Shown here piece by piece: positions 1-64,000 of a DNA stretch of 64,000 bases. The first letter of the stretch is position 1; every line of letters starts with the position of its first letter. Origin of the DNA: Candidatus Woesearchaeota archaeon (GTDB lineage: Archaea; Nanobdellota; Nanobdellia; Woesearchaeales; SM23-78). Location of the stretch: NCBI GenBank assembly GCA_016930415.1, contig JAFGGS010000022.1:16930-80929 (forward strand), written 5' to 3'. Position numbers and translations under genes: made by a program. The notes beneath the pieces are model-generated. The model saw only the letters and a list, made by a program, of their open reading frames with translations. It ran no database searches and had not been told where the DNA came from.

Positions 1-1071
1 ACCATAAACCCTATCGACCTTGTGCTGCTCTGCAAAGACCATTATCTTCTCGCTTATCTTCGCAATCTTATCAGCGATCTCCTTCTCCTTGTCCTTTAGT
101 TCTGAGTACTCATTAGCTAGCCTAACGCCTTCCTCCTTCCGATAAGCTACTGGCTCTAGCTTCTCTGTCTCGTAGAGGTGCCTCCAGCGGGGGCAGACAG
201 GTCTATACTCGCACCATTGGCAGAGCGCAGACTCCTTTAAGGGGTATTCTTTTGCTGACTCAATCTCTTTAATGACGTTGATGGTGTCTTTCTTAAGCTT
301 CTCAAGCTGCTCGTCTGTCCTCTCGCTGCGGAGCTCCTTGTCAAAAGCCAGGTAGTGCCAGACAAGCACGACCTTCCTGCAGTCCTTGTACTTCTCCTTG
401 ACTGCGATGGCGTAGAGCGCGAGCTGCCGATCGACGTCTACTTTGTCCTGCTCTGGCAGGCTGTTCGCTGTCTTGTAGTCATGGACCTCGTACACTCCCT
501 CGCCAGCGTAGGCCAGGCGGTCTATGAATCCCTGCAGGACATGCCTCCCTTCAGGGTCCAGCCTGATCACGATCCTCATCTCAAGGCCGATAGTCTTGGC
601 TTGGTTGAAAGGCTTGTACCTGTTATGATAGTCGACTATGAACCTCTCGCCCATCTTGCGGTAGTTATCAGAAGAATATTCCTTCCTGACTATCAGCACG
701 TTGTCAGTCCAGTGCCTCTCCCACTCTGAGTTGAAGAAATCGAGGAGCTCCTGCAGCGTGTTCTCCTTCTCGAACTTAAGGTCTGTGTATAGCTTCTCAA
801 GCGTGTCGTGCACCCTTGACCCTAGGAATGATTCTATCGAGCCTTCAATCTCAGACTCGAGCTTGTCAACGTATGCGAACTTGAACTTTTGAGGACACTG
901 CTCGAACGTGGAAAGCCTGGAGTGAGAATACACTGCCTGGCCTGGCTTTAGCTCAACTCCTAATATCTCCTCGTCGCCCCTCTTCTTCTGGCCTTCCTGC
1001 GACTCGCCGCTCACACCTGCCGCGCTCGCCTTCCCTGAGAAGCCATCAAGACTACCCTGCATGTCACCCAT
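1..1071 (-). CDS. PD-(D/E)XK (RecB/Cas4-like) nuclease with C-terminal Cys cluster, 3' end truncated by window
   Basis: Minus-strand translation from ATG at 1071 gives MGDMQGSLDGF...; it contains D..E.K-type motif (GFIDRL...VHDYKT) and C-terminal CQWCEYRPVCP cluster typical of Cas4/DUF83-like nucleases; runs off window start so absent from ORF track; the + ORF 355..729 lies antisense to it. Confidence 0.55.
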   Translation of the reverse strand, partial: MGDMQGSLDGFSGKASAAGVSGESQEGQKKRGDEEILGVELKPGQAVYSHSRLSTFEQCPQKFKFAYVDKLESEIEGSIESFLGSRVHDTLEKLYTDLKFEKENTLQELLDFFNSEWERHWTDNVLIVRKEYSSDNYRKMGERFIVDYHNRYKPFNQAKTIGLEMRIVIRLDPEGRHVLQGFIDRLAYAGEGVYEVHDYKTANSLPEQDKVDVDRQLALYAIAVKEKYKDCRKVVLVWHYLAFDKELRSERTDEQLEKLKKDTINVIKEIESAKEYPLKESALCQWCEYRPVCPRWRHLYETEKLEPVAYRKEEGVRLANEYSELKDKEKEIADKIAKISEKIMVFAEQHKVDRVYG

Positions 1072-1208
1072 AAGGAAAAGGAAAGGCCGCTCCCTGTTTT
1101 AAATGTTTTGCGTTGGAGTGTCCAGTGCGTCTTGTGGCGTCCCTGCCGCCAATGCATTCAAAAGCTCTGCTCTTGTTTTGCGTCTCCAAGTATTGGACTT
1201 GAGTTTTT

Positions 1209-1715
1209 TTAGAACACGTGCTTCTCGAGCAGGAACAGTAGCTCTGGGTGGAACTTCTCTCCACGCTTGGCCATCTGCTTCATCTCTTCTATCGGGAAGA
1301 AATCCACTCTCTCTACGACTTCAGGGTCTGGCTTGAAGGGGCCGTTGAAGGTTGTCCTGAAGGTAGTCAGGAACTTTTCGAGCTTTGGTCCATCCTTGTT
1401 TCCTCCTCCCTTGTAGAAGTCTTTCTTGAAGAACTCGATCCTTGTGGTCATGCCCAGCTCTTCCTGGTACTCTCGCATGGCTGCTTCCTCGTACGTCTCG
1501 CCGCTCTGCACGTGTCCTCCGACTGCCGTGCACCAATGATGAGGGCAGAAAGATACTTTCTTGCTGCGGAGCTGGATCGCCATCTCTCCCTTGTCGTTGT
1601 ATATCAATACGTGGACTATCCTGTGGCGAAGATTCTTCTCGTAGATCTCGCTCTTAGACGCCTTTCCGACTACATTGTCATCCACGTCGACTACATCCAT
1701 GTACTCTATCATCAT
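1209..1715 (-). CDS. NUDIX hydrolase (possibly IPP-isomerase-like)
   Basis: Nudix box GGHVQSGETYEEAAMREYQEELG in 168-aa ORF; CPHHWC...GGH resembles type-1 IDI region. Confidence 0.7.
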   Translation of the reverse strand: MMIEYMDVVDVDDNVVGKASKSEIYEKNLRHRIVHVLIYNDKGEMAIQLRSKKVSFCPHHWCTAVGGHVQSGETYEEAAMREYQEELGMTTRIEFFKKDFYKGGGNKDGPKLEKFLTTFRTTFNGPFKPDPEVVERVDFFPIEEMKQMAKRGEKFHPELLFLLEKHVF

Positions 1716-1751
1716 GAAGAATCGGTTTAGGCTCTGGTATTAAATAAGTTG

Positions 1752-2552
1752 TTATTTTCCAGCGAGCATCCCGCAGGCCGCATCCACGTCTCTTCCGCGA
1801 GGCTCCCTCACGTAGCAGATGAAGCCGTGTTTTCTAAGGGCTGCCTTGAATGAGATGATTGTCTCCTGGCTCGGCGGCTGATAATGCTCTTTCTTTGAGT
1901 TCACTGGTATCAGGTTGATGAGCGACTTCTTTGGCACTAGCGCCGCCAGCCTCTCTGCGTCAATAGCAGCGTCGTTGAATCCTTTTATCATCACGTACTC
2001 TATCTGGAGGCGCCTCCTGCTGGGAAGCGAGTCATTGATCTCCTGCATTGTCTCTTTCAGGATTGAGAGAGAGTACTTCTTGTTGATCGGCATTATCCTG
2101 CTTCTCTGCTCGTCTGTTGTCGCGTTCAGGCTTATCGCGATGTTAACCTTGGTCGGCAGGAGCAGTTTCATCCTGTCGCAGAGGCCGCAAGTCGACACCG
2201 CGATCTTCCTTGAAGGGATACCTTTCTCTTTCTTCACGCGCTCGACCGCCTCCACGATGTGAGGATTGTCCAGCGGTTCTCCCATGCCCATGAATACTAC
2301 AGAGTCGACATCCAAGCCATCATCTATCTGGCCGATAATCTCGTCAGCCGACAGATTCCTGGAAAACCTCTTGCCGCTTTCGCAGAAGGAGCATCTCATC
2401 CTGCAGCCCGCCTGGGTCGAGATGCATAGGTTAGTCTTTGTCTTGTGAGGGATGACTACGCTCTCGACGAGGCTTCCATCATCCAGCTCGTGCACCCTCC
2501 TGATGGTTCCGTCGCTTGAAGAAACTCTTTTTACGACTCGCAAATTGTTCAC
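1752..2552 (-). CDS. radical SAM RNA methyltransferase, RlmN/Cfr-like
   Basis: CRMRCSFC (CX3CX2C) radical-SAM motif and C-terminal DAACGML resembling RlmN catalytic Cys region. Confidence 0.65.
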   Translation of the reverse strand: MNNLRVVKRVSSSDGTIRRVHELDDGSLVESVVIPHKTKTNLCISTQAGCRMRCSFCESGKRFSRNLSADEIIGQIDDGLDVDSVVFMGMGEPLDNPHIVEAVERVKKEKGIPSRKIAVSTCGLCDRMKLLLPTKVNIAISLNATTDEQRSRIMPINKKYSLSILKETMQEINDSLPSRRRLQIEYVMIKGFNDAAIDAERLAALVPKKSLINLIPVNSKKEHYQPPSQETIISFKAALRKHGFICYVREPRGRDVDAACGMLAGK

Positions 2553-3610
2553 TCGCCTTGCATCTTCTCGCAGATGACTGCAACGTTTTCAAAACCCAGG
2601 AGCACTACCTCTCGGTTGCCGCTTAGGCCTTGCTCGTATTCATTCCTGACCTGCCAGTATTCCTTGGGGTCCACCTCGAGCCTGATCACGACGCTCGCAG
2701 CCTTGCACTTGCGAAGCTCTGTCTTGATTAGCAAGGGGTCGTTCCCGCACACGCTTAGCACCCTGAACATGGCCTTGAAGAATGGGCTTGTCATCTTCTC
2801 TTCGCTCGTCATGAACGCGTATTTCTTCTCAGACGCCAGTTCTGTGCCTGTGATTGCGCACAGCTCTGCCAGCAGCCCTGCCTTGTGCACTGCGCCGTCG
2901 ACCTCGTAGACGTACTTCTTAGGCCCTCTTGCCTTTACGAGCCTGGCTTTCCTGTCGTTAGAGATGGTTTTTCCGGATGGAAGGATGACTGCGCTCCTCT
3001 CGGCATTCTTGAGCGGTCCGAAGTAGAGCGTCAGCCTGTTCAGCTTTCCATTGACAGAAGCGTACTCTTGCTCGCAGTCGAAGGGCATCTCTTTTATCTG
3101 GGGCGGGAACTCGACTGCGATTCTGCTCGTTATCTTCCCGTATCTTGCCAGGAACTTGTTGATGTCTGGCTTCATCGCCTCTATCTTTCGCTTTTCTGCG
3201 CTTGCGTCCCTTTCAGGGTCAAGGAAGACTATCTCTGCATCGTCTTCCTTTATTTTCTCGATGATTTCAGGGTCGAGTGCGTTTCCTGCGGTGAATTCGA
3301 TGTTCCTGAAGCGAAGCTTTGAAGCGTTCTTCCTAGCAATCTCTATCTTCTCGGTGTTGACGTCTATTCCCAGGACGTGCCTGCACTTCTTTGCGAAGCT
3401 GAACGCCTGAAGGCCTATGCCGCAGCCGACGTCCGCGATCCTCTCGCACTTGAGCCTCTCTGCCCTCCAGTCAGCCACTGCCTCGTTCGTCGCCCATCTA
3501 AGATCTTCTTTCCTGAACTCGAGCTTATCCTCTTTTGAATGCTTCACAGTTCCCTTCTGCTCTTTGCCCTTCTCTTCTTTGCTCTTGCTTTTTTCTTCTT
3601 TTCCAGCCAT
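2549..3610 (-). CDS. class I SAM-dependent methyltransferase (putative RNA MTase) with Lys-rich N-terminus
   Basis: DVGCGIGLQAFSFA motif I and FLDPERD motif; start overlaps the stop of the RlmN-like gene by 4 nt. Confidence 0.55.
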   Translation of the reverse strand: MAGKEEKSKSKEEKGKEQKGTVKHSKEDKLEFRKEDLRWATNEAVADWRAERLKCERIADVGCGIGLQAFSFAKKCRHVLGIDVNTEKIEIARKNASKLRFRNIEFTAGNALDPEIIEKIKEDDAEIVFLDPERDASAEKRKIEAMKPDINKFLARYGKITSRIAVEFPPQIKEMPFDCEQEYASVNGKLNRLTLYFGPLKNAERSAVILPSGKTISNDRKARLVKARGPKKYVYEVDGAVHKAGLLAELCAITGTELASEKKYAFMTSEEKMTSPFFKAMFRVLSVCGNDPLLIKTELRKCKAASVVIRLEVDPKEYWQVRNEYEQGLSGNREVVLLGFENVAVICEKMQGE

Positions 3611-3697
3611 CTGCGCACTGGTTAAGGAAGAAGCTTTTTAAAGTCTTCTTGTTTTGCTTCAGGAATAAGTGCTTGATAGGTAAAGGGATTGTTTAGG

Positions 3698-4699
3698 ATG
3701 AGATTTGAAGAGTTTTTTTCGCCTGTTGTTATTATCGTATTTATACTCGTCTTTGCGCTCTCCTTGCAAGGATGCGGCCCTGCGGACAGTGACCCTCTGC
3801 AAGGCTCAGGGAGTGAGCCTGGAACCGCTGGAAGGATCAGTGTCGTGGCGACGATATTCCCTCTCTACGAGTTCGTGAAGGCAGTCGGCGGGAGCCGCGT
3901 GGACGCGTATCTCCTGCTTCCTGCTGGCAGCGACGTCCACAGCTTTGACCCCAGGCCTAGCGACGTCGTGAGGATTGAGAATGCCCGCATGGTCTTGTAC
4001 GTTGACGAGTCCCTTGAGCCTTGGCTTACTGACATCCTTGACGGGATAAATCCTGCTGATCTGGCTGTTTTCGAGGTGAGCCAATACGTTGACCTCATCA
4101 ATTCCGGAGAGGTAGAAGGGCAGGAAGGCCATCTGGCTGAAGGGCTCGCAGAGGAAGAGCATGGTCACGAGGGCGCTGACCCTCACTTCTGGCTTGATCT
4201 TGAGAGGGATGGCGCGCTCGTATCCGAGATTGCAAGGACGCTTGCAGCCATGGACCCTGACCACTCCCAGGATTATTATGATAACGCAGTGATATACTTG
4301 GCCGAGCTTGCAGAGCTTGATGGCTCTTACAGGTCAGGGCTCATGAACTGCAGCAAGCGCGAATTCATAACTAACCATGACTCGTTCACTTATCTTGCGA
4401 TGAGGTATGGGCTGACGCAGATACCTCTCTTCGGGGTTTCACGAGACCACGAGCCGAGCCCTAAGAAGGTCAAGGAGATAACTGACCTTGCAAAGGCGCA
4501 TGGCTTGAAGGCGGTCTTTTTCGAGAGCAGCATGAGTCCTGCTGTCGCTGAGGTGATCGCCAGGGAGATCGGGGGCAGGACTCTTGTGCTGAATCCTGGC
4601 GCCAATCTTGATGCTGATCAGCGTTCCAGGGGCGTGAGTTTCCTTGGTCTCATGCGTGAGAACCTTGAGAGCTTGAAGGTCGGGCTTGAGTGCCGGTAG
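3698..4699 (+). CDS. znuA: ZnuA/TroA-family metal ABC transporter substrate-binding lipoprotein
   Basis: Signal peptide plus lipobox (LSLQGCG), His/acidic-rich loop EGQEGHLAEGLAEEEHGHEGADPHFW, cluster-9 SBP-like sequence; ATG at 3698 preferred over the TTG at 3689. Confidence 0.7.
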   Translation: MRFEEFFSPVVIIVFILVFALSLQGCGPADSDPLQGSGSEPGTAGRISVVATIFPLYEFVKAVGGSRVDAYLLLPAGSDVHSFDPRPSDVVRIENARMVLYVDESLEPWLTDILDGINPADLAVFEVSQYVDLINSGEVEGQEGHLAEGLAEEEHGHEGADPHFWLDLERDGALVSEIARTLAAMDPDHSQDYYDNAVIYLAELAELDGSYRSGLMNCSKREFITNHDSFTYLAMRYGLTQIPLFGVSRDHEPSPKKVKEITDLAKAHGLKAVFFESSMSPAVAEVIAREIGGRTLVLNPGANLDADQRSRGVSFLGLMRENLESLKVGLECR

Positions 4700-4788
4700 G
4701 CCGATCCCTTCATATCATTCACACGCTTCATCCTGGCGGGAATAAAGAAAACTCTTTTATACCAAATGCAAGAAAAGAGGGTTTGTCC

Positions 4789-5664
4789 ATGGCTAAGCAT
4801 AAGAGGTCTGCTGCAAAGGAGCAGTCTAAACTCCAAGAGGACGCCGAATCTGGCCTGCGTGTTGATGATGGAGGTACGGGCGGCGTAGGAGAAGCATCAG
4901 GAGGTAGCATAGTCTCTGTGGAGAACTTATCATTCTCTTATGGCTCCGGCCTCGTACTTGACGACGTCACTTTTTCGATATCAAGAGATGACTTCGTAGG
5001 TCTTATAGGTCCTAATGGCTCTGGCAAGAGCACTCTTGTAAAGCTATTGATGGGTCTTAACAAGCCTGATTCTGGAAGGATATCCTTGTTCGGGAAAGAT
5101 ATTGGCTCGTTCAATGACTGGGGAAAAATCGCATACGTCCCTCAGAAGGCGTCGCAGGTCGATCCCTTGTTTCCCATCACTGTCAGGGAAGTCGTCGAGA
5201 TGGGTCTTCTTTCCAAGAAGAGGTTTCCAAAGATCCTGATATCTGAAGACAAGTTTAAGGTCGACAAGGCTTTGAAGATTGTCGGTATGGAAGGCTTTTC
5301 AGGCAGGAGGATCGGGGAGCTCTCTGGCGGCCAGCAGCAGCGCGTATTCATCGCAAGGGCTGTGGTCTCAAGCCCGCAGCTCTTGGTGCTTGACGAGCCC
5401 ACTGTCGGAGTTGACCAGGCTACTCAGGTCAAGTTCTACGAGCTCTTGGGGAACCTGAACCGGGCGGGGATAGCGATAATCCTGATATCGCACGATATTG
5501 GGATGATCACCAGGTTCGTGACAAAGGTCGCCGTGCTCAGCGGTAAACTCGTGTTTTACGGGACTCACAAGCAGTTCTGTTCATCAGACCAGGTCTTGGG
5601 AGTATTGGCTAAGCATCATCACTTGCTTGACTTGGGGTGCAATTATGAGAAGCATAAGCGTTGA
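4789..5664 (+). CDS. znuC: ABC transporter ATP-binding protein (ZnuC-like)
   Basis: Walker A GPNGSGKST, signature LSGGQQQR, Walker B LLVLDEP; ATG 4789 (MAKHK...) is the likely start. Confidence 0.8.
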   Translation: MAKHKRSAAKEQSKLQEDAESGLRVDDGGTGGVGEASGGSIVSVENLSFSYGSGLVLDDVTFSISRDDFVGLIGPNGSGKSTLVKLLMGLNKPDSGRISLFGKDIGSFNDWGKIAYVPQKASQVDPLFPITVREVVEMGLLSKKRFPKILISEDKFKVDKALKIVGMEGFSGRRIGELSGGQQQRVFIARAVVSSPQLLVLDEPTVGVDQATQVKFYELLGNLNRAGIAIILISHDIGMITRFVTKVAVLSGKLVFYGTHKQFCSSDQVLGVLAKHHHLLDLGCNYEKHKR

Positions 5665-5692
5665 TTAGCATATTAGAGATTAGAGGTTTGAC

Positions 5693-6499
5693 ATGTTAGA
5701 GATTTTAGGATATTCGTTCATGCAAAAAGCCTTGCTGACTGGCGTAGTCATCGCGATAGCCTGTTCTCTTCTAGGAGTCTTCCTGGTGCTTAGGAGGTAT
5801 TCGCTCATTGGAGACGGCCTTGCGCATATATCCTTTGGAGGGATTGCTCTTGGCTTATTGTTCGGAGTCGCGCCCGTCCTCTTCGCGCTCGCCTTCGCGG
5901 CGTTAAGCGCAATAGCCATCCTTAAGATCAAGGAGAAGGCGAGGATTCAGGGTGACACCGCGATCGGCATAGTGAGCCATGCCGCGTTGGGTCTTGGCAT
6001 CTTCATAATAAGTATCGCTCGCGGCTTTAACGTAGACATGCTAAGCTACTTGTTCGGGAGCATCCTGGCGATAAGCACGCTCGAGGTCATTACATCAGTC
6101 CTTCTTGCAGGCGCGGTAGTGGCTTTGATAATGATATTCTATCATGACCTGACCTTTGTCGCGTTTGATGAGGATTCTGCTAAGGCTTCAGGCATAGACG
6201 CGGGTTTCCTGAATACGCTCCTGATAGTCCTTACTGCGGTCACGATAGTCTCTGCCATGAAGGTTACAGGCCTTCTCTTGGCCTCGTCCTTGATAGTGCT
6301 TCCGGCAGCGTCTTCCCTGCAAGTCGCGAAGAGTTTTAGGAAGGCGTTGTTCTTCTCAGCTTTGATAGCGATTGTCTCTGTTGTGGCAGGCTTGGCTTTA
6401 GCCTATCACTTCGACTTTGCAGCTTCAGGCACCATTGTCCTGCTTAATTTTGTCTTCTTCTGCATCTTGTTCGCTGTGAGGAGTTTCTTGCGAAGATGA
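5693..6499 (+). CDS. znuB: ABC transporter permease (ZnuB/TroCD family)
   Basis: 268-aa polytopic membrane protein typical of ABC-3 family permeases, directly downstream of the ATPase. Confidence 0.8.
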   Translation: MLEILGYSFMQKALLTGVVIAIACSLLGVFLVLRRYSLIGDGLAHISFGGIALGLLFGVAPVLFALAFAALSAIAILKIKEKARIQGDTAIGIVSHAALGLGIFIISIARGFNVDMLSYLFGSILAISTLEVITSVLLAGAVVALIMIFYHDLTFVAFDEDSAKASGIDAGFLNTLLIVLTAVTIVSAMKVTGLLLASSLIVLPAASSLQVAKSFRKALFFSALIAIVSVVAGLALAYHFDFAASGTIVLLNFVFFCILFAVRSFLRR

Positions 6500-6500
6500 G

Positions 6501-7622
6501 GTGGCTGTTGTCTTGATGAGGAAGAAGAAAATACTGTTCTTGATATCCGATACTGGCGGAGGCCATCGGGCCTCTGCGAACGCAGTGATCTCCGCGCTTG
6601 AAAGAATGGCTCCTGGAAGGTATGATCTTAAGATGGTGGATTTCTTCAACGTGGGGAATTCCGCAGTGGATGGTGTTATCAAGGGATTCTATTCAAGGGT
6701 TATACAAAGGCATCGCTGGGTGTGGGGACTCACGTTCAGCCTGACGAACAACAGGGTCTTCTGGCGAGCAGTACAGCCGCTCTACAGGATAATCCATGAC
6801 AATATAAGGATGATGATTGATAAGGAGAAGCCTGACTTGGTGGTCTCGATCCATCCGATGGTCAACACAATCACCAAGAAGGTGTTGGATGAACTTGGGC
6901 AAGGGATACCTTTCTTGATAATAACAACAGACCCGGTCACGCTCCACGTGGGTTGGCTTGAGCGAGGAGCTGACTTCACGATCGTGGCCACTGAGGATGC
7001 GAAGAAGTGTTTGATAAGCCTTGGCGTGCAAGAGGCGCGCGTGAAGGTCTTGGGCCTCCCGATCGCTCCTGATTTCTACATCCCTGTACGTGATAAGGGA
7101 GTGGTCAAGGCCAGGTTCGGGCTTAGGAAGGATGTGTTCACTGTGCTTTTCAGCGGTGGCGGGGATGGCGGCGGAAAGATATATCCTGTCGTGAAGAGGC
7201 TTATCAAGGATGCTGCCGGTGAGAGGCTGGACTTGCAGGTCATCGTAGTTTGCGGCAGGAACGAGAAGCTCAGGTCCAAGCTGGCTTCTCTTGGTGTGAT
7301 AGCGATACCTTTCACTGATATGATGCCTGAGCTGATGGGTGTCGTGGACCTGATGGTGATCAAGGCAGGCCCAGGAACGATCGAGGAGAGCATGGCTAGG
7401 GGGTTGCCTATTATTATTACGAGCTACCTCCCAGGCCAGGAGAAGGCGAACATCGATTATGCCCGCAAGAAGTGGAGGGCTTTCTACGAGCCGACTGTCA
7501 AGGGGGCAACTGATAGGATCAAGTCTGAGTTCAGGAGCCCTGCTAAGAGGCATGCACCAGTCAAGGCAGGCGACGCTCCAGTCTATAGGATTGCGAAGTT
7601 CATCAGTTCTATGCTGAAATAG
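6501..7622 (+). CDS. GT28 glycosyltransferase, MGDG-synthase/UgtP-like (diacylglycerol glycosyltransferase)
   Basis: N-terminal ILFLISDTGGGHRASANAV motif characteristic of the MGDG synthase/GT28 family; 373 aa. Confidence 0.6.
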   Translation: MAVVLMRKKKILFLISDTGGGHRASANAVISALERMAPGRYDLKMVDFFNVGNSAVDGVIKGFYSRVIQRHRWVWGLTFSLTNNRVFWRAVQPLYRIIHDNIRMMIDKEKPDLVVSIHPMVNTITKKVLDELGQGIPFLIITTDPVTLHVGWLERGADFTIVATEDAKKCLISLGVQEARVKVLGLPIAPDFYIPVRDKGVVKARFGLRKDVFTVLFSGGGDGGGKIYPVVKRLIKDAAGERLDLQVIVVCGRNEKLRSKLASLGVIAIPFTDMMPELMGVVDLMVIKAGPGTIEESMARGLPIIITSYLPGQEKANIDYARKKWRAFYEPTVKGATDRIKSEFRSPAKRHAPVKAGDAPVYRIAKFISSMLK

Positions 7623-7668
7623 CATCTGTTGTTTCAGCAACATTTTTATATTCATGTTCTGAGTGTTT

Positions 7669-8565
7669 ATGAGGACTGCGCGCAGAAGATGTTGTTTTCC
7701 TTCCTGCACCAGATGTTCGAGAGGTTTCATTTTGAAAGATGCGATAATCACCTGTTCAGATGAGAGGTTTGGGGATTTCCTGATAGAGCATTGGCTCGCA
7801 TCCCTCGAGGCCAACGTGGACTTGAAGAATATAGACGTGATAGTCCTAGACTACGGTCTTTCCAAGCCCCAGGTGGAGAGGCTCAAGAAGGCTCTTAAGG
7901 GCATAATCATCTTCAAGGGGAAACGCGACGGTCACGTCAACGTCATACGCTTCAGGGACATTGACACGATCCTTTCAAGGAAAAATTATGGCCAGGTCCT
8001 ATCGGTTGATGGCGGAGACATAATCTTCCAGACAGACCTTAGCCCTTTGCTTAGGAGAGACTCGGGGTCTTTCAGGGCTGCTTGCGAGAGACGCTACGCC
8101 AGGTTCAAGAGGTCGTACATGAGCGGTTTCTTCCCGAAGGAGGTCTCTGAGAGGATTGATGCAGTGCTCAAGGGCAAGAGGGAGATTAATGCAGGGGTAC
8201 TTCTGGCTCCTGCCTCGAAGTTCAGGAAGCTCTGCCAGGAAGTGTATGCTCTTATTGATGAAAAGCAGAAGTTCGGCCCTGACCAGCACACAGTCAATTA
8301 CATCCTGCATAGGGATGGATTTGTGGAGCTGGATGAGAAGTATAATTTCGTGGTCACGGTCTCCAAGAGAAGGTTCATCATCAAGGAAGGGGTCTTTCGC
8401 TTCTCAAACGGAGAGGTGATTCCTATCGTTCATAACGCAGGGCACTACAGGTTTTTCAGGCCGATCGAGAGATTCGGGTTCGGTAGGGACAGGAATCGCT
8501 TGAGATGGTTCTTCTTCTCTTTTGTCGGGTTCTTTGTGAGGCTGGTCGATAGGCTGCTCGGATGA
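7669..8565 (+). CDS. hypothetical protein (possible nucleotide-sugar transferase-like)
   Basis: Long ORF sandwiched between two glycosyltransferases; no clear motif. Confidence 0.35.
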   Translation: MRTARRRCCFPSCTRCSRGFILKDAIITCSDERFGDFLIEHWLASLEANVDLKNIDVIVLDYGLSKPQVERLKKALKGIIIFKGKRDGHVNVIRFRDIDTILSRKNYGQVLSVDGGDIIFQTDLSPLLRRDSGSFRAACERRYARFKRSYMSGFFPKEVSERIDAVLKGKREINAGVLLAPASKFRKLCQEVYALIDEKQKFGPDQHTVNYILHRDGFVELDEKYNFVVTVSKRRFIIKEGVFRFSNGEVIPIVHNAGHYRFFRPIERFGFGRDRNRLRWFFFSFVGFFVRLVDRLLG

Positions 8566-8569
8566 GTTT

Positions 8570-9763
8570 TCAAGCTTTCTTATGACTGTATCTTTTCTTA
8601 TCTTCCTTCTTTCTCCTCTTGTTGCGGCGCGCTTCCTTGTATATCTTCTCAAGCGTCTCGATTGTCTTGTCTATGGAGTACTTGGAGACCTCAAGCGCTC
8701 CTCTCCTCCCCATCTGTTGCCTAAGCTTTCGGCTACGCATGAGCTTCAGCAAGTAGCTTGCCATCTCCTTCTCGTCATGCGCCTTGGCTATGAATCCGGT
8801 CTTCTCATGCTTCACGATGTTTGGTATTGCTAGCTTGTCAACGCCTACGACTGGAAGGCCGCACGCCATGGCCTCGAGTATCACGAGCCCTTCTGTCTCT
8901 ATGGTCGAGGCTGTCACAAAGACGTCTGCTCTAGAGTATATCTTTGATAGCTTGTTGTGGTTTATCGGTCCGCTGAACTCTATCTTCTTGTGAAGGAGCC
9001 TCCCAGCGACTTTCTTGAGGCGCTTTAGGTCTGGCCCCCCTCCTACGATCCTAAGCTTCCAGTCAGGTTCTTCTTTCATGGCGATCTTGTATGCCTTTAT
9101 GACTGTCTCTATGTCCTTCTCATAGCTTATTCTTCCTACATGTATTATCTTCCTTACGCCTGATATCTTCTCATTCCTGTTGGCGGGTTTGAATCTCTTG
9201 AGGTCCACGCCGTTTGACATCGCGCGTATGGGCTTCTTGATGCCTTCCTTGACCAGCACGTCCTTCATGGCCTTTGAAGGCGTTATGACTTGGTCGCAGA
9301 GGTTGTAGTATCCGCGGGTGTATCCCCACACTATCCTCTTGGCAGCTTCGCTCTCACTCATGTACCTTGGCAATCTTGTGTGCCCCATGAAGTCCGGGAG
9401 GAGCGTGTGATAAGTCCCTATCAGGGGCGTGTGGAACATCTTTGAGCAGATGACCGCTTCCCATCCCAGGAAAGAGGGCATGTGGCTGTGTATCACGTCT
9501 GGCTTGAACTTGGACATCTCGTTTATTATCCTGACACTCGGAACTGCCAGCTTGAAGTCAGGATATTTTATGAGGTTGGTCGTCTTGTAGTACTTTATCG
9601 TTATGCCATGGCCTAGGTTTATCTTCTCGCTTCCAGTCCCTGACGATGTGAATATTATTATCTGGTGTCTTTTGGCTGCGAGTCCTCTTGTAGAATTCAC
9701 AATGGCAGTCACGACCCCGTTTATGCTTGGCAGGAACGTGTCTGTGAATACGGCGATTCTCAT
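8570..9763 (-). CDS. GT4 family glycosyltransferase with Lys-rich C-terminal tail
   Basis: MRIAVFTDTFLPSINGV... N-terminus and EGLVILEAMACGLPVV motif typical of GT4/GT-B enzymes. Confidence 0.75.
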   Translation of the reverse strand: MRIAVFTDTFLPSINGVVTAIVNSTRGLAAKRHQIIIFTSSGTGSEKINLGHGITIKYYKTTNLIKYPDFKLAVPSVRIINEMSKFKPDVIHSHMPSFLGWEAVICSKMFHTPLIGTYHTLLPDFMGHTRLPRYMSESEAAKRIVWGYTRGYYNLCDQVITPSKAMKDVLVKEGIKKPIRAMSNGVDLKRFKPANRNEKISGVRKIIHVGRISYEKDIETVIKAYKIAMKEEPDWKLRIVGGGPDLKRLKKVAGRLLHKKIEFSGPINHNKLSKIYSRADVFVTASTIETEGLVILEAMACGLPVVGVDKLAIPNIVKHEKTGFIAKAHDEKEMASYLLKLMRSRKLRQQMGRRGALEVSKYSIDKTIETLEKIYKEARRNKRRKKEDKKRYSHKKA

Positions 9764-9830
9764 AAGGTCAGTTCACGTGATTCCTTTATAAAAATCTTTT
9801 GACCTGCCTATAAATGCCTTTCTCCGAAAA

Positions 9831-9842
9831 GATTTAAAAAAG
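9831..9842 (+). promoter_or_regulatory. archaeal TATA-box-like element about 26 nt upstream of cca ATG (leaderless mRNA)
   Basis: gatttaaaaaag centred about 26 nt upstream of ATG 9864. Confidence 0.35.
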
Positions 9843-9863
9843 CAGGCTCCCATTCAGCATCTC

Positions 9864-11126
9864 ATGGTGGTTGCAGGAGCGTCTGAGGAGTCTGTGAGGC
9901 GTTTGTTTGGGTCGGTGGCGAAGGGTGTCCGGCCTAGGAATGCTTCTCTTCCTGAGGCTGACAGGATGATCCGGTCTGTTAATTCTCTTCTTAAGAAGGC
10001 GAGGCTTAAGGCAGTGTGCGTGGCTGGCGGGAGCTATGCTAAGGGCACCGCTCTCAAAGATAATTTTGACGTTGACTTGTTTGTCAGGTTTGATTATTCT
10101 TACAAGAACGAGGATATCTCTGCCCTGCTTGCTCGAGCAATCTCTTCCCTTAAGCCTGAGATTGTCCATGGCAGTAGGGATTACTTCCAGATCAAGAAGG
10201 GAAAGCTCCTCTTCGAGGTCATACCTGTGCTTAGGATCGATGATTATAGGTCTGCCTTGAACGTGACTGACATGAGCCCTCTTCACGTGGTCTATATTGA
10301 GAAGCGCATGAAAAACAAGCCTGCTCTTCGGGACGAGGTGAGGCTTGCTAAGCAGTTCTGCAAGGGAATAAGGGTTTATGGTGCTGAAAGCTATATCCGG
10401 GGTTTTTCTGGCCACGTCCTTGAACTCTTGATAGTCTATTATGGTTCTTTTGAGCAGCTCTTGAAGCAGGCGGCTCTTTGGGGTGAGCGCGTCGTGATCG
10501 ATATCGAGCATCACTGGAAGGATCCCTTGCGGGAGCTCAACTATGCAAAGACCATATCTCCCTTGGTGATTGTTGACCCGATCCAGCCTGACAGGAACGC
10601 TGCTGCTGCCGTCTCTAAGGAGACGTTTGACTGCTTGAGGGTTCAGGCCAGGCGTTTCTTGGAGTCGCCGTCTGGTTCTTTCTTCAAGGTGAGAAAGCTT
10701 AGCATCCCGCTTGTGAAGAAGAGGGCTGGCAAGGATTGGCTGGTCTTGGTCAAGGCGGTTCCCTTGAAGGGCAAGGATGATATCATGGGCAGCAAGGTGC
10801 TCAAGGTCCACGAGCACTTCCAGATGGCTTTGAGGAAGCACGAGTTCAAGCTGCTCGAGGCTGGCTGGGAGTATGCTCCTGTCTGCACGCTTTATTACAT
10901 CATCAAGAAGGAGAGGTTCTCTGACAAGTTGCTCATCACCGGTCCTCCTGTTAAGGTCAGGCCTAATGCTGATCAGTTCAGGGAGAAGCATAAGAGCGCT
11001 TTTGAGAATAGGGGACGATTGTTCGCTGAGGAGAAGAGGCTCTTCAAGGTTCCGGGGCAGCTTCTCAAGGCGTTGTTCAAAGAGGGTCACATTAAGGATA
11101 AGGTCAAGAGGATTTCCTTGCTTTAG
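9864..11126 (+). CDS. cca: archaeal class I CCA-adding tRNA nucleotidyltransferase
   Basis: GGSYAKGTALKDNFDVDLFV NTase motif and RGFSGHVLELLIVYYG typical of archaeal CCA enzymes; 420 aa. Confidence 0.85.
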   Translation: MVVAGASEESVRRLFGSVAKGVRPRNASLPEADRMIRSVNSLLKKARLKAVCVAGGSYAKGTALKDNFDVDLFVRFDYSYKNEDISALLARAISSLKPEIVHGSRDYFQIKKGKLLFEVIPVLRIDDYRSALNVTDMSPLHVVYIEKRMKNKPALRDEVRLAKQFCKGIRVYGAESYIRGFSGHVLELLIVYYGSFEQLLKQAALWGERVVIDIEHHWKDPLRELNYAKTISPLVIVDPIQPDRNAAAAVSKETFDCLRVQARRFLESPSGSFFKVRKLSIPLVKKRAGKDWLVLVKAVPLKGKDDIMGSKVLKVHEHFQMALRKHEFKLLEAGWEYAPVCTLYYIIKKERFSDKLLITGPPVKVRPNADQFREKHKSAFENRGRLFAEEKRLFKVPGQLLKALFKEGHIKDKVKRISLL

Positions 11127-11845
11127 AGTCTCTTCTTTGCTTTTTGTTTCTTAGAACTAGAACTGTTGTTGATTGCTTTCGTCGTCGCTTTGGCGGCTTT
11201 CTTTTGCTCTTGGAGGTCTTTGTAGTACTTGTATGCCTCTATCGCGACTGGTAGTAGTGAGATGCTTATTATTATCAGGATGAATATTGAGAAGTTGTTC
11301 TTTATGATAGGGATGTTGCCGAAGAAGTATCCTCCGAACAGGAACAGGCCGACCCATGCGAGGCCCCCGATTATGTTGTATGCTAGGAACCGTGGGTATT
11401 TCATCGCTCCCACTCCTGCTAGGAATGGGGCGAAGGTCCTTATTATGGGCACGAATCTTGCGATGATTATGGTCTTGCCGCCGTACTTGTCGAAGAATTC
11501 TTTGGTCCTGTCTAGGGCTCGCCTGTCGAGCCACTTGTAGTTTGTTCTGAAGACCTTTGGGCCGATGTAGTGGCCGACTGCGTAATTGAGGCTGTCTCCT
11601 AGGATTGCTGCGAGCGCTAGGAGCGTGAATATCAGCCAGAGGTTGAAGGTCCCTATCGCTGAGAACGTGCCGACGGCGAAGAGCAGCGAGTCTCCTGGCA
11701 GGTAGGGTGCTATCACGACTCCAGTCTCTAAGAACAGGATCGTGAATAGGATTGCGTAGCTCCAGCCTCCAAACATCTGGATCATCGTGGATAGGTGCTC
11801 ATCCAGATGGAGTATGATGTCGAAAAAAAGGGTTATGATGTTCAT
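11123..11845 (-). CDS. DedA/SNARE-associated family membrane protein with Lys-rich tail
   Basis: ILFLETGVVIAPYLPGDSLLFAVG motif of DedA family. Confidence 0.75.
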   Translation of the reverse strand: MNIITLFFDIILHLDEHLSTMIQMFGGWSYAILFTILFLETGVVIAPYLPGDSLLFAVGTFSAIGTFNLWLIFTLLALAAILGDSLNYAVGHYIGPKVFRTNYKWLDRRALDRTKEFFDKYGGKTIIIARFVPIIRTFAPFLAGVGAMKYPRFLAYNIIGGLAWVGLFLFGGYFFGNIPIIKNNFSIFILIIISISLLPVAIEAYKYYKDLQEQKKAAKATTKAINNSSSSKKQKAKKRL

Positions 11846-11891
11846 CTTGATTTTTTCTCTCTGTCTTTCTCCTTCTTGAGTGAGGCCTGTT

Positions 11892-12431
11892 TTATAATGT
11901 TTGCTCTTTTGGTATTCTTGGCAGTATCCATCCTTGGAAGTCTATTAGGTATATTCTGTCTTCTTCACGGTTCCAGATTGAGTTGTGTAGGCCAAGGTCT
12001 AGCGGCGCAACAAAGAGGTCTCTTACTTTCTCTATTTCTCGATTGTACATCTTCCTTGCGTGCTTTCGTTCCTGCCAAGGCGTGTTTGTTCCTGCGTTTA
12101 TGCTGAATACCAGGTCGTCCAGGACGACTCCTTCTATGTAGTCCATCACGAAGGCAGGGTATGCTCTGCTGCTAAAGCCTCTTGGCCAGGTAACTCCTTG
12201 TGTGTCTGATGATAATGTTATTAGTTCTATTCCGTGAGGTCTTGGGACTGATATGCCGTTTTCGTACAGGAATCTTCCCATCCTATACTCTCTTTTTGTC
12301 TTCTTTCCTGTGCTGGATGGTATTTCTCTTGCTATTGTTTTCTCGAACTTTGCCACTTTGTCTTTTCCTAGGCGGTATATGAATCCGTCGGAGCCTTCCG
12401 CGATGAATGTGATTTGCCTTTCTGATATCAT
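11892..12431 (-). CDS. hypothetical protein, small atypical kinase-like fold (Bud32/RIO-like?)
   Basis: Gly-rich GSDGFIYRLGKDKVAKFEK, VMDYIEG hinge-like, IDFQGW DFG-like motif; canonical catalytic Asp not obvious. Confidence 0.3.
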   Translation of the reverse strand: MISERQITFIAEGSDGFIYRLGKDKVAKFEKTIAREIPSSTGKKTKREYRMGRFLYENGISVPRPHGIELITLSSDTQGVTWPRGFSSRAYPAFVMDYIEGVVLDDLVFSINAGTNTPWQERKHARKMYNREIEKVRDLFVAPLDLGLHNSIWNREEDRIYLIDFQGWILPRIPKEQTL

Positions 12432-12846
12432 CTTGTTCTTTTTGGCGTCTTGCCTGTCATTTAAATATTGTGTTTAGTAACTACTCTCTAAGAGTATCAA
12501 AACCGAAAGCTTTAAATATAAGTACCACCATACGATAGTTACAAAATGGTTTTGGGGGTTTGCTTCATGTAAGCCCTCCTTTGGGGGACCAGCGCAGGAG
12601 AGGTCGGTTAATTTCTCTACAAACTCACCTCACCCACCCTTTTAACCCATAACGCCCTCCTGCGCCCCACCAACCATTTTTGTATCATTCTTAGCAAGGA
12701 AAAACAAGAAAAATCCGTGCTAGGAAGAGAACTGCCGATCCAAGGCGTTTTCAAAAGCATTTTCAACTGTTCAAGAAAAACTTTTTAAGAGGCTGCCAAT
12801 GGCTGCCAATTAATGACCCGGACTTAAATGATGAGAGCAAGCTAAG

Positions 12847-13650
12847 ATGGCAAGAAAAAACCAGGCACGAGGAGACAAGAGAACAAGAGCGCACCCACCG
12901 CTAGACCAGCATGTCGAGAGGCTAGCTGGATTCAGCACCGGCTGCCTCTACCACGCCCACTCAACCCTTAATGCCTCATTCCATAAGGCAGAAGGGCTCT
13001 TTAAGAAGGTTGGAGCAGACCTGATCGAGCTTCACTTCGCGACCCTCGGAGAAGTCAGGGCTTTTCAAGAATCAGACTCAGTCAGGATAGAGTACGGTCA
13101 CTTCAGCAAGGTCTATCTGCATGCCCCTTCAAAAGAGGTCTTCCACAGCAATCTCGTCGGATGGGAGACTTTGGGAAGGATGCAGGCCTTGGCACTCCAG
13201 CGCTCTATATCTGGAGTGATAGTCCACCCTGACCCATATCTCGACTATTCCATGCTAAGGAACAGCCACCTCCCCTTCCTCTTCGAGAATACAGACCTGA
13301 ACAGGCAAGGAGGGACCTCTCTTAAGGATATCAAGAGAATAAAAAAAGAGATATCCCAGTCTCCGCACCTGGGTTTTGCCTTCAACGCCCAACACGCATA
13401 CGCCCACGACCGGTCTGGAAAGCTAGGGCTTGAGATGATAGCTGCAATGGGCGACCGGCTTAAGGTCATGCACGTGAGCGGCCAGCCAGAGCCAGGCTCA
13501 GGCAGGAGCCATGGCTTAGCATATGATGCCAACAATAAGGCCATCATAAGAGGATTCATGGATTATAGGCCAGACCTTCCAAGGATAGGGATCGGCTATG
13601 CGAAGAACCTAAGAGATATCCAGGCCGAGCTGGACTTTCTGAGGCGCTAA
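12847..13650 (+). CDS. hypothetical protein (possible TIM-barrel sugar-phosphate isomerase/epimerase-like)
   Basis: 267-aa ORF with normal coding composition; weak resemblance only. Confidence 0.35.
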   Translation: MARKNQARGDKRTRAHPPLDQHVERLAGFSTGCLYHAHSTLNASFHKAEGLFKKVGADLIELHFATLGEVRAFQESDSVRIEYGHFSKVYLHAPSKEVFHSNLVGWETLGRMQALALQRSISGVIVHPDPYLDYSMLRNSHLPFLFENTDLNRQGGTSLKDIKRIKKEISQSPHLGFAFNAQHAYAHDRSGKLGLEMIAAMGDRLKVMHVSGQPEPGSGRSHGLAYDANNKAIIRGFMDYRPDLPRIGIGYAKNLRDIQAELDFLRR

Positions 13651-13698
13651 AGGCCTTCGACGCCAAGTTTTATAAAGGAAAACAGACAACTTCTACCT

Positions 13699-14277
13699 AT
13701 GCAAATGGATATTCATGAGGCAAAAGAGCTATTGAAAGCCTGGGCAGTGACGGCCCTTGCCTTCGGCATCCTGATATGGACTAGGGAGAACACCTTGCTC
13801 TTCAGCGTAGTCATGGCGGCCTTCACAGTGGGTCTCGGCTTCATCCTGCACGAGCTAGCCCATAAAGGCGTTGCAAACGCGTTTGGCAAGCGCTCAGAGT
13901 TCCGCGCCAACAACAGGATGCTCATACTGATGATCCTGATGAGCTTCCTAGGGTTCATATTCGCGGCTCCAGGCGCCGTCTGGACTCATGGCATGGTCTC
14001 AAAGAGGCAAAACGGCATGATAGCAGCAGCAGGTCCCCTAGCAAACATCCTCCTCGCAGCCCTCTTCATCCCCCTAGTCTTCATAATGCCTAAGATAGCT
14101 TATTATGGCGTGATGATAAACGCCCTCCTTGGCTTATTCAACCTCATCCCCATACCTGGCTTTGACGGCGTGAGCGTGGTCGAGTGGAGCAAGACAGCCT
14201 ACATCTCCTTGGCAGCCCTTGCGGTCTTCATGATGATGATGAGCATCGCCCTGCCCAACTTCGTGGCCATAGGCTAG
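13699..14277 (+). CDS. membrane zinc metalloprotease, M50 (site-2 protease)-like
   Basis: HELAH (HExxH) in a TM segment plus NLIPIPGFDG resembling the S2P LDG motif. Confidence 0.6.
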   Translation: MQMDIHEAKELLKAWAVTALAFGILIWTRENTLLFSVVMAAFTVGLGFILHELAHKGVANAFGKRSEFRANNRMLILMILMSFLGFIFAAPGAVWTHGMVSKRQNGMIAAAGPLANILLAALFIPLVFIMPKIAYYGVMINALLGLFNLIPIPGFDGVSVVEWSKTAYISLAALAVFMMMMSIALPNFVAIG

Positions 14278-14332
14278 CGATAGCAGGCTATAAGCTGCTC
14301 TTTGATCGATTTATACTCGGTGGTGACTTGAT

Positions 14333-14479
14333 ATGAAATGTGACTTGTGCGGAAGCAGGATCGAGACAACCTTTTTAAATAAACCAGTAGGCACCTACGT
14401 CAAGAACGAGAAAGGCAAGAAGAAACTCGTCTGCAGCCACTGCCAGCGAAGCGGCAGGATAAAAGAAGTCAAGCAGTGA
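14333..14479 (+). CDS. small zinc-ribbon protein (48 aa)
   Basis: MKCDLCGS...CSHCQRSG: two CxxC pairs; below ORF-track size cutoff. Confidence 0.4.
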   Translation: MKCDLCGSRIETTFLNKPVGTYVKNEKGKKKLVCSHCQRSGRIKEVKQ

Positions 14480-14512
14480 ACAAGGAAAGCCTTTCAAAAA
14501 ATTTATTTTTGC

Positions 14513-14628
14513 GCCTCTGTAGCATAGTGGTGGTGCGGCTGACTCGTAAGCAAAACATTGTTTTTGAATCTCGAAAACTTTGTTTTCAAGAAATCAGCAG
14601 GTCGGGAGTTCAAATCTCCCCAGAGGCT
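14513..14628 (+). tRNA. tRNA-Thr(CGU) with 44-nt intron at canonical 37/38 position (intron 14549..14592)
   Basis: Acceptor GCCTCTG/CAGAGGC, D-arm GCAT-AGTGGTG-GTGC, anticodon stem GCTGA/TCAGC with loop CT-CGT-A|A, T-arm GGGAG-TTCAAAT-CTCCC, discriminator T; CCA not encoded. Confidence 0.8.
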
Positions 14629-14721
14629 TCATATTCAGAGGGACAAATCCTCAATTAGAGCAAATAGCTTTTTTTAAAACTAATAGTAAACAATATAAAC
14701 CGATTAAACTATCTTTATCTA

Positions 14722-15453
14722 ATGAAACTTAAGAATAAGGTTGCACTAATTACAGGGGCTAGCAGAGGCATCGGGAGAGCGACTGCCTTGCTGTTTGCTA
14801 AAGAAGGTGCAAATATTATTGTTAATTATTTTAAAGCAGAAAACGAAGCCAATTCTGTTGTTCAAGATATTAAAAAGATGGGTGCTGACGCAATCACAAT
14901 TAAGTGTGATGTTTCCAAAGAGAATGAAGTCAAACAAATGGTAGATAAGGCAATTAAAAAATTTGGTAAAATAGATATTCTCGTTAATAATGCAGGTATA
15001 GTTTTTGACGTGCCATTTAAAGACAGGACTGTTGAACATTGGAAAAGAACTTTAGATGTTAATCTTATAGGTGCGTTTATTTGTGCTAAACATGTTACTT
15101 CGCACATGAAAAAAGGGCATATTGTTAATATTGCCTCAACTAATGGAATTAATGCTTGCAGTCCTGAATCTATGGATTATGATGCTTCAAAGGCAGGATT
15201 AATTAGCTTGACTAAAACCCTCGCACAGGCATTAGCACCAAATGTTATGGTAAATTGTGTAGCGCCTGGCTGGGTGGATACGGATATAAATAAAGATTTA
15301 CCAAAAGATTATGTGAAGTCAGAAACACAAAATATTTTATTGAAAAGATTTGGCAAACCTGAAGAAATTGCAAAGACAGTCTTGTTCTTAGTATCAGATG
15401 ATGCAAGTTTTATAACTGGAACAACAGTTGTGGTTGCTGGCGGATATCAATAA
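14722..15453 (+). CDS. fabG: SDR family oxidoreductase, FabG (3-oxoacyl-ACP reductase)-like; low-GC, probably horizontally acquired
   Basis: TGASRGIGRA cofactor motif, NNAG, catalytic Y-x3-K (YDASKAG); gene is about 36% GC versus about 52% for surroundings. Confidence 0.8.
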   Translation: MKLKNKVALITGASRGIGRATALLFAKEGANIIVNYFKAENEANSVVQDIKKMGADAITIKCDVSKENEVKQMVDKAIKKFGKIDILVNNAGIVFDVPFKDRTVEHWKRTLDVNLIGAFICAKHVTSHMKKGHIVNIASTNGINACSPESMDYDASKAGLISLTKTLAQALAPNVMVNCVAPGWVDTDINKDLPKDYVKSETQNILLKRFGKPEEIAKTVLFLVSDDASFITGTTVVVAGGYQ

Positions 15454-15667
15454 CACTACGTTATTTTCTGGATTTATCCTCAATAGAAACCGTAGTTTTT
15501 ATAAGTGCCAGCCGCCTATTAAGGGCTAAAGCCTTAAAATCGGAGGGTCAGAAGTTTAGGGGCTTTTTACGCTGCCGGGGTTAAGCCGTTAGGAGGCTGT
15601 TAATTTTATCTTCTTCTGACGTCATCCTAGAATTCTAGCAGGGGGTGCTCTCTTTATCTATTTTTAT

Positions 15668-16246
15668 CTATTCGTTGAGTCTCCTGAATAAGTCTGTTGG
15701 GAGATAAAGCCTTACATTTCCTGGTTTCCATCGGAACCATCCCTTGACAGTGTCCTTCCTGTAGGGCGCGACTAGTGTGCCGTTGTAGGATTCCATCTGG
15801 AGAAACACTCTGCATGGCGGGATCGCTCTGCTCTTGTATCCGATCTCTTCTCTCAGTTCAAAGAAGATCTTTTCATAATCAGTGCTTCCTATGCATGATT
15901 CCAGGTGCCCTGTGCGTGTGGTTATGGATCCTATTGCTCGTTCCTCTGTGCTGTCTAGCAGGGAGAAGAGCCCTCTGAAGTTTCTTTCGCATAATATCTG
16001 GTATGTTGTTGTCTTGTTTGGATTGACGCTCACGTCTTCAATCACGCTTGATGGTTCCTTGGTCTCTTCTATGGGCAAGAAAGTTATGATTTCTTCTGTT
16101 CTCTCCGACAACTCTCTTTCCAGCTTCCCAAGGTTAATCCATTTCAGGCCGTTGTTTTCCATCGGGTCAAGAAATCCCTTTCGCTTTATATGCTTTGCTT
16201 TTCCAGAGTGGTGAATCGCGCTCGCGTCTTTGCGTTGAAACAACAA
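15668..16246 (-). CDS. hypothetical protein
   Basis: 192-aa ORF, no recognisable motif. Confidence 0.35.
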   Translation of the reverse strand: MLFQRKDASAIHHSGKAKHIKRKGFLDPMENNGLKWINLGKLERELSERTEEIITFLPIEETKEPSSVIEDVSVNPNKTTTYQILCERNFRGLFSLLDSTEERAIGSITTRTGHLESCIGSTDYEKIFFELREEIGYKSRAIPPCRVFLQMESYNGTLVAPYRKDTVKGWFRWKPGNVRLYLPTDLFRRLNE

Positions 16247-16280
16247 AAAATAGTTTTGTGCTTTCTAGATGTCGGCAGCC

Positions 16281-16568
16281 TTATTGCTGTCCTTCTGTGC
16301 TTGTATTTTCCTGCGTCAGGTATTCGCTCACTGCGCTCTTGACTTTCTCAGTCAGCCGATCGCCCGCGTTCTTTCGCAGGAGGAAGGTTGCTCCTAGGCT
16401 TGTCAGGTAGACTACTCCTGCTGCTACTGCCATCTTCTTGCTGTGCTCAGGGTTTGCCCTGTAGCTTCTCATGATGTTCTCAAGGCTCCAGCCAGTCATT
16501 ATGCCTGCTGCTGCTGGCCCTGTCATCCTCTTGTATCCTATGCTTTGCTCTTCGCTCATGTTCTTCAT
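16281..16568 (-). CDS. small Gly/Ala-rich hypothetical protein (paralog of next gene)
   Basis: IGYK...GPAAAGIMTG...NP... pattern shared with 16588..16908 product. Confidence 0.35.
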   Translation of the reverse strand: MKNMSEEQSIGYKRMTGPAAAGIMTGWSLENIMRSYRANPEHSKKMAVAAGVVYLTSLGATFLLRKNAGDRLTEKVKSAVSEYLTQENTSTEGQQ

Positions 16569-16587
16569 CCCCCTTCTTCATCCTTTC

Positions 16588-16908
16588 CTATTGCTTCTTT
16601 GTCTTCTGTTCCTGGTCTCCCCTGCAGTAGTTGCTTATCAGCTTCATCGCAAGGTATCCTAGCGTTGCGCCTATCCCTGTGCTAAAGAGCCTCTCTCCTA
16701 TTGTGTAGGGTTTTCCTGCTTGCTTGCTCACGTATTTCCCTGCTTGGTGGCCTGCGACTCCTCCGACCGCGGCTCCAGTGTATTTCATGGTCTCCTCAGT
16801 CCTGTCCTCAAGGCTTAGGTTTGGGTTCCTGGCCGCGTTCTTCTCTGCTCTGCTCTTTGCGATCCCGCCTATTAGGGCTGCCGCTAATGCGCTTGATTTA
16901 TATCCCAT
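16588..16908 (-). CDS. small glycine-zipper-like hypothetical protein
   Basis: MGYKSSALAAALIGGIAK...GAAVGGVAGHQAGK...GIGATLGYLAMKL glycine-zipper-like segments. Confidence 0.35.
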   Translation of the reverse strand: MGYKSSALAAALIGGIAKSRAEKNAARNPNLSLEDRTEETMKYTGAAVGGVAGHQAGKYVSKQAGKPYTIGERLFSTGIGATLGYLAMKLISNYCRGDQEQKTKKQ

Positions 16909-16926
16909 CTTCTTCTACCTCCGTCT

Positions 16927-17223
16927 TTATTTCCTAGGGTCTGGCATTCCTATTGTTCTCCTGAGAATGGTGTATGCGACTATCTCGGTGGCTTCGATTC
17001 CTAGCTCTTCGACCGCGTTTCTTGGGTTTCCAATGAGTCTCTTGCTTCCTCGTTTGATCGCTTGGTAGATAGGGTCTTGTGGGTCTCCTATGTATTCTTT
17101 CTTGGCTTCCCTTAGCAGTTCTCCGCTGACGTATCCTATCAGGCTTTTCACTGAGAAGCTTCTGCTCGCGTTCTCTTCCACCAGTTCGCTGATGTCTTGT
17201 CCTGGCATCTGTCGGTCCCCCAT
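16927..17223 (-). CDS. small hypothetical protein
   Basis: 98-aa ORF co-directional with two preceding small genes. Confidence 0.3.
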   Translation of the reverse strand: MGDRQMPGQDISELVEENASRSFSVKSLIGYVSGELLREAKKEYIGDPQDPIYQAIKRGSKRLIGNPRNAVEELGIEATEIVAYTILRRTIGMPDPRK

Positions 17224-17380
17224 TCTTTTTTTTCTAGAATGGGTTTGGTTCGGGTGTTTAAAATATCCACCGACGACAAAACCGGAGAAAAAACAAAGAT
17301 GTTGAAAGAAAGAATAGGTTGTTTGCAGGAACAGGACCTGATTCCGGATTTATTTCCAGAATTACAGCGTTAGAATAGTG

Positions 17381-18100
17381 CTATCTCTTGCTTGAAAGCG
17401 CCAATACATCCGTTATGTTGCACATTGAGACTCGCATCTCTGCAGCGTCATCAAAACCGATCCGAGGACAAGCCGTGTTGACCCACGCCTCTACGAAGTT
17501 GAAGTCTTCGAGATTGCGTGGATCTAATGTCTCTGTAGCGAAGAAGTAGAACTCCTTGTCAGGATAAGCGTCCTTGAGTTTCTTGGCGACCTTGAACTGT
17601 TCCTGGCCGGGCTTGACAGATATCACGACACCGATGCACTTGGAAGCCAGTACCTTGGTGAGGTTGCCCTTGTATTTCTTGAGGATGGGCTCGCACTCCT
17701 CAAGACCCATGATCGACACCTTGTCGGCTACTGGGTCGTACCTGATTATCTCTTTGAAGCTCTCCTCGTCCTTCTGCGCCAGTACCAACGCCCTAGGGTG
17801 GAAGTTGCCGTCTCCGATGTATAAGAACGCGTCCGGATCCTCTTCCAGCCTGAGGGCTGCCTTGTAGCTCACGCATCCAAGCATCTGATACTTCTCATTC
17901 GCCCGGCAAGGCTTAGAACTGATTACATCAACTCCGATACTCTCCAGCTGCTTGAGGATTGGTTCTAGTAGGTGGGTGAACTGGACGCTGGCGTAGAGTG
18001 CGATCTTCTTGTGACCTTTGCTTTTCACGTAATCCAACATGTCGGGGCTCAAGGAAATGCTCTTCCCAGTAAACTTCGCCTTTATAAGCATAGTGTCCAT
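17381..18100 (-). CDS. dph2: Dph2 (2-(3-amino-3-carboxypropyl)histidine synthase) C-terminal part, domains 2 and 3
   Basis: Starts MDTMLIKAKF... (ATG 18098-18100) 1 nt after the stop of upstream ORF; contains the domain-2 (SKPCRANE..LGCVSY) and domain-3 (VNTACPRIGFDD) Cys regions of archaeal Dph2. Confidence 0.6.
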   Translation of the reverse strand: MDTMLIKAKFTGKSISLSPDMLDYVKSKGHKKIALYASVQFTHLLEPILKQLESIGVDVISSKPCRANEKYQMLGCVSYKAALRLEEDPDAFLYIGDGNFHPRALVLAQKDEESFKEIIRYDPVADKVSIMGLEECEPILKKYKGNLTKVLASKCIGVVISVKPGQEQFKVAKKLKDAYPDKEFYFFATETLDPRNLEDFNFVEAWVNTACPRIGFDDAAEMRVSMCNITDVLALSSKR

Positions 18101-18101
18101 A

Positions 18102-18380
18102 TTATTCCTCTCCGTTCCAACCGTTCTCTTTAAGGTACTGGTTATGGCCCCACTGCACCAGGAAGTCCACACCTAGCTGTTTCAATCCTTGAGGAACGTC
18201 GCATCCGCCATAACAGCTGCCCATCCAGATCAGCACTTCGGCAGAAGTCTCCTTCCTGATAGAATCGACTATCTCCTTTGCCTTTGGCTTCAAGCCGTCA
18301 GGCAGTTGGATCAAGACAGTCTTATGCCTCTTCTCCTTAATCCTCGCGATCACGCGGGAGAGCTCTAAGTCGTACATCAT
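18102..18380 (-). CDS. dph2: Dph2 N-terminal part, domain 1 (split gene or frameshift)
   Basis: KTVLIQLPDGLKPKAKEIV...WMGSCYGGCDV matches Dph2 domain 1 including the first cluster Cys; ends with TAA at 18102-18104. Confidence 0.6.
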   Translation of the reverse strand: MMYDLELSRVIARIKEKRHKTVLIQLPDGLKPKAKEIVDSIRKETSAEVLIWMGSCYGGCDVPQGLKQLGVDFLVQWGHNQYLKENGWNGEE

Positions 18381-18436
18381 GCCTTGACGTAAAAGAACTC
18401 TCTTTTTAATGTTTTTTGGCCTTATGGCTGTTTGAC

Positions 18437-19210
18437 CTAATGTGATGATGACTTCTCCTTGAAGTAAACGTAGCTAACTATGCATCTATGGCTCGTGTTC
18501 ACGAGTATCTCTTCGCCTGTCAGGCCTTCCACGAACCCTATGCCTCGCGCTGATGGGATGAGGAGCTTCTCTTGCTCTTCTGCACTCATCTCTGCTATGT
18601 TTTTCGGGAACTCCTTCATCTCTGGCTTGTTCTTCGGGTTGAATCCTGGCCCTGCGTCTGTCGCTCTTCCGATGATGTAAGGCTTGGTTATGAGTTGTTC
18701 CATCACTACCTCATCTAGTCTTCTTTCCAGGCTTTCCTCGCGCTGAGCTCTGGAAGCTTCTTCTTCCATCCCTCTTTTCTTGTAGTCGTCTGTGCTGCCT
18801 GCGTGGCTTCCGAATATGACTGCATTGTTGAATATCTCTGATGAGCATATCTCGATGTCTTTCTGGGCGTCGCAGTCATATCCTCTGCGGCCTGCCCTGT
18901 AGGAGAATATGCGGCTCAACGTTTCGTGCAGGTTCCTGTCTGCTTGTGATTTTATCAGCGGGTATGTTCCGCTTGTGGGGGCGTGCACTAGTTGCCTTAG
19001 CCTATCATATCTCTCTAGTTCAGCCCGAAACCACCCTCTAACGAGCGGCTCTGCGTTATCGAGCTTGGCCTCGAAGCCCATTCCGAGGTGTGGGTTCAGG
19101 CGAGAGAAGTCGTATATCTTGACTTCTCCTGAGCTTGCGACTACGCATTGGCTTAGTTCTGTTGGTCTTACGATTCTGCTTCTAGGTCTGGTTTCTGCAG
19201 ACAGATTCAT
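18437..19210 (-). CDS. hypothetical protein
   Basis: 257-aa ORF; no confident family assignment. Confidence 0.35.
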   Translation of the reverse strand: MNLSAETRPRSRIVRPTELSQCVVASSGEVKIYDFSRLNPHLGMGFEAKLDNAEPLVRGWFRAELERYDRLRQLVHAPTSGTYPLIKSQADRNLHETLSRIFSYRAGRRGYDCDAQKDIEICSSEIFNNAVIFGSHAGSTDDYKKRGMEEEASRAQREESLERRLDEVVMEQLITKPYIIGRATDAGPGFNPKNKPEMKEFPKNIAEMSAEEQEKLLIPSARGIGFVEGLTGEEILVNTSHRCIVSYVYFKEKSSSH

Positions 19211-19296
19211 GACTCTATAGTAGGCAAACCAAATATATAAATCTTCTTACGTCATCATACTTTTTTCCGAAATTGTTTCAGATGCTTTTTTCAACA

Positions 19297-19308
19297 AACT
19301 ATTTAAAG
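19297..19308 (+). promoter_or_regulatory. archaeal TATA-box-like element about 27 nt upstream of ATG 19331 (leaderless)
   Basis: aactatttaaag followed by ATG at 19331. Confidence 0.4.
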
Positions 19309-19330
19309 CTAGTAGCCCCTTGTCAAGACC

Positions 19331-20968
19331 ATGTGGAAGATACCCAGGCGCTTTGCCGGGATAAAGAGGTTTGAGCAGATAGTAGGTGTTCTGTCCAGCC
19401 ACGGCTGGGACTTCTTCCTGGAAAAAAGCGGCCTTAAGAAGAAGTCCTTGTGGACCAAGAAGTACGAGAGCAGACCTGTGGAACTTAGGATGCTCTTTGA
19501 GGAGCTTGGAGGCTCGTTCATCAAGTTCGGCCAATTCCTAAGCCTTAGGCCTGACCTCATCCCTAAAGAGTTCTGCAATGAGCTCTCAAAGCTCCAGGAT
19601 TCTGTCGAGGGTTTCTCTTACGAGGAGGTCGAGCACATCGTCAAGCACGAGCTCAAGAAGCCAATAAAGGCTCTCTTCAAGAGCTTTGAGAAGAAGCCCA
19701 TCGCAGCGGCTAGCATAGGCCAGGTGCACGCAGCGACCCTAAAGAGCGGCAAGAAGGTCGCGGTCAAGGTGATGAGACCAGGCATCCGCGCGCTCTTTGA
19801 GACTGACCTTGAGATCCTCGACTACCTCTCAAGGCTTGTCAAGCACCACTTCGACCCTGAAGTGTTTGATCCTGAGGAGATATTCGACGAGTTCAAGCGC
19901 TACACAGAGAACGAGCTAGACTATCTTAAGGAGGCTCGGAACATAAAGCTCTTCAGGGACATGTTCAAGTCTGACAAGAAACTCATAATCCCCAAAGTAT
20001 ACGATGATCTGTCCACCAAGCGAATCCTGGTCATGGAGTACGTCCCCGGCATCAAGCTCTCTGACATAATCCACGAACCAGGCAGATTCAAGAAGGTCAA
20101 CAAGACCAAGCTTTGCAAGGACTTGGCAGAGTCGTTCATGAAGCAGATATTCCTTGTAGGTGACTTCCACGCAGACCCGCACCCAGGGAACATCATCGTA
20201 AGCAAGACCAAGATAGCCCTTCTGGACTTCGGGATCATAGGCCGGCTTGATGACGAGATGAAGGAAAAGCTAGGGGGTCTCCTCCTCGCCGTAGTCAACA
20301 GGAATCCTGACGAGATCGTGACTGCGATGATGAATCTCAACTTGGTAGACACTGCGGTCGATCGCTTCCGCTTAAGAGAAGAGATCATAGACCAGCTAGG
20401 CGAGTTCTACGATGTGCCATTGGAGAAGATGGACATAGCCGAGCTCTTCTTCAGGTGCATCGACATCGCGAGGCGCCACAAGATAAAGATCTCGAGAGAG
20501 TTTGTCCTCCTTGGAAAGAGCTTGGTGACGCTCAAAGGAGTGTGCTTGGAGCTGAACCCGAAGTTCAACATAGTCCAGGAGAGCAAGAGCTTCATGAAGA
20601 CCTTGATGGCTGACAAGAGGAACCCGAAACACATAATAAAGCGCATCGCTGCCGAGTCTGAGAGGTTCGCCCGCTTTGTCCATGACATCCCAGACCAGAC
20701 CAGGAAGATATTCGGCCTAGTCTCCAAGGCAGACACTGCCCTCGACACAATCAACCACGATATTTTCATCCTGACAAGGGAGGTCAGGAAGGAGAGTATA
20801 CGCGTCGTCTTAGGAGTGATCGTTGCCGCGCTCATAATATCTTCAAGCGTGACTATCGGGATAGACCCGACCCTCAGCAAGGCCTTCGCCTTGTTCGCAG
20901 GGATCATGCTGGCCTTCATGATGCTCTCCATTTTCTTTGATGGATTCAGGAGAAATTCTATGCTTTGA
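19331..20968 (+). CDS. ubiB: UbiB/ABC1 (aarF-domain) atypical protein kinase with C-terminal TM segments
   Basis: AAASIGQVHAATL...KVAVKVMRPG, DFHADPHPGNIIV motifs of ABC1/UbiB family. Confidence 0.8.
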   Translation: MWKIPRRFAGIKRFEQIVGVLSSHGWDFFLEKSGLKKKSLWTKKYESRPVELRMLFEELGGSFIKFGQFLSLRPDLIPKEFCNELSKLQDSVEGFSYEEVEHIVKHELKKPIKALFKSFEKKPIAAASIGQVHAATLKSGKKVAVKVMRPGIRALFETDLEILDYLSRLVKHHFDPEVFDPEEIFDEFKRYTENELDYLKEARNIKLFRDMFKSDKKLIIPKVYDDLSTKRILVMEYVPGIKLSDIIHEPGRFKKVNKTKLCKDLAESFMKQIFLVGDFHADPHPGNIIVSKTKIALLDFGIIGRLDDEMKEKLGGLLLAVVNRNPDEIVTAMMNLNLVDTAVDRFRLREEIIDQLGEFYDVPLEKMDIAELFFRCIDIARRHKIKISREFVLLGKSLVTLKGVCLELNPKFNIVQESKSFMKTLMADKRNPKHIIKRIAAESERFARFVHDIPDQTRKIFGLVSKADTALDTINHDIFILTREVRKESIRVVLGVIVAALIISSSVTIGIDPTLSKAFALFAGIMLAFMMLSIFFDGFRRNSML

Positions 20969-21092
20969 GTTCTCACAAACGCCTACGCGCTCCGTGCAAA
21001 CATCTATAAGATTAAGTTACCTATTCTTCATTTATCGCCTAGTCATTCCCTGACTCCGCTAGGCGTAGGCGGCGTTTGTGAGGGCCTTTTCC

Positions 21093-21266
21093 TTAATAAT
21101 GTCCTGAGTGGAAGTGCGGAGTCCTTATGTTGATCTTGTAGCCGCACTCGCAGATCGAGTGGAGGTAATGCACTTCCCTCCAGAACTTAGGCTTCCAGTC
21201 CTTCCCATGCGCCTTCCTGCAGGAAGGGCAGATTGCCTCTAAGTGTGCTGACTTGAACATGTTCAT
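21093..21266 (-). CDS. small Cys4 zinc-ribbon protein (57 aa)
   Basis: MNMFKSAHLEAICPSCRKAHG...ICECGYKIN; below ORF-track cutoff; manually translated without internal stops. Confidence 0.35.
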   Translation of the reverse strand: MNMFKSAHLEAICPSCRKAHGKDWKPKFWREVHYLHSICECGYKINIRTPHFHSGHY

Positions 21267-21395
21267 GTATTACCAATCGCTCCTCTTTTGTGTTGTCTCT
21301 TGGAATCTCTGCGAGGATGCTTTCAAGGCACCCCATGTCTGTCTCTTACATTCACTGCGTTTCTGTCTTAAATCCTAGAATGCATACTCAAGTTT

Positions 21396-22550
21396 TTAAT
21401 GCTTATTTATAAAGCTAACTGTTTTAAAGATGGTTATCGGAGCCTGCTGCTGGCTGGCATACGCCTTTAAGGCCTCTATGGCAAAGCCTGTCGTGAGCTC
21501 TTCTGAACCGTATGAAAATGAATCGAACGGCCCGGCTATGAACAAGGCGCCTCTTGGCCACGAACCGTCTTCTCCTTGAGTCTTGAGGAGCCTAATCACC
21601 CCGCCCCTGACTTCTTCACCTGAATATCCCAGGTTAATGAGCGTATCCACTGCGAGCGCTGTTTCGAGCTCGTTTCCAAAAGACCCGTCGTGCATCCTGG
21701 AAGACAGGGTCTGGCCTATTATTATCTCCTTGCTGCTGTCAAGACAGCTCACATTGCTCCTTATGGCCCTTGATAGCATGTAGTTCCTGGCCAGCCTATT
21801 CGGATAGAATTGGGAGCAGTTCTCATTGTTCTTGACTGCTCGGTTGATGAAATCGCATACCTCAGGATACTGGTCTCCTAGGTATAAGAGCACGTTCACG
21901 TTCACGATGCAGTCTACTATGCCGTATTCTCCTTCACGATCGTCTTCTTTTATCCACGTGTAGAACAATCCTTCCGGATTCCTGTTATCAAGGAATGCTC
22001 TAGTATTGTCCTTGAGTTTCATCCCGTTCATCTTCAAAGCGAGTGAGGCAGCAGCGGTGTCGTCAAGGTCAGGCACTATATCCTGGGTGTTCCTGCTGGA
22101 GTAATACCTCCATATCCCTCCCGGCATCTTCTCGCCTGATAAGAACTCAAGTCCTTTCCTTGTAATGTCCGCGACTTGAGCATTATCATTGAGGTTCCTT
22201 ACTGAGTATAGTATGAGCGCTGTCGCGAATGGCGAGCTGTCAAAAGCGCATTCACTCATCTCCTCATATTGTTCGCTTCTGCACCTGTAAGTCCTGAACT
22301 CCCCGTAGTCCAGTTGCGACTCGTATAGGAACGCAATCGCCTTTTCCAGGGAGCGGTTTATCATGATGCTCTCTTCAGAGAGGTGTTTCTGGCTGTAGAT
22401 TAAGCTGCTCCCCTGACGATTCAGTCTGCTTATCAAGAAGATGCTGGCTGAGATGAGAAGCGTCAAGATGAGAATGGAGAAAAGGATTATCCTTGTGTTC
22501 CAGGATTGTATGCTGTTCCTGTTATCTTGACTTTTCCGTCTTCTTCGCAT
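21396..22550 (-). CDS. membrane-anchored prenyltransferase/class II terpene-cyclase-like alpha/alpha-toroid repeat protein with DxDDTA motif
   Basis: N-terminal TM, VPDLDDTAAASLALK (DxDDTA as in squalene-hopene cyclase), repeated GxWxxx motifs (GGIWRYY, DGSWPRG, DGSFGNE). Confidence 0.45.
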   Translation of the reverse strand: MRRRRKSQDNRNSIQSWNTRIILFSILILTLLISASIFLISRLNRQGSSLIYSQKHLSEESIMINRSLEKAIAFLYESQLDYGEFRTYRCRSEQYEEMSECAFDSSPFATALILYSVRNLNDNAQVADITRKGLEFLSGEKMPGGIWRYYSSRNTQDIVPDLDDTAAASLALKMNGMKLKDNTRAFLDNRNPEGLFYTWIKEDDREGEYGIVDCIVNVNVLLYLGDQYPEVCDFINRAVKNNENCSQFYPNRLARNYMLSRAIRSNVSCLDSSKEIIIGQTLSSRMHDGSFGNELETALAVDTLINLGYSGEEVRGGVIRLLKTQGEDGSWPRGALFIAGPFDSFSYGSEELTTGFAIEALKAYASQQQAPITIFKTVSFINKH

Positions 22551-25122
22551 CGAGAGAACTCTCCGAGTTCTTTGTGTCAGAGGCTTTGCCTCTGAGCACG
22601 TCGAGCTCCTTCTTGAATCTCAGGATCGTCTTTAGCACGTGCTCAGGCTGGGTCTGGAGGATGTCTGCGAGCTTGACGAGCACGTCTGTTCCCTTATACT
22701 CCTCATCTGAGACCAGCTTGAGCTCCTTCAGCTGTTCTGGAGTCGCGCCACCTTTTCCAAGCTTTCTTGCCTTCTTCCACTTTAAGAAAAGCTCCTCGAC
22801 CCTTGAAGGCAGCCTTCTTTCATCGACGCCTAGCGCTGTGCTTGCCTCCTTCAGGATGTCCTTCTCTTTAGATAACGTTTTCTCTGCTGCTTCTCCTGCA
22901 GTGAACTCGATCCTCACGATGCCGTCCTGGATTTTGGTGGACTTGAGCAGCTTTATGATCTTGGTCTCTCCTGTCAGGTTGAGGTGAGTGCCTCCGCAGG
23001 CCTCGACGTCAAGCCCCTCGATCGACACGACCCGTATCTCTTTGCCCGGCACAGCTCCCCCTTGGTAGAGCACGAAGCCGTACTTAGCCTCTGCGATGCT
23101 CCTTGGCATGAAGCTCTTGTAGATCGGAAGGTTCATCTCGATCACCTTGTTCGCCAAGTCTTCTATCTTCCTCATCTCAGCGTCAGATAACGCGTCGTAG
23201 TGCGTGATGTCCAGCCTTGCCTTCTCAAGGCTCTTAGAGGCTCCTGCCTGCCAGATGTGATTGCCGAGCACCTGCCTTGCGACGCCGTTTATGATATGGG
23301 CTGCGGTGTGGTGCTGTGTGAGCTGGAGCCTTATGCTCGAGTCAACCCTGCCTTGCACCTTGTCGCCTGCCTTGAACTTGGGCTTGTCCTTCATGACATG
23401 GATGATGACTGCGCCTTGCTTGAATATCTCGACTACCTCGTCCCCAGATATCTTTCCCTTGTCATGGAGCTGCCCTCCGCTCGTGGGATAGAAGACTGTC
23501 CTGTCAAGCACGACTAGCTTGTCATCTATGATCTTGAGTACTTGGGCTTCGAAGTCCAGGTAGTCGTAGGCGTCGAAGTAGAGCGCCTTAGTGGCTGGGA
23601 TCCCTTTCAGGTCGAGCTCTTTCTCCTTCCTGGTCTGGGTCTTCTGCTCTCCCTTCTCATGCCTCTCTGCGACTAGCGCGAAGAAGTTGTCAGGTATCTC
23701 GACGCGCATTCCTAGCTTCTTGGCCTCTTCCTTTACAGTCTCAGGGCTCACTCCCTGGCTGTCGTATAGCTCTATCAGCTTCTTGGTAGTGACTTCCTTG
23801 CCGCTCTTGAGCAATTGGTCCACGACCTGGGCTCCCTTCTTCTTGGTCTGGTAATATTTCTGCTTCTCGTTCTCAAGGACCTTCTTAACGTCCGAGAGGT
23901 TGTTCTTCAGGTCCGGGTAGATCGGTTCTAGGTAATCTGCGTGCCACTCGCACACATCCACCAAGTCTATCTTCCATCCGTACGACTCTATGAAGTCCAT
24001 AGCCCTCCTGAATATGACCCTCAAGTTGTAATATCCGCCGACGTTCGAAGGAAGGCCTCCGTCGCTTATCGAGAAAAGGAGCGCTCTTGCGTGCTCTGCG
24101 ACTGAGTAGAGCGCTGTCATGGGCTGTATCTTGGCCTTGAGCTCCTCCACAGGGACTTTGACCTCTGACGCGATCTCACTCCACACCGCATCGACGTCTT
24201 CCACTTCGTCGAAGTTGAGCTTTGTCGCGAGGGGCGCGAACTTCTTGTAGAGCGCGTGGTCGAACTCGACGCCGAGCTTATCCTTGAGCTTGTCGATCAC
24301 AGTCGGGAAGGCGGCGTCGTAGACTGTCGGTGCTCCCTGGCTGAACCATGCGACCCGCTCCATCCCAAGACCCATGTCGAGCACCTTGATCCTGAGTTCC
24401 TTATCTCCATGGTCTGAGTGCTCGAACATCATGTAGACCTGGTTGAACAGCTCGACTCCCCTGCTGAAGAACTCCATGCAAGGCCCGAAGTTCCCTCCGC
24501 CAGCCCAGGAGTCCTCGTGAAGCGTGAGCTCCTCCTTCGGGACGCCCACTTCCTTTGTTATGTACTCATAAATATCCTTGAACGCCTGCTCCTGGCTCCA
24601 CTCCTTCGGCTCGACGAACATGTGCTGTCCTATCATCACGAATCCAGTGCAGTGGCTTCCAGTCACTCCAACGTTGTCTATATCCCCAAATCTTAAGCAG
24701 AACTGGGGAATCACGAGCTTCCTTGCCGGCGGATCGCACTCTCCGCTTATGACATAGGGCTGGAACGCTGCGATGCTCGCGTTGGTGAAGTAAGTCGTCG
24801 GGTTCCAGCGGGCGATAACAGGATACCTGGTAACTGCGTGGTAGCCTCTCTTCTCAAAGAAGCCTTTGAACCCAAGCCAGACCCCGACAAAGTCGATTTT
24901 CCTCTTTACAGGAGGCTTGTCGAATATGTCGACTCTGCCTCTGCAAGCCGCGTCTCCGCACGCATCCTGGCCTTTGTGGACAGTCCAGTAGTAAAGGCCG
25001 CACTTGGGGCACTTCTTTCTCACAAACCCCTCTGCCTTGAGTACGCTCGTCGCGTAGTACTTGTCAGGCTCAAGCGCGGCCATCGCCTTGAACTTCTTCT
25101 TGAGCTCCTTGTCTGAAAGCAT
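22522..25122 (-). CDS. alaS: alanine--tRNA ligase (archaeal type)
   Basis: 866 aa; HTAAHI and CGGTH editing-domain motifs, archaeal AlaRS N-terminal zinc-binding region. Confidence 0.9.
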   Translation of the reverse strand: MLSDKELKKKFKAMAALEPDKYYATSVLKAEGFVRKKCPKCGLYYWTVHKGQDACGDAACRGRVDIFDKPPVKRKIDFVGVWLGFKGFFEKRGYHAVTRYPVIARWNPTTYFTNASIAAFQPYVISGECDPPARKLVIPQFCLRFGDIDNVGVTGSHCTGFVMIGQHMFVEPKEWSQEQAFKDIYEYITKEVGVPKEELTLHEDSWAGGGNFGPCMEFFSRGVELFNQVYMMFEHSDHGDKELRIKVLDMGLGMERVAWFSQGAPTVYDAAFPTVIDKLKDKLGVEFDHALYKKFAPLATKLNFDEVEDVDAVWSEIASEVKVPVEELKAKIQPMTALYSVAEHARALLFSISDGGLPSNVGGYYNLRVIFRRAMDFIESYGWKIDLVDVCEWHADYLEPIYPDLKNNLSDVKKVLENEKQKYYQTKKKGAQVVDQLLKSGKEVTTKKLIELYDSQGVSPETVKEEAKKLGMRVEIPDNFFALVAERHEKGEQKTQTRKEKELDLKGIPATKALYFDAYDYLDFEAQVLKIIDDKLVVLDRTVFYPTSGGQLHDKGKISGDEVVEIFKQGAVIIHVMKDKPKFKAGDKVQGRVDSSIRLQLTQHHTAAHIINGVARQVLGNHIWQAGASKSLEKARLDITHYDALSDAEMRKIEDLANKVIEMNLPIYKSFMPRSIAEAKYGFVLYQGGAVPGKEIRVVSIEGLDVEACGGTHLNLTGETKIIKLLKSTKIQDGIVRIEFTAGEAAEKTLSKEKDILKEASTALGVDERRLPSRVEELFLKWKKARKLGKGGATPEQLKELKLVSDEEYKGTDVLVKLADILQTQPEHVLKTILRFKKELDVLRGKASDTKNSESSLDAKKTEKSR

Positions 25123-25210
25123 GCAGATAAGTGACTATTCTGGGCTTTATTAAGCTTTTCCTGCTTCGCAGCAGTAACTTTTTTAAATAACACTGTTAAC
25201 CTTCCAGCTT

Positions 25211-25816
25211 ATGAGGAGGCGGGAGAAGGAGAAGAAGAGCGAGAAGACGAAGCAGATAGTCATGAGTTCGTTTCTCGCGCTCGTGATGATACTCTCGGTC
25301 TTCGGGATAATCATTGGTTCCCAGTCCAGCGAGCTGAAATATGGCAAGTACAAGTTCGAGAGGAAGGACAATTACTACACGACCAAGATAGACGGCAAGG
25401 AGCTGTACTTCTACACGCTCCCCTTTGATACTAGCTACATCAACCTCTCGGATGAGACTGTTGACAAGATCAGGTCCTCGGCTTACCTTATCACCAGCTT
25501 CAACGCAGGAGCTGCGAACGAGAGCCTACCCGCGATTGAGCTCGTCAGGTATGACCTTGCGAATCTCTTGCCTGAGAAGTTCATCTTTGACGGCGTCGAA
25601 GAGCCTCACCCCCTCTACGAGGCCCTCTCTGTGCTTGGATGCGCCAACGCGACCCTAGGCGCTCCTGCCCTGATATTCAACATCTCAGACTCCATGAGTA
25701 TAGTCGATGCTGGCGATTGCATCTACTTCAACGGAAGGGGAGCTGACTTCCTTCGCTTGAGGGATCGCTTGCTCTATTCTTATTACGGGGTGTATGATGA
25801 CGCAGAGCAGCAGTGA
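25211..25816 (+). CDS. hypothetical membrane-anchored secreted protein (paralog A)
   Basis: N-terminal TM; shares YxxPFxxxxI and C-terminal RLRDRLLYSYYGV-like motif with the next ORF. Confidence 0.4.
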   Translation: MRRREKEKKSEKTKQIVMSSFLALVMILSVFGIIIGSQSSELKYGKYKFERKDNYYTTKIDGKELYFYTLPFDTSYINLSDETVDKIRSSAYLITSFNAGAANESLPAIELVRYDLANLLPEKFIFDGVEEPHPLYEALSVLGCANATLGAPALIFNISDSMSIVDAGDCIYFNGRGADFLRLRDRLLYSYYGVYDDAEQQ

Positions 25817-26552
25817 GGATCCTAGGAAGGAGCATCACCACGCGCATCCTGCGAACGTGAAGAAGGTCGTGAGGAGTTGCCCTAATGACCCTCGGGAAGA
25901 GCTGAGCCCTGAAGAAGAGGCCCGTATTTCTAAGAATAGCACGTTTTATCTCATACTGATCTCTTCTGTTCTCATCCTGACCTTGCTTGGCCTTATCTTC
26001 GTGCCTCAATACTTCCGAGAAGCGAAGCTTGAGAGCGATAAGTACAACCACTTCGAATTCGTCCAGCAGGCAGATGGATTCTGGTACACTGTAGTGAACA
26101 AGGGAGACCAGCCTTACTCGATTCCATTCTATTATCACCCGAGGGACTTGGAGGATGTAATCGTGGCTGAGAACGTGCGTCAGAAGTTCTTTGACGTGCG
26201 GGATAAGGGCGGGATGATATATATAACCCTTGACCCTGACTCTGAGAGCAACAAGATAATAATCGCGGGCGTGGAGATCGCGAGGATAACTGGTGACCGC
26301 TATGGCTTACTCAACGTGGCGACCAAGTCAGCCTTCACGCATCCGCCTTCGAACGCGAGCGTGAACACAGCGACGCCTATAAAGACGTGTAACGACGCTG
26401 ACAACAGGACCTTGGTGGTCTGGCTTACTGTCTCGAACAAGAACCTTGTGAGTGCCGTCGGCAACTGCATCGTGGTCGAGGCTAAGGACTACAACGAGAC
26501 TGTCCGCGTGGCAGACAGGCTGATGTACAGCCTGATGGGCGTGATGAGCTAG
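25794..26552 (+). CDS. hypothetical membrane-anchored secreted protein (paralog B)
   Basis: N-terminal TM; C-terminal RVADRLMYSLMGV similar to paralog A; 23-nt overlap with upstream gene. Confidence 0.4.
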   Translation: MMTQSSSEDPRKEHHHAHPANVKKVVRSCPNDPREELSPEEEARISKNSTFYLILISSVLILTLLGLIFVPQYFREAKLESDKYNHFEFVQQADGFWYTVVNKGDQPYSIPFYYHPRDLEDVIVAENVRQKFFDVRDKGGMIYITLDPDSESNKIIIAGVEIARITGDRYGLLNVATKSAFTHPPSNASVNTATPIKTCNDADNRTLVVWLTVSNKNLVSAVGNCIVVEAKDYNETVRVADRLMYSLMGVMS

Positions 26553-26597
26553 GTGTCGCTTATCCTATGTATGCCTGTTTTCTGAATGATTTATACT

Positions 26598-26612
26598 AAC
26601 TATTTATATACC
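26598..26612 (+). promoter_or_regulatory. archaeal TATA-box-like element about 25 nt upstream of ATG 26633
   Basis: aactatttatatacc; leaderless arrangement. Confidence 0.4.
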
Positions 26613-26632
26613 TGTGCGCATTTCCTTTCTTC

Positions 26633-27118
26633 ATGTCAGAGTTAGCTGTTGGGAAGCAGTCATCTAAGCCTGAAGGTTATGAGCGCTTGGATCCAGTGAG
26701 GCGAGGGACTTATTTTGACGTATACGCTCCTAGATCTGGTGTTGACGCTGATCGCGTGCTCGTATTCCATGCTAAAGGGAAGATCACGCTCGGAGAGGGG
26801 GACTCTGAATTAGAGGTGCTGGCCAGGGAATTCTCTGATAGGAAAGTGATTCTGGATATGGGAAACGTGTCTTACGTCGACTCTACAGGGCTTGGTGCCC
26901 TTGTCCTCGGTCATAGCATACTCCGCAAGCACGCGGGCAAGTTTAGGCTCTGCAACCTGTCTGAGAAGCTTCTGGCATTGCTAAATGCAACGAGTCTGCT
27001 GAATACGTTCGAGCTAAGCTGTGATGTTCCAGACGCACTGGGCGGTGTCCTAGCTAAGTATGAACAAGTAACTTCTATGGTATCTGGAACTAGATATGCT
27101 CTAGTCAGGAAAGTATGA
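26633..27118 (+). CDS. STAS-domain (anti-sigma-factor-antagonist-like) protein
   Basis: VILDMGNVSYVDSTGLGALVLGHSILRKHAGKFRLCNLSEKLLALL resembles the SpoIIAA/STAS fold sequence pattern. Confidence 0.5.
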   Translation: MSELAVGKQSSKPEGYERLDPVRRGTYFDVYAPRSGVDADRVLVFHAKGKITLGEGDSELEVLAREFSDRKVILDMGNVSYVDSTGLGALVLGHSILRKHAGKFRLCNLSEKLLALLNATSLLNTFELSCDVPDALGGVLAKYEQVTSMVSGTRYALVRKV

Positions 27119-27156
27119 GAGAATGACTTCTACGGTCTTACAGAACTTTACCTGTT

Positions 27157-27558
27157 TTAGTCAAGAGGTGACTCTTCTGCCGAGAGGTGTAGGTCGTAGC
27201 TGACCTCTTCTATCTTCTCGTCCTCGAAGGAGACGAACCGAAACGACAGTCCCAGGCGCATGAGCGCGGTGATCGTGGCTGTGTGTTCCTTGCCTGTGCC
27301 CGAGTCTATGTTGAGCGCGACTTCCAGGCCCTTGGCCTTGCCTTTGAGCTGGGATGCTATGGAGTCCCTGATCTTCCCGACGCTCGTCTCGCTGTCTATT
27401 ATCACTGCATGGACGTTTTGTTTCTCGAGCTTCAGGTTGTTCTTGGTCCATTCGTTCATGATTAGGAAGACGTTCTCGAACTCCGGCCTTGCGGCTAGCT
27501 TCAATACGTTCGTCCAGGTGCCTTTGCCCACCCCGAGCACTGCTACGAAGTCAGTCAT
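27157..27558 (-). CDS. hypothetical protein
   Basis: 133-aa ORF MTDFVAVLGVGKGTW...; no clear family. Confidence 0.35.
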   Translation of the reverse strand: MTDFVAVLGVGKGTWTNVLKLAARPEFENVFLIMNEWTKNNLKLEKQNVHAVIIDSETSVGKIRDSIASQLKGKAKGLEVALNIDSGTGKEHTATITALMRLGLSFRFVSFEDEKIEEVSYDLHLSAEESPLD

Positions 27559-27729
27559 GGCTTTAGGGATGCTTTTCGCGGTTTTTAAAACTTGCGAGAA
27601 AAGAGGATCGGTCGCCGCGATAGCCAGCCTGACAGCGGATTACGCGGCGCGTTGAACAAGGAGAGATCGGATGAAGAAAGAATAAAATAAAGAAAAATAA
27701 AATAATTTGGCGGAAGAATTTTGCGCGCA

Positions 27730-29997
27730 TCAGTACAAGGGTATATTTCCTGTGCCTTCTCCGACCAGCTCAACGTTCTTGACCTTTGAGAGGTCGCCAA
27801 TCTTGTTGATGCGTAGCAGTCCTTGGCTCTTGGTGTAGAGCAGGTCTTCGATGTAGAGGCTCCTCTCGACTGCTGGTCTGTAGTAGTACTTGCCGCCCAA
27901 TGACGCGGAGTGGTCTACGATGCCTCGCAGCTCGATGTCGTCCTTGGTTATCTTGAAGACCATCGCGCCGTTGTAGCCTTGCACTGCTTCTGGCTTCCTT
28001 GGCATGATCTCGTCTCCTTCCCATCCCCAGTCATCGTAGGTCTGGCTGTAGGCTGGTATCACGAGCAGCTCTTTCTCTTTTGAGAAGAGGAATGCCTTGT
28101 GCTCGTACTCTGCAGTGCTCTGAGCGTATCGCTCGTCCGTCGTGAACTTGGCGATTTCCTTCGGCTTCTCGACGTCTGTCACGTCGAAGAGGCTTATCTT
28201 GAGTCCGCGCGTCCTTCCAGTCTCGCTCGCGTCCCTGCCTATGCCTATTATCGTGTTCGCATCGTACGGGTGCAGGTACCTGCTAAAGCCCGGTATCTTG
28301 AGCTTGCCAAGCATCCTCGGGTTCTTGGCGTCGCTTAGGTCGATTACGAAGAACGGGTCGACCTGCCTGAACGTGACCATGTAAAGCCTCTCGCCTATGA
28401 ACCTGGTGGAGTAGATCTGCTCTCCCTCTGCAAGGCCCTTGAGCGATCCTAGCACCTTGAGGCTCTTGTCCATCGTGAAGACGTTGTTCGTTGACTCTGT
28501 CATCTTCTCATCGCTTGTCGCGGCGAACCTTGACCATCTCTGGCTGATAGTCGTCGCTATCCTGAAGACGTCTCCTTCCTCGTCCATGCTGAACTGGTTC
28601 ATGATATGGCCAGGCACCTTGCCATTGGCCTCGACCTCGATGTCTCCGTTGTTCACGCTTATCCTGTTAACGATTGTGTACTCGAAATGCTCGTACTCGT
28701 CAAGCTTCTTCTTCAGGAGAGCTTCTGCCTCATCCCTTAAGTCCTCCTGCTCTTCCTGGGTCATGAAGTTCATGTAGTCGTACGCGATCTGCATCACCTT
28801 TGACCTCTTCTCTGCTTTTGAGAGCAGGTCCTCATCAGCGGCTTTTATCTTCTTGATGAGATCCTTGTCGCTGTCGGTGAGCCTTGGCGTCATCATCTCC
28901 AGTATGATGTCCTGCTCTATCTCCCACTCGTTGATGTACTCAGTGTACGTGATGTAGATGTTCTTATCGCTCATGTAAAGGTTCTGTCCGTTCTCGACAG
29001 CAATGCTCTTGGAGTTCACGCTTGCCTCCAGGTCTGCCAGGTTTATCGCGTGGATGTTCGCCAGCGTCACTCCGTTGTACGGGATGTTGAAGTAGTGGAT
29101 GTCACGCACAGGCATGGCTTTTATGGTGGCTCCGTCCATCATCACGGGCGTCGGGTAGATCCTTCTGTACTCGGGGTTCAGGTTGGTTATCAGGTAGGCG
29201 TAGCCCTCTGTCATCCTAGCCTCTGAGTAGTATCCTTCGAACTTGTAGTCCTTGACGAGCTTTGGCTCGGCCTTGTCGCTCGTGTCGTAGATTCTGACAA
29301 AGGTCATGCCTTGCCTTGGCCTAAAGTCCATCTCCTTGAAGAAGTCGTTGTCATAGAAGTTGCCGATGACCGCTAGCTTGTCTCCTTTGACAAAGAGGCC
29401 TGTCGGTCGGCTCTTGAACTTGACTTGTGAGATTACCTCTGCGTCCTCTCCAGGATAAGCCTTGATTATGAACAAGGAGTTTCCTGATATGGTGTATACG
29501 TAGTCCCCGTCCGTCTTGATGATGTCTGCCTCGTCGACCGTAGACACTTGGTTGTTCGTCTCTGAGTAGTCGATGTCAGCTCCGTTCTGCGCTGACTCTC
29601 CAGCAGTCACCTTGACGGCAGTAGGCGCTGCCATCGGGGCGGATCCTGCAGAGTCCAAGGCCAGGCTTTCGACCATGACTCCTCTCGCCATGTCTGCGCC
29701 GCCGAAGTATCCTCCACCGCTGACGCTGTTGGACTTGACGAACGCCAAGTACTCCGAGTCAGACTCGAAGTTGCTGGTCTCTATCTTCTCCACAGGGTCA
29801 AATGACGCCTGGGAATGGGTCGCCGCGCTCCCATCCACGTGCTCGATTATAGGCGGGATGACTCCTCCTTCGCACGCTGATAGCAGCATCCCTGCAGCCA
29901 CTAGGAACATAAGCAATATTATTGTAGTTATTATCCCTTCCTTCTTCATTCCCTTCTTCATATGGATCACCTTGCCTGTCTTATTGATCATACGCAA
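27730..29997 (-). CDS. large secreted lipoprotein (755 aa), hypothetical
   Basis: Signal peptide with lipobox-like LLSAC, coiled-coil segment, long extracellular region. Confidence 0.5.
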   Translation of the reverse strand: MRMINKTGKVIHMKKGMKKEGIITTIILLMFLVAAGMLLSACEGGVIPPIIEHVDGSAATHSQASFDPVEKIETSNFESDSEYLAFVKSNSVSGGGYFGGADMARGVMVESLALDSAGSAPMAAPTAVKVTAGESAQNGADIDYSETNNQVSTVDEADIIKTDGDYVYTISGNSLFIIKAYPGEDAEVISQVKFKSRPTGLFVKGDKLAVIGNFYDNDFFKEMDFRPRQGMTFVRIYDTSDKAEPKLVKDYKFEGYYSEARMTEGYAYLITNLNPEYRRIYPTPVMMDGATIKAMPVRDIHYFNIPYNGVTLANIHAINLADLEASVNSKSIAVENGQNLYMSDKNIYITYTEYINEWEIEQDIILEMMTPRLTDSDKDLIKKIKAADEDLLSKAEKRSKVMQIAYDYMNFMTQEEQEDLRDEAEALLKKKLDEYEHFEYTIVNRISVNNGDIEVEANGKVPGHIMNQFSMDEEGDVFRIATTISQRWSRFAATSDEKMTESTNNVFTMDKSLKVLGSLKGLAEGEQIYSTRFIGERLYMVTFRQVDPFFVIDLSDAKNPRMLGKLKIPGFSRYLHPYDANTIIGIGRDASETGRTRGLKISLFDVTDVEKPKEIAKFTTDERYAQSTAEYEHKAFLFSKEKELLVIPAYSQTYDDWGWEGDEIMPRKPEAVQGYNGAMVFKITKDDIELRGIVDHSASLGGKYYYRPAVERSLYIEDLLYTKSQGLLRINKIGDLSKVKNVELVGEGTGNIPLY

Positions 29998-30128
29998 CCC
30001 TTTTTTTTCTGGTTGCTACAGATCATGTGGACTAGGATTTATAAATAGTTTGTTTAGAATTCAAACAGGATTGAAGCTATCGGTTGAAAAACGCTTGTTA
30101 GATGAAGATAAGAATGTAAAAGAGTTTT

Positions 30129-30350
30129 TCAGTTCCTTTCCATGTAGCCGCACTTGCCGCAAGTCCTTCTGTCCTTGTGGTTTGCGAGGGTCGTGCCTGC
30201 TCCGCACTTAGGGCAGCTCTTGTTCTTCCTCTTGATGCTGTTGCCTGATATCTCGTACCTGCTGCTCGCTGGTTTTCCTTTCTTCTTCGCTGGCCCGCCT
30301 CCTCCTGCTGGTTTCTTTGCGGGCGTCTTTCCTTTGTTTGGTGCTGCCAT
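30129..30350 (-). CDS. rps27ae: ribosomal protein eS31 (S27a) zinc finger
   Basis: CPKCG...CGKCG zinc ribbon, Lys-rich N-terminus. Confidence 0.8.
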
Positions 30351-30376
30351 TTTAGATCATCAACTCCTTTGTCTGC

Positions 30377-30688
30377 TTATTCTTTTGGCGCGGCTGCTTC
30401 CTTCTTATCTTCTACCAGGCCATGCCTCTTCATAGTGAACTCGTGCTCGACTGCCTTCATCGCGGTCTCATCATTATACACCCTGATCTCGATGTTCGCG
30501 CTGGGCGAGCCGATCTTCGGGACGACCTTGGTTACCAGGACTTGCTTCTCGTCAGTCTTGAGCTGCTTTGCCGCTTCCTTCCTGATGTCTGCCCTGCTTG
30601 GCGTCACTTTCTCGTATGCTATCCTTGCCTTCACGTCCCTCCTGTGCAGCAGGGGCTTGTTCTCTTCTGTCAGAATGTTGAAATCCAT
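30377..30688 (-). CDS. rps24e: ribosomal protein eS24
   Basis: 103-aa sequence typical of S24e (NPLLHRRDV...IRKEAAKQL). Confidence 0.8.
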   Translation of the reverse strand: MDFNILTEENKPLLHRRDVKARIAYEKVTPSRADIRKEAAKQLKTDEKQVLVTKVVPKIGSPSANIEIRVYNDETAMKAVEHEFTMKRHGLVEDKKEAAAPKE

Positions 30689-30723
30689 GTTGTATCACCA
30701 AATAATCATTTAAGGGGGGCTTC

Positions 30724-30912
30724 TTATCTTATCTTGATTGCGTACTCCCCGTCCGTCTCTACTCCCATCTTCTGGGCTATCTGTGATTCCTTTGAGTTTA
30801 TGAAATGTATCCTTCCCTGCCAGCTAGTCGTGAAGCTGTTCTTCTTGCATCCTGGGCAGCTGCCTCCTTCCTCGAAGAACATCTTGCAGCTCTTGCATAC
30901 AACCTTTTTCAT
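30724..30912 (-). CDS. spt4: transcription elongation factor Spt4 / RNAP subunit E''
   Basis: CKSCK...CPGCK zinc ribbon, 62 aa, located between rpoE and S24e as in conserved archaeal operon. Confidence 0.7.
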   Translation of the reverse strand: MKKVVCKSCKMFFEEGGSCPGCKKNSFTTSWQGRIHFINSKESQIAQKMGVETDGEYAIKIR

Positions 30913-30931
30913 CGTGAAACACCTCTCGTGA

Positions 30932-31525
30932 TTATTCCTTCTTTCCTTTCTCTTCCTTCTTGGGCTTGTCGCCAGCGGCTACCTTGCCGCCGTCCTTCAA
31001 GTCAGCTTCGATCCAATCTTCTTTTCCAAGGCCTGCCTGCCTCATGGTGAGTCCGATCTTAGGCGTCGCTTCCTTGTATGAGACTGCGATTATCCTCGCC
31101 CTGCACTGGTCACCTATCTTGAGGCTCCTATGGCCGTCTCTTCCCTGAAGGACCTTGTCCTTGCTGAATGACACGAAATCGTTCATGGTCTGGCTGATGT
31201 GGATCATGCCATCGAGCGGGCCTATGGAGTAGAACACTCCGAAGTCTGCGACTTCCTTTATCTTACCCCTCAATACTTCTTGCATCTCAGGCTCGAAGGT
31301 TATGAGTTTGAAGCTGGTCTCGTAGTACGCTGCGCCGTCGCCTGGGATTATCACTCCTTCTCCTATCTCATCAACCTCTGAGACGTCTATGACAACTCCC
31401 AATTCTTTTGAGATGAAGCCTGAGAACTTGCTCTTGACTTCTGCGACTATCGCTTGTCTTAGCTCCAGTCCGAACTTGTCTGGAGACACTCTTATGTGGT
31501 CCTTGATCTTTACCTTGTAAAACAT
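30932..31525 (-). CDS. rpoE: DNA-directed RNA polymerase subunit E' (Rpb7 homolog, S1 domain)
   Basis: MFYKVKIKDHIRVSPDKFG... conserved N-terminus; Lys-rich C-terminal tail. Confidence 0.8.
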   Translation of the reverse strand: MFYKVKIKDHIRVSPDKFGLELRQAIVAEVKSKFSGFISKELGVVIDVSEVDEIGEGVIIPGDGAAYYETSFKLITFEPEMQEVLRGKIKEVADFGVFYSIGPLDGMIHISQTMNDFVSFSKDKVLQGRDGHRSLKIGDQCRARIIAVSYKEATPKIGLTMRQAGLGKEDWIEADLKDGGKVAAGDKPKKEEKGKKE

Positions 31526-31921
31526 TTAGCCCATCACCGCCAAATACTTCTTCTGGCGCAAGCCTATGACTTTCGCCCCTTTTTCCCGAACACGCCTCCT
31601 TAGGATTGCGTCTTGGGTCGCTACGTAAGTATTCTCGTCTGAAGCGCTGACTATGTCGTCATCAGCGCTCTCTCTTCCCCTGGAAACCCCGACCCTTTTT
31701 AAGCTTTTCTGTCCTGCAAGGACGATTGCGAGCTTTGCTGCGAACTTGTCCCTCTCGCCTGCTGAAATGACTATTCTTTGGAGTTCGTCCATTGTCTTCT
31801 CGACGACGCACATCTCAAAAGGCTCGTCCATTATCCTTGCTATCTCAGAGAAGATGTCCACCTTGAACTGCCCTGGTATGAGGAGGAAATTGGTGTCAAT
31901 TATGACCTTTTTCTTGTCCAT
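31526..31921 (-). CDS. PIN-domain protein (conserved archaeal gene upstream of rpoE)
   Basis: MDKKKVIIDTNFLLIPGQF... PIN signature; stop abuts the rpoE start. Confidence 0.6.
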   Translation of the reverse strand: MDKKKVIIDTNFLLIPGQFKVDIFSEIARIMDEPFEMCVVEKTMDELQRIVISAGERDKFAAKLAIVLAGQKSLKRVGVSRGRESADDDIVSASDENTYVATQDAILRRRVREKGAKVIGLRQKKYLAVMG

Positions 31922-32052
31922 TGTTTTTCAGGGTGTTTCTGCATTTTAAAAGCTATCGGGGTGTTGGGTTGGTCACTCTGATAATCAAAACAACAGTGTA
32001 TGTTACTACTTTTAAGTAATATTTAAATAGTGGTTGTTGTTCTGCTCTGCAC

Positions 32053-32490
32053 ATGCCTCCCATAAGACGAATAGACCTAACAAGAGCACTCTCAAAGAGG
32101 GACTTTGAAAGGCCTGTGCAGCGGCTGGTACTAAGACGCTTGGAAAGAGACGATCTGTTAGGCTCAGGATTCCTCTACAGAGGATTTGACGGGGAAAAGC
32201 TAGTCTTCATGAAGTCATTTGGGACCGACCGCGTAGAAATGACTCCAAACGGCAAGTTGAAAGTATCTGAGGATATCACCTGCGCAAGAGACAGCGCCCT
32301 CCAGAACCCAGACGTCCACGCATGGGACAACCCCCTGCGCTACGCCCTAGGAAACGAGAGAAAAGCCTTAGTCGTCTACAACGCATACCATCTGGACATG
32401 CTAGACGAGGTCAACTACAAGTTCAAGGACCCGAAGAAGAAGCTGGAAGCCATGCTTGCAGTCTACCTGCTTGAGGAGAGCCTTTCTTGA
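32053..32490 (+). CDS. hypothetical protein
   Basis: 145-aa ORF. Confidence 0.35.
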   Translation: MPPIRRIDLTRALSKRDFERPVQRLVLRRLERDDLLGSGFLYRGFDGEKLVFMKSFGTDRVEMTPNGKLKVSEDITCARDSALQNPDVHAWDNPLRYALGNERKALVVYNAYHLDMLDEVNYKFKDPKKKLEAMLAVYLLEESLS

Positions 32491-32556
32491 GACAAGAATC
32501 CTGAACTCATCAAAACCAAAAACTAATTAAAAACATCCCGCTATTCCCTGTCTATC

Positions 32557-33240
32557 ATGGCCAAGAAGTCTAAGGGTAACATTCTAGTCATATGCGCTCA
32601 TTCCGACGACCAGGTGATAGGGGCTGGCGGAGCCTTGGCGAAGTACGCAAAGGAGGGCTACGACATCCACACCCTGATCATGTCCTTCGGGGAGAGCGTC
32701 AAGCCCCATTTCAAGCGCGAGGTCATCTCTAAGATCAGGGTGAAAGAGTCTCAGAGGGCCAACAAGATCTTGGGCGGAAAAGGTTTGACATTCCTAGGAT
32801 TGAAGGAGCTCAAGTTCGAGGAGGACTTTGCCAGGAGGAACATAAGCGAGAACTTCAAGTCTCTGATTCTCAAGATGAACCCTGTCAAGATATTCACCCA
32901 CTCCAACGACGACGCCCACCCAGACCACCGCGCCACCCTCAGGATTGTCCTCAAGGCCTACAAGCGCCTCAGGCTCACGTGCGAGCTCTACACCTTCGAA
33001 GTATGGCACCTCTTCAATATAAAAAAGAGGAACAAGCCAAAGCTAGTCGTGGACACCACAGAGACTTTCAGCAAGAAGATCGCCGCCCTGAAGGCGTTCA
33101 AGAGCCAGATAAAGCTCTCAAGCTTCTACAACTACTTCGTCCTCAACAACTTCTTCTACTTCCTGATATACATCAAGGACTTCATGAACGGCCTGAAATA
33201 CAAGTCTAGGTTCGCAGAAGTTTTTTATAAGATAAGGTGA
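32557..33240 (+). CDS. PIG-L/LmbE-family N-acetylglucosaminyl deacetylase
   Basis: ILVICAHSDDQVIGAGG and HSNDDAHPDHRAT motifs of the LmbE/PIG-L family. Confidence 0.75.
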   Translation: MAKKSKGNILVICAHSDDQVIGAGGALAKYAKEGYDIHTLIMSFGESVKPHFKREVISKIRVKESQRANKILGGKGLTFLGLKELKFEEDFARRNISENFKSLILKMNPVKIFTHSNDDAHPDHRATLRIVLKAYKRLRLTCELYTFEVWHLFNIKKRNKPKLVVDTTETFSKKIAALKAFKSQIKLSSFYNYFVLNNFFYFLIYIKDFMNGLKYKSRFAEVFYKIR

Positions 33241-34472
33241 TCTTAGGATATAAGGATTATGCAGTTATCGGTGGTCTCATGGCTGAGGATCAGAAGGTAG
33301 GAAAGGAAGCTGGAAAAGAAGCCGGCAAGAGGAAGATATTGATAGCGACAGACAACTTCCTGCCAAGGTGGGACGGGATATCCCGCTTCCTCGCAGAGAT
33401 GATCCCGAGGCTCAAGGACAGGTATGACTTGACTATAATCGCGCCTGACTTCGGCTACACTGCCGCCGAGAAAGCTCAGAGCTTCAGGTTCCTGAAGATG
33501 CCGACCTCACGTATCAAGATAGGCGACTTCCCTCTCCCAAGGCCAAATAAGAAAATCATCCGTCAAGAAGTCGCAAAGGCTGACCTTGTCTTCTCGCAGA
33601 CGATCGGCCCAGTAGGGCTAGCAGCGATAAACGCGGCGAAGAAGGAGAAAAAGAAAGTGATCTCCTACATCCACTCAGTAGAGTGGGAGCTGATCACCCA
33701 GTCATTAGGGATTGAGTTCTTCAAGAACCAGGCTTACTCTATATCAAGAAGCCTCGTTCGGAACGTCTACAAGAAAGTCGACGTCCTCCTGATGCCTGCC
33801 CAAAGCGTCTCAGAAGTCTTCTCATGGCACCAGATAGACGCACCTAAGAGGATAGTCCACTTAGGGGTTGATACCAAGAAGTTCACCCCGCCAGCGAGGA
33901 AGGACGATGCGAAGGCCTTGGTGGGGATTGCAAAGGACATCTTCGTCATAGGATTCCACGGGCGCATAGGGAGAGAGAAAGATCTCTTGACCCTTCTTAG
34001 GGCTTACATCCAGGTGAAGAAGCACCATCCCAAGTCAATACTGCTCATAGTAGGCGACGGCGTCGAGAGCGTGAAGAAGAAGCTTAAGAGCGTTCGTGGC
34101 GTAGTAGTGACTGGGAGCAAACACAACGTGGTGCCCTACATCCAAGCCATGGACGTGTTCTGCCTGACCAGCCTGACAGAGACCACGAGCCTGTCGGTCC
34201 TGGAAGCAATGGCCTGCGGCGTGCCGGTCATAACGAACAAGGTAGGGTTCGTGAAGGACTACGTAAAAGACGGCAAGAACGGGCTCTTCTTCAACGCGAA
34301 AAACAGCTACGACCTCTCAAAGCATATCCAACGAGTGATGAAGGACGAGGACCTCAGGAAGAGGCTTAGCCTGACCGGCCGTAAGTTCGTGGAGAAATAC
34401 TTCGACTGGGACCTCACAGCCAAAGAGATCATCAAGGCCATAGATGACACGATCGAGGGCAAGGAAGAATAG
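33237..34472 (+). CDS. GT4 glycosyltransferase (PIG-A/BshA-like), start overlaps the LmbE gene by 4 nt
   Basis: KILIATDNFLPRWDGIS N-terminus, EGLVILEAMACGVPVI, 411 aa. Confidence 0.75.
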   Translation: MILGYKDYAVIGGLMAEDQKVGKEAGKEAGKRKILIATDNFLPRWDGISRFLAEMIPRLKDRYDLTIIAPDFGYTAAEKAQSFRFLKMPTSRIKIGDFPLPRPNKKIIRQEVAKADLVFSQTIGPVGLAAINAAKKEKKKVISYIHSVEWELITQSLGIEFFKNQAYSISRSLVRNVYKKVDVLLMPAQSVSEVFSWHQIDAPKRIVHLGVDTKKFTPPARKDDAKALVGIAKDIFVIGFHGRIGREKDLLTLLRAYIQVKKHHPKSILLIVGDGVESVKKKLKSVRGVVVTGSKHNVVPYIQAMDVFCLTSLTETTSLSVLEAMACGVPVITNKVGFVKDYVKDGKNGLFFNAKNSYDLSKHIQRVMKDEDLRKRLSLTGRKFVEKYFDWDLTAKEIIKAIDDTIEGKEE

Positions 34473-34516
34473 TGAGGATCCTGCTCTGATCAGCCCCCTG
34501 ACTTCTAAGAAAATCT

Positions 34517-37117
34517 CTAGCCAAGCGTGATGATTACGTCGTTGGTTGTAGCCTGTATCCTTGCGGCCCAGGCCCCGTTGGAGTTCCTCACATACTGGGT
34601 CATGGTGGATGAGTTGTCTGCCCCGCTGCGAGAGACCCTGATGACCCCTATCCTCTTGTCGTTGATCGGGCTCGCCACGTTATAAAAGTTTATGTCACCC
34701 ACTGCGCCATCAGATGTCATGTTGCCGCCGATGCCAAGATAAGCCGTGCTCGACTCTGTTGAACTGACTATATCCAGAGTTGGCGTTCCTGTGAAATAAG
34801 TGCCTGGCGAAGTCGTCCCGATACCGATGCTAGTCCCATTCTGGTAGATTGCTGAGTTGTTGAGCACGCCTGTGGCTTGCCAGAGCGGCAGGTATCCTGC
34901 GGTGCTTTCTCCGCTCGTGAAGTTTACGTTTCCTTTTGTGTTCCAGGTGGCTGCGTTTGCTATCTGGCTGTCGGAAAGCTGGCCAGTGATGTTAGCCGCT
35001 GCGTGCTGATGGGTGTTTGTCAGGTTGCCGAGGTCTGTGAGGTTGAGTGTGCTGTGTTGGTGTGTGTTTGCAAAGTTGTTTGGGTCTGTGATGTTGGCTG
35101 CTGCGTGGAGGTGTGTGTTTGTTTCGTCTGCGTTTCCGCACAGGCCGTTGTCTGCCGTGCATACCCTGCTGCCGTTGGCCTCGTAGATGAGACCGCTAGC
35201 GTTTATTCCTCCATGAAGTCGCATGTTGAGCGGGACTGCAACGGCGCCGATTGTTATTTGATTTTCTGAGGTTGAGACTGCGCTTCTTCCTATAACCACT
35301 GAATCCGAAGAAGTGGCATTTGCATTGGTGCCTATTGCTATTGCGTAATTGGCTGCAGTGCGCGCATAGTATCCCACTGCTGTCGCGTAGTTGCCGCTTG
35401 CAGTGGAATTGGCATAATATCCTAATGCTATACCATATCCGCTTGCTGAATTGGCAGTTTGCCCTAGAGCCAGGGATGCACTAGCTGTTGCCGCTGAGTT
35501 GAACCCCATAGCGATTCCTGAATTGCTGGATATTGAGTTGCTTCCTATGGCGATTCCGTTGTTGGTGCTGACTTGTGATGCTGTTCCTATTGCTATTGCA
35601 TTCTGGGCGCTGGTTGTTGTGGACGATCTTCCTACTGCTATGCTGTCTGCATTGCTGACATTTGCCAGATAACCTATTGCTGTTGCGTATGTTGATGCGG
35701 CAATCGAAGACCTTCCAATGGCGATGCCGTAATCTCCGCTCGCATTGGTGTATAATCCTATGGCTATGGCGTTATCTCCTTCTGCTGTTGAAGCATATCC
35801 GCTTATAACGGTAGCTCCCACACCAGATGCTTTTGAGTTCATCCCTATGGCTGTGCTATACCTGTTGCTCTCTGCGTCATACCCTATGGCGACGCTCTCT
35901 GCGTATGAGTATGAACTATCTCCTATGGCGATCCCCCTGTCTACTCCTCCCTTGTCTACCTTCGCGTTGAGTCCTATCGCTATGCTATACGTGGCATTGC
36001 TAGAACTACCTACTCCTATGGCGATTACGCTTGTCGTCTCAGCTTTTGAGCCTTGTCCTATCGCGATGCCGTAATTTCCCGTGGCGTTTGCGCTCCTGCC
36101 AATCGCTACAGAGTCGCTTCCTGAAGCGACAGTGCTTCTCGTTAAAGCTATGCTGTCCTGCCCCAACGCTTTCGCCTGGTAGCCTATTGCTGTCGCATAT
36201 GCGCCTGTTGCGCTGGCACTATTACCGATGAAGAATCCTGTTGGCATGCTTATGTTTCCTGCTACTGTGATTGTGCTTCCGCTTTGGCTCATTATGCTGT
36301 TTTCTAGCAGGCTGTTGCTTGTGAATACTGGGATGTAGTTAGCTGTTCCTGTGCTTGACACGTTTCCGTTTCCGCCTGCTGCTGCGCACAGGCCGTTCTC
36401 TGAGGTGCATACCCTGCTGCCGTTGGCTTCGTAGATTAGGCCGCTTGCGTTTATTCCTCCATGAAGTCGCATGTTGAGCGGATCCGTCGTGCCCCCTATG
36501 ACTATGTTCGTCCCTTCTTGTATTATCGCGCTGTCTCCGAGTGTGTCTCCTGCGGTCCATAGCGCTACGTAGTTGGTGCTTCCTGCGCCTGAGATGTTGG
36601 CTCCTCCAAGGGCTGTCGGGCATCCTGTCCCGTTTGCTAGGCAGATGTTTTGTCCTCCGACCGTGGCTGCTGGTCCTGTCACGTAGAGGTCTCCGTATAT
36701 ATACGCGTTCCTGCTCACGTTCAGGTCTACGCTGCTCGTGCCTACGTATACCATGCTTCCTGCGCCTTGCAGTAGGTATAGTCCTGTCGGCGAGTTAAGG
36801 TAGAGGTTGTTGTTCTCTGCGTAGATCTGGCTTTGCGAGCCTGATGGCTGGGTCCCGTTGCCTAGTATGTCTAAGTAGCTTGAGTAGAAGAGGTTGCTTA
36901 TCTTGATCTGGTTGGTTACGTTGATGCTGCCGTTCAGCTCGCTGCTCCCTTGCTGTTCGATGTAGAGCGTGTCGTGGCCTGGGTCGTTCGCTGCAAGTGC
37001 GCTCGTCGCGACAATCGATAGCGCGCTGGCTATAGCTAGAAGGAGGATCGCTCCTTTCAGGGCTGCCTTCAGGGCGGTTTCATCATGTCTGGTCTTATGT
37101 TCTCCTTTCATCTTCAC
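34517..37117 (-). CDS. secreted surface protein with Hep_Hag/YadA-head-like repeats (adhesin-like), 866 aa
   Basis: Signal peptide; dozens of degenerate 14-mer repeats (..SIAIG.., ..ATAIGY.., ..AIAIGT..); internally duplicated PLNMRLHGGINASGLIYEANGSRVCT segment; NTHQH repeats. Confidence 0.55.
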   Translation of the reverse strand: MKMKGEHKTRHDETALKAALKGAILLLAIASALSIVATSALAANDPGHDTLYIEQQGSSELNGSINVTNQIKISNLFYSSYLDILGNGTQPSGSQSQIYAENNNLYLNSPTGLYLLQGAGSMVYVGTSSVDLNVSRNAYIYGDLYVTGPAATVGGQNICLANGTGCPTALGGANISGAGSTNYVALWTAGDTLGDSAIIQEGTNIVIGGTTDPLNMRLHGGINASGLIYEANGSRVCTSENGLCAAAGGNGNVSSTGTANYIPVFTSNSLLENSIMSQSGSTITVAGNISMPTGFFIGNSASATGAYATAIGYQAKALGQDSIALTRSTVASGSDSVAIGRSANATGNYGIAIGQGSKAETTSVIAIGVGSSSNATYSIAIGLNAKVDKGGVDRGIAIGDSSYSYAESVAIGYDAESNRYSTAIGMNSKASGVGATVISGYASTAEGDNAIAIGLYTNASGDYGIAIGRSSIAASTYATAIGYLANVSNADSIAVGRSSTTTSAQNAIAIGTASQVSTNNGIAIGSNSISSNSGIAMGFNSAATASASLALGQTANSASGYGIALGYYANSTASGNYATAVGYYARTAANYAIAIGTNANATSSDSVVIGRSAVSTSENQITIGAVAVPLNMRLHGGINASGLIYEANGSRVCTADNGLCGNADETNTHLHAAANITDPNNFANTHQHSTLNLTDLGNLTNTHQHAAANITGQLSDSQIANAATWNTKGNVNFTSGESTAGYLPLWQATGVLNNSAIYQNGTSIGIGTTSPGTYFTGTPTLDIVSSTESSTAYLGIGGNMTSDGAVGDINFYNVASPINDKRIGVIRVSRSGADNSSTMTQYVRNSNGAWAARIQATTNDVIITLG

Positions 37118-38868
37118 TTGTTTATGTCCTTCCTGTAGGGGATAACGTTCCCTCTTATGTGGAGGTCTCCGCGGCCTTGGTCTGCCCAGGCTAGCACTAT
37201 CCCTTTCTTGTTCTTGAGCGTGAAGCTTCCTGGACTAGGGTCTATGTTGGCGTTCTCCTCGTAGAGCTTGCCTGTCATGTGTAGGTCTCCAGTCTCGCTG
37301 TCGAACCAGATGGTCGTCTTGACGTTGCCGTACTCATCTTCGTGGTTGATCGCGTAGTCGCCTCCGCGCGGGCTAAACGCGCTTCCCTCGATAACTTCTC
37401 CTCTTATCAATAGGTTCCCGATCGGGGTTATCCTCGCGGTCTGTTCCCGGTCGCTCGTCGTGATGAATATGGCTTGGTCTTGGAAGTATTCCTTGTTGTC
37501 CAGGCATTCGAGGGGTCTCTCGTTTGGGTTTGGCGCGCTGCATGGGTCTGTTAGCGCTTGCGTGTAGTTGCTCTGGGCTGGGGTTGGCTCTGTGTTTTGT
37601 GGCAAAGTCTGGTTTCCTTCTTCGGGAGCTTCCTCGCTTATGATTATCTGAAACTCGTTGCTCGTGATCATCGTGTCGCCGTCTGTCGCGTATACTCTTG
37701 CAGTCTCCTCTGTCTCCTCGGCTGAGTATATCTTCAGCTTGCTTCCGAGCGTAGATGAGGCTATGGTTTCAAGTCCGCTCACATCGTAGTGCAGCTGGCT
37801 GTCATCTGGGTCTGTGAAGTATCTGCTCATGTCGACTTCTTTCTCTTCACCTGGCCTCGCGTAGACGTCGCTTATCTCGAGCGCTTGCCTTGGCGGCTGG
37901 TTCTCCTTTGGTCTGGTCGCTTTGATCTCTGTGATCGTCACTTGCGTGCCGTCGCTCGGCTCTATCACGAGCACTGGCCTGTTTGTCTCGTTCATCTCGC
38001 AGGTCTCTGTGCATAGGTCTGTGAAGGATAATCCTGTGCTGTTGATGATGTGCCTGGCTGTCTCCTGCGGTTCTTCTTGGATTAGGTTGATTGTCTTCTC
38101 GGTCTCGTTCGTGGCGTTGATCACTTCGAACCTTACTTCCAGCCTGATTATGTCTTCTCCTGTAGCTATTATGCCTACGACTATGTATTCTCCTGCGCTG
38201 GTCGGGGCGTAGCTGCCCGTCTCGATCAGCGTGGCTTCTTCTCCTTGGTGGACGTAGACTGTCATGTTATCGTCTTCTTCTGGCGTCGTGGTTATCTGCA
38301 CTTCTTCTCCAAGGCTGTATGTCTTCTTGTCTGTTGTGAGGGTGTATTCTCGGGCTTGTTGTCCTGAACCAGTCACTTCTCCGACTAATAGTTCTCCTTC
38401 TGCAGTCTTGAGTGTGAACCTTGCTCCTTCTCCTGTGATCGAGCCGCTTATCTTAAGTCCCGTCACCTTATCCAGTTCGATAACTCTCTCTGTGAGCGCA
38501 GTGATGGTCTCTTGCGTGGCTAGTGTCTCTTCTGCTTGCTTGACTGCGAAGCCTGTTATGTCTGCGTCGTTCCCGAAGAGGCCTGCCGTGCCTGCGATTA
38601 TTATCATTGCAGCGAGCATTATTGCCGCTATGTTCATGGCGTGGATCCCATTCTCGCGCTTCGCTGACTTGCGTTGCTCTGCCATCTGGCGGTCTATGTG
38701 GCTTAGCAGTTCTTCCTTTGTCTTGCCGCACAGCTTCTCCTCTATGATTATCTTGTGTTCGAGCGTTTGTATCTCTCCTGTGGCCAGTCTTTCCTGCATC
38801 TCATTCGTGAACCTGACTACTTCGTCCCTGGTCTCTTGCAGTCTTTGGATCTGTTCGTCAGGTTTCAT
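37114..38868 (-). CDS. single-pass membrane protein: cytoplasmic N-terminal domain, one TM, Thr/Glu-rich extracytoplasmic domain (anti-sigma-like architecture)
   Basis: About 75-aa N-terminal soluble region, TM IAAIMLAAMIIIAGTAGLFG, about 480-aa extracellular part; 4-nt overlaps with genes on both sides. Confidence 0.45.
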   Translation of the reverse strand: MKPDEQIQRLQETRDEVVRFTNEMQERLATGEIQTLEHKIIIEEKLCGKTKEELLSHIDRQMAEQRKSAKRENGIHAMNIAAIMLAAMIIIAGTAGLFGNDADITGFAVKQAEETLATQETITALTERVIELDKVTGLKISGSITGEGARFTLKTAEGELLVGEVTGSGQQAREYTLTTDKKTYSLGEEVQITTTPEEDDNMTVYVHQGEEATLIETGSYAPTSAGEYIVVGIIATGEDIIRLEVRFEVINATNETEKTINLIQEEPQETARHIINSTGLSFTDLCTETCEMNETNRPVLVIEPSDGTQVTITEIKATRPKENQPPRQALEISDVYARPGEEKEVDMSRYFTDPDDSQLHYDVSGLETIASSTLGSKLKIYSAEETEETARVYATDGDTMITSNEFQIIISEEAPEEGNQTLPQNTEPTPAQSNYTQALTDPCSAPNPNERPLECLDNKEYFQDQAIFITTSDREQTARITPIGNLLIRGEVIEGSAFSPRGGDYAINHEDEYGNVKTTIWFDSETGDLHMTGKLYEENANIDPSPGSFTLKNKKGIVLAWADQGRGDLHIRGNVIPYRKDINK

Positions 38869-39047
38869 CTTATCCGTAGCCTCCTGGCTGTCTCTATTGT
38901 GTCTTCTGCTTCCTTGATCTTTCGTATAGCATTTTTTTCGAAGTGAGAAACAGCTGCCTGGCTTATCTTGAGTCTCTTGCTTACTTCGATCTGGGTGAGG
39001 CTTTGCTTTCTTAGTTCCAGTACCTTGATTTCTTTCTCAGTAAGCAT
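38865..39047 (-). CDS. small HTH DNA-binding protein, sigma-70 region-4/LuxR-GerE-like
   Basis: 60 aa; LTQIEVSKRLKISQAAVSHFEKNAIRKIK is a classical r4-type helix-turn-helix. Confidence 0.5.
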   Translation of the reverse strand: MLTEKEIKVLELRKQSLTQIEVSKRLKISQAAVSHFEKNAIRKIKEAEDTIETARRLRIR

Positions 39048-39251
39048 TGTATAATCTTTCTAAGTTATAAAACTTATCTTGATTTTATTTAAATATTTCG
39101 CTTTATCTTCAAACAATGAAATAATAACATAATTCTAATAAGTTATAAAATTTGATGTGATTATATATAAATGTTGTGGAAAAGAAAAATGAGAAAACAA
39201 GAACCTGCGAAAGCATGGCCAAGAAACATAATAAAGAAAGAAGCGTTAACT

Positions 39252-42200
39252 CTAGATTTTCAAACTGGTGACCTTGCTTATCTGGTTCTCATCCATTGAG
39301 ACGCCGTAGAGGCTGTCGGCCTCGCTGATCATGGAGTCGTTGTGGCTGATAACGACGTATTGGGCGCCCCTGCAATAGTTGCGAACAGCCCGTGCGAGCT
39401 TCTCAGAGTTGTTCTTGTCAAGGGCCGCGTCGACCTCGTCCATCACGTAGAAGCTGGCAGGCGCATACTCCTGGACAGCGAACAGGAACGCGAGCGCCGT
39501 GAGCGTCTTCTCGCCGCCAGATAACGACCTGATGTCCAAGAACTTGCTACCGACAAGCCTCACCTTCAAGGTCATGCCGCCCATGAACGGGTCCTCCTCG
39601 TTCTCAAGCTCAAAAGACGCATCGCCCTTAGTCGTCAGGCTTCCGAATATCTTCTTGAAGTTCTCGTTCAAGACGTTGTAAGTCCTGATGAAGAGGTCTT
39701 TCTTCTTGCCCTCTATCTCGTTGATCATTACAAGGACGTCTTCGCGCTCTTCTGCGAGCTTGTCCTTCTTCTTGATGAGACCGTTGTACTCAGCCTCTGC
39801 CCGTTCGTAGATCTCAAGAGCCTTCATGTTGACTGCTCCGATGTCACTCATCATCTTCTCGAACTGCTTGATCTCACGCTCGATGTCCTCCTCGCTCTTC
39901 TCATCGAACAACGGCACGCCCTCGTACTGCCTGAACTCCTCGTGCAGGCCTGCAAGCTCTGCCTTGACGCTCGCGTTCTCAAGCGCGACCACGTTGTTCT
40001 TCTGCTCGAGTTCCCTGATCTGGTTGTCCTTGACCATGCTTGAGCCCTCGAGCTTGGATATGTCATCCCCTAACTTGGTCCTCTTCTGGAAGAGCGACTT
40101 GAACTGGGCGTAGAAAGCGGCCTGCTTCTTCTCGCGATCCTTCAGGTCAGCTTCCTGGCTCTCGATTAAGCCCTCAATCTCCTTCCTCTCGTTAGCGAAG
40201 TCCTGCTTCTCCTTCTCGTTCTGTTTCAGTATCTTCTGGATCTTCTCACCCTCAGGGCCTAGTATCTTGCTCCTCTCATTCTCAATGCCCTTGAGATCAG
40301 CCTGGATGTGAATCAAGTCCTCCTTGAGCTCGCCCTTCTTCTGCTCGAATGAGTTGAGCTCAGCAAGAAGAGACGGGCTCCTAAGCCTCGTCAATTCATC
40401 CCTGATCTTCTGCTTGTCCATCTTCAGGCTTGCGAGGTCCTTGTTCTTGTCCACGAGATCTTTCCTAATGATCTCCAGCTGCTTCTCGACCTCTCTTAGC
40501 TCTCCGAAGATCGAGTCCTTCTCCTTCTTGTTAGCATCGATGTCTGCAGAGTCTATATGCAGGCTCTTCTCAAGCTTGATAACTTCAGCTTCTCCTTCAG
40601 CCCTCTCCTTGCGCAGCTCCTCTATCCTCATCTCGTTGTTGCGCTTCTTGACCTCGAGATTCGCGATAGTGCTCGCTATGTCATTTAGCTCAGACTCCAT
40701 CTTCTTGATCTTGTCATGGATCTCCTTGTCCTGGAAGCCGATGCCCTTCTTCCTCTGCCTGAAGCCTCCTTGCATGGCGCCGCTAGTCTCTACAAGGTCG
40801 CCTGTCAAGGTGACCATCCTCGTGGTCCCGATGCCGAGCTTCCTCGCAGTCTCGATGTCCTTGACTACGAGAGTGTTGCCGAAGACGTACTCGAACACCT
40901 TCCTGTACTTCTCTGAAAATGATATCAGGTCAAGCGCGAGGCCGTGGACCCCTTGCTTTTCCATCTTGCGAAGCCTTGAATCAATCTCCTTAGGCTTTAG
41001 CTTGTTTAAGGGCAGGAACGTAGCTGTTCCCAGCTTGTTGGTCTTGAGGTAGTTGATGCACTTCGCCGCTGATTCGTCGCTCTCAACTACGATGCTAGAA
41101 AGCCTGGGCCCAGCCGCGACTTCCAAAGCCAGCGCGAACTCTCCCTTCACGTCTCCAAGCTCAGACACGCTCCCGATTATTCCCTTGATAGTGCCCTTGT
41201 TCTTCATCTCAAGGATTCTGTTGAACGCCATGCCGCCTGCCAAGGACTCCTGGATCGAGGCTGACTTCGCCCTGAGAGTGCCTTCCTCCTCCTTCTTCGC
41301 GCTCATCCTGTCGCGGGCAGTGCCTAGCTGCTGCGAGAGGCTAGAATCATAGTCGAGAGCTCCCTCGAGCTCCTTGGACTTCTTGTCAACCTCTTTCTTC
41401 ATGCTCTTGAGCTTCTCAAGCGCGGCCTTGTTCTCCTTCTCGACAGACAAGACCTTCATGATCTTCTCATCGACTGACTGGCTCTTCAGTTCCAGGCGGT
41501 CCTTCTCCCTGAAGTAGTTCTGCTGCTGCTCCCTAAGCTTCTGGGTCTCTTCCTGCAGCGTCTCCGCCTTCTTGTCAATCTCAGAGACCTTCTCCTCCAT
41601 GCCTTGGGTCTCCTCAAGCTTGTTCTTCTTCCTGAACTCAAGGATCCTCTTGTCGAGCATCTCAAGATCCTTCTGCCTGCCCTTCAGCTGGCCCTCCAGC
41701 TCCTTCTTGTTCCGCTCGATAGTCTCGATCTTGTCAGTGAGCTCAGAATAGTTCTTGTCGAGTTCGCCCTTCCTATCATTGATCTTGGAGACCTCTTGGC
41801 CTATGGTTTCGATCCTCTGCTTGTTGAGAGCGATGTCGACTTTGAGCTTCTCGATCGCCTTGTGGAGGCTGACCTGTTCCTTCTCTCCTCGCTCCTCGAC
41901 TTCCTTGTTGATGTGCTCGATCTCCTTCTTCTTGGAATTGATGTCATCCCTGATCTTATCGATCTCCTTCCTGAAAGCGTCAATCCTGGATTGGTTCTCA
42001 GAGATCCTCTTCTCGTGTTCTTTTCGCTTGTCATCCCTCAACTTTATCTTGCGATGGATGCTCGTCGCCTTGTTCTGCTTTATCTTATCGCTGAGCTCCT
42101 TGAACTTCAGGGCCTGGTTCTTCTCCTTCTTGAGTTCCTTGAGGTAAGTTTCTCTCTCCGTGAGAATGATGCCTGCCTCGTTGAGCTTCTCCTCTACCCT

Positions 42201-42752
42201 AGTAATCTCCCGGATCGCCTTCTGTTTCTTATCCTCGTAGATGTTTATGCCTGCGATCTCCTCGATCATCCCTCTGCGCTCGAGAGGGCTCATCTCGATC
42301 AGCCTTGTTATGTCTCCCTGCAGTATTATGTTGTAGCCGTCGGGGTTTATCCTCGCCCTGCTCAGGAGGTCTAGTATCTGCTGCCTGGTCCTGGTCTTCT
42401 GGTTTATCTTGTAGACTGACTGGCCGCTAGGTTTGATTATCCTGGTGACCTCTAGTTCCTCGCCGTGATCCTCTCCGAACACCTTTGACTTGTTGTCGAA
42501 GAAGATGCTCACAAGCCCCTCCTTTGCAGGAGAGTTCTTCTTGCCCCCGTTATATATCAGGTTGGCGCTCTTCTCAGCCCTCATCTCCTTTACAGAACTC
42601 TTTCCCAGGACGAAGCAGAGCGCGTCCAGGACGTTGCTTTTTCCAGAGCCATTAGGGCCTAGGATGCAGTTGAAATTGTCTCCGAACAATAGCTCTGTCT
42701 TGTTAGCAAAAGACTTGAAACCCTTCAAGATAAGCTTTGTTATTCGCGTCAT
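39252..42752 (-). CDS. smc: chromosome segregation protein SMC
   Basis: 1166 aa, N-terminal Walker A GPNGSGKSN, long coiled coils, C-terminal LSGGEKTLTALAFLFA signature and Walker B. Confidence 0.9.
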   Translation of the reverse strand: MTRITKLILKGFKSFANKTELLFGDNFNCILGPNGSGKSNVLDALCFVLGKSSVKEMRAEKSANLIYNGGKKNSPAKEGLVSIFFDNKSKVFGEDHGEELEVTRIIKPSGQSVYKINQKTRTRQQILDLLSRARINPDGYNIILQGDITRLIEMSPLERRGMIEEIAGINIYEDKKQKAIREITRVEEKLNEAGIILTERETYLKELKKEKNQALKFKELSDKIKQNKATSIHRKIKLRDDKRKEHEKRISENQSRIDAFRKEIDKIRDDINSKKKEIEHINKEVEERGEKEQVSLHKAIEKLKVDIALNKQRIETIGQEVSKINDRKGELDKNYSELTDKIETIERNKKELEGQLKGRQKDLEMLDKRILEFRKKNKLEETQGMEEKVSEIDKKAETLQEETQKLREQQQNYFREKDRLELKSQSVDEKIMKVLSVEKENKAALEKLKSMKKEVDKKSKELEGALDYDSSLSQQLGTARDRMSAKKEEEGTLRAKSASIQESLAGGMAFNRILEMKNKGTIKGIIGSVSELGDVKGEFALALEVAAGPRLSSIVVESDESAAKCINYLKTNKLGTATFLPLNKLKPKEIDSRLRKMEKQGVHGLALDLISFSEKYRKVFEYVFGNTLVVKDIETARKLGIGTTRMVTLTGDLVETSGAMQGGFRQRKKGIGFQDKEIHDKIKKMESELNDIASTIANLEVKKRNNEMRIEELRKERAEGEAEVIKLEKSLHIDSADIDANKKEKDSIFGELREVEKQLEIIRKDLVDKNKDLASLKMDKQKIRDELTRLRSPSLLAELNSFEQKKGELKEDLIHIQADLKGIENERSKILGPEGEKIQKILKQNEKEKQDFANERKEIEGLIESQEADLKDREKKQAAFYAQFKSLFQKRTKLGDDISKLEGSSMVKDNQIRELEQKNNVVALENASVKAELAGLHEEFRQYEGVPLFDEKSEEDIEREIKQFEKMMSDIGAVNMKALEIYERAEAEYNGLIKKKDKLAEEREDVLVMINEIEGKKKDLFIRTYNVLNENFKKIFGSLTTKGDASFELENEEDPFMGGMTLKVRLVGSKFLDIRSLSGGEKTLTALAFLFAVQEYAPASFYVMDEVDAALDKNNSEKLARAVRNYCRGAQYVVISHNDSMISEADSLYGVSMDENQISKVTSLKI

Positions 42753-43216
42753 CTATAACTCACTTCACCAAAACAGCAAAAATCTTTTTTCTTTTTTTCG
42801 CGCATGAAAAACGCGTTCGAGGCGCATAATGCGTATATTAATATACGTAGAGCACTCGCTCTATGCAGTGACCTAATAAGACGAGAATATAAAAAGGTTT
42901 TGGTTTTGAAAAAAGCGTTTTCTCATCATAACATTTATATAATCTGGTTGCGTATCTTACCCTATGAAGGCTAATGATGATTTTGCAAGGCCGGGAATGG
43001 TTTCTGGAATGCTGAGCAGCACGGCTTCTATAATAATCGGGATTATCATCATAATTATCATGGCGTAATTTCGCCCTGATCGGTCTTCTATAAGTTCTAA
43101 AAAAAAAAGGGCGAAAAAGGTGATCTAGATTGGGTTATGAAACAAAGGGAACAGGAAATGAGACAAGAAGCGGCAAAGACGAGGGCAGTCATGCAGGAGA
43201 GACCGCTCTTGCGCGC

Positions 43217-44476
43217 ATGAAGTTGGTAAGTCCGCAGTCGATCATACTGGCTCATCATAAGATCCAAGGCGTCGCCTTGAGGACTCCCTTGAAGCGAAAC
43301 GAGGTCTTATCAGAGCGCTACGGCGCAAACATTTACTTGAAGCATGAGAACGAGCAGCCCATCCGCTCCTACAAGCTGAGAGGCGCTTTCAACCTCATAT
43401 CAGGACTCTCAGAAGAGGAGAAAAAGAGAGGGATAGTCGCGGCGAGCGCTGGCAACCACTCCCAGGCAGTCGCTTACACCTGCAACCATTTGAGGATCAA
43501 GGGCACCATCTTCATGCCTAAGACCACGCCGCTCCAGAAAGTGGCAAATACTGAGCGCTTCGGCAACGGAAACGTCAAAGTGATCTTAGAGGGAGACAAC
43601 TTCGACGCTGCCTACGCGGCTTCCAAGAGGTTTCTTGAGGAGAACGCAGGAGTGTACGTCCACCCCTTTAACGACCCTAGAGTGATCAGCGGCCAGGGAA
43701 GCGTCGCAAAAGAGATACTGGAAGACTTCACAACTGGCCCTGGAGCGAATGAGATAGATTACTTGCTCGTGCCGATAGGAGGGGGTGGCCTGATATCAGG
43801 AGTAGGCACTTATTTCAACAGCATGAGCCCGAAGACCAAGGTATTAGGAGTCGAGCCAAAGGAAGCCCCTGCAATGCACGACTCGCTTGCAGCAGACAGC
43901 CTTATCTCGCTTGATAAGTTCTCTAGCTTCGTGGATGGCGCAGCAGTGAAGCAGGTCGGAGTATTGACTTTCAGCATCGCAAGAGAGCTAGGCTACAAAG
44001 TCTTATTAGTGCCTGAGGGAAGGGTGTGCTCTGCAGTTATAGACCTCTACCGTCAAGGCATAGTAGCTGAGCCTGCTGGCGCCTTGTCAGTCGCAGCCCT
44101 TGAAGACTTGAAGGATGAGATCAATGGCAAGAACGTGGTCTGCATCCTAAGCGGCGGCAACAACGACTTTGACCGCTTGCCTGAGATGAGGGAGCGTTCG
44201 ATGATGCACGATGGGGTCAAGCATTACTTCATAGTCGAATTCCCGCAAAGGCCTGGCGCACTCCGGGAGTTCCTGGATAGCGCCCTCGGGCCGACTGATG
44301 ATATCTCGCGCTTCGAATACACCAAGAAGACGTCTGCAGAGACTGGGCCAGCACTGGTAGGCATAACCTTCCGCAAGCAGGAGGATTTCGAGCCTTTTGT
44401 GAAGCGCATGAAAGACGTCGGCTTCACCCACGTGCACCTGAACAACAATGAATTGTTCCTCAAATACTTCCTGTAA
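43217..44476 (+). CDS. ilvA: threonine ammonia-lyase (threonine dehydratase) with C-terminal ACT-like domain
   Basis: PLP-fold motifs YLKHENEQPIRSYKLRGA, ASAGNHSQAVAY; ATG 43217 aligns with the IlvA N-terminus; the ORF could begin at TTG 43130. Confidence 0.75.
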   Translation: MKLVSPQSIILAHHKIQGVALRTPLKRNEVLSERYGANIYLKHENEQPIRSYKLRGAFNLISGLSEEEKKRGIVAASAGNHSQAVAYTCNHLRIKGTIFMPKTTPLQKVANTERFGNGNVKVILEGDNFDAAYAASKRFLEENAGVYVHPFNDPRVISGQGSVAKEILEDFTTGPGANEIDYLLVPIGGGGLISGVGTYFNSMSPKTKVLGVEPKEAPAMHDSLAADSLISLDKFSSFVDGAAVKQVGVLTFSIARELGYKVLLVPEGRVCSAVIDLYRQGIVAEPAGALSVAALEDLKDEINGKNVVCILSGGNNDFDRLPEMRERSMMHDGVKHYFIVEFPQRPGALREFLDSALGPTDDISRFEYTKKTSAETGPALVGITFRKQEDFEPFVKRMKDVGFTHVHLNNNELFLKYFL

Positions 44477-44500
44477 TCATCATTTGGGAAAAATTAATAA

Positions 44501-45181
44501 ATGACAACCTCCAGAAACGTGCTTATGAGAAGATTACAACTCCTAGCATTCACCTTGGTAGTGCTCTCATTCGTAGTCGCGTTAGCATTCTATCCTACCA
44601 TGCCTGACTACCTGGCGAGCCATTGGAACGCGCAAGGGACTGTCAACGGCTACATGCCAAAGGCCTGTGGCCTCCTCCTATTGCCTGTGATGTCTCTAGT
44701 GATATTCCTACTTTTCCTCTTCTTCGCCAGGGCAGATCCGCTGAACAAGAACATCTCAAAGTTCATACACCACTACGATCTCATGCTCGCAGTGACTTCT
44801 GCGTTCATGCTCTACATGCTAGGTTTGATGATTGCCTGGAACCTAGGCTACAGGTTCGACTTCATAGTCATGTTCACCCCTGCTCTCAGCGTATTGTTCT
44901 ACTTCGCAGGAGTCGTGATCGAGAAGACCAAGAGGAACTATACAATCGGCATAAGGACTCCTTGGACACTGCAAAGCGACCACGTCTGGGACCAGACCCA
45001 CTCAGTCGGCGGCAGGCTCTTCAAGGTCGCGGCCGTGATAAGCCTGTTCGGAGTCTTCCTCCCAAAGATCGCCATCTGGCTGATCCTGATACCGATACTC
45101 TTCGTCGTCGTGTTCGTCGTCTTCTACTCCTACCACATCTACAAGAAGCTAGAGAAGAAGCACGTGCTGCACAAGAAGTAG
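44501..45181 (+). CDS. SdpI/YhfL-family membrane protein (DUF1648 plus SdpI)
   Basis: Multi-TM protein with HWNAQGTVNGYMPK DUF1648-like region. Confidence 0.55.
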   Translation: MTTSRNVLMRRLQLLAFTLVVLSFVVALAFYPTMPDYLASHWNAQGTVNGYMPKACGLLLLPVMSLVIFLLFLFFARADPLNKNISKFIHHYDLMLAVTSAFMLYMLGLMIAWNLGYRFDFIVMFTPALSVLFYFAGVVIEKTKRNYTIGIRTPWTLQSDHVWDQTHSVGGRLFKVAAVISLFGVFLPKIAIWLILIPILFVVVFVVFYSYHIYKKLEKKHVLHKK

Positions 45182-45193
45182 ATTATTAGATCT

Positions 45194-46348
45194 TTAAACC
45201 TGTTTTCTCACAAGCTCCACGACGCCTTCGTAGTGTTGTGTCTGGGGGAAGAGGTCGAACATAGCCACGCTTCTTGTCTCGTAGCCCTGGAAGAGGGGGA
45301 GTTCTTTTGAGAGCTGCCTGATGTTGCAAGAGATGTAGATTATCACTCTTGGCTTTCTATTGTTGAGGTCCCTAATCGTGTCTGGGTGCATGCCGCTCCT
45401 AGGAGGGTCTGTTACCACGTAGAGTTCCTCTTCATCTGGCAGGCTAAGCTCCTTTATCTTCTGGGCGTCAAGCAGGATCGTTTCCACGTTCGAAGACTTG
45501 TTCTTCTCGATGTTTTTCTTTGCAGAGTCGATGCACTCCTTGAAACTCTCGACAATCGTGACCCTTGAGAACAGGTCAAAGTTGATTATCCCGAAAGTGC
45601 CGACGCCGCCGTAGAGGTCGAGCAAGTGAGTGTTCCCTTGCCCCTTGCCTGCTTCAAGGCTCTTCTTCAAGAGGCTTTGCACGTACTTTTGCATCTCCCG
45701 CGCCATCTCGTGGTTGTTCTGGAAGAAACCTTGGACAGAATACTCGAAGGTCTTGCCCAGGTACTCTTCTTCAAGGCAGTCCTTGCCTTTCACGACCGAG
45801 TACTCGCTTGAGACGCTCATGTCAGTCTCAGGAGGCACGTAGGTCACTATGATGTCCTCGGCGCTCGTCTCCTTGCAGAACCTCTTAACCTCTTCGATGG
45901 CTGAATGCGTGACGTTGCTCTTGGAATTGATGACTAGGCTTACGGCGGAATCCTTGCTTGATGTCCTGATGACTGCGTAACGGAACGTGCCTGTCTTCTT
46001 GACTAAGTCGAAGACGTCCGCCTCCTTGAAGAAACTCCTGACCTCGCCAAGCAACTGATTAGTCTTTTCATCAGCAATCGGGCAGTACTTCACAGGCACG
46101 GCTCTTTTCCAGTTATCCTTCTCCCGAAGCCCAAGGCCTCCTTTGCAGAAGATGAAGTCCATCCTGCTCCGATAGCCGTACTCCTTGCCTGAGAATACTA
46201 GGACGTTCTCTTCCTTCACCCGCGCGCTCACAGCGAGCCGCCTCTTCTTTGCCAAGAGCTGATCCTTGTAAGGGATGCCTTGGCTCGTGCACCCGCCGCA
46301 CCTGCCAAACAGAGGACAAGCTGCTCCTTCAGGTTTCTCATCAGCCAT
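45194..46348 (-). CDS. RumA/TrmA-family (uracil-5)-RNA methyltransferase with Fe-S cluster
   Basis: CPLFGRCGGC cluster motif, DLYGGVGTFG SAM motif, VVTDPPRSG catalytic motif. Confidence 0.8.
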   Translation of the reverse strand: MADEKPEGAACPLFGRCGGCTSQGIPYKDQLLAKKRRLAVSARVKEENVLVFSGKEYGYRSRMDFIFCKGGLGLREKDNWKRAVPVKYCPIADEKTNQLLGEVRSFFKEADVFDLVKKTGTFRYAVIRTSSKDSAVSLVINSKSNVTHSAIEEVKRFCKETSAEDIIVTYVPPETDMSVSSEYSVVKGKDCLEEEYLGKTFEYSVQGFFQNNHEMAREMQKYVQSLLKKSLEAGKGQGNTHLLDLYGGVGTFGIINFDLFSRVTIVESFKECIDSAKKNIEKNKSSNVETILLDAQKIKELSLPDEEELYVVTDPPRSGMHPDTIRDLNNRKPRVIIYISCNIRQLSKELPLFQGYETRSVAMFDLFPQTQHYEGVVELVRKQV

Positions 46349-46786
46349 GATGTCTTGAAGAGAAGGACAATAGTATAAAAATACTTTCCTAAAAACATCT
46401 GTTGTCCTTGCCTGATCTCTACGGCTAAGACTACTTCTGCTTCGAGGACTTGTGTGCTACTATGAGCGCCACTATCCCGATGACGACGAACGCCCAGACG
46501 ATCCCTAGCAGTATCTCGAGCTGGTCCCTTGCGAATATGAGGAACAGCACTGTTATCGCGAGGAATATCCCCATGAGCGAGGCTGGGATAGCGATGAACG
46601 GGCTCTTGTCCCCTGGGCTACAATAGGCTTATAGGCTTCCATGTTCTCCTTGACTTTCTTTGGCATAAGCATTCACCTCCTGAATGATGAACTCAATCCT
46701 GGAAAGACCTGTTAATAAACTTTTTGGAAAGATCGGAAGAAAAATAATATCAAATAATTTCTAGGAAAAGCAGCTCTTTGCCATGC

Positions 46787-49411
46787 TTACTCCTTGTCCC
46801 TTAACACTGCCTGCGCCGCTGCTAATCTCGCTATAGGTATCCTGTAGGGCGAGCAGCTCACATAGTTGAGGCCTATCCTGTGGCAGAACTCGACGCTTGA
46901 TGGTTCTCCACCGTGCTCTCCGCATATGCCGCACTTGAGCTTTTCCTTGACATGCCTTCCTTTCTTGATGGCTATCTTCATGAGTTCTCCGACGCCGCTC
47001 TGGTCTAGCGCCTGGAATGGGTCTCTCTCGTAGATTCCCAGGTCGACGTAAGCCGGCAGGAACTTGCCGGAGTCGTCTCTAGACAAACCTAGTCCCATCT
47101 GCGTCAAGTCATTCGTCCCGAAGCTGAAGAACTCTGCTTCGCTCGCAATCTCGTCAGCTGTCAAAGCTGCCCGCGGCACCTCGATCATGGTCCCGACCGT
47201 GTACTTGATCTTCTTGCCGCTCTCCTTCATGACATCGTCCGCGACCTTGACGATGATATCTTTCTGGAGCCTTAGCTCTTTCACATGGCCGACTAGCGGA
47301 ACCATGACTTCCGGCTCTACCTCTATTCCTTTCTTCTCGCAAGCGACCGCGGCTTCGAAGATCGCCCTTGCCTGCATCTCTGTTATCTCAGGGAAGATTA
47401 TCCCTAAGCGGCATCCCCTGTGTCCTAGCATAGGGTTGAATTCGTGGAGCTCTTCGCACTTGGCATTCACCCTCTCGAGCGTGACCTTGAGCTCCTTTGC
47501 AAGCTCCTTCTTGTCCTCTTCCTCGTGGGGCAGGAACTCGTGGAGCGGCGGGTCTAGCAGCCTGATGGTGACTGGCAAGCCTTTCATCTCTGTGAAGAGT
47601 CCTGTGAAATCTTCTCGCTGCATCGGCAAGAGCTTTGCCAAGGCCTTCTTCCTGACCTCTAAGCTGTCTGAGAGTATCATCTCCCTGACCGCCTTGATCC
47701 TGTCTCCCTCGAAGAACATGTGCTCTGTCCTGCAAAGGCCGATTCCCTCTGCTCCGAATCCGCGCGCCACCTTGGCGTCTGTCGGAGTGTCTCCGTTAGT
47801 CCTGACCTTTAGTTTCCTGTGCTTGTCAGCCCACTCCATGAGAGTGCCGAAGTCACCGCTAAGGGAGGGATTCATGAGACCTACCTGTCCGTGGAAGACC
47901 TCACCTGTGCTTCCGTCAAGTGTTATGTAGTCATTCTCTTTCAATATGAGGCTTCCGACTGTGAGCTTCTTTGCATCCTCTTCGACCTTTATCTCGCTGC
48001 AGCCAGCGACGCAAGCCTTGCCCATGCCCCTCGCGACGACTGCTGCATGGCTCGTCATGCCGCCCCTCGCTGTCAATATCCCGACTGCAGAGTGCATTCC
48101 CTTGATATCCTCTGGGCTGGTCTCTGTCCTGACGAGCACGACCTTCTCTCCTTTCTCTGCCATCTCGACTGCGTGCTCTGCATGGAAGACTATCTTTCCG
48201 ACAGCCGCGCCTGGGCTTGCAGGCAGTCCCTTGGCGATAGCCTTCACCTTCTTCTTGGCTGCAGGATCGATCGTCTTGTGGAGGAGCTGATCCAGCTGCT
48301 CTGGAGCGACTCTCAAGATCGCTGTCTTCTCGTCTATCAGCTCTTCCTTGACCATCTCGACTGCTATCCTGACTGCTGCGTGGGCGGTCCTCTTGCCGTT
48401 CCTGGTCTGGAGCATGTAGAGCTTCTCCTCCTGGATCGTGAACTCCATGTCCTGCATGTCCTTGTAATGCTTCTCGAGCTTGTCCTTGATCGCGACCAGC
48501 TCTGCGTATTGCTTGTGCATGGTCTTCTTGAGCTCTGAGATCGGGAGGGGTGTCCTTATGCCTGCTACCACGTCTTCTCCTTGAGCGTTCATCAAGAACT
48601 CTCCGTAAAAGTGGTTCTCTCCTGTCGATGGATTCCTTGAGAAGCACACCCCTGTGCCTGAGGTCGGTCCCATGTTGCCGAACACCATAGTCTGGATGTT
48701 GACCGCAGTCCCTAGAAGCCCTGTTATGTTGTTGAGCTTCCTGTAAGTTATCGCCCTCTCGTTGTTCCAGGAGTTGAAGATGGCATTGATGCTAAGCCTC
48801 AGCTGCTCTCTTGGGTCTTGCGGGAAGTCCTTGCCTGTCGCCTTCTTCACGACCTGCTTGTACTCAGTCACGACCTTCTTCAGGTCGCTTGCGTCAAGCT
48901 CAGTATCATACTTGACTCCCTTATTCTCCTTTGCCTTGTCAAGCACTTCCTCGAAGAGCTTGTGCTCGACTCCCATGTCCACGTCCCCGAACATCTGGAT
49001 GAACCGCCTGTAAGAGTCCCAAGCGAACCTTTCATTGCCGCTCTTCCTGATGATGGCCTGGACTGTCTCGTCGTTTATACCTAAGTTTAGGACTGTGTCC
49101 ATCATGCCTGGCATAGAGGCTGCGGCTCCGCTCCTTACCGATACTAAGAGTGGTTTGATCTTGTCGCCGAACCTCGCGTCCATGGCCTTCTCGAGCATCT
49201 CTATGTTCTTCTCAAGCTCCTTGTCTAGCCCTTCTGGCCACTTCTTGGTCTTGTGGAACTCTGCGCAGGTCTCTGTCGTGATGGTGAATCCAGGCGGGAC
49301 AGGCACTCCAAGCCTGGTCATCTCTGCAAGGTTTGCTCCCTTGCCGCCTAGCAAGTCTTTCATGGACTTATCTCCTTCTGAGAAAAAATATACGTACTTC
49401 TTGTTTGTCAT
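46787..49411 (-). CDS. ppdK: pyruvate, phosphate dikinase
   Basis: 874 aa; [22 protein letters not shown]-terminus and [21 protein letters not shown] phosphohistidine region. Confidence 0.85.
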
Positions 49412-49548
49412 GGTATAACACCCTCCTATGAGCTGTTTTCTAGATCAAGGAAAAAACCTTTTGGTTCTAACCCTTATCCTTCCAAAAGAAAAATGGATTG
49501 TTTATAAATTTTATCTTGGGTTCACAAGAATTTTTGTTTTTCCTGCCT

Positions 49549-50208
49549 TCAGAATCCGCTCAGCGTCTTCTGCTTGCTTTCTGCTTTCTTCGCCGCCGTC
49601 TTCCAAGTCCCCCAGCTTTTCCTGAAGAAGTCGTACTTGTCGTACTTGTCTTTCACGAACTGGGCCGTGACTGGGTCTGCGGGGTAACCTGATCCGAAGT
49701 TGACGTTGTGCTTCTTCTTGAGTTCCTCGATCGCGTGGTCTCGTGTGACCTTTGCAAGGATGCTCGCAGCGCCGACTATGAGATACTTGTAGTCTGCTTT
49801 GTGCTCTACGACTAGCTTCGGCTTGTAGGAAAGCTTCTGCCTAAGATAGTCAGTATATGCCTTTGGATTCGCGCTTGGGCAGTCGACGAACACTTTCTCG
49901 ACGCCATTCTTCTGCTGGTTGTTGATTAGCTTGGCCCCTACGTCTGCCTCAAGCCAGTTGAGGTTCGTCGTCTCGCTCTCGACCGCAGAGTCTATGTCTG
50001 CGGGCCCAACCGCTATTATTTCGTACTTGCAGATCCTCTTGATCTGGCCTATCATGCGCTCCCTGTTAGCGGGGGTTATGAGCTTTGAGTCCTTTACCCC
50101 TATCTTCTCAAGCTCCGGCAGGTCTTTCTCGTCTATCACTGCTATAGCCATGACTATTGGGCCTATCACCGGCCCCCGGCCTGCCTCGTCTATGCCTGCT
50201 ATTATCAT
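49549..50208 (-). CDS. rnhB: ribonuclease HII
   Basis: MIIAGIDEAGRGPVIGPIVMA N-terminal catalytic motif. Confidence 0.85.
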   Translation of the reverse strand: MIIAGIDEAGRGPVIGPIVMAIAVIDEKDLPELEKIGVKDSKLITPANRERMIGQIKRICKYEIIAVGPADIDSAVESETTNLNWLEADVGAKLINNQQKNGVEKVFVDCPSANPKAYTDYLRQKLSYKPKLVVEHKADYKYLIVGAASILAKVTRDHAIEELKKKHNVNFGSGYPADPVTAQFVKDKYDKYDFFRKSWGTWKTAAKKAESKQKTLSGF

Positions 50209-50331
50209 GATACAAGAATAAGGCGCGTTGTTATTTAAATCTTGCTTCTGAATACGTTCTTTGGTTTATTTGTTACTTTCAAGTGGTCTTTGACAGAAAT
50301 TCTTATAAATTAAACACGATTCTCTGAGATT

Positions 50332-51090
50332 ATGGGGAATCCGTTTGAGGAGACTAAAAAAAGACTGCGTTTAGCAGAAGAGGAAGCTAATCGTTATAGA
50401 GATTTATCTCTCTGTGTTATCCTTGCTGGATCAGTCGCTTACTCTCCTAATCACGCAGTTACTGAATCCTCAGATTTAGATTTGATTGTTGTATCTGCTG
50501 ATGTAAAAGGTATGCTGTCACTTCTTATTGAGGACTCTCAAGAATTATCTGCTCTTAAAAACAGGTTCTTTGAGGGTTACTGTCTAAAACGTGAGAGCCA
50601 AGGGATCCCTGTGAGCATACATCTCCTTAGTGAAGATGCCTTTGATATTATTAGTAAATGTTTTGTATCTAATATGCGCGTCTACAGGCCAAAACCAAAA
50701 CCTGAGGCCTATTCCTTACATGGATTTGATGGCGCAGTGTATCCTTATTTCATAAAAAATGTGTCCTTGCCGGATTTAAGGGGTGTGCGCACTATAGTTC
50801 CCATATCCTTCATATATGATGATAGATATCATCTAGGAATCCATAGAGACAAGCTTCTTAGCAATCCGAAGATTTTATGCGAATCCGAACAACATGCCTC
50901 TGCTCGTATTGACAAATTATGGGCTGTTGTTGTGGAAAACTTATATGATGAAGCACATAGGCTATATGGTCATCTGGATTTGGGCAGGATGAACGTACTT
51001 AATGCGTTATCGAGGTCTCATAAGATGACGCCAGCTGTCATTGCAGAAATTACTGGCAAGACCTCGTTCTACTTATCTCGTCTCAGATAA
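50332..51090 (+). CDS. Pol-beta-superfamily nucleotidyltransferase of unknown specificity (low GC)
   Basis: GSVAYSPNHAVTESSDLDLIVV = GS..(x)..DxD minimal NTase motif; about 40% GC. Confidence 0.55.
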   Translation: MGNPFEETKKRLRLAEEEANRYRDLSLCVILAGSVAYSPNHAVTESSDLDLIVVSADVKGMLSLLIEDSQELSALKNRFFEGYCLKRESQGIPVSIHLLSEDAFDIISKCFVSNMRVYRPKPKPEAYSLHGFDGAVYPYFIKNVSLPDLRGVRTIVPISFIYDDRYHLGIHRDKLLSNPKILCESEQHASARIDKLWAVVVENLYDEAHRLYGHLDLGRMNVLNALSRSHKMTPAVIAEITGKTSFYLSRLR

Positions 51091-51967
51091 TCTCTCTTCT
51101 GGATGATGAGGGATCGTACATGTCAAACATTATCACGGCAAGATTCTTGCTTTCCGGATTGTTGCCAGGGGAAAAACAGGTCGTGAATCCTATCTTCTCT
51201 TTGTATTTTCCGGATTTTTTCACAGTTTCGTGTATGTGGCCATGCAGGCTTATCTCTGGTATTTTTGTCTCTATTATTTGTCTTACGCCTTTGCTTCCGA
51301 CATGTTCCCTTGTGCTATTCAGGTCTAGGTTGCTGTTGTAGGGTGGTGCGTGTGTCATTAGGATTGTTTTCTTCATTCTCTTTTTTCTGAAGAGTCTCTC
51401 TAAGTCTTTCTCGATTGTATCTTTCCTGTTTTTGGTCTGTATTACCTTCTTTACTAGTTCTCCGTCTTTGCTACAGAATCCTTCTGTTATGAAGTAAGGC
51501 CTATATTCTTTCTCATCAATATATCGGCTGTCTAGTTTCTCCCAATCCTTGTAGATGAAGGGTGATAGCGGCACGAATGAGTATCCTATCAAGTCATAAT
51601 CCTTCGTGAGGGACGCGATCTTGTTGTGTACTTCTTTAAATCCGGCACTCTCGTTTCTTATGAGGAAACTCCTGTTATCCTTGAAATCATCGTTCCCCAT
51701 GATAAGGAATATCTTGACATCCTTCCTTGTTTTTTTGAAGGACTCCTTGGTTCTTTTTATTAAGGGTATTAGCTCGTTCTTGAGGAATGCTTTCTGAAGC
51801 TTTGGTGTCCTTCTTTCTTTATCTTTTGGAGTTATATCGCCTCCTATGATCACCGCGTCTGCTTGTTCTGAGAGTGCCTTCGCGAAAAGCTTCACATATT
51901 GACTTATGTTGCCATGAAGATCTGCAGTGTATATTATTTTGTAGCTCCTTTTTCCCTTGGATTCCAT
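51083..51967 (-). CDS. calcineurin-like metallophosphoesterase (low GC)
   Basis: DLHGN, GGDI, GNDD, HAPP, GHIHE motif series; converges on and overlaps the NTase gene by 8 nt. Confidence 0.7.
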   Translation of the reverse strand: MESKGKRSYKIIYTADLHGNISQYVKLFAKALSEQADAVIIGGDITPKDKERRTPKLQKAFLKNELIPLIKRTKESFKKTRKDVKIFLIMGNDDFKDNRSFLIRNESAGFKEVHNKIASLTKDYDLIGYSFVPLSPFIYKDWEKLDSRYIDEKEYRPYFITEGFCSKDGELVKKVIQTKNRKDTIEKDLERLFRKKRMKKTILMTHAPPYNSNLDLNSTREHVGSKGVRQIIETKIPEISLHGHIHETVKKSGKYKEKIGFTTCFSPGNNPESKNLAVIMFDMYDPSSSRREII

Positions 51968-52005
51968 TAAGAACTAGAAAGAATTTGGGATTATTTAAAT
52001 TTTAT

Positions 52006-52452
52006 CTACATCTTGGCCTTGACGTAGAGCGTCGATGCGATCTTCGTCAGGAGCATCGCTCCGAGCACGACCGCTATCGAGAGGTCGAAAGGCAGGCTTG
52101 CAAGTCCGCCTGTCGCCATGAGCGCCTTGTTCTGATATGATTGCCATAGCGCCATACCTATAAGGGCTGCTATCGCCGCGAACGAGCAGTTCCTCTCTAT
52201 TATCAGTTGGTGCATGTTCTCCCGCTCGTCACTCACTCTCGGCAGCTGCATCATGATGTGGAGTATGTCTGCTATGAATACCGTGAAGACTACTCCCAGC
52301 ACTATGGGCTTCACTGCCTCGTTGAAGCCCGCCGCTGTCACGAATCCAAGGATCGCCGCGGCCGCTGCCACGTAGACCCATCCTTGCCATGTCCTTGGGG
52401 CGACTCCCCATCCGAATATCCTGTATTTGAACCATTCCGGTTTTCCAATCAT
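52006..52452 (-). CDS. hypothetical membrane protein
   Basis: 148 aa, 3-4 predicted TM segments. Confidence 0.4.
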   Translation of the reverse strand: MIGKPEWFKYRIFGWGVAPRTWQGWVYVAAAAAILGFVTAAGFNEAVKPIVLGVVFTVFIADILHIMMQLPRVSDERENMHQLIIERNCSFAAIAALIGMALWQSYQNKALMATGGLASLPFDLSIAVVLGAMLLTKIASTLYVKAKM

Positions 52453-52462
52453 GTTCTCACCT

Positions 52463-52508
52463 TTTGTACTTGTTGTAAGTTTTTCTTTGTACTTGTTGTA
52501 AGTTTTTC
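52463..52508. repeat. perfect 2 x 23-nt tandem direct repeat (tttgtacttgttgtaagtttttc)
   Basis: Seen directly in intergenic region between membrane-protein genes. Confidence 0.9.
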
Positions 52509-52519
52509 TTCTTGCTGTT

Positions 52520-52942
52520 CTAATTGTATCTTAGTAGTATCCTGTACGATGCAGTGTACACTATCATCATGTAGCATATTAGGTAGCTCATGAACATGTG
52601 ATGAGGCACTGCTATCGCGCTTATCCCGTCTATTATGATCACTATGAATGCTAGCAGCACGACTGCGAGGAACGTCACCCTGTTCGCCTTGGCCGCGACG
52701 TGGAGCATCCTCTCGTCCACGACCCTCTTCTTGCTGGTTATTGATTGGAGCGTGACTATCGCCAGGCTCACCAGGCCTACGTAGACCAGCCAGTTGCCGA
52801 CCGTCCCGAATCCAAGGAAGTCTCCTGCGCCTGCTCCGCTGGTGTTGAAGATTGCTCCCAGCGCTATCATGGCTATCCCGAAGCCGTATTTCCATGCTTT
52901 TCTCTTCTTCACGTTCCTTTCTTGGTTCTCTTCTTTCATCAT
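52520..52942 (-). CDS. hypothetical membrane protein (often paired with XRE HTH)
   Basis: 140 aa, multi-TM; immediately downstream of small XRE regulator. Confidence 0.4.
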   Translation of the reverse strand: MMKEENQERNVKKRKAWKYGFGIAMIALGAIFNTSGAGAGDFLGFGTVGNWLVYVGLVSLAIVTLQSITSKKRVVDERMLHVAAKANRVTFLAVVLLAFIVIIIDGISAIAVPHHMFMSYLICYMMIVYTASYRILLRYN

Positions 52943-52964
52943 GATCGCCTCTTCATCCTTTGCC

Positions 52965-53165
52965 TTACAGTCCGAACAGGTCTTCTACCTTGCACTTGAA
53001 GAGCTTGGCGAGCTTCAGGGCCAGCTCGAGCGAAGGCACGTATTTGCCTCCTTCGATGGAGATGATGGTCTGGCGGGTCACGCCGACAGCCTCTGAGAGC
53101 TTCTCCTGACTCATACTCTTCTTCTCGCGGTATTCTTTTAGCCTATTCTTGGTTATTGCCATGTC
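52965..53165 (-). CDS. XRE-family (Cro/C1-type) HTH transcriptional regulator
   Basis: KSMSQEKLSEAVGVTRQTIISIEGGKYVPSLELALKLAKLF is a classical HTH_XRE; start ambiguous (ORF extends to 53195). Confidence 0.6.
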   Translation of the reverse strand, partial: DMAITKNRLKEYREKKSMSQEKLSEAVGVTRQTIISIEGGKYVPSLELALKLAKLFKCKVEDLFGL

Positions 53166-53274
53166 CAACACCTGTCGCGCGATGGTTGCCGCCACGCGCT
53201 TATGTAAAGCTAACTATACGTAAAGTATGCTTTACTATTTATATTTTTTGGTTTCAGAATAAGAAAAAGGCACT

Positions 53275-54396
53275 CTAGATGCCTTTGATGCTCTCCTTGA
53301 GCCCTTCGCCGTCCGGCAGGTGCTTTGGCTCTTTCAATCCTTCGAGTTTCTCGAGGACGCCGACGTGCTCGAGCCCTACTTTGCCGTAGAAGAGCTTCCT
53401 CAAGGCGTCCTTCCCGTTCTTTTCAAGGTATTCTTTCACGTCGTAGTATCCTTTCAGGTAGACTAGGTCTTTTGTATATCCGCCGGGCAGGAAGGTATCT
53501 CTTAGTCCTCGCTTCGCGCGCAGCGTCAGGTTCCAGGCCTCTTCATCGCTGAAGAACTTTTTCAGTATCTCAAAGACCTCCCGAAAGCTCTTATATGAGT
53601 TTCCGACGGCAACAACCCTGCCTGCAAAAACTTTCATCCTCTCTTCGCACAAGCATCCATGCATCTCCTCGACGTTCGCTGCCACTCCTTCCTCTGTCAA
53701 GAGGTAGCCTGGGAATCCTGTGATGAACAGCTTGTAATCCTGCGCTTCGCCGTTCGCCGCCCGGAAGACGTGGGTTCCGATCTCATGGACCACTAGGCCT
53801 TTCAGGACGCCAGGAGAGACTGCAGCCCTCTTCCTCACATAGACCTTCTTCGTGGCGGAGTACACTGCTGCAAGGGCTGTTATGTCAGACTCCTCCACCT
53901 TCCAATATGGAAGGCCGCTCTTTGCAAGGGCTTCTTGCATGGCCTTCATTATATCAGGCGATCCGAGTGTCTTGACGTCGCATGTTTTCTCTCCCTTGAC
54001 ACTATTCTCGTGCAGAATCTTGAGTGCCTTCTCCATCAGCCCCTTATCAGGCTTCCCATAAAGCCTCTCTGAGAAGAACGTGAACTCGTCCTTGCCTATG
54101 CTGTCAAGCAATAACGCAGTCGCGGACAATTGCTCCCTCTTCTCGACGAGCAGGGCAGAGTATATGTCTCCCTCCGGCAGCTTTATCTGCTTCAAGGACT
54201 CGAGCTTATCATTGACAAGCACCCACGCGTTCGCAGGCTCGTAAGAAAAAACAGGGTTCTTTGCTTCTCCTGAGAAAAAACGCTTCTTCTCCTCTGAAAC
54301 GTTCAGGGGCGAGAGCTTCGTGAAGAGTTCTGACAGTGAAGACTCGACCTCAAGAAGAACCTTATCATACCTCTTTGCTTCCTCAGATAAGCTCAT
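53275..54396 (-). CDS. putative zinc metallopeptidase (HExxH, DUF1704-like)
   Basis: VVHEIGTHVFRAANGE HExxH motif in 373-aa soluble protein. Confidence 0.4.
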   Translation of the reverse strand: MSLSEEAKRYDKVLLEVESSLSELFTKLSPLNVSEEKKRFFSGEAKNPVFSYEPANAWVLVNDKLESLKQIKLPEGDIYSALLVEKREQLSATALLLDSIGKDEFTFFSERLYGKPDKGLMEKALKILHENSVKGEKTCDVKTLGSPDIMKAMQEALAKSGLPYWKVEESDITALAAVYSATKKVYVRKRAAVSPGVLKGLVVHEIGTHVFRAANGEAQDYKLFITGFPGYLLTEEGVAANVEEMHGCLCEERMKVFAGRVVAVGNSYKSFREVFEILKKFFSDEEAWNLTLRAKRGLRDTFLPGGYTKDLVYLKGYYDVKEYLEKNGKDALRKLFYGKVGLEHVGVLEKLEGLKEPKHLPDGEGLKESIKGI

Positions 54397-54414
54397 TTTC
54401 TAATTCTCAAGGCT

Positions 54415-55272
54415 TTACGCCTTCTCAAGCCTTGCGATCCTCTTCTCGATCGGGGGGTGTGTGCTAAACATCTCGAACAAGAAGCTCCTCTTGAAAGGAT
54501 TGACAATGAAAAGAGAGCTCGTGGCTGCGTGGCTGCTATCAGCCTGCATCGGGTGGCTCTTGTTAGCGCTATCAAGCTTCCTAAGCGCGCTAGCAAGGGG
54601 CTTACCCGTATGGATCATCTTGGCAGCGCTCGCATCGGCCAGGTACTCCCTAGTCCTAGAGATTGCGAGCTGAAGTATGAGCGCAATCAAAGGCGCGAGT
54701 ATCCCGATGACTAAGAGGCTTATCAGGTTGCCTGCGCCGCCGTTATCATCACGGCCTCCAAAGCCGCCGAAGAGCGCAGTCCACCTCGCCATGCTCGCAG
54801 CGTAGCTGATCACTCCTGCAAGGACGCCCGCGACTGTCTGTATGAGGGTGTCCCTGTTCTTGATGTGGCTGACTTCGTGAGCAATCACTCCTTTAAGCTC
54901 CTCCTCGCTAAGCAAGCTCATGATTCCGCTAGTCACAGCCACAGCAGAGTGGCTTGGGCTCCTGCCAGTCGCAAACGCGTTCGGCGTTGCGCTCTCCACC
55001 AAGTAGACCTTAGGCATGGGAATCCCTGCCTTGTGAGCGACCTCCCGGACGACGGGGATGACTTCGTGGCCCTTAGGAGCCTCCTTTGCCTTGTACATCC
55101 AAAGCACTATCTTGTCACTCCACCAATACATCGCGCCGTTGAAGACGAGGACGAACACGAGCGCGATGGCTAGTCCAGTGTATCCTCCGAAGAACTGACC
55201 TATCCAAAGCACGAGCGCAGTGAGCAGCGCCAGCAAAACAGCTGTCTTTGCAGTATTAGTGAAATAACCCAT
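54415..55272 (-). CDS. htpX: membrane protease HtpX (M48)
   Basis: N-terminal TMs and HEVSHIKNRD zinc-binding motif. Confidence 0.85.
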   Translation of the reverse strand: MGYFTNTAKTAVLLALLTALVLWIGQFFGGYTGLAIALVFVLVFNGAMYWWSDKIVLWMYKAKEAPKGHEVIPVVREVAHKAGIPMPKVYLVESATPNAFATGRSPSHSAVAVTSGIMSLLSEEELKGVIAHEVSHIKNRDTLIQTVAGVLAGVISYAASMARWTALFGGFGGRDDNGGAGNLISLLVIGILAPLIALILQLAISRTREYLADASAAKMIHTGKPLASALRKLDSANKSHPMQADSSHAATSSLFIVNPFKRSFLFEMFSTHPPIEKRIARLEKA

Positions 55273-55337
55273 TAGGCCACCCCTTTATCTAGGCTTGTCG
55301 GAACAGAACTCTGTTTTTAAAGATTGTGGATTAGAAG

Positions 55338-56270
55338 TCATGTCCCAAGAATCCTTCTTATCTCATCCTCGTCCTTCGCCTTTCCAAGGCTGTGCCTAAG
55401 AGCCGCTCCTCCCTTCATGCCTGTCGTGAAGAGCTGGCAGTGGAGCTTTGTCCGAACAAAACCTACTTCGTGCTTCTTCGCTAGGAACAGGTAAGTCTTG
55501 ATCATCTTGAGCTTTGCCTCGTCATCCGCTTGCTTGAAACTCTTCTTCCTGAGATAATCATTCACCTGCCTAAAGATAAGAGGATTCTTCATCGCCGCCC
55601 TGCCTATCATCACGTAGTCGCACCCAGTCTCTTCCATCAACCTAAGAGCGTCGGGCGGAGAGAAGACATCTCCGTTTCCTATCACAGGAATGTTTACAGT
55701 CTCCTTGACTTGCTTGATTATGCTCCAGTCAGCCTTGCCGGAATAGCCTTGGCTCATAGTCCTGGGGTGCACGGCAATCGCCGCAGCCCCTGCCTCTTCG
55801 CAGGCCTTTGCGATGTCTATTGCCACGATCTTCTTGCCTTCGAACGCGCTCCTGATCTTCACAGTGAACGGCGTACTCAGGGAAGAGCTGCAAGCCTTCA
55901 CGATCTCGACCACTCGGTTCTTCCTGATGAGAAGTGATGAGCCAGCTCCCTGCCTGATGATCTGCCTTGCAGGGCATCCCAGGTTGAAGTCAATTACGTC
56001 AGGCTTGTAATGCTCCTCCAAGTACTGCGCGGCCTTCACTATCTCCTCGGTCTTCTGGCCGAATAGCTGGAGGCCGAACGGGTGCTCTTCAGGTACGACA
56101 TCGATCAGCTTAATGGTCGCCTTATTCTTGCGCGCAAGGGCTGGCGCGCTTATCATCTCAGAATAAGTCATGCCGCAGCCAAGATCCTTGCAAAGCAGCC
56201 TGAAGGCCAAGTCGTTTATGCCGGCCATCGGCGCAAGGATAGTCTTTGACTCTAGCTTCGGGAACTTCAT
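55338..56270 (-). CDS. dus: tRNA-dihydrouridine synthase
   Basis: LAPMAGINDLAFRLLC N-terminus and TIM-barrel FMN pattern. Confidence 0.8.
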   Translation of the reverse strand: MKFPKLESKTILAPMAGINDLAFRLLCKDLGCGMTYSEMISAPALARKNKATIKLIDVVPEEHPFGLQLFGQKTEEIVKAAQYLEEHYKPDVIDFNLGCPARQIIRQGAGSSLLIRKNRVVEIVKACSSSLSTPFTVKIRSAFEGKKIVAIDIAKACEEAGAAAIAVHPRTMSQGYSGKADWSIIKQVKETVNIPVIGNGDVFSPPDALRLMEETGCDYVMIGRAAMKNPLIFRQVNDYLRKKSFKQADDEAKLKMIKTYLFLAKKHEVGFVRTKLHCQLFTTGMKGGAALRHSLGKAKDEDEIRRILGT

Positions 56271-56271
56271 C

Positions 56272-57192
56272 TTACAAGTGAGCCTCTTCCCGCTCGCACA
56301 CCTTAGATGCGTTCTGGGCGCCTAGCTCTCCGCACCTCTGCACAGGCATCCTGTTGATGAAGCCTGTCAGGAATCCTGCCGCGTATGCGTCGCCTGCGCC
56401 GTTAGTATTCACAAGCTTTGCAGGAGGGACAACAGGAATATCATAGTTGACTCCGTCATGCCGCACGACCGATCCCTTAGCCCCTTTTTTTAGGACGACG
56501 ACGGGGCAGGCCTTGCCAAGCTCCTCAAGAGCCTCGTAAGGTCTTTTCTTAACATAAGCCTCAGCCTCTTCCTCGGTCACGAAGAGCACATCGAGCTCCT
56601 TGATGACCTCTGCCAACTGCTCCCTGACAGGCTCGATTATGCCAGGATCCGCCATGTCAAGGCTCAGCTTCAAGCCCTTCTCCTTTGCGTTCCTCAATAC
56701 GTTCATGACATTCCTAGGATTGGCGATTATCTCATAGCCTGACGTGAACAGCATCTTTGCGCCGTCCAGGTTGGAAAGATCATAATCATGCGTGACAGAC
56801 ACTCCCAGGTTGGACACGACCGCCCGCTCCTTGTCAGGGGTTATCATGACGTAGCACACGCCGCTAGGACCCTTTGCAGTCTCAACAAAGGACTTGATGC
56901 CAGCCTTCTCAAGATAATCAATGTAAGCCTTGCCGTACTCATCAGGTCCGAGAGTCGCAAAGAGCCCTGCCTTGAGCCCTAGCTTCCTCGCGCCGAAGAC
57001 GACGTTAGTCGGCGCCCCTCCTTGCGAGACCAGCTTCTTTTTTGAGCCAGCCACCTTGTGAAGTTCAGCAGAGTCCACTTCAGGCTCAGACCTGTGAAAG
57101 CCTTTCACTGCTTTTATCCTCTCAACTTCCTCGTCAGTTACGTCGAACGTGAGGTCTGTGAGCGCGTTTGCCAAACCAATCAAGTCAACCAT
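56272..57192 (-). CDS. PfkB-family carbohydrate/nucleoside kinase
   Basis: C-terminal NTNGAGDAYAAGF PfkB signature. Confidence 0.75.
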   Translation of the reverse strand: MVDLIGLANALTDLTFDVTDEEVERIKAVKGFHRSEPEVDSAELHKVAGSKKKLVSQGGAPTNVVFGARKLGLKAGLFATLGPDEYGKAYIDYLEKAGIKSFVETAKGPSGVCYVMITPDKERAVVSNLGVSVTHDYDLSNLDGAKMLFTSGYEIIANPRNVMNVLRNAKEKGLKLSLDMADPGIIEPVREQLAEVIKELDVLFVTEEEAEAYVKKRPYEALEELGKACPVVVLKKGAKGSVVRHDGVNYDIPVVPPAKLVNTNGAGDAYAAGFLTGFINRMPVQRCGELGAQNASKVCEREEAHL

Positions 57193-57230
57193 GGTCTTAA
57201 GAGAGAAAACAAGGGCTTATAAGGTTTTTG

Positions 57231-57841
57231 TTATTGAATGAATTGCATTGCTTTCATTTCGTGCTTTTTATTGCTGAGTCCAACCTCTTTAATCCACTTT
57301 CTAAGTTCTTTCTTTCTGTTCATTTGAACCCTGACTTTTCCTTTTCCGATTTGATAGATGCCGAAATTGAATCCCATCTCTTCAAGAATCCTTATGAACT
57401 GTTTTTGCATTGGTGAAGGACCTATTTTCATCTTCAGTCTTGGATACTTTGTGCCATTGTTATTGGTGATAACTAAACAATCATCTGTGTCAAAATATCC
57501 TCTTAAAACCTGCGCTTGATATTTGTTTTCAAAAATCCAGTCTGGGACTTTCGCACGATTCCATTTCGGCGATGGTTTTAGCCCGACTTCATGAGTTATC
57601 TCTCTGATTTTCTCTCTGTTGAAGATATATAGATTGGCAGTATTCTCTTTTCTCCTAGATTCTTTCTTTACTTTTACGCAGAACATTCTTTTCAACGCTT
57701 CTTCTGTTTGGAGAAGTATTATTTGTCATCTTTTGAGTTAAAAGATATCTTGATCCTGGGATTATTTGGATAACTAATGTATCCATCTCCCAACATGATG
57801 CCTATAAATTCTGCGAGTTCCGGAGTTAATTTTGTTTTCAT
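57231..57841 (-). pseudogene. LAGLIDADG homing endonuclease, frameshifted (two motifs in different frames)
   Basis: Frame 1 from ATG 57841: MKTKLTPELAEFIGIMLGDGYISYPNN...KDDK-stop (motif 1); a different frame continues QIILLQTEEALKRMFC...VLRGYFDTDDCLV (motif 2) to 57231; AT-rich. Confidence 0.6.
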
Positions 57842-57953
57842 CTCGTTCTCCCTGATGAAACAAAACTGGAGACTGAACTGAATTTATAACTTCTGTTGGG
57901 ATTCTATCGTAAGAATTCAAAATCTAATAAATTTTCCGAAAAAAATGAAAGAA

Positions 57954-58086
57954 TAGCGGGGGGTAGATTTGAACTACCGACCTCCGGGTCTCTCAAAGGA
58001 GTCTCGTTCTCATATTTATGAGCCTTCCGCACCAGAAACATTTACTTTTCTGATTCGACGGGCACTCCTAGCTGCCCTACCCCGCT
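57954..58086 (-). tRNA. class II (long variable arm) tRNA with about 48-nt intron; anticodon region non-canonical (Leu-CAG if loop is ATCAGAA, with G27-G43 mismatch)
   Basis: Acceptor AGCGGGG/CCCCGCT, D-arm GGGC...GCCC, anticodon-stem halves TCGAA...TTTGA separated by insert, variable arm GACC-CGGA-GGTC, T-arm GGTAG-TTCAAAT-CTACC. Confidence 0.55.
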
Positions 58087-58196
58087 ATATTGTTGCGTTA
58101 TCTGAAGTTATTTAAAAAGCTTCTCCTATTCTGGGGTAAAATAAATCAGATGATGGAGAAAAAAGAAAAAATTTGATACTCTCATCCTCAAGAATC

Positions 58197-59126
58197 CTAA
58201 GCTGCCTTCATCTCGTCTGCGACTTCCTTCTTTATCGAGTCGTAGCAGAGTATGAGTTCGCCCGCGAGGTATTCGACCCGCTGCCTCGAGGCGTCGCCCG
58301 TCCTTGGGCTCTGACAGAGCCTGGTCATCCTGCATGACAGGTCATATGCGCTGGTCTCTGTTCGAAGAGTGCTCCTGAACTGATCTGCTATCCTCTTGCT
58401 CAGGCCCTTGTCCACGTACATGTCTAGGTAGACGTCTAGCTCGTCGCGGTCAAAAGTCTTCTCCTTGCTCTCCTCGATCTTCCGGTCGATGCCTTCGCTC
58501 ATGGACACTATGCCCTCAAGCCTCTGGCGCAGCTTGTTGCCCTCTAGGTGGATAGCCCTTCCGAACGTGTCATCAAGAGCTTCTCCTAGGAACAATGTCC
58601 AGCTCGCGTATTCGCCGTTGTGCCAGCTAAGGCCATACCTTGCGGCGCTGTTTCCAGAGCCGCCGTAGACTCCGAACCTGCCGCTGTCAACCAATAGGTT
58701 CAGGTCGTGGAACACGTTGGTCAATGGGAAGTTGAGGTGTACTTGCTCCGTGTCCCTAAAGTACCTCACTATCGGGCTCGTGCCTGTCACTGACTCGACC
58801 CTCTCTGCAAGGTCTGCCACGTCGATCTCAGCGAACCTGCCTGAGACGACGTTCAAAGGCTTCTTGCCAGCGACCCTAAGGTACATATCGCGTTCAAGGC
58901 TCGCATCGTATATCGCTTGGGCTGCCTTTGCCTTCTCCTGGTCAGTCTTTGGGTCTAGGGACACGCCGCTCTTTCGCAGGAGCTGCCTCGTCAGCTTCGC
59001 AGGCACCCTGAATTTGCTGTATTCGATCCGAAGCTCGTTTCCCCAGTTGTAGATGGTTGGCTTCTCTTGCGGCACAGGTATCATCTGCGCCTCTCTCATT
59101 GGAATCTCATTAATTATCTCGACCAT
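58197..59126 (-). CDS. hypothetical protein flanked by two tRNA genes
   Basis: 309-aa ORF, no recognisable motif. Confidence 0.4.
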   Translation of the reverse strand: MVEIINEIPMREAQMIPVPQEKPTIYNWGNELRIEYSKFRVPAKLTRQLLRKSGVSLDPKTDQEKAKAAQAIYDASLERDMYLRVAGKKPLNVVSGRFAEIDVADLAERVESVTGTSPIVRYFRDTEQVHLNFPLTNVFHDLNLLVDSGRFGVYGGSGNSAARYGLSWHNGEYASWTLFLGEALDDTFGRAIHLEGNKLRQRLEGIVSMSEGIDRKIEESKEKTFDRDELDVYLDMYVDKGLSKRIADQFRSTLRTETSAYDLSCRMTRLCQSPRTGDASRQRVEYLAGELILCYDSIKKEVADEMKAA

Positions 59127-59266
59127 CTAGGTCACCTCTCAATCGTTTGTTTTTTCCTATTCAGAGAGGTGTGGTGCGAGAACTATATCAAACTTTGAGG
59201 TGATAAATATCACCACAATCAGCTTTGAGAAGAAAAACTCTTCTTTAAGTCATGAAAAAAGAAAAA

Positions 59267-59350
59267 CGCCACGGGCCGGATTTGAACCAGCGATGGGCTA
59301 GGCCCACAGGATTAGCAATCCTGCGCAATACCGAGCTATGCGACCGTGGC
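59267..59350 (-). tRNA. tRNA-Ser(GCU), class II, no intron
   Basis: Acceptor GCCACGG/CCGTGGC, anticodon stem CAGGA/TCCTG with loop TT-GCT-AA, variable arm GGGC-CTA-GCCC, T-arm GCTGG-TTCAAAT-CCGGC, discriminator G. Confidence 0.75.
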
Positions 59351-59481
59351 ATTCGTCTAGCCGGATTTCTACAAATCCGTAAGCTCACAACTTTGAGAAT
59401 TCTTTTAAATGTTTCGGATTGTATTGCTTTTTTTCTTCCATTCCAAAAACTATTAAAACCTCCTCTCTAAGCATGCTTGTC

Positions 59482-61497
59482 ATGAAGATGGTGAGCCTGT
59501 TTTTCTGCATGCTTCTTAGCTTGCTCGCTCCTGTGGCTGTCTCGGCTGTCGGCAGCGACTTGTTTGACATGCACTCATTGTCCTTGGACCTAGTCGTCTC
59601 GAACGATTTTGACATCCTTCCTAGGGGGACTTCTTATCACGTGCAGAAGCTCACTGCCAAGATGTTCTGGTATCCGCAGGATGATTACAGGCAGGAAGTG
59701 GACTTCATCAACACTGATCCTTTATCTGACTTCGCTGAGGGTGAGGGCTTCACGTTCTCTTGGGCGAATCCTTCAGCCAACAGCTACGTCATAAGGCAGT
59801 CTTCCAGGCTCACGACTAAGAACGAGTTCTTTCCTGTGAAGAGGAAGGTGTCTTTTCCGCTCAAGGACCTTGACCCTGCTTATTCCATATACCTCCAGCC
59901 TAGGGAGATCATAGACCTCAACGACCGCATCCGCTCGATCGCCTCGCGCCTCGCAGAGGGTGAGACTGACGCTTACGTCGTCGTTTTCAAGCTGGCCAAT
60001 TGGGTCGAGGACAACGTGGAGTACGATCTCAACTCCTTGACTGCTGATGCCAGCCAGAAGGCCAGCTGGGTGCTTGAGAACAAGAGGGGTGTGTGCGATG
60101 AGCTGACAAGCCTTTTCATCTCCATGTGCAGGTCTCTTGGAATACCCGCAAGGTTTGTGAGCGGCATCTCTTACTCTAACGTGAATCGCCAGAACGATGG
60201 CTGGGGCCCTCATGGCTGGGCTGAAGTCTACTTCCCTGATATCGGATGGGCTCCTTTCGACGTGACTTATAAGGAGCTTGGCTATGTCGACGCGACTCAC
60301 ATCAAGCTCAAGACGAGCGTGGATGCTAAGGAGAGCAGCGTCGAGTACTCAATCATAGGCCAGAACGTGGATGTTCGGGCTGGCGGCTTAAGGTTTGACG
60401 TGGACGTGCCTGCCAGGAATTACATGGACAATCCGCCTGTAGAGTTATCTGCCACTGTCGCTGAGGACCTTGTGGGTTTTGGCTCTTACAACCTAGTCAC
60501 TCTCAAGGTCAAGAACTCCCGTTCTTACTACGTGACCGACCGCCTCTACTTGTCTAACATCTCAGAGCTCAAGATCCTTGGCGATAACAGGCTTCCTTTC
60601 GTCCTTGCGCCTTACGAGCAGAAGTCGTTCTACTGGATCGTTAAGGTGAATGACGACCTGAATCCTAGTTACTTGTACACCTTCCCGATATCGATTAATG
60701 GTGAGCTCGGCGAGTCCACCCAAGTTAGTTTCAGGGTGAACCAGAGGAGCAGCATATACTCCGAGGCTTTCATGAGGTCCCGCATCCCATCGTCTTTAGA
60801 GTCTTCCAAGCCTTATTCCGAGAGCCTTGACGTATCCTGTTTCTCAGGGAAGTCAGAGGTCTTGCTAAACGAGAACATAGTGGTCACCTGCTCGCTGAGC
60901 AACAAGGGCTCTAAGTCCTTGAGCAACCTGAAGGCTTGCTTTGAGAAGAACTGCACTTACATCGCGCTTCCGGCTGGCGAGAGCAGGGACTTGTCTTACT
61001 CTACTGAGTTCAAGACTTTGGGAGTCAAGACCTTAGTTTTCAGGGCTGACCACCCGCTCGCCTCAAAGACGTCTTACATCGTCATCCCTGTCCAGGACGA
61101 GCCGCTCGTCAACGTCTTCAACCTGACTTATCCTGAAGAGCTCGGTTTCAGCGAGAGCGCCGAGATTAGGTTCATCTTGAAGAGGGACTCCATAAATCCT
61201 CCTAAGAACCTCGTCGTGAAGCTTGATCACGAGCTCATAAAGGAGGATTGGAAGTTCACGGCACTTGAGAACACTTATGAGATTAGATTCCTCTTCAGAG
61301 GTGAGAACCTCGCGCTTGACGATAATGACTTCAAGCTCTCGCTCTTGTACGAAGATGCGAAGGGCAGGGAGTATTCTTCAGATAAGGAGTTCACAGTGAG
61401 GCTTAAGGACCCGTCTTTCTTCCAGCTGATGGCTTTGTGGATAAACTCAGTGGATGTGAAGCTCACGCGTTGGATTGACGAGAACTTCGAGAACTGA
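59482..61497 (+). CDS. secreted transglutaminase-like cysteine protease-fold protein
   Basis: Signal peptide MKMVSLFFCMLLSLLAPVAVSA; TGase core GVCDELTSLFISMCRSLGIPARFVSG ... GWGPHGWAEVYFPDIGWAPFDVT (Cys-His-Asp). Confidence 0.7.
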   Translation: MKMVSLFFCMLLSLLAPVAVSAVGSDLFDMHSLSLDLVVSNDFDILPRGTSYHVQKLTAKMFWYPQDDYRQEVDFINTDPLSDFAEGEGFTFSWANPSANSYVIRQSSRLTTKNEFFPVKRKVSFPLKDLDPAYSIYLQPREIIDLNDRIRSIASRLAEGETDAYVVVFKLANWVEDNVEYDLNSLTADASQKASWVLENKRGVCDELTSLFISMCRSLGIPARFVSGISYSNVNRQNDGWGPHGWAEVYFPDIGWAPFDVTYKELGYVDATHIKLKTSVDAKESSVEYSIIGQNVDVRAGGLRFDVDVPARNYMDNPPVELSATVAEDLVGFGSYNLVTLKVKNSRSYYVTDRLYLSNISELKILGDNRLPFVLAPYEQKSFYWIVKVNDDLNPSYLYTFPISINGELGESTQVSFRVNQRSSIYSEAFMRSRIPSSLESSKPYSESLDVSCFSGKSEVLLNENIVVTCSLSNKGSKSLSNLKACFEKNCTYIALPAGESRDLSYSTEFKTLGVKTLVFRADHPLASKTSYIVIPVQDEPLVNVFNLTYPEELGFSESAEIRFILKRDSINPPKNLVVKLDHELIKEDWKFTALENTYEIRFLFRGENLALDDNDFKLSLLYEDAKGREYSSDKEFTVRLKDPSFFQLMALWINSVDVKLTRWIDENFEN

Positions 61498-61593
61498 GCC
61501 GAGAGCCAAGGCTTGCCTTGTGCGCAGTCTTCTTGTCTGTTTAATCTAAACATTTAAAAAGCCCCACTCTCTCCTAGGATTTAGAATTCATCT

Positions 61594-62991
61594 ATGTCTC
61601 AAACCGAAGATGGAAAGCCACTCCCTCTGAGCTTGAGAGTTGTTCCGGATACAAGCGTCATTGTAGAGGGCATTTTGTCAAGGAAGATTGATAGCAAGGA
61701 ATTGGTTCCTGAAGAGGTCATAATCCACGAGGCTGTCATGGCTGAGCTTGAGAGCCAGGCTAACAAGAACAGGGAGACTGGCTACGCCGGCTTGGAAGAA
61801 GTCAAGAGGATTAGGGAGCTTGGCGAGAGTCCGGGCCCAGAGCGGGCTGGCTTCAAGGTGTCGTTCAAGGGCAGCCGGCCGACTGACTTCGAGATAAGAT
61901 ACGCCAAAGCAGGCGAGATTGACTCCCTCATAAGGAAGCTCGCGATTGATGAGAACGCGACCTTGATAACCGCTGACAAGGTGCAGAGCCTGGTCGCTGA
62001 GAGCAAAGGCTTGAGCGTAATCCTCTTCGAGTACGAGCAGGAGGAGAACCCTTTTGTCTTGGAGAAATACTTCTGCGAGGGTGTCCTCTCAGTATTCTTA
62101 AGAGAGGGTTTCCCTGTCAAGATCCTCAAGGGTAAGCCTGGAGATTCCAGGAGGGAGGACGTCTCAGAACCTATCGACAGGGAGTCCATGAAGGCCTTGG
62201 CAAAAGGCATTATCGACGAGGCTAATTCGAGGACTGACTCGGTGGTCGAGATTGATAGGAAGGGATTCGCCCTCGCCCAGTTCAAGGATTTCAGGGTTGT
62301 CATCTCCCGTCCGCCTCTCTCTGACGTTTATGAGATCTCTTGTCATCGCGTCTCCAAAGCATTCTCCTTCCAAGAGTATGGCCTTGTCGAAGAGCAGGTC
62401 AAGCACATCTGCGAAGAGGCTAAGGGAGTTTTGATTGCGGGCGTTCCTGGTTGCGGAAAGACCTCGCTTGTTTCCTCCCTGGTGAATCATCTTCATTCCT
62501 CAGGCAGGCTCGTGAAGACTGCAGAGGCTTCAAGAGACGCTCCGATAGACAAGGGAGTCTCCAGGTACTCTGACTCGCAGTCATCCAATACAGACTTGTT
62601 AGAGCTTTTATTGCAGGGAAGGCCTGATGTTGTGTTGCTGGACGATCTCAAGAGCGGAGAGGACTTCAGGCTTTTCTCAGACTTAAGATTCTCAGGAGTC
62701 CGCGTTCTCGGAGTGCTGGATGCAGGAAGCCTGCAGGACGCCTTGTGGAAAACAGTCTCTAGGCTCGGCGCCGAGAACGCGCTCTCTTGCATTGACACGA
62801 TCGTCTTGATGGATCAGGGAGTACCTTCAATCATAGCCGTTTTGAGATGGACTTGCTGCCAAGACAATAAGCTTGGGGGTGACGGGAGTCCTCCTGGCTC
62901 TGCAATCAAGGTCATTGCAGAGAGTATCCCCTGCAGGAAAAAGTTGCTTGAAGCCTCGTTCGCTTCTGAGAACCTGCTTTTCATGAAATGA
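61594..62991 (+). CDS. PIN-domain ATPase (PilT/PhoH-like P-loop; COG1855-like)
   Basis: N-terminal LRVVPDTSVIVEG PIN motif; central GVPGCGKTS Walker A. Confidence 0.6.
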   Translation: MSQTEDGKPLPLSLRVVPDTSVIVEGILSRKIDSKELVPEEVIIHEAVMAELESQANKNRETGYAGLEEVKRIRELGESPGPERAGFKVSFKGSRPTDFEIRYAKAGEIDSLIRKLAIDENATLITADKVQSLVAESKGLSVILFEYEQEENPFVLEKYFCEGVLSVFLREGFPVKILKGKPGDSRREDVSEPIDRESMKALAKGIIDEANSRTDSVVEIDRKGFALAQFKDFRVVISRPPLSDVYEISCHRVSKAFSFQEYGLVEEQVKHICEEAKGVLIAGVPGCGKTSLVSSLVNHLHSSGRLVKTAEASRDAPIDKGVSRYSDSQSSNTDLLELLLQGRPDVVLLDDLKSGEDFRLFSDLRFSGVRVLGVLDAGSLQDALWKTVSRLGAENALSCIDTIVLMDQGVPSIIAVLRWTCCQDNKLGGDGSPPGSAIKVIAESIPCRKKLLEASFASENLLFMK

Positions 62992-63081
62992 TGCCTTGCT
63001 TTTTCTAGAGGGATTCAGAAAGATTTATATACCTTTAATTCTCATTTCTTCTTTAGTTTTTTCGGTGTTAGATATAGGGTG

Positions 63082-64000
63082 GGTGATTTTGAGAAATCAT
63101 GGAGTAGCTGCGAGTGCTAAATCGATATCTTTGACTCTTGCATTCTTGTTTGCGCTCTCGTCAATGTTGATCCTGGTATCTTGCCCGGTCGAGGCTACTG
63201 TCATAGGAGCCAACAAGGGAGTCCTAAACTATGAGAATGTTCTGAAGAACGGCTATTCGCAAGAACTAGTCACCTTGAACACGGATACTGACTTCAACCT
63301 TAGCGTGGACTACCGCCTGGAGGGCGACATCGCTGACTGGGTGAGGATTGAGCCAGTTACCAGGCCTTTCTATATCAGCAGGAATGAGCCGATGACCCTG
63401 ACAGTCATAATCGAGCCTCCTGGTGACGCCCGGATCGACAAGTATGCAGGCTCTATTCGCTTCATAACAGGCGCCCTAGGCGGCCCAGACGCGGCTTTCG
63501 GCACGTCAGTCCGGACTGCGATAAACCTGAAGCTTGGAGTCCAGGTCACTGGTCAAGAAATCGTGTCCTGTAGGCTGCCTGAGGTCTACATGGATGACGT
63601 CGAGGAAGGATATCCGCTTGAGTTCTATGCTGTCTTCTCGAACAGGGGCAACGTGAGGCTCACTCCAGAGTTCATCCTGGAATTCTGGAACCAAGACCAA
63701 ACCAAGATAGTTGAGACCCTGACCTTCACGGCAGACGAGTCAGTCCTGCCGACAGTCCAGAGGCGACTGTTCAAGTCCCTTCCTAATAATCTTTCGATCG
63801 GCCAATACTGGGTACGAATAACCACTCCTGTCTGCGGAGATTCAGGATCAGCCTTCATCACTATGAGCGTGATCGAGCGTGGAGGAGTCAGTGACAAGGG
63901 AGTCTTAGTGGACATCGAGAACCCAACAGATGCTGAAGTCGGGGATATCGTGCCGATCGATGCTGTCTTCACTAACCTCGGCACCAGGATTGTCAGCGCC
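63082..64000 (+). CDS. secreted/lipoprotein hypothetical, N-terminal part (runs off window end)
   Basis: Open frame from GTG 63082 (or TTG 63088): ...SISLTLAFLFALSSMLILVSCPVEA signal/lipobox, then continuous ORF to position 64000. Confidence 0.4.

Follow-up and report, generated by a model that had tools for sequence, protein, structure and literature searches.

A tail-to-tail gene pair in a low-GC islet

The stretch of Candidatus Woesearchaeota DNA analyzed here (64,000 nucleotides, hereafter the window) carries two genes, ORF A and ORF B, that form a conserved, apparently mobile tail-to-tail pair in a low-GC islet (Table 1). The islet is bordered by the start of rnhB on one side and by the stop codon of the gene at 52006-52452 on the other. 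GC content is 0.402 for ORF A and 0.406 for ORF B, compared with 0.501 for the window, and the corresponding GC3 values are 0.34 and 0.49 against a mean of 0.63 (sd 0.11) for the window genes. The pair is a clear outlier within the window in both measures. Coordinates and composition confirm the convergent arrangement, the 8-nt 3' overlap and the GC content of about 40% reported in a preliminary description of this DNA, and the PF01351 match together with the DUF2178 and XRE genes places the pair, as described there, between rnhB and a membrane/XRE module.

Table 1. Coordinates of genes and sequence features at the ORF A/ORF B locus.
Feature	Position in window	Strand	Description
RNase HII gene (rnhB)	49549-50208		One flank of the islet; PF01351, 2e-44
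Low-GC islet	about 50209..52005		~40% GC; contains only A, B and their putative promoters
TATA-box-like TTATAAAT	50303..50310	+	22-29 nt upstream of the ATG of A
ORF A	50332..51090	+	252 aa; unclassified nucleotidyltransferase (NTase), predicted Pol-beta superfamily
A/B tail-to-tail overlap, TCAGATAA	51083..51090		8 nt; TAA stop of A plus reverse complement of the TGA stop of B
ORF B	51083..51967	-	294 aa; predicted binuclear metallophosphoesterase (MPE), aq_1956/TT1561 (Metallophos_3-like) subfamily
TATA-box-like AAATTTAAATAA	51991..52002	-	24-35 nt upstream of the ATG of B
Genes for a membrane protein, a DUF2178 membrane protein and an XRE HTH protein	52006-53195		Other flank of the islet

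Each gene is preceded by a candidate promoter. The position of TTATAAAT suggests that it is the archaeal promoter of A and that the mRNA is leaderless or has a short leader; most loci whose available sequence reaches far enough upstream of A have a similarly placed TTTAAATA/TTTATAAA box. AAATTTAAATAA is likewise the probable promoter of B. A 13-nt direct repeat found at both islet edges (TTATTTAAATCTT and TTATTTAAATTTT) was considered as a target-site duplication and rejected, because the two copies are the correctly spaced TATA boxes of rnhB and B. An Rfam scan of positions 49000-53500 found no RNA element, and a bacterial-type promoter/terminator scan, whose model is not applicable to archaea, performed no better than on shuffled sequence.

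ORF A is a predicted Pol-beta nucleotidyltransferase

ORF A has the same sequence as JW826_06505 (100% identity) from a Ca. Woesearchaeota MAG and matched no family model in Pfam, NCBIfam or PADLOC. Its motifs are G33-S34, D48-x-D50 and E81. In an alignment of 35 sequences, G33, S34, D48 and D50 never vary and position 81 always holds an acidic residue (E in 26, D in 9); in the wider superfamily set, the G of the motif is retained in 118/119 sequences and the S in 114/119. The AF2 model (pLDDT 94) places D48 and D50 with a predicted strand at 49-55, and position 81 starts the strand at 82-89, a location that points to a role as third metal ligand (the third carboxylate, on strand 3). The middle of the protein, at about residues 113-168, is beta-rich and is followed by a C-terminal helical region, in which H171, D173, K174, E207 and R210 are invariant in the same alignment.

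Foldseek searches with this model returned ANT(4')/KNTase, Tam41 and CdnE at TM 0.28-0.48, with a probability of 1.0 for KNTase and Tam41, and the viral structure library yielded generic NTases only (TM 0.34 or below). The A superfamily profile matches the solved NTases 2rff (5e-5) and 9xbd (6e-4), and PF01909 is matched by 63 of 114 A relatives at E<=0.1, the best at 2.6e-7. ORF A displays the hallmarks of the Pol-beta superfamily that were assessed: hG[GS], [DE]h[DE]h, a candidate third carboxylate and a fold/model match. The confident model thus predicts a Pol-beta NTase fold without a close solved relative, and the conservation of G33-S34, D48, D50 and an acidic residue at 81 makes the protein look active. 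The description of ORF A as a GS/DxD core with an uncharacterized remainder has held up, and the protein, which belongs to no curated family, could not be assigned to a housekeeping one.

ORF B is a predicted binuclear metallophosphoesterase

ORF B contains D16xH18, G43-D44, G91-N92-D93-D94, H206 and G243-H244-x-H246, which make up the calcineurin-like MPE motif set, and its metal-binding motifs are invariant across 39 homologues. The His of the usual GNH[DE] is exchanged for Asp, giving GNDD. PF00149 matches at 5e-15 (56.9 bits versus a cut-off of 21.5) and PF14582 at 1.4e-9. From these motifs and matches ORF B is predicted to be a complete binuclear MPE, in agreement with the earlier assignment. 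The AF2 model has a pLDDT of 95.7 and matched 2yvt (2e-14), 1uf3 (5e-11) and MPPED2 (4e-9) in Foldseek; a profile search against PDB sequences recovered 2yvt at 2e-6. The nearest structures are those of the uncharacterized proteins aq_1956 and TT1561, and we know of no function for either. ORF B shares its fold (TM 0.60-0.79, normalized by either chain) and metal-binding motifs with aq_1956/TT1561 and with MPPED2/PDC-S10, but differs from all of them in having GNDD rather than GNH[DE] and a conserved PxTPFxxKDWEKxD cap insert. The protein is basic (pI 9.6) and starts directly with the MPE domain, without the N-terminal ribbon-helix-helix (RHH) domain of many orthologues.

An MPE gene adjoins every informative A-family gene

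We examined the neighborhoods of A relatives in 21 informative A-family lineages, drawn from DPANN archaea and from marine contigs of bacteria-like character. In all 21, A has an MPE gene next to it, and the genes are convergent in 15 lineages, divergent in three and co-directional in three, with four different A/MPE geometries overall. The overlap is exactly 8 nt in 10 of the 15 convergent lineages and follows the pattern YYA-NN-TRA, and one locus (L046) has an MPE-to-A operon with a 4-nt overlap. Even where A relatives are just 27-33% identical to A and the contig neighbors look bacterial (L031 and L034), the MPE gene still adjoins. The GNDD subfamily is retained over the whole range of the A family (E<=1e-91). 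In L022 and L025 an MPPED2-like MPE (5e-44 to 3rl4) replaces the GNDD partner, a swap which implies that the required activity is generic MPE phosphodiesterase chemistry. The L025 partner is a full-length match to the PADLOC defense candidate PDC-S10 (profile positions 10-218 of 223, 9e-87).

Pairwise identities of A and B correlate across lineages (r=0.79, Mantel p<=2e-4), showing that the two proteins co-diverge. The MPE is the sole conserved neighbor of A, and the remaining neighbors vary from locus to locus. A was never found without an MPE in the 21 informative lineages; MPE genes without A do occur. One MPE closely related to B (L040) lies beside a wHTH and DUF6036 NTase pair, and another (L047) is directly downstream of a gene for a Fic/SoFic-like AMPylase; each adjacency was observed once, and DPANN genomes commonly carry Fic genes (PMC12988326). 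An outer-superfamily relative of A, P0223, represents a branch without MPE; its gene immediately follows one for a DEAD-box helicase, and two HIT hydrolase genes are close by. Together, these results show that the A/MPE pairing is not due to chance. The preliminary description would have been undermined had the pair never recurred in other genomes, and the opposite was found. A full-text search of the literature returned no description of such a pair.

Partner MPEs often carry an RHH domain

Many partner MPEs bear an N-terminal RHH domain. This region (the N-terminal 45 aa) matches the ParD-type model TIGR02606 at 4e-8 (33 bits versus a cut-off of 46), NikR at 7.5e-5 and RHH_1, below its cut-off, at 1e-3 to 4e-3. 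A palindrome, CATTAC-N4-GTAATG, ends in the ATG of the RHH-MPE, with the start codon inside it. The perfect palindrome occurs once per locus in six RHH lineages, a seventh has a variant with one mismatch, and the non-RHH loci examined contain none. In RHH lineages this putative operator is situated only at the MPE promoter. P0049 is an example of an RHH-MPE, and CATTACTATAGTAATG is a candidate binding sequence for such proteins. The palindrome is absent upstream of B in the window, and there is no good match to it anywhere in the window. A further motif, TAGTAA/GTTAC, is shared by several loci just upstream of the TATA box of A; its candidacy as an RHH operator half-site was not established, and it is also found in a locus without an RHH domain.

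The pair occupies a different site in each genome

The neighborhood of A/B is different in every genome and consists mostly of housekeeping genes, not defense islands. In L016 the pair shows an insertion footprint: it sits between the two copies of a perfect 41-nt direct repeat, which is a duplication of the 3' end of the gene upstream. GC content in donor-like genomes with the pair ranges over 22-42%, and for 12 of the 14 loci it does not exceed 38%. Searches of viral contigs, phage records and plasmids found no A relatives. Among 15 loci, no tRNA gene flanks the pair, save for one about 2.6 kb away in L001.

Comparison with known systems

DarT/DarG resembles A/B in its logic: both are mobile two-gene modules of a transferase and a hydrolase acting, in A/B putatively, on the same type of bond, in both the hydrolase alone is more common than the transferase alone, and the hydrolase of B relatives bears an antitoxin-like DNA-binding domain. 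However, DarT/DarG is an operon of an ADP-ribosyltransferase and a macrodomain protein, whereas A/B is mostly convergent and combines a Pol-beta NTase with an MPE, both unrelated in fold and chemistry to the DarT/DarG proteins. The "make and break" principle of a nucleotidyl- or pyrophosphoryl-transferase and a metal-dependent phosphohydrolase on one bond is also found in GlnD, RelA/SpoT and bacterial CCA-adding enzymes, but there both activities reside in one polypeptide, the hydrolase is an HD domain and the substrates are known, unlike the two genes and MPE described here.

MenT/MenA, AbiEii/AbiEi and MNT-HEPN share the Pol-beta NTase core (GS, DxD), sporadic distribution and two-gene form of A/B. 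However, A fits none of the MenT, AbiEii or MNT models and has a unique beta-rich insert in its 252 aa, and the partner in those systems is a wHTH, HEPN or kinase-type antitoxin rather than an MPE. PF08843 (AbiEii) is matched by one of 114 A relatives, at 0.047, and MenT1 appears among the Foldseek matches of A at E 0.1 only; no HEPN, AbiEi or MenA gene lies beside A in the window or related loci. With respect to type II toxin-antitoxin systems, the partner B in the window has no RHH domain, and a co-transcribed, single-promoter autoregulated operon is not what we observe, with 15 of the 21 lineages convergent.

ANT(4')/KNTase is the top Foldseek match of A (E about 1e-4, probability 1.0) and is similar in size (about 253 aa) and in its N-terminal NTase core and C-terminal helical region. 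It nonetheless superimposes poorly (TM 0.36-0.40, rmsd 8-12 Å, 9-10% identity), its sequence match is limited to residues 8-63 of A (E 4e-3, superfamily profile), it lacks the beta-rich middle domain, and A is without resistance context. The Pfam KNTase_C model matched neither A nor its relatives, so the KNTase C-terminal domain was not recognized. CBASS CD-NTases and cGAS/DncV have the NTase fold in common with A, with weak matches confined to the core (CdnE, P0176), but A gave no match to their C-terminal lobe. Foldseek TM values against CdnE, CdnC and cGAS are 0.16-0.28, the profile match to 6e0m has E 0.98, and no Cap effector gene adjoins A in the loci examined. A is not cGAS/DncV-like by any test that we ran. 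Within PADLOC, A has no match, and the match of B to PDC-S10 (3e-12) is confined to positions 135-188 of the 223 in the profile, about 55 residues and far from full length. No named system fits A/B, as the preliminary description had concluded.

A possible writer/eraser module and its alternatives

The pair probably adds and removes a nucleotide-linked mark. Our working interpretation, held tentatively but the likeliest of those considered, is that A/B is a self-contained, horizontally mobile module of two antagonistic enzymes with toxin-antitoxin- or defense-like logic. A, as a catalytically competent Pol-beta-fold NTase, would transfer an NMP onto a target, probably a macromolecule (RNA/tRNA, protein or DNA), and so produce a phosphodiester-linked nucleotide mark. 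B would then hydrolyze that phosphodiester and release 5'-NMP, thereby erasing or limiting the product of A, a logic comparable to that of DarT/DarG, but for nucleotidylation. In relatives, the RHH-MPE probably represses its own promoter through the palindrome that covers the start codon. The copy of B in the window would have lost, or never had, the RHH domain and would therefore be expressed from a plain TATA promoter. That B acts on the product of A, like any toxic or antiviral role of the module, is inferred. Some observations weigh against a toxin-antitoxin or defense role: the genes are mostly convergent and so are not co-transcribed like classical toxin-antitoxin pairs, and A and B match PADLOC systems at superfamily level at most. 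The largely housekeeping neighborhoods, the lack of RHH domain and palindrome in the window copy of B, and the failure to find relatives on viral contigs, phages or plasmids point the same way. As to the acceptor, small-molecule and lipid nucleotidyltransferases are among the nearest structural analogues of A, which counts against a macromolecule. Of the nucleotide-signal-based defense or toxin-antitoxin logic suggested previously, the general idea gains only circumstantial support from the RHH domains and palindromes of relatives, the PDC-S10 partner, the Fic/SoFic neighbor and the L016 footprint; no accompanying effector or receptor gene was found, and the absence of cGAS/DncV likeness also counts against it.

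We considered whether the pair could instead handle a nucleotide second messenger, with A cyclizing or oligomerizing NTPs (as in class I adenylate cyclase and CD-NTases), B degrading the signal and the RHH-fused MPE doubling as a signal-responsive transcription factor. The nearest characterized relatives of the MPE are the cyclic-nucleotide phosphodiesterases MPPED2, Lmo2642 and Rv0805, CdnE is among the Foldseek matches of A (3e-3), the catalytic core of the distant relative P0176 weakly matches PADLOC CBASS cyclase models (4e-6), three A relatives weakly match Adenyl_cycl_N, and separate promoters would suit independent regulation of opposing enzymes. We nevertheless regard this explanation as unlikely: no receptor or effector gene is conserved beside the pair, A aligns with CD-NTases at TM 0.20-0.28 only and has no PADLOC cyclase match in the window, and B in the window lacks the RHH domain, so such a system would have no output in this genome. 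A role in small-molecule or lipid metabolism or resistance, in which A would add a nucleotide to the hydroxyl or phosphate group of some metabolite, antibiotic or lipid and B would process the product, is distinctly unlikely. LpxH and similar MPEs, whose substrates are nucleotide-linked lipids, provide a precedent, the structural matches of A are best to ANT(4')/KNTase by E value (about 1e-4) and to bacterial Tam41 by TM (0.48), and A and KNTase are equal in length. However, these TM values are below 0.5 with 9-10% identity, the KNTase sequence match does not extend beyond the N-terminal core, the pair has no linked genes of such a pathway, and an autoregulated RHH fusion would be atypical of an enzyme for resistance or biosynthesis.

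An NTase is teamed with a phosphoesterase in Pnkp-type repair and in the HD-domain CCA-adding enzymes of bacteria, a logic that A/B shares, and B could clear 2',3'-cyclic or 3'-phosphate ends from RNA (tRNA) before A re-adds nucleotides in CCA repair or tailing. The basic pI of B (9.6), the Lmo2642-type MPEs among its structural matches and the DEAD-box helicase and HIT hydrolase neighbors of P0223 are in keeping with 3'-end healing, but we consider it improbable, given that a sporadic, mobile pair is ill-suited to housekeeping repair, the pair is not linked to a ligase, RtcB or kinase, beyond the NTase core A shows no detectable resemblance to the head/neck/body of CCA-adding enzymes, and the DEAD association belongs to a branch without MPE. 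The genes could also be unrelated neighbors packed into compact genomes, since small DPANN genomes commonly contain overlapping genes and a convergent pair is not co-transcribed. The neighborhood data effectively refute this: adjacency holds in 21/21 lineages with four arrangements, two MPE subfamilies and archaeal as well as bacteria-like contexts, it persists to about 27% identity of A, and A and B co-diverge.

The writer/eraser interpretation can be taken further, to a specific and speculative form that we consider rather unlikely. A/B would then be the first known member of a new type of conflict module, present in DPANN archaea and certain marine bacteria. A would NMPylate a cellular or viral macromolecule, and a dedicated MPE, often fused to an autoregulatory RHH domain, would erase the mark; B would be the first MPE "de-nucleotidylase" antitoxin, an analogue of DarG. 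Other MPEs from the subfamily of B may serve Fic AMPylases and DUF6036 NTases in the same way.

Implications

DPANN archaea have tiny genomes in which few defense systems have been recognized and many of the genes are unannotated. If A and B are writer and eraser, the erasure of NMP marks by MPE phosphodiester hydrolysis would be a new enzymatic-antitoxin principle, and the pair would offer the first biochemical lead for the aq_1956/TT1561 structural-genomics orphans and the PADLOC candidate PDC-S10; the B family comprises roughly 1400 MPEs. If they are instead a signaling pair, A would represent a new family of nucleotide-messenger synthases. On either reading, the substrates are directly testable with two small soluble proteins, and the A family, which has no curated model and comprises 288 clusters at 50% identity, now has a testable functional partner.

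A convergent, low-GC gene pair

ORF A encodes a Pol-beta-fold nucleotidyltransferase (NTase) and ORF B a metallophosphoesterase (MPE). The preliminary description had presented them as a convergent pair that shares 8 nt at its 3' ends and lies between rnhB and a membrane/XRE module, and the ORF coordinates and flanking domain matches (RNase HII on one side, DUF2178 and XRE on the other) agree. Its estimate of about 40% GC was also accurate: A has GC 0.402 and GC3 0.34, and B 0.406 and 0.49, against 0.501 for the window and a GC3 of 0.63 (sd 0.11) for its genes. Both genes are compositional outliers in the window. In both, a TATA-like box precedes the ATG by 22-35 nt, and both products are 100% identical to entries on a single 95-kb contig from a Candidatus Woesearchaeota MAG.

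Coordinates of the A-B locus and of features in related loci
Locus	Feature	Coordinates	Strand	Remark
Window	RNase HII gene	49549-50208		PF01351 at 2e-44
Window	Low-GC islet with A and B	about 50209-52005		Between RNase HII gene and membrane/DUF2178/XRE module
Window	ORF A	50332..51090	+	252 aa
Window	ORF B	51083..51967	-	294 aa
Window	A/B overlap, TCAGATAA	51083-51090		8 nt; A's TAA stop and complement of B's TGA stop
L001	Palindrome CATTAC-N4-GTAATG	7757-7772
L003	Palindrome	7769-7784
L008	Palindrome	5865-5880
L011	Palindrome	2925-2940
L016	Palindrome	2564-2579
L023	Palindrome	1660-1675
L016	Direct repeat copies	688-753 and 2608-2673		Bracket the A-B cassette
L040	wHTH + DUF6036 NTase operon, then P0040 MPE gene	2659-3300, 3297-3758, 4001-4870	-, -, +
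L047	Fic gene, P0138 MPE gene	2525-3382, 3501-4370	+, +	Pacearchaeota contig; SoFic-like AMPylase

Several other window genes were recorded. The DUF2178 membrane protein gene adjoins an XRE-family HTH gene (52520-53195, minus strand), with normal GC and outside the islet. A 373-aa protein (53275-54396, minus strand) beside the HtpX and Dus genes matches PF08014 at 1.6e-48, the MATCAP (microtubule-associated tyrosine carboxypeptidase) family, an unexpected name for an archaeon. A FabG-like short-chain dehydrogenase (PF13561 at 3e-67) is encoded by a second strong low-GC outlier (14722-15453, plus strand; GC 0.35, GC3 0.25), which was probably also acquired recently. A third low-GC ORF (57231-57695, minus strand; GC 0.36, 154 aa) matches LAGLIDADG_3 weakly (4.5e-4, below cut-off) and may be a homing endonuclease remnant.

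Properties of the two proteins

A had no match in Pfam, NCBIfam or PADLOC, nor among PDB sequences. A word-indexed search returned 38 homologues (36-63% identity) from DPANN archaea, one "Euryarchaeota SM23-78" record and one "Promethearchaeota" record. Residues G33, S34, S47, D48, D50, R78, F80, S95, H97, R116, R119, Y127, H171, D173, K174, E207 and R210 are invariant in the alignment, and position 81 is acidic in 35/35 aligned sequences. The GS...DxD core noted earlier is borne out by G33, S34, D48 and D50, and A is predicted to carry the complete Pol-beta-type catalytic set of GS, DxD and a third carboxylate. Its AlphaFold model (pLDDT 94) retrieved nucleotidyltransferases exclusively when compared with the PDB by Foldseek: ANT(4')/KNTase (E about 1e-4, TM 0.37-0.40), bacterial Tam41 (4e-4, TM 0.48), CdnE (3e-3, TM 0.28) and MenT1 (0.1). 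An exhaustive profile search (E<=1e-3) defined a superfamily of 288 clusters at 50% identity, mostly 240-280 aa, throughout which the GS and SDxD core hardly varies. PF01909 was matched by 63 of 114 members at E<=0.1 (best 2.6e-7), and the superfamily profile matches solved minimal NTases (2rff at 5e-5). The catalytic set, the confident model and the Foldseek and profile matches thus indicate that A is a genuine, probably active Pol-beta NTase. By membership tests A belongs to that superfamily, but not to the CD-NTases, MNT-HEPN, AbiE, MenAT or KNTases. The family is without a curated model or a close solved structure. Unique to it are a beta-rich middle region (residues 113-168) and the C-terminal GIHRDK, E207 and R210 elements.

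B had been described as a complete metallophosphoesterase, and rightly so: PF00149 (5e-15) and PF14582 (1.4e-9) both recognise it, and all its metal-binding motifs are invariant in 39 homologues, with GNDD standing for the canonical GNH[DE]. The structures nearest to its model (pLDDT 95.7) are aq_1956 (2yvt, 2e-14) and TT1561 (1uf3, 5e-11), both uncharacterised structural-genomics proteins, followed by MPPED2, Lmo2642, Mre11/SbcD and Rv0805. By the membership tests B falls in the aq_1956/TT1561 branch of the calcineurin-like MPEs and is not a member of PDC-S10, the MPPED2-like PADLOC candidate. The family of B is large (1400 matches).

An MPE gene accompanies A in every informative lineage

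Loci were gathered by genome, metagenome and exact-protein look-ups, and A and MPE genes were placed by tblastn, HMM search and ORF tracing. Whether the pair co-occurs across genomes had been posed as a check, and an MPE gene adjoins A in 21/21 informative A-family lineages. Across 17 lineages the pairwise identities of A track those of B (r=0.79, Mantel p<=2e-4). Adjacency by chance is all but excluded. The arrangement is convergent in 15 lineages, with an overlap of exactly 8 nt in ten; the other five overlap by 4, 4, 11, 12 or -2 nt. Three lineages (L014, L031, L034) are divergent, with a common intergenic region of about 120-133 nt, and three are co-directional: L022 (A then MPE), L025 (MPE then A) and L046, where MPE precedes A with a 4-nt overlap that argues for an operon. 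The A relatives in L031, L034 and L046 are just 27-33% identical to window A, and their MPEs remain in the GNDD subfamily of B (E<=1e-91). Given the OmpW and LysR neighbours in L034 and a GGAGG ribosome-binding site in L031, the pair is present also on bacterial-looking contigs. L022 and L025 have another kind of MPE as partner, an MPPED2 homologue (5e-44 to 3rl4) and full-length PDC-S10 match (9e-87); the PDC families are untested predictions of a "guilt-by-embedding" approach (10.1101/2024.01.29.577857).

Outer branches of the A superfamily (E>1e-14 to the profile) are without an MPE. One member, P0311, lies behind a rhodanese gene, and another, P0223, follows a DEAD-box helicase gene, with two HIT hydrolase genes close by. 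The helicase gene ends 8 nt before P0223 (L037 1065-3061 and 3985-5078; also L038 and L039), one HIT-family gene has DcpS_C, and there is no MPE in these three loci. This suggests that the branch of P0223 uses a different nucleotide-adduct hydrolase.

GNDD MPEs also occur where A is absent. The best homologue of B, P0040 (54% identity), is divergent to a wHTH and DUF6036-NTase pair; that operon resembles AbiE, and a HerA-like gene is nearby. P0138, 40% identical to B, has 118 nt upstream of it, in the same orientation, a Fic gene (PF02661 at 2.5e-22, PADLOC SoFic 8e-31, PDC-S04 5e-33), with no A-family gene in the locus. Fic genes are reportedly enriched in DPANN genomes (PMC12988326). Although the DUF6036-NTase and Fic adjacencies are single observations, the presence of three different classes of NMP-transferring enzymes beside one MPE subfamily is suggestive.

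An RHH domain and a palindrome in related loci

About half of the A-linked MPEs have 331-342 aa and the N-terminus MQTIQIRLTKELVKKAQDLVDKGLYSNKSEVIRDALRRL, which matches the ribbon-helix-helix (RHH) models RHH_1 (1e-3 to 4e-3) and RHH_8 (1e-4), ParD-type TIGR02606 (4e-8) and NikR (7.5e-5), all below curated cut-offs. Six distinct lineages with the RHH domain have a perfect palindrome, CATTAC-N4-GTAATG (mostly CATTACTATAGTAATG), whose final three bases form the MPE start codon. Each locus contains a single copy, some 10 nt downstream of the TATA box. A seventh RHH lineage, L009, has a variant with one mismatch (CAGTAC...). No such palindrome was found in loci whose MPE is without the RHH domain, the window included. 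The palindrome probably acts as an operator for autoregulation, placed over the transcription start, to which we infer binding. Separately, a GTAGTAA/GGTTAC-like motif recurs a short way upstream of the TATA box of A genes, in the window (50270-50290) and, at about 8-15 nt from the box, in L001, L003, L009, L010, L018, L021 and L026. It resembles a half-site of the palindrome and is present too where the MPE has no RHH domain.

The pair appears to be mobile

The genes around the pair are different in each genome (AsnC; RIO1/KH/PHP/TopoVI; ammonium transporter/CorA; LysR/OmpW; SpoU/M24; rnhB/XRE). Most other hosts have 22-38% GC, with the pair 0-6 points below its flanks, whereas at 40% GC it stands out in the present 50%-GC genome, as would fit a recent transfer from a low-GC donor. 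The 1.9-kb A-B cassette of L016 lies between 41-nt perfect direct repeats (66 nt at 86% identity). Each copy encodes VSLIGAILAMELSRHTQI and a stop, the 18-residue C-terminus of the upstream permease-like ORF, with the last five codons differing synonymously. The repeat is an insertion footprint and indicates that the pair moves as a unit. Among 185,579 species genomes only 9 matched the search patterns, which is a minimum, since the patterns miss the A gene of L042.

Discussion

It is likely that A and B act on one nucleotide-containing phosphodiester, which A makes and B breaks. The specific model we favour, though tentatively, is a mobile, toxin-antitoxin-like or defence-like module in which A writes a nucleotide mark and B erases it. 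A is never found without an MPE, while the MPE is found without A; an antitoxin-type RHH domain accompanies the palindrome; two phosphodiesterase subfamilies are interchangeable; and the mobility evidence and the PDC-S10 and Fic links point the same way. Against this model, the genes are convergent and so not co-transcribed, their neighbourhoods are mostly housekeeping, and neither A nor B itself matches a PADLOC system. Among the alternatives, a second-messenger synthase/phosphodiesterase pair is rather unlikely, nucleotidylation of a small molecule or lipid somewhat more so, and RNA-end repair the least probable.

We found no description of the pair in the literature searched. The "transferase plus hydrolase" logic already has precedents in DarTG, GlnD and RelA/SpoT. 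What is new is the NTase family, its MPE partner, the RHH/operator arrangement and a host range that is predominantly archaeal.
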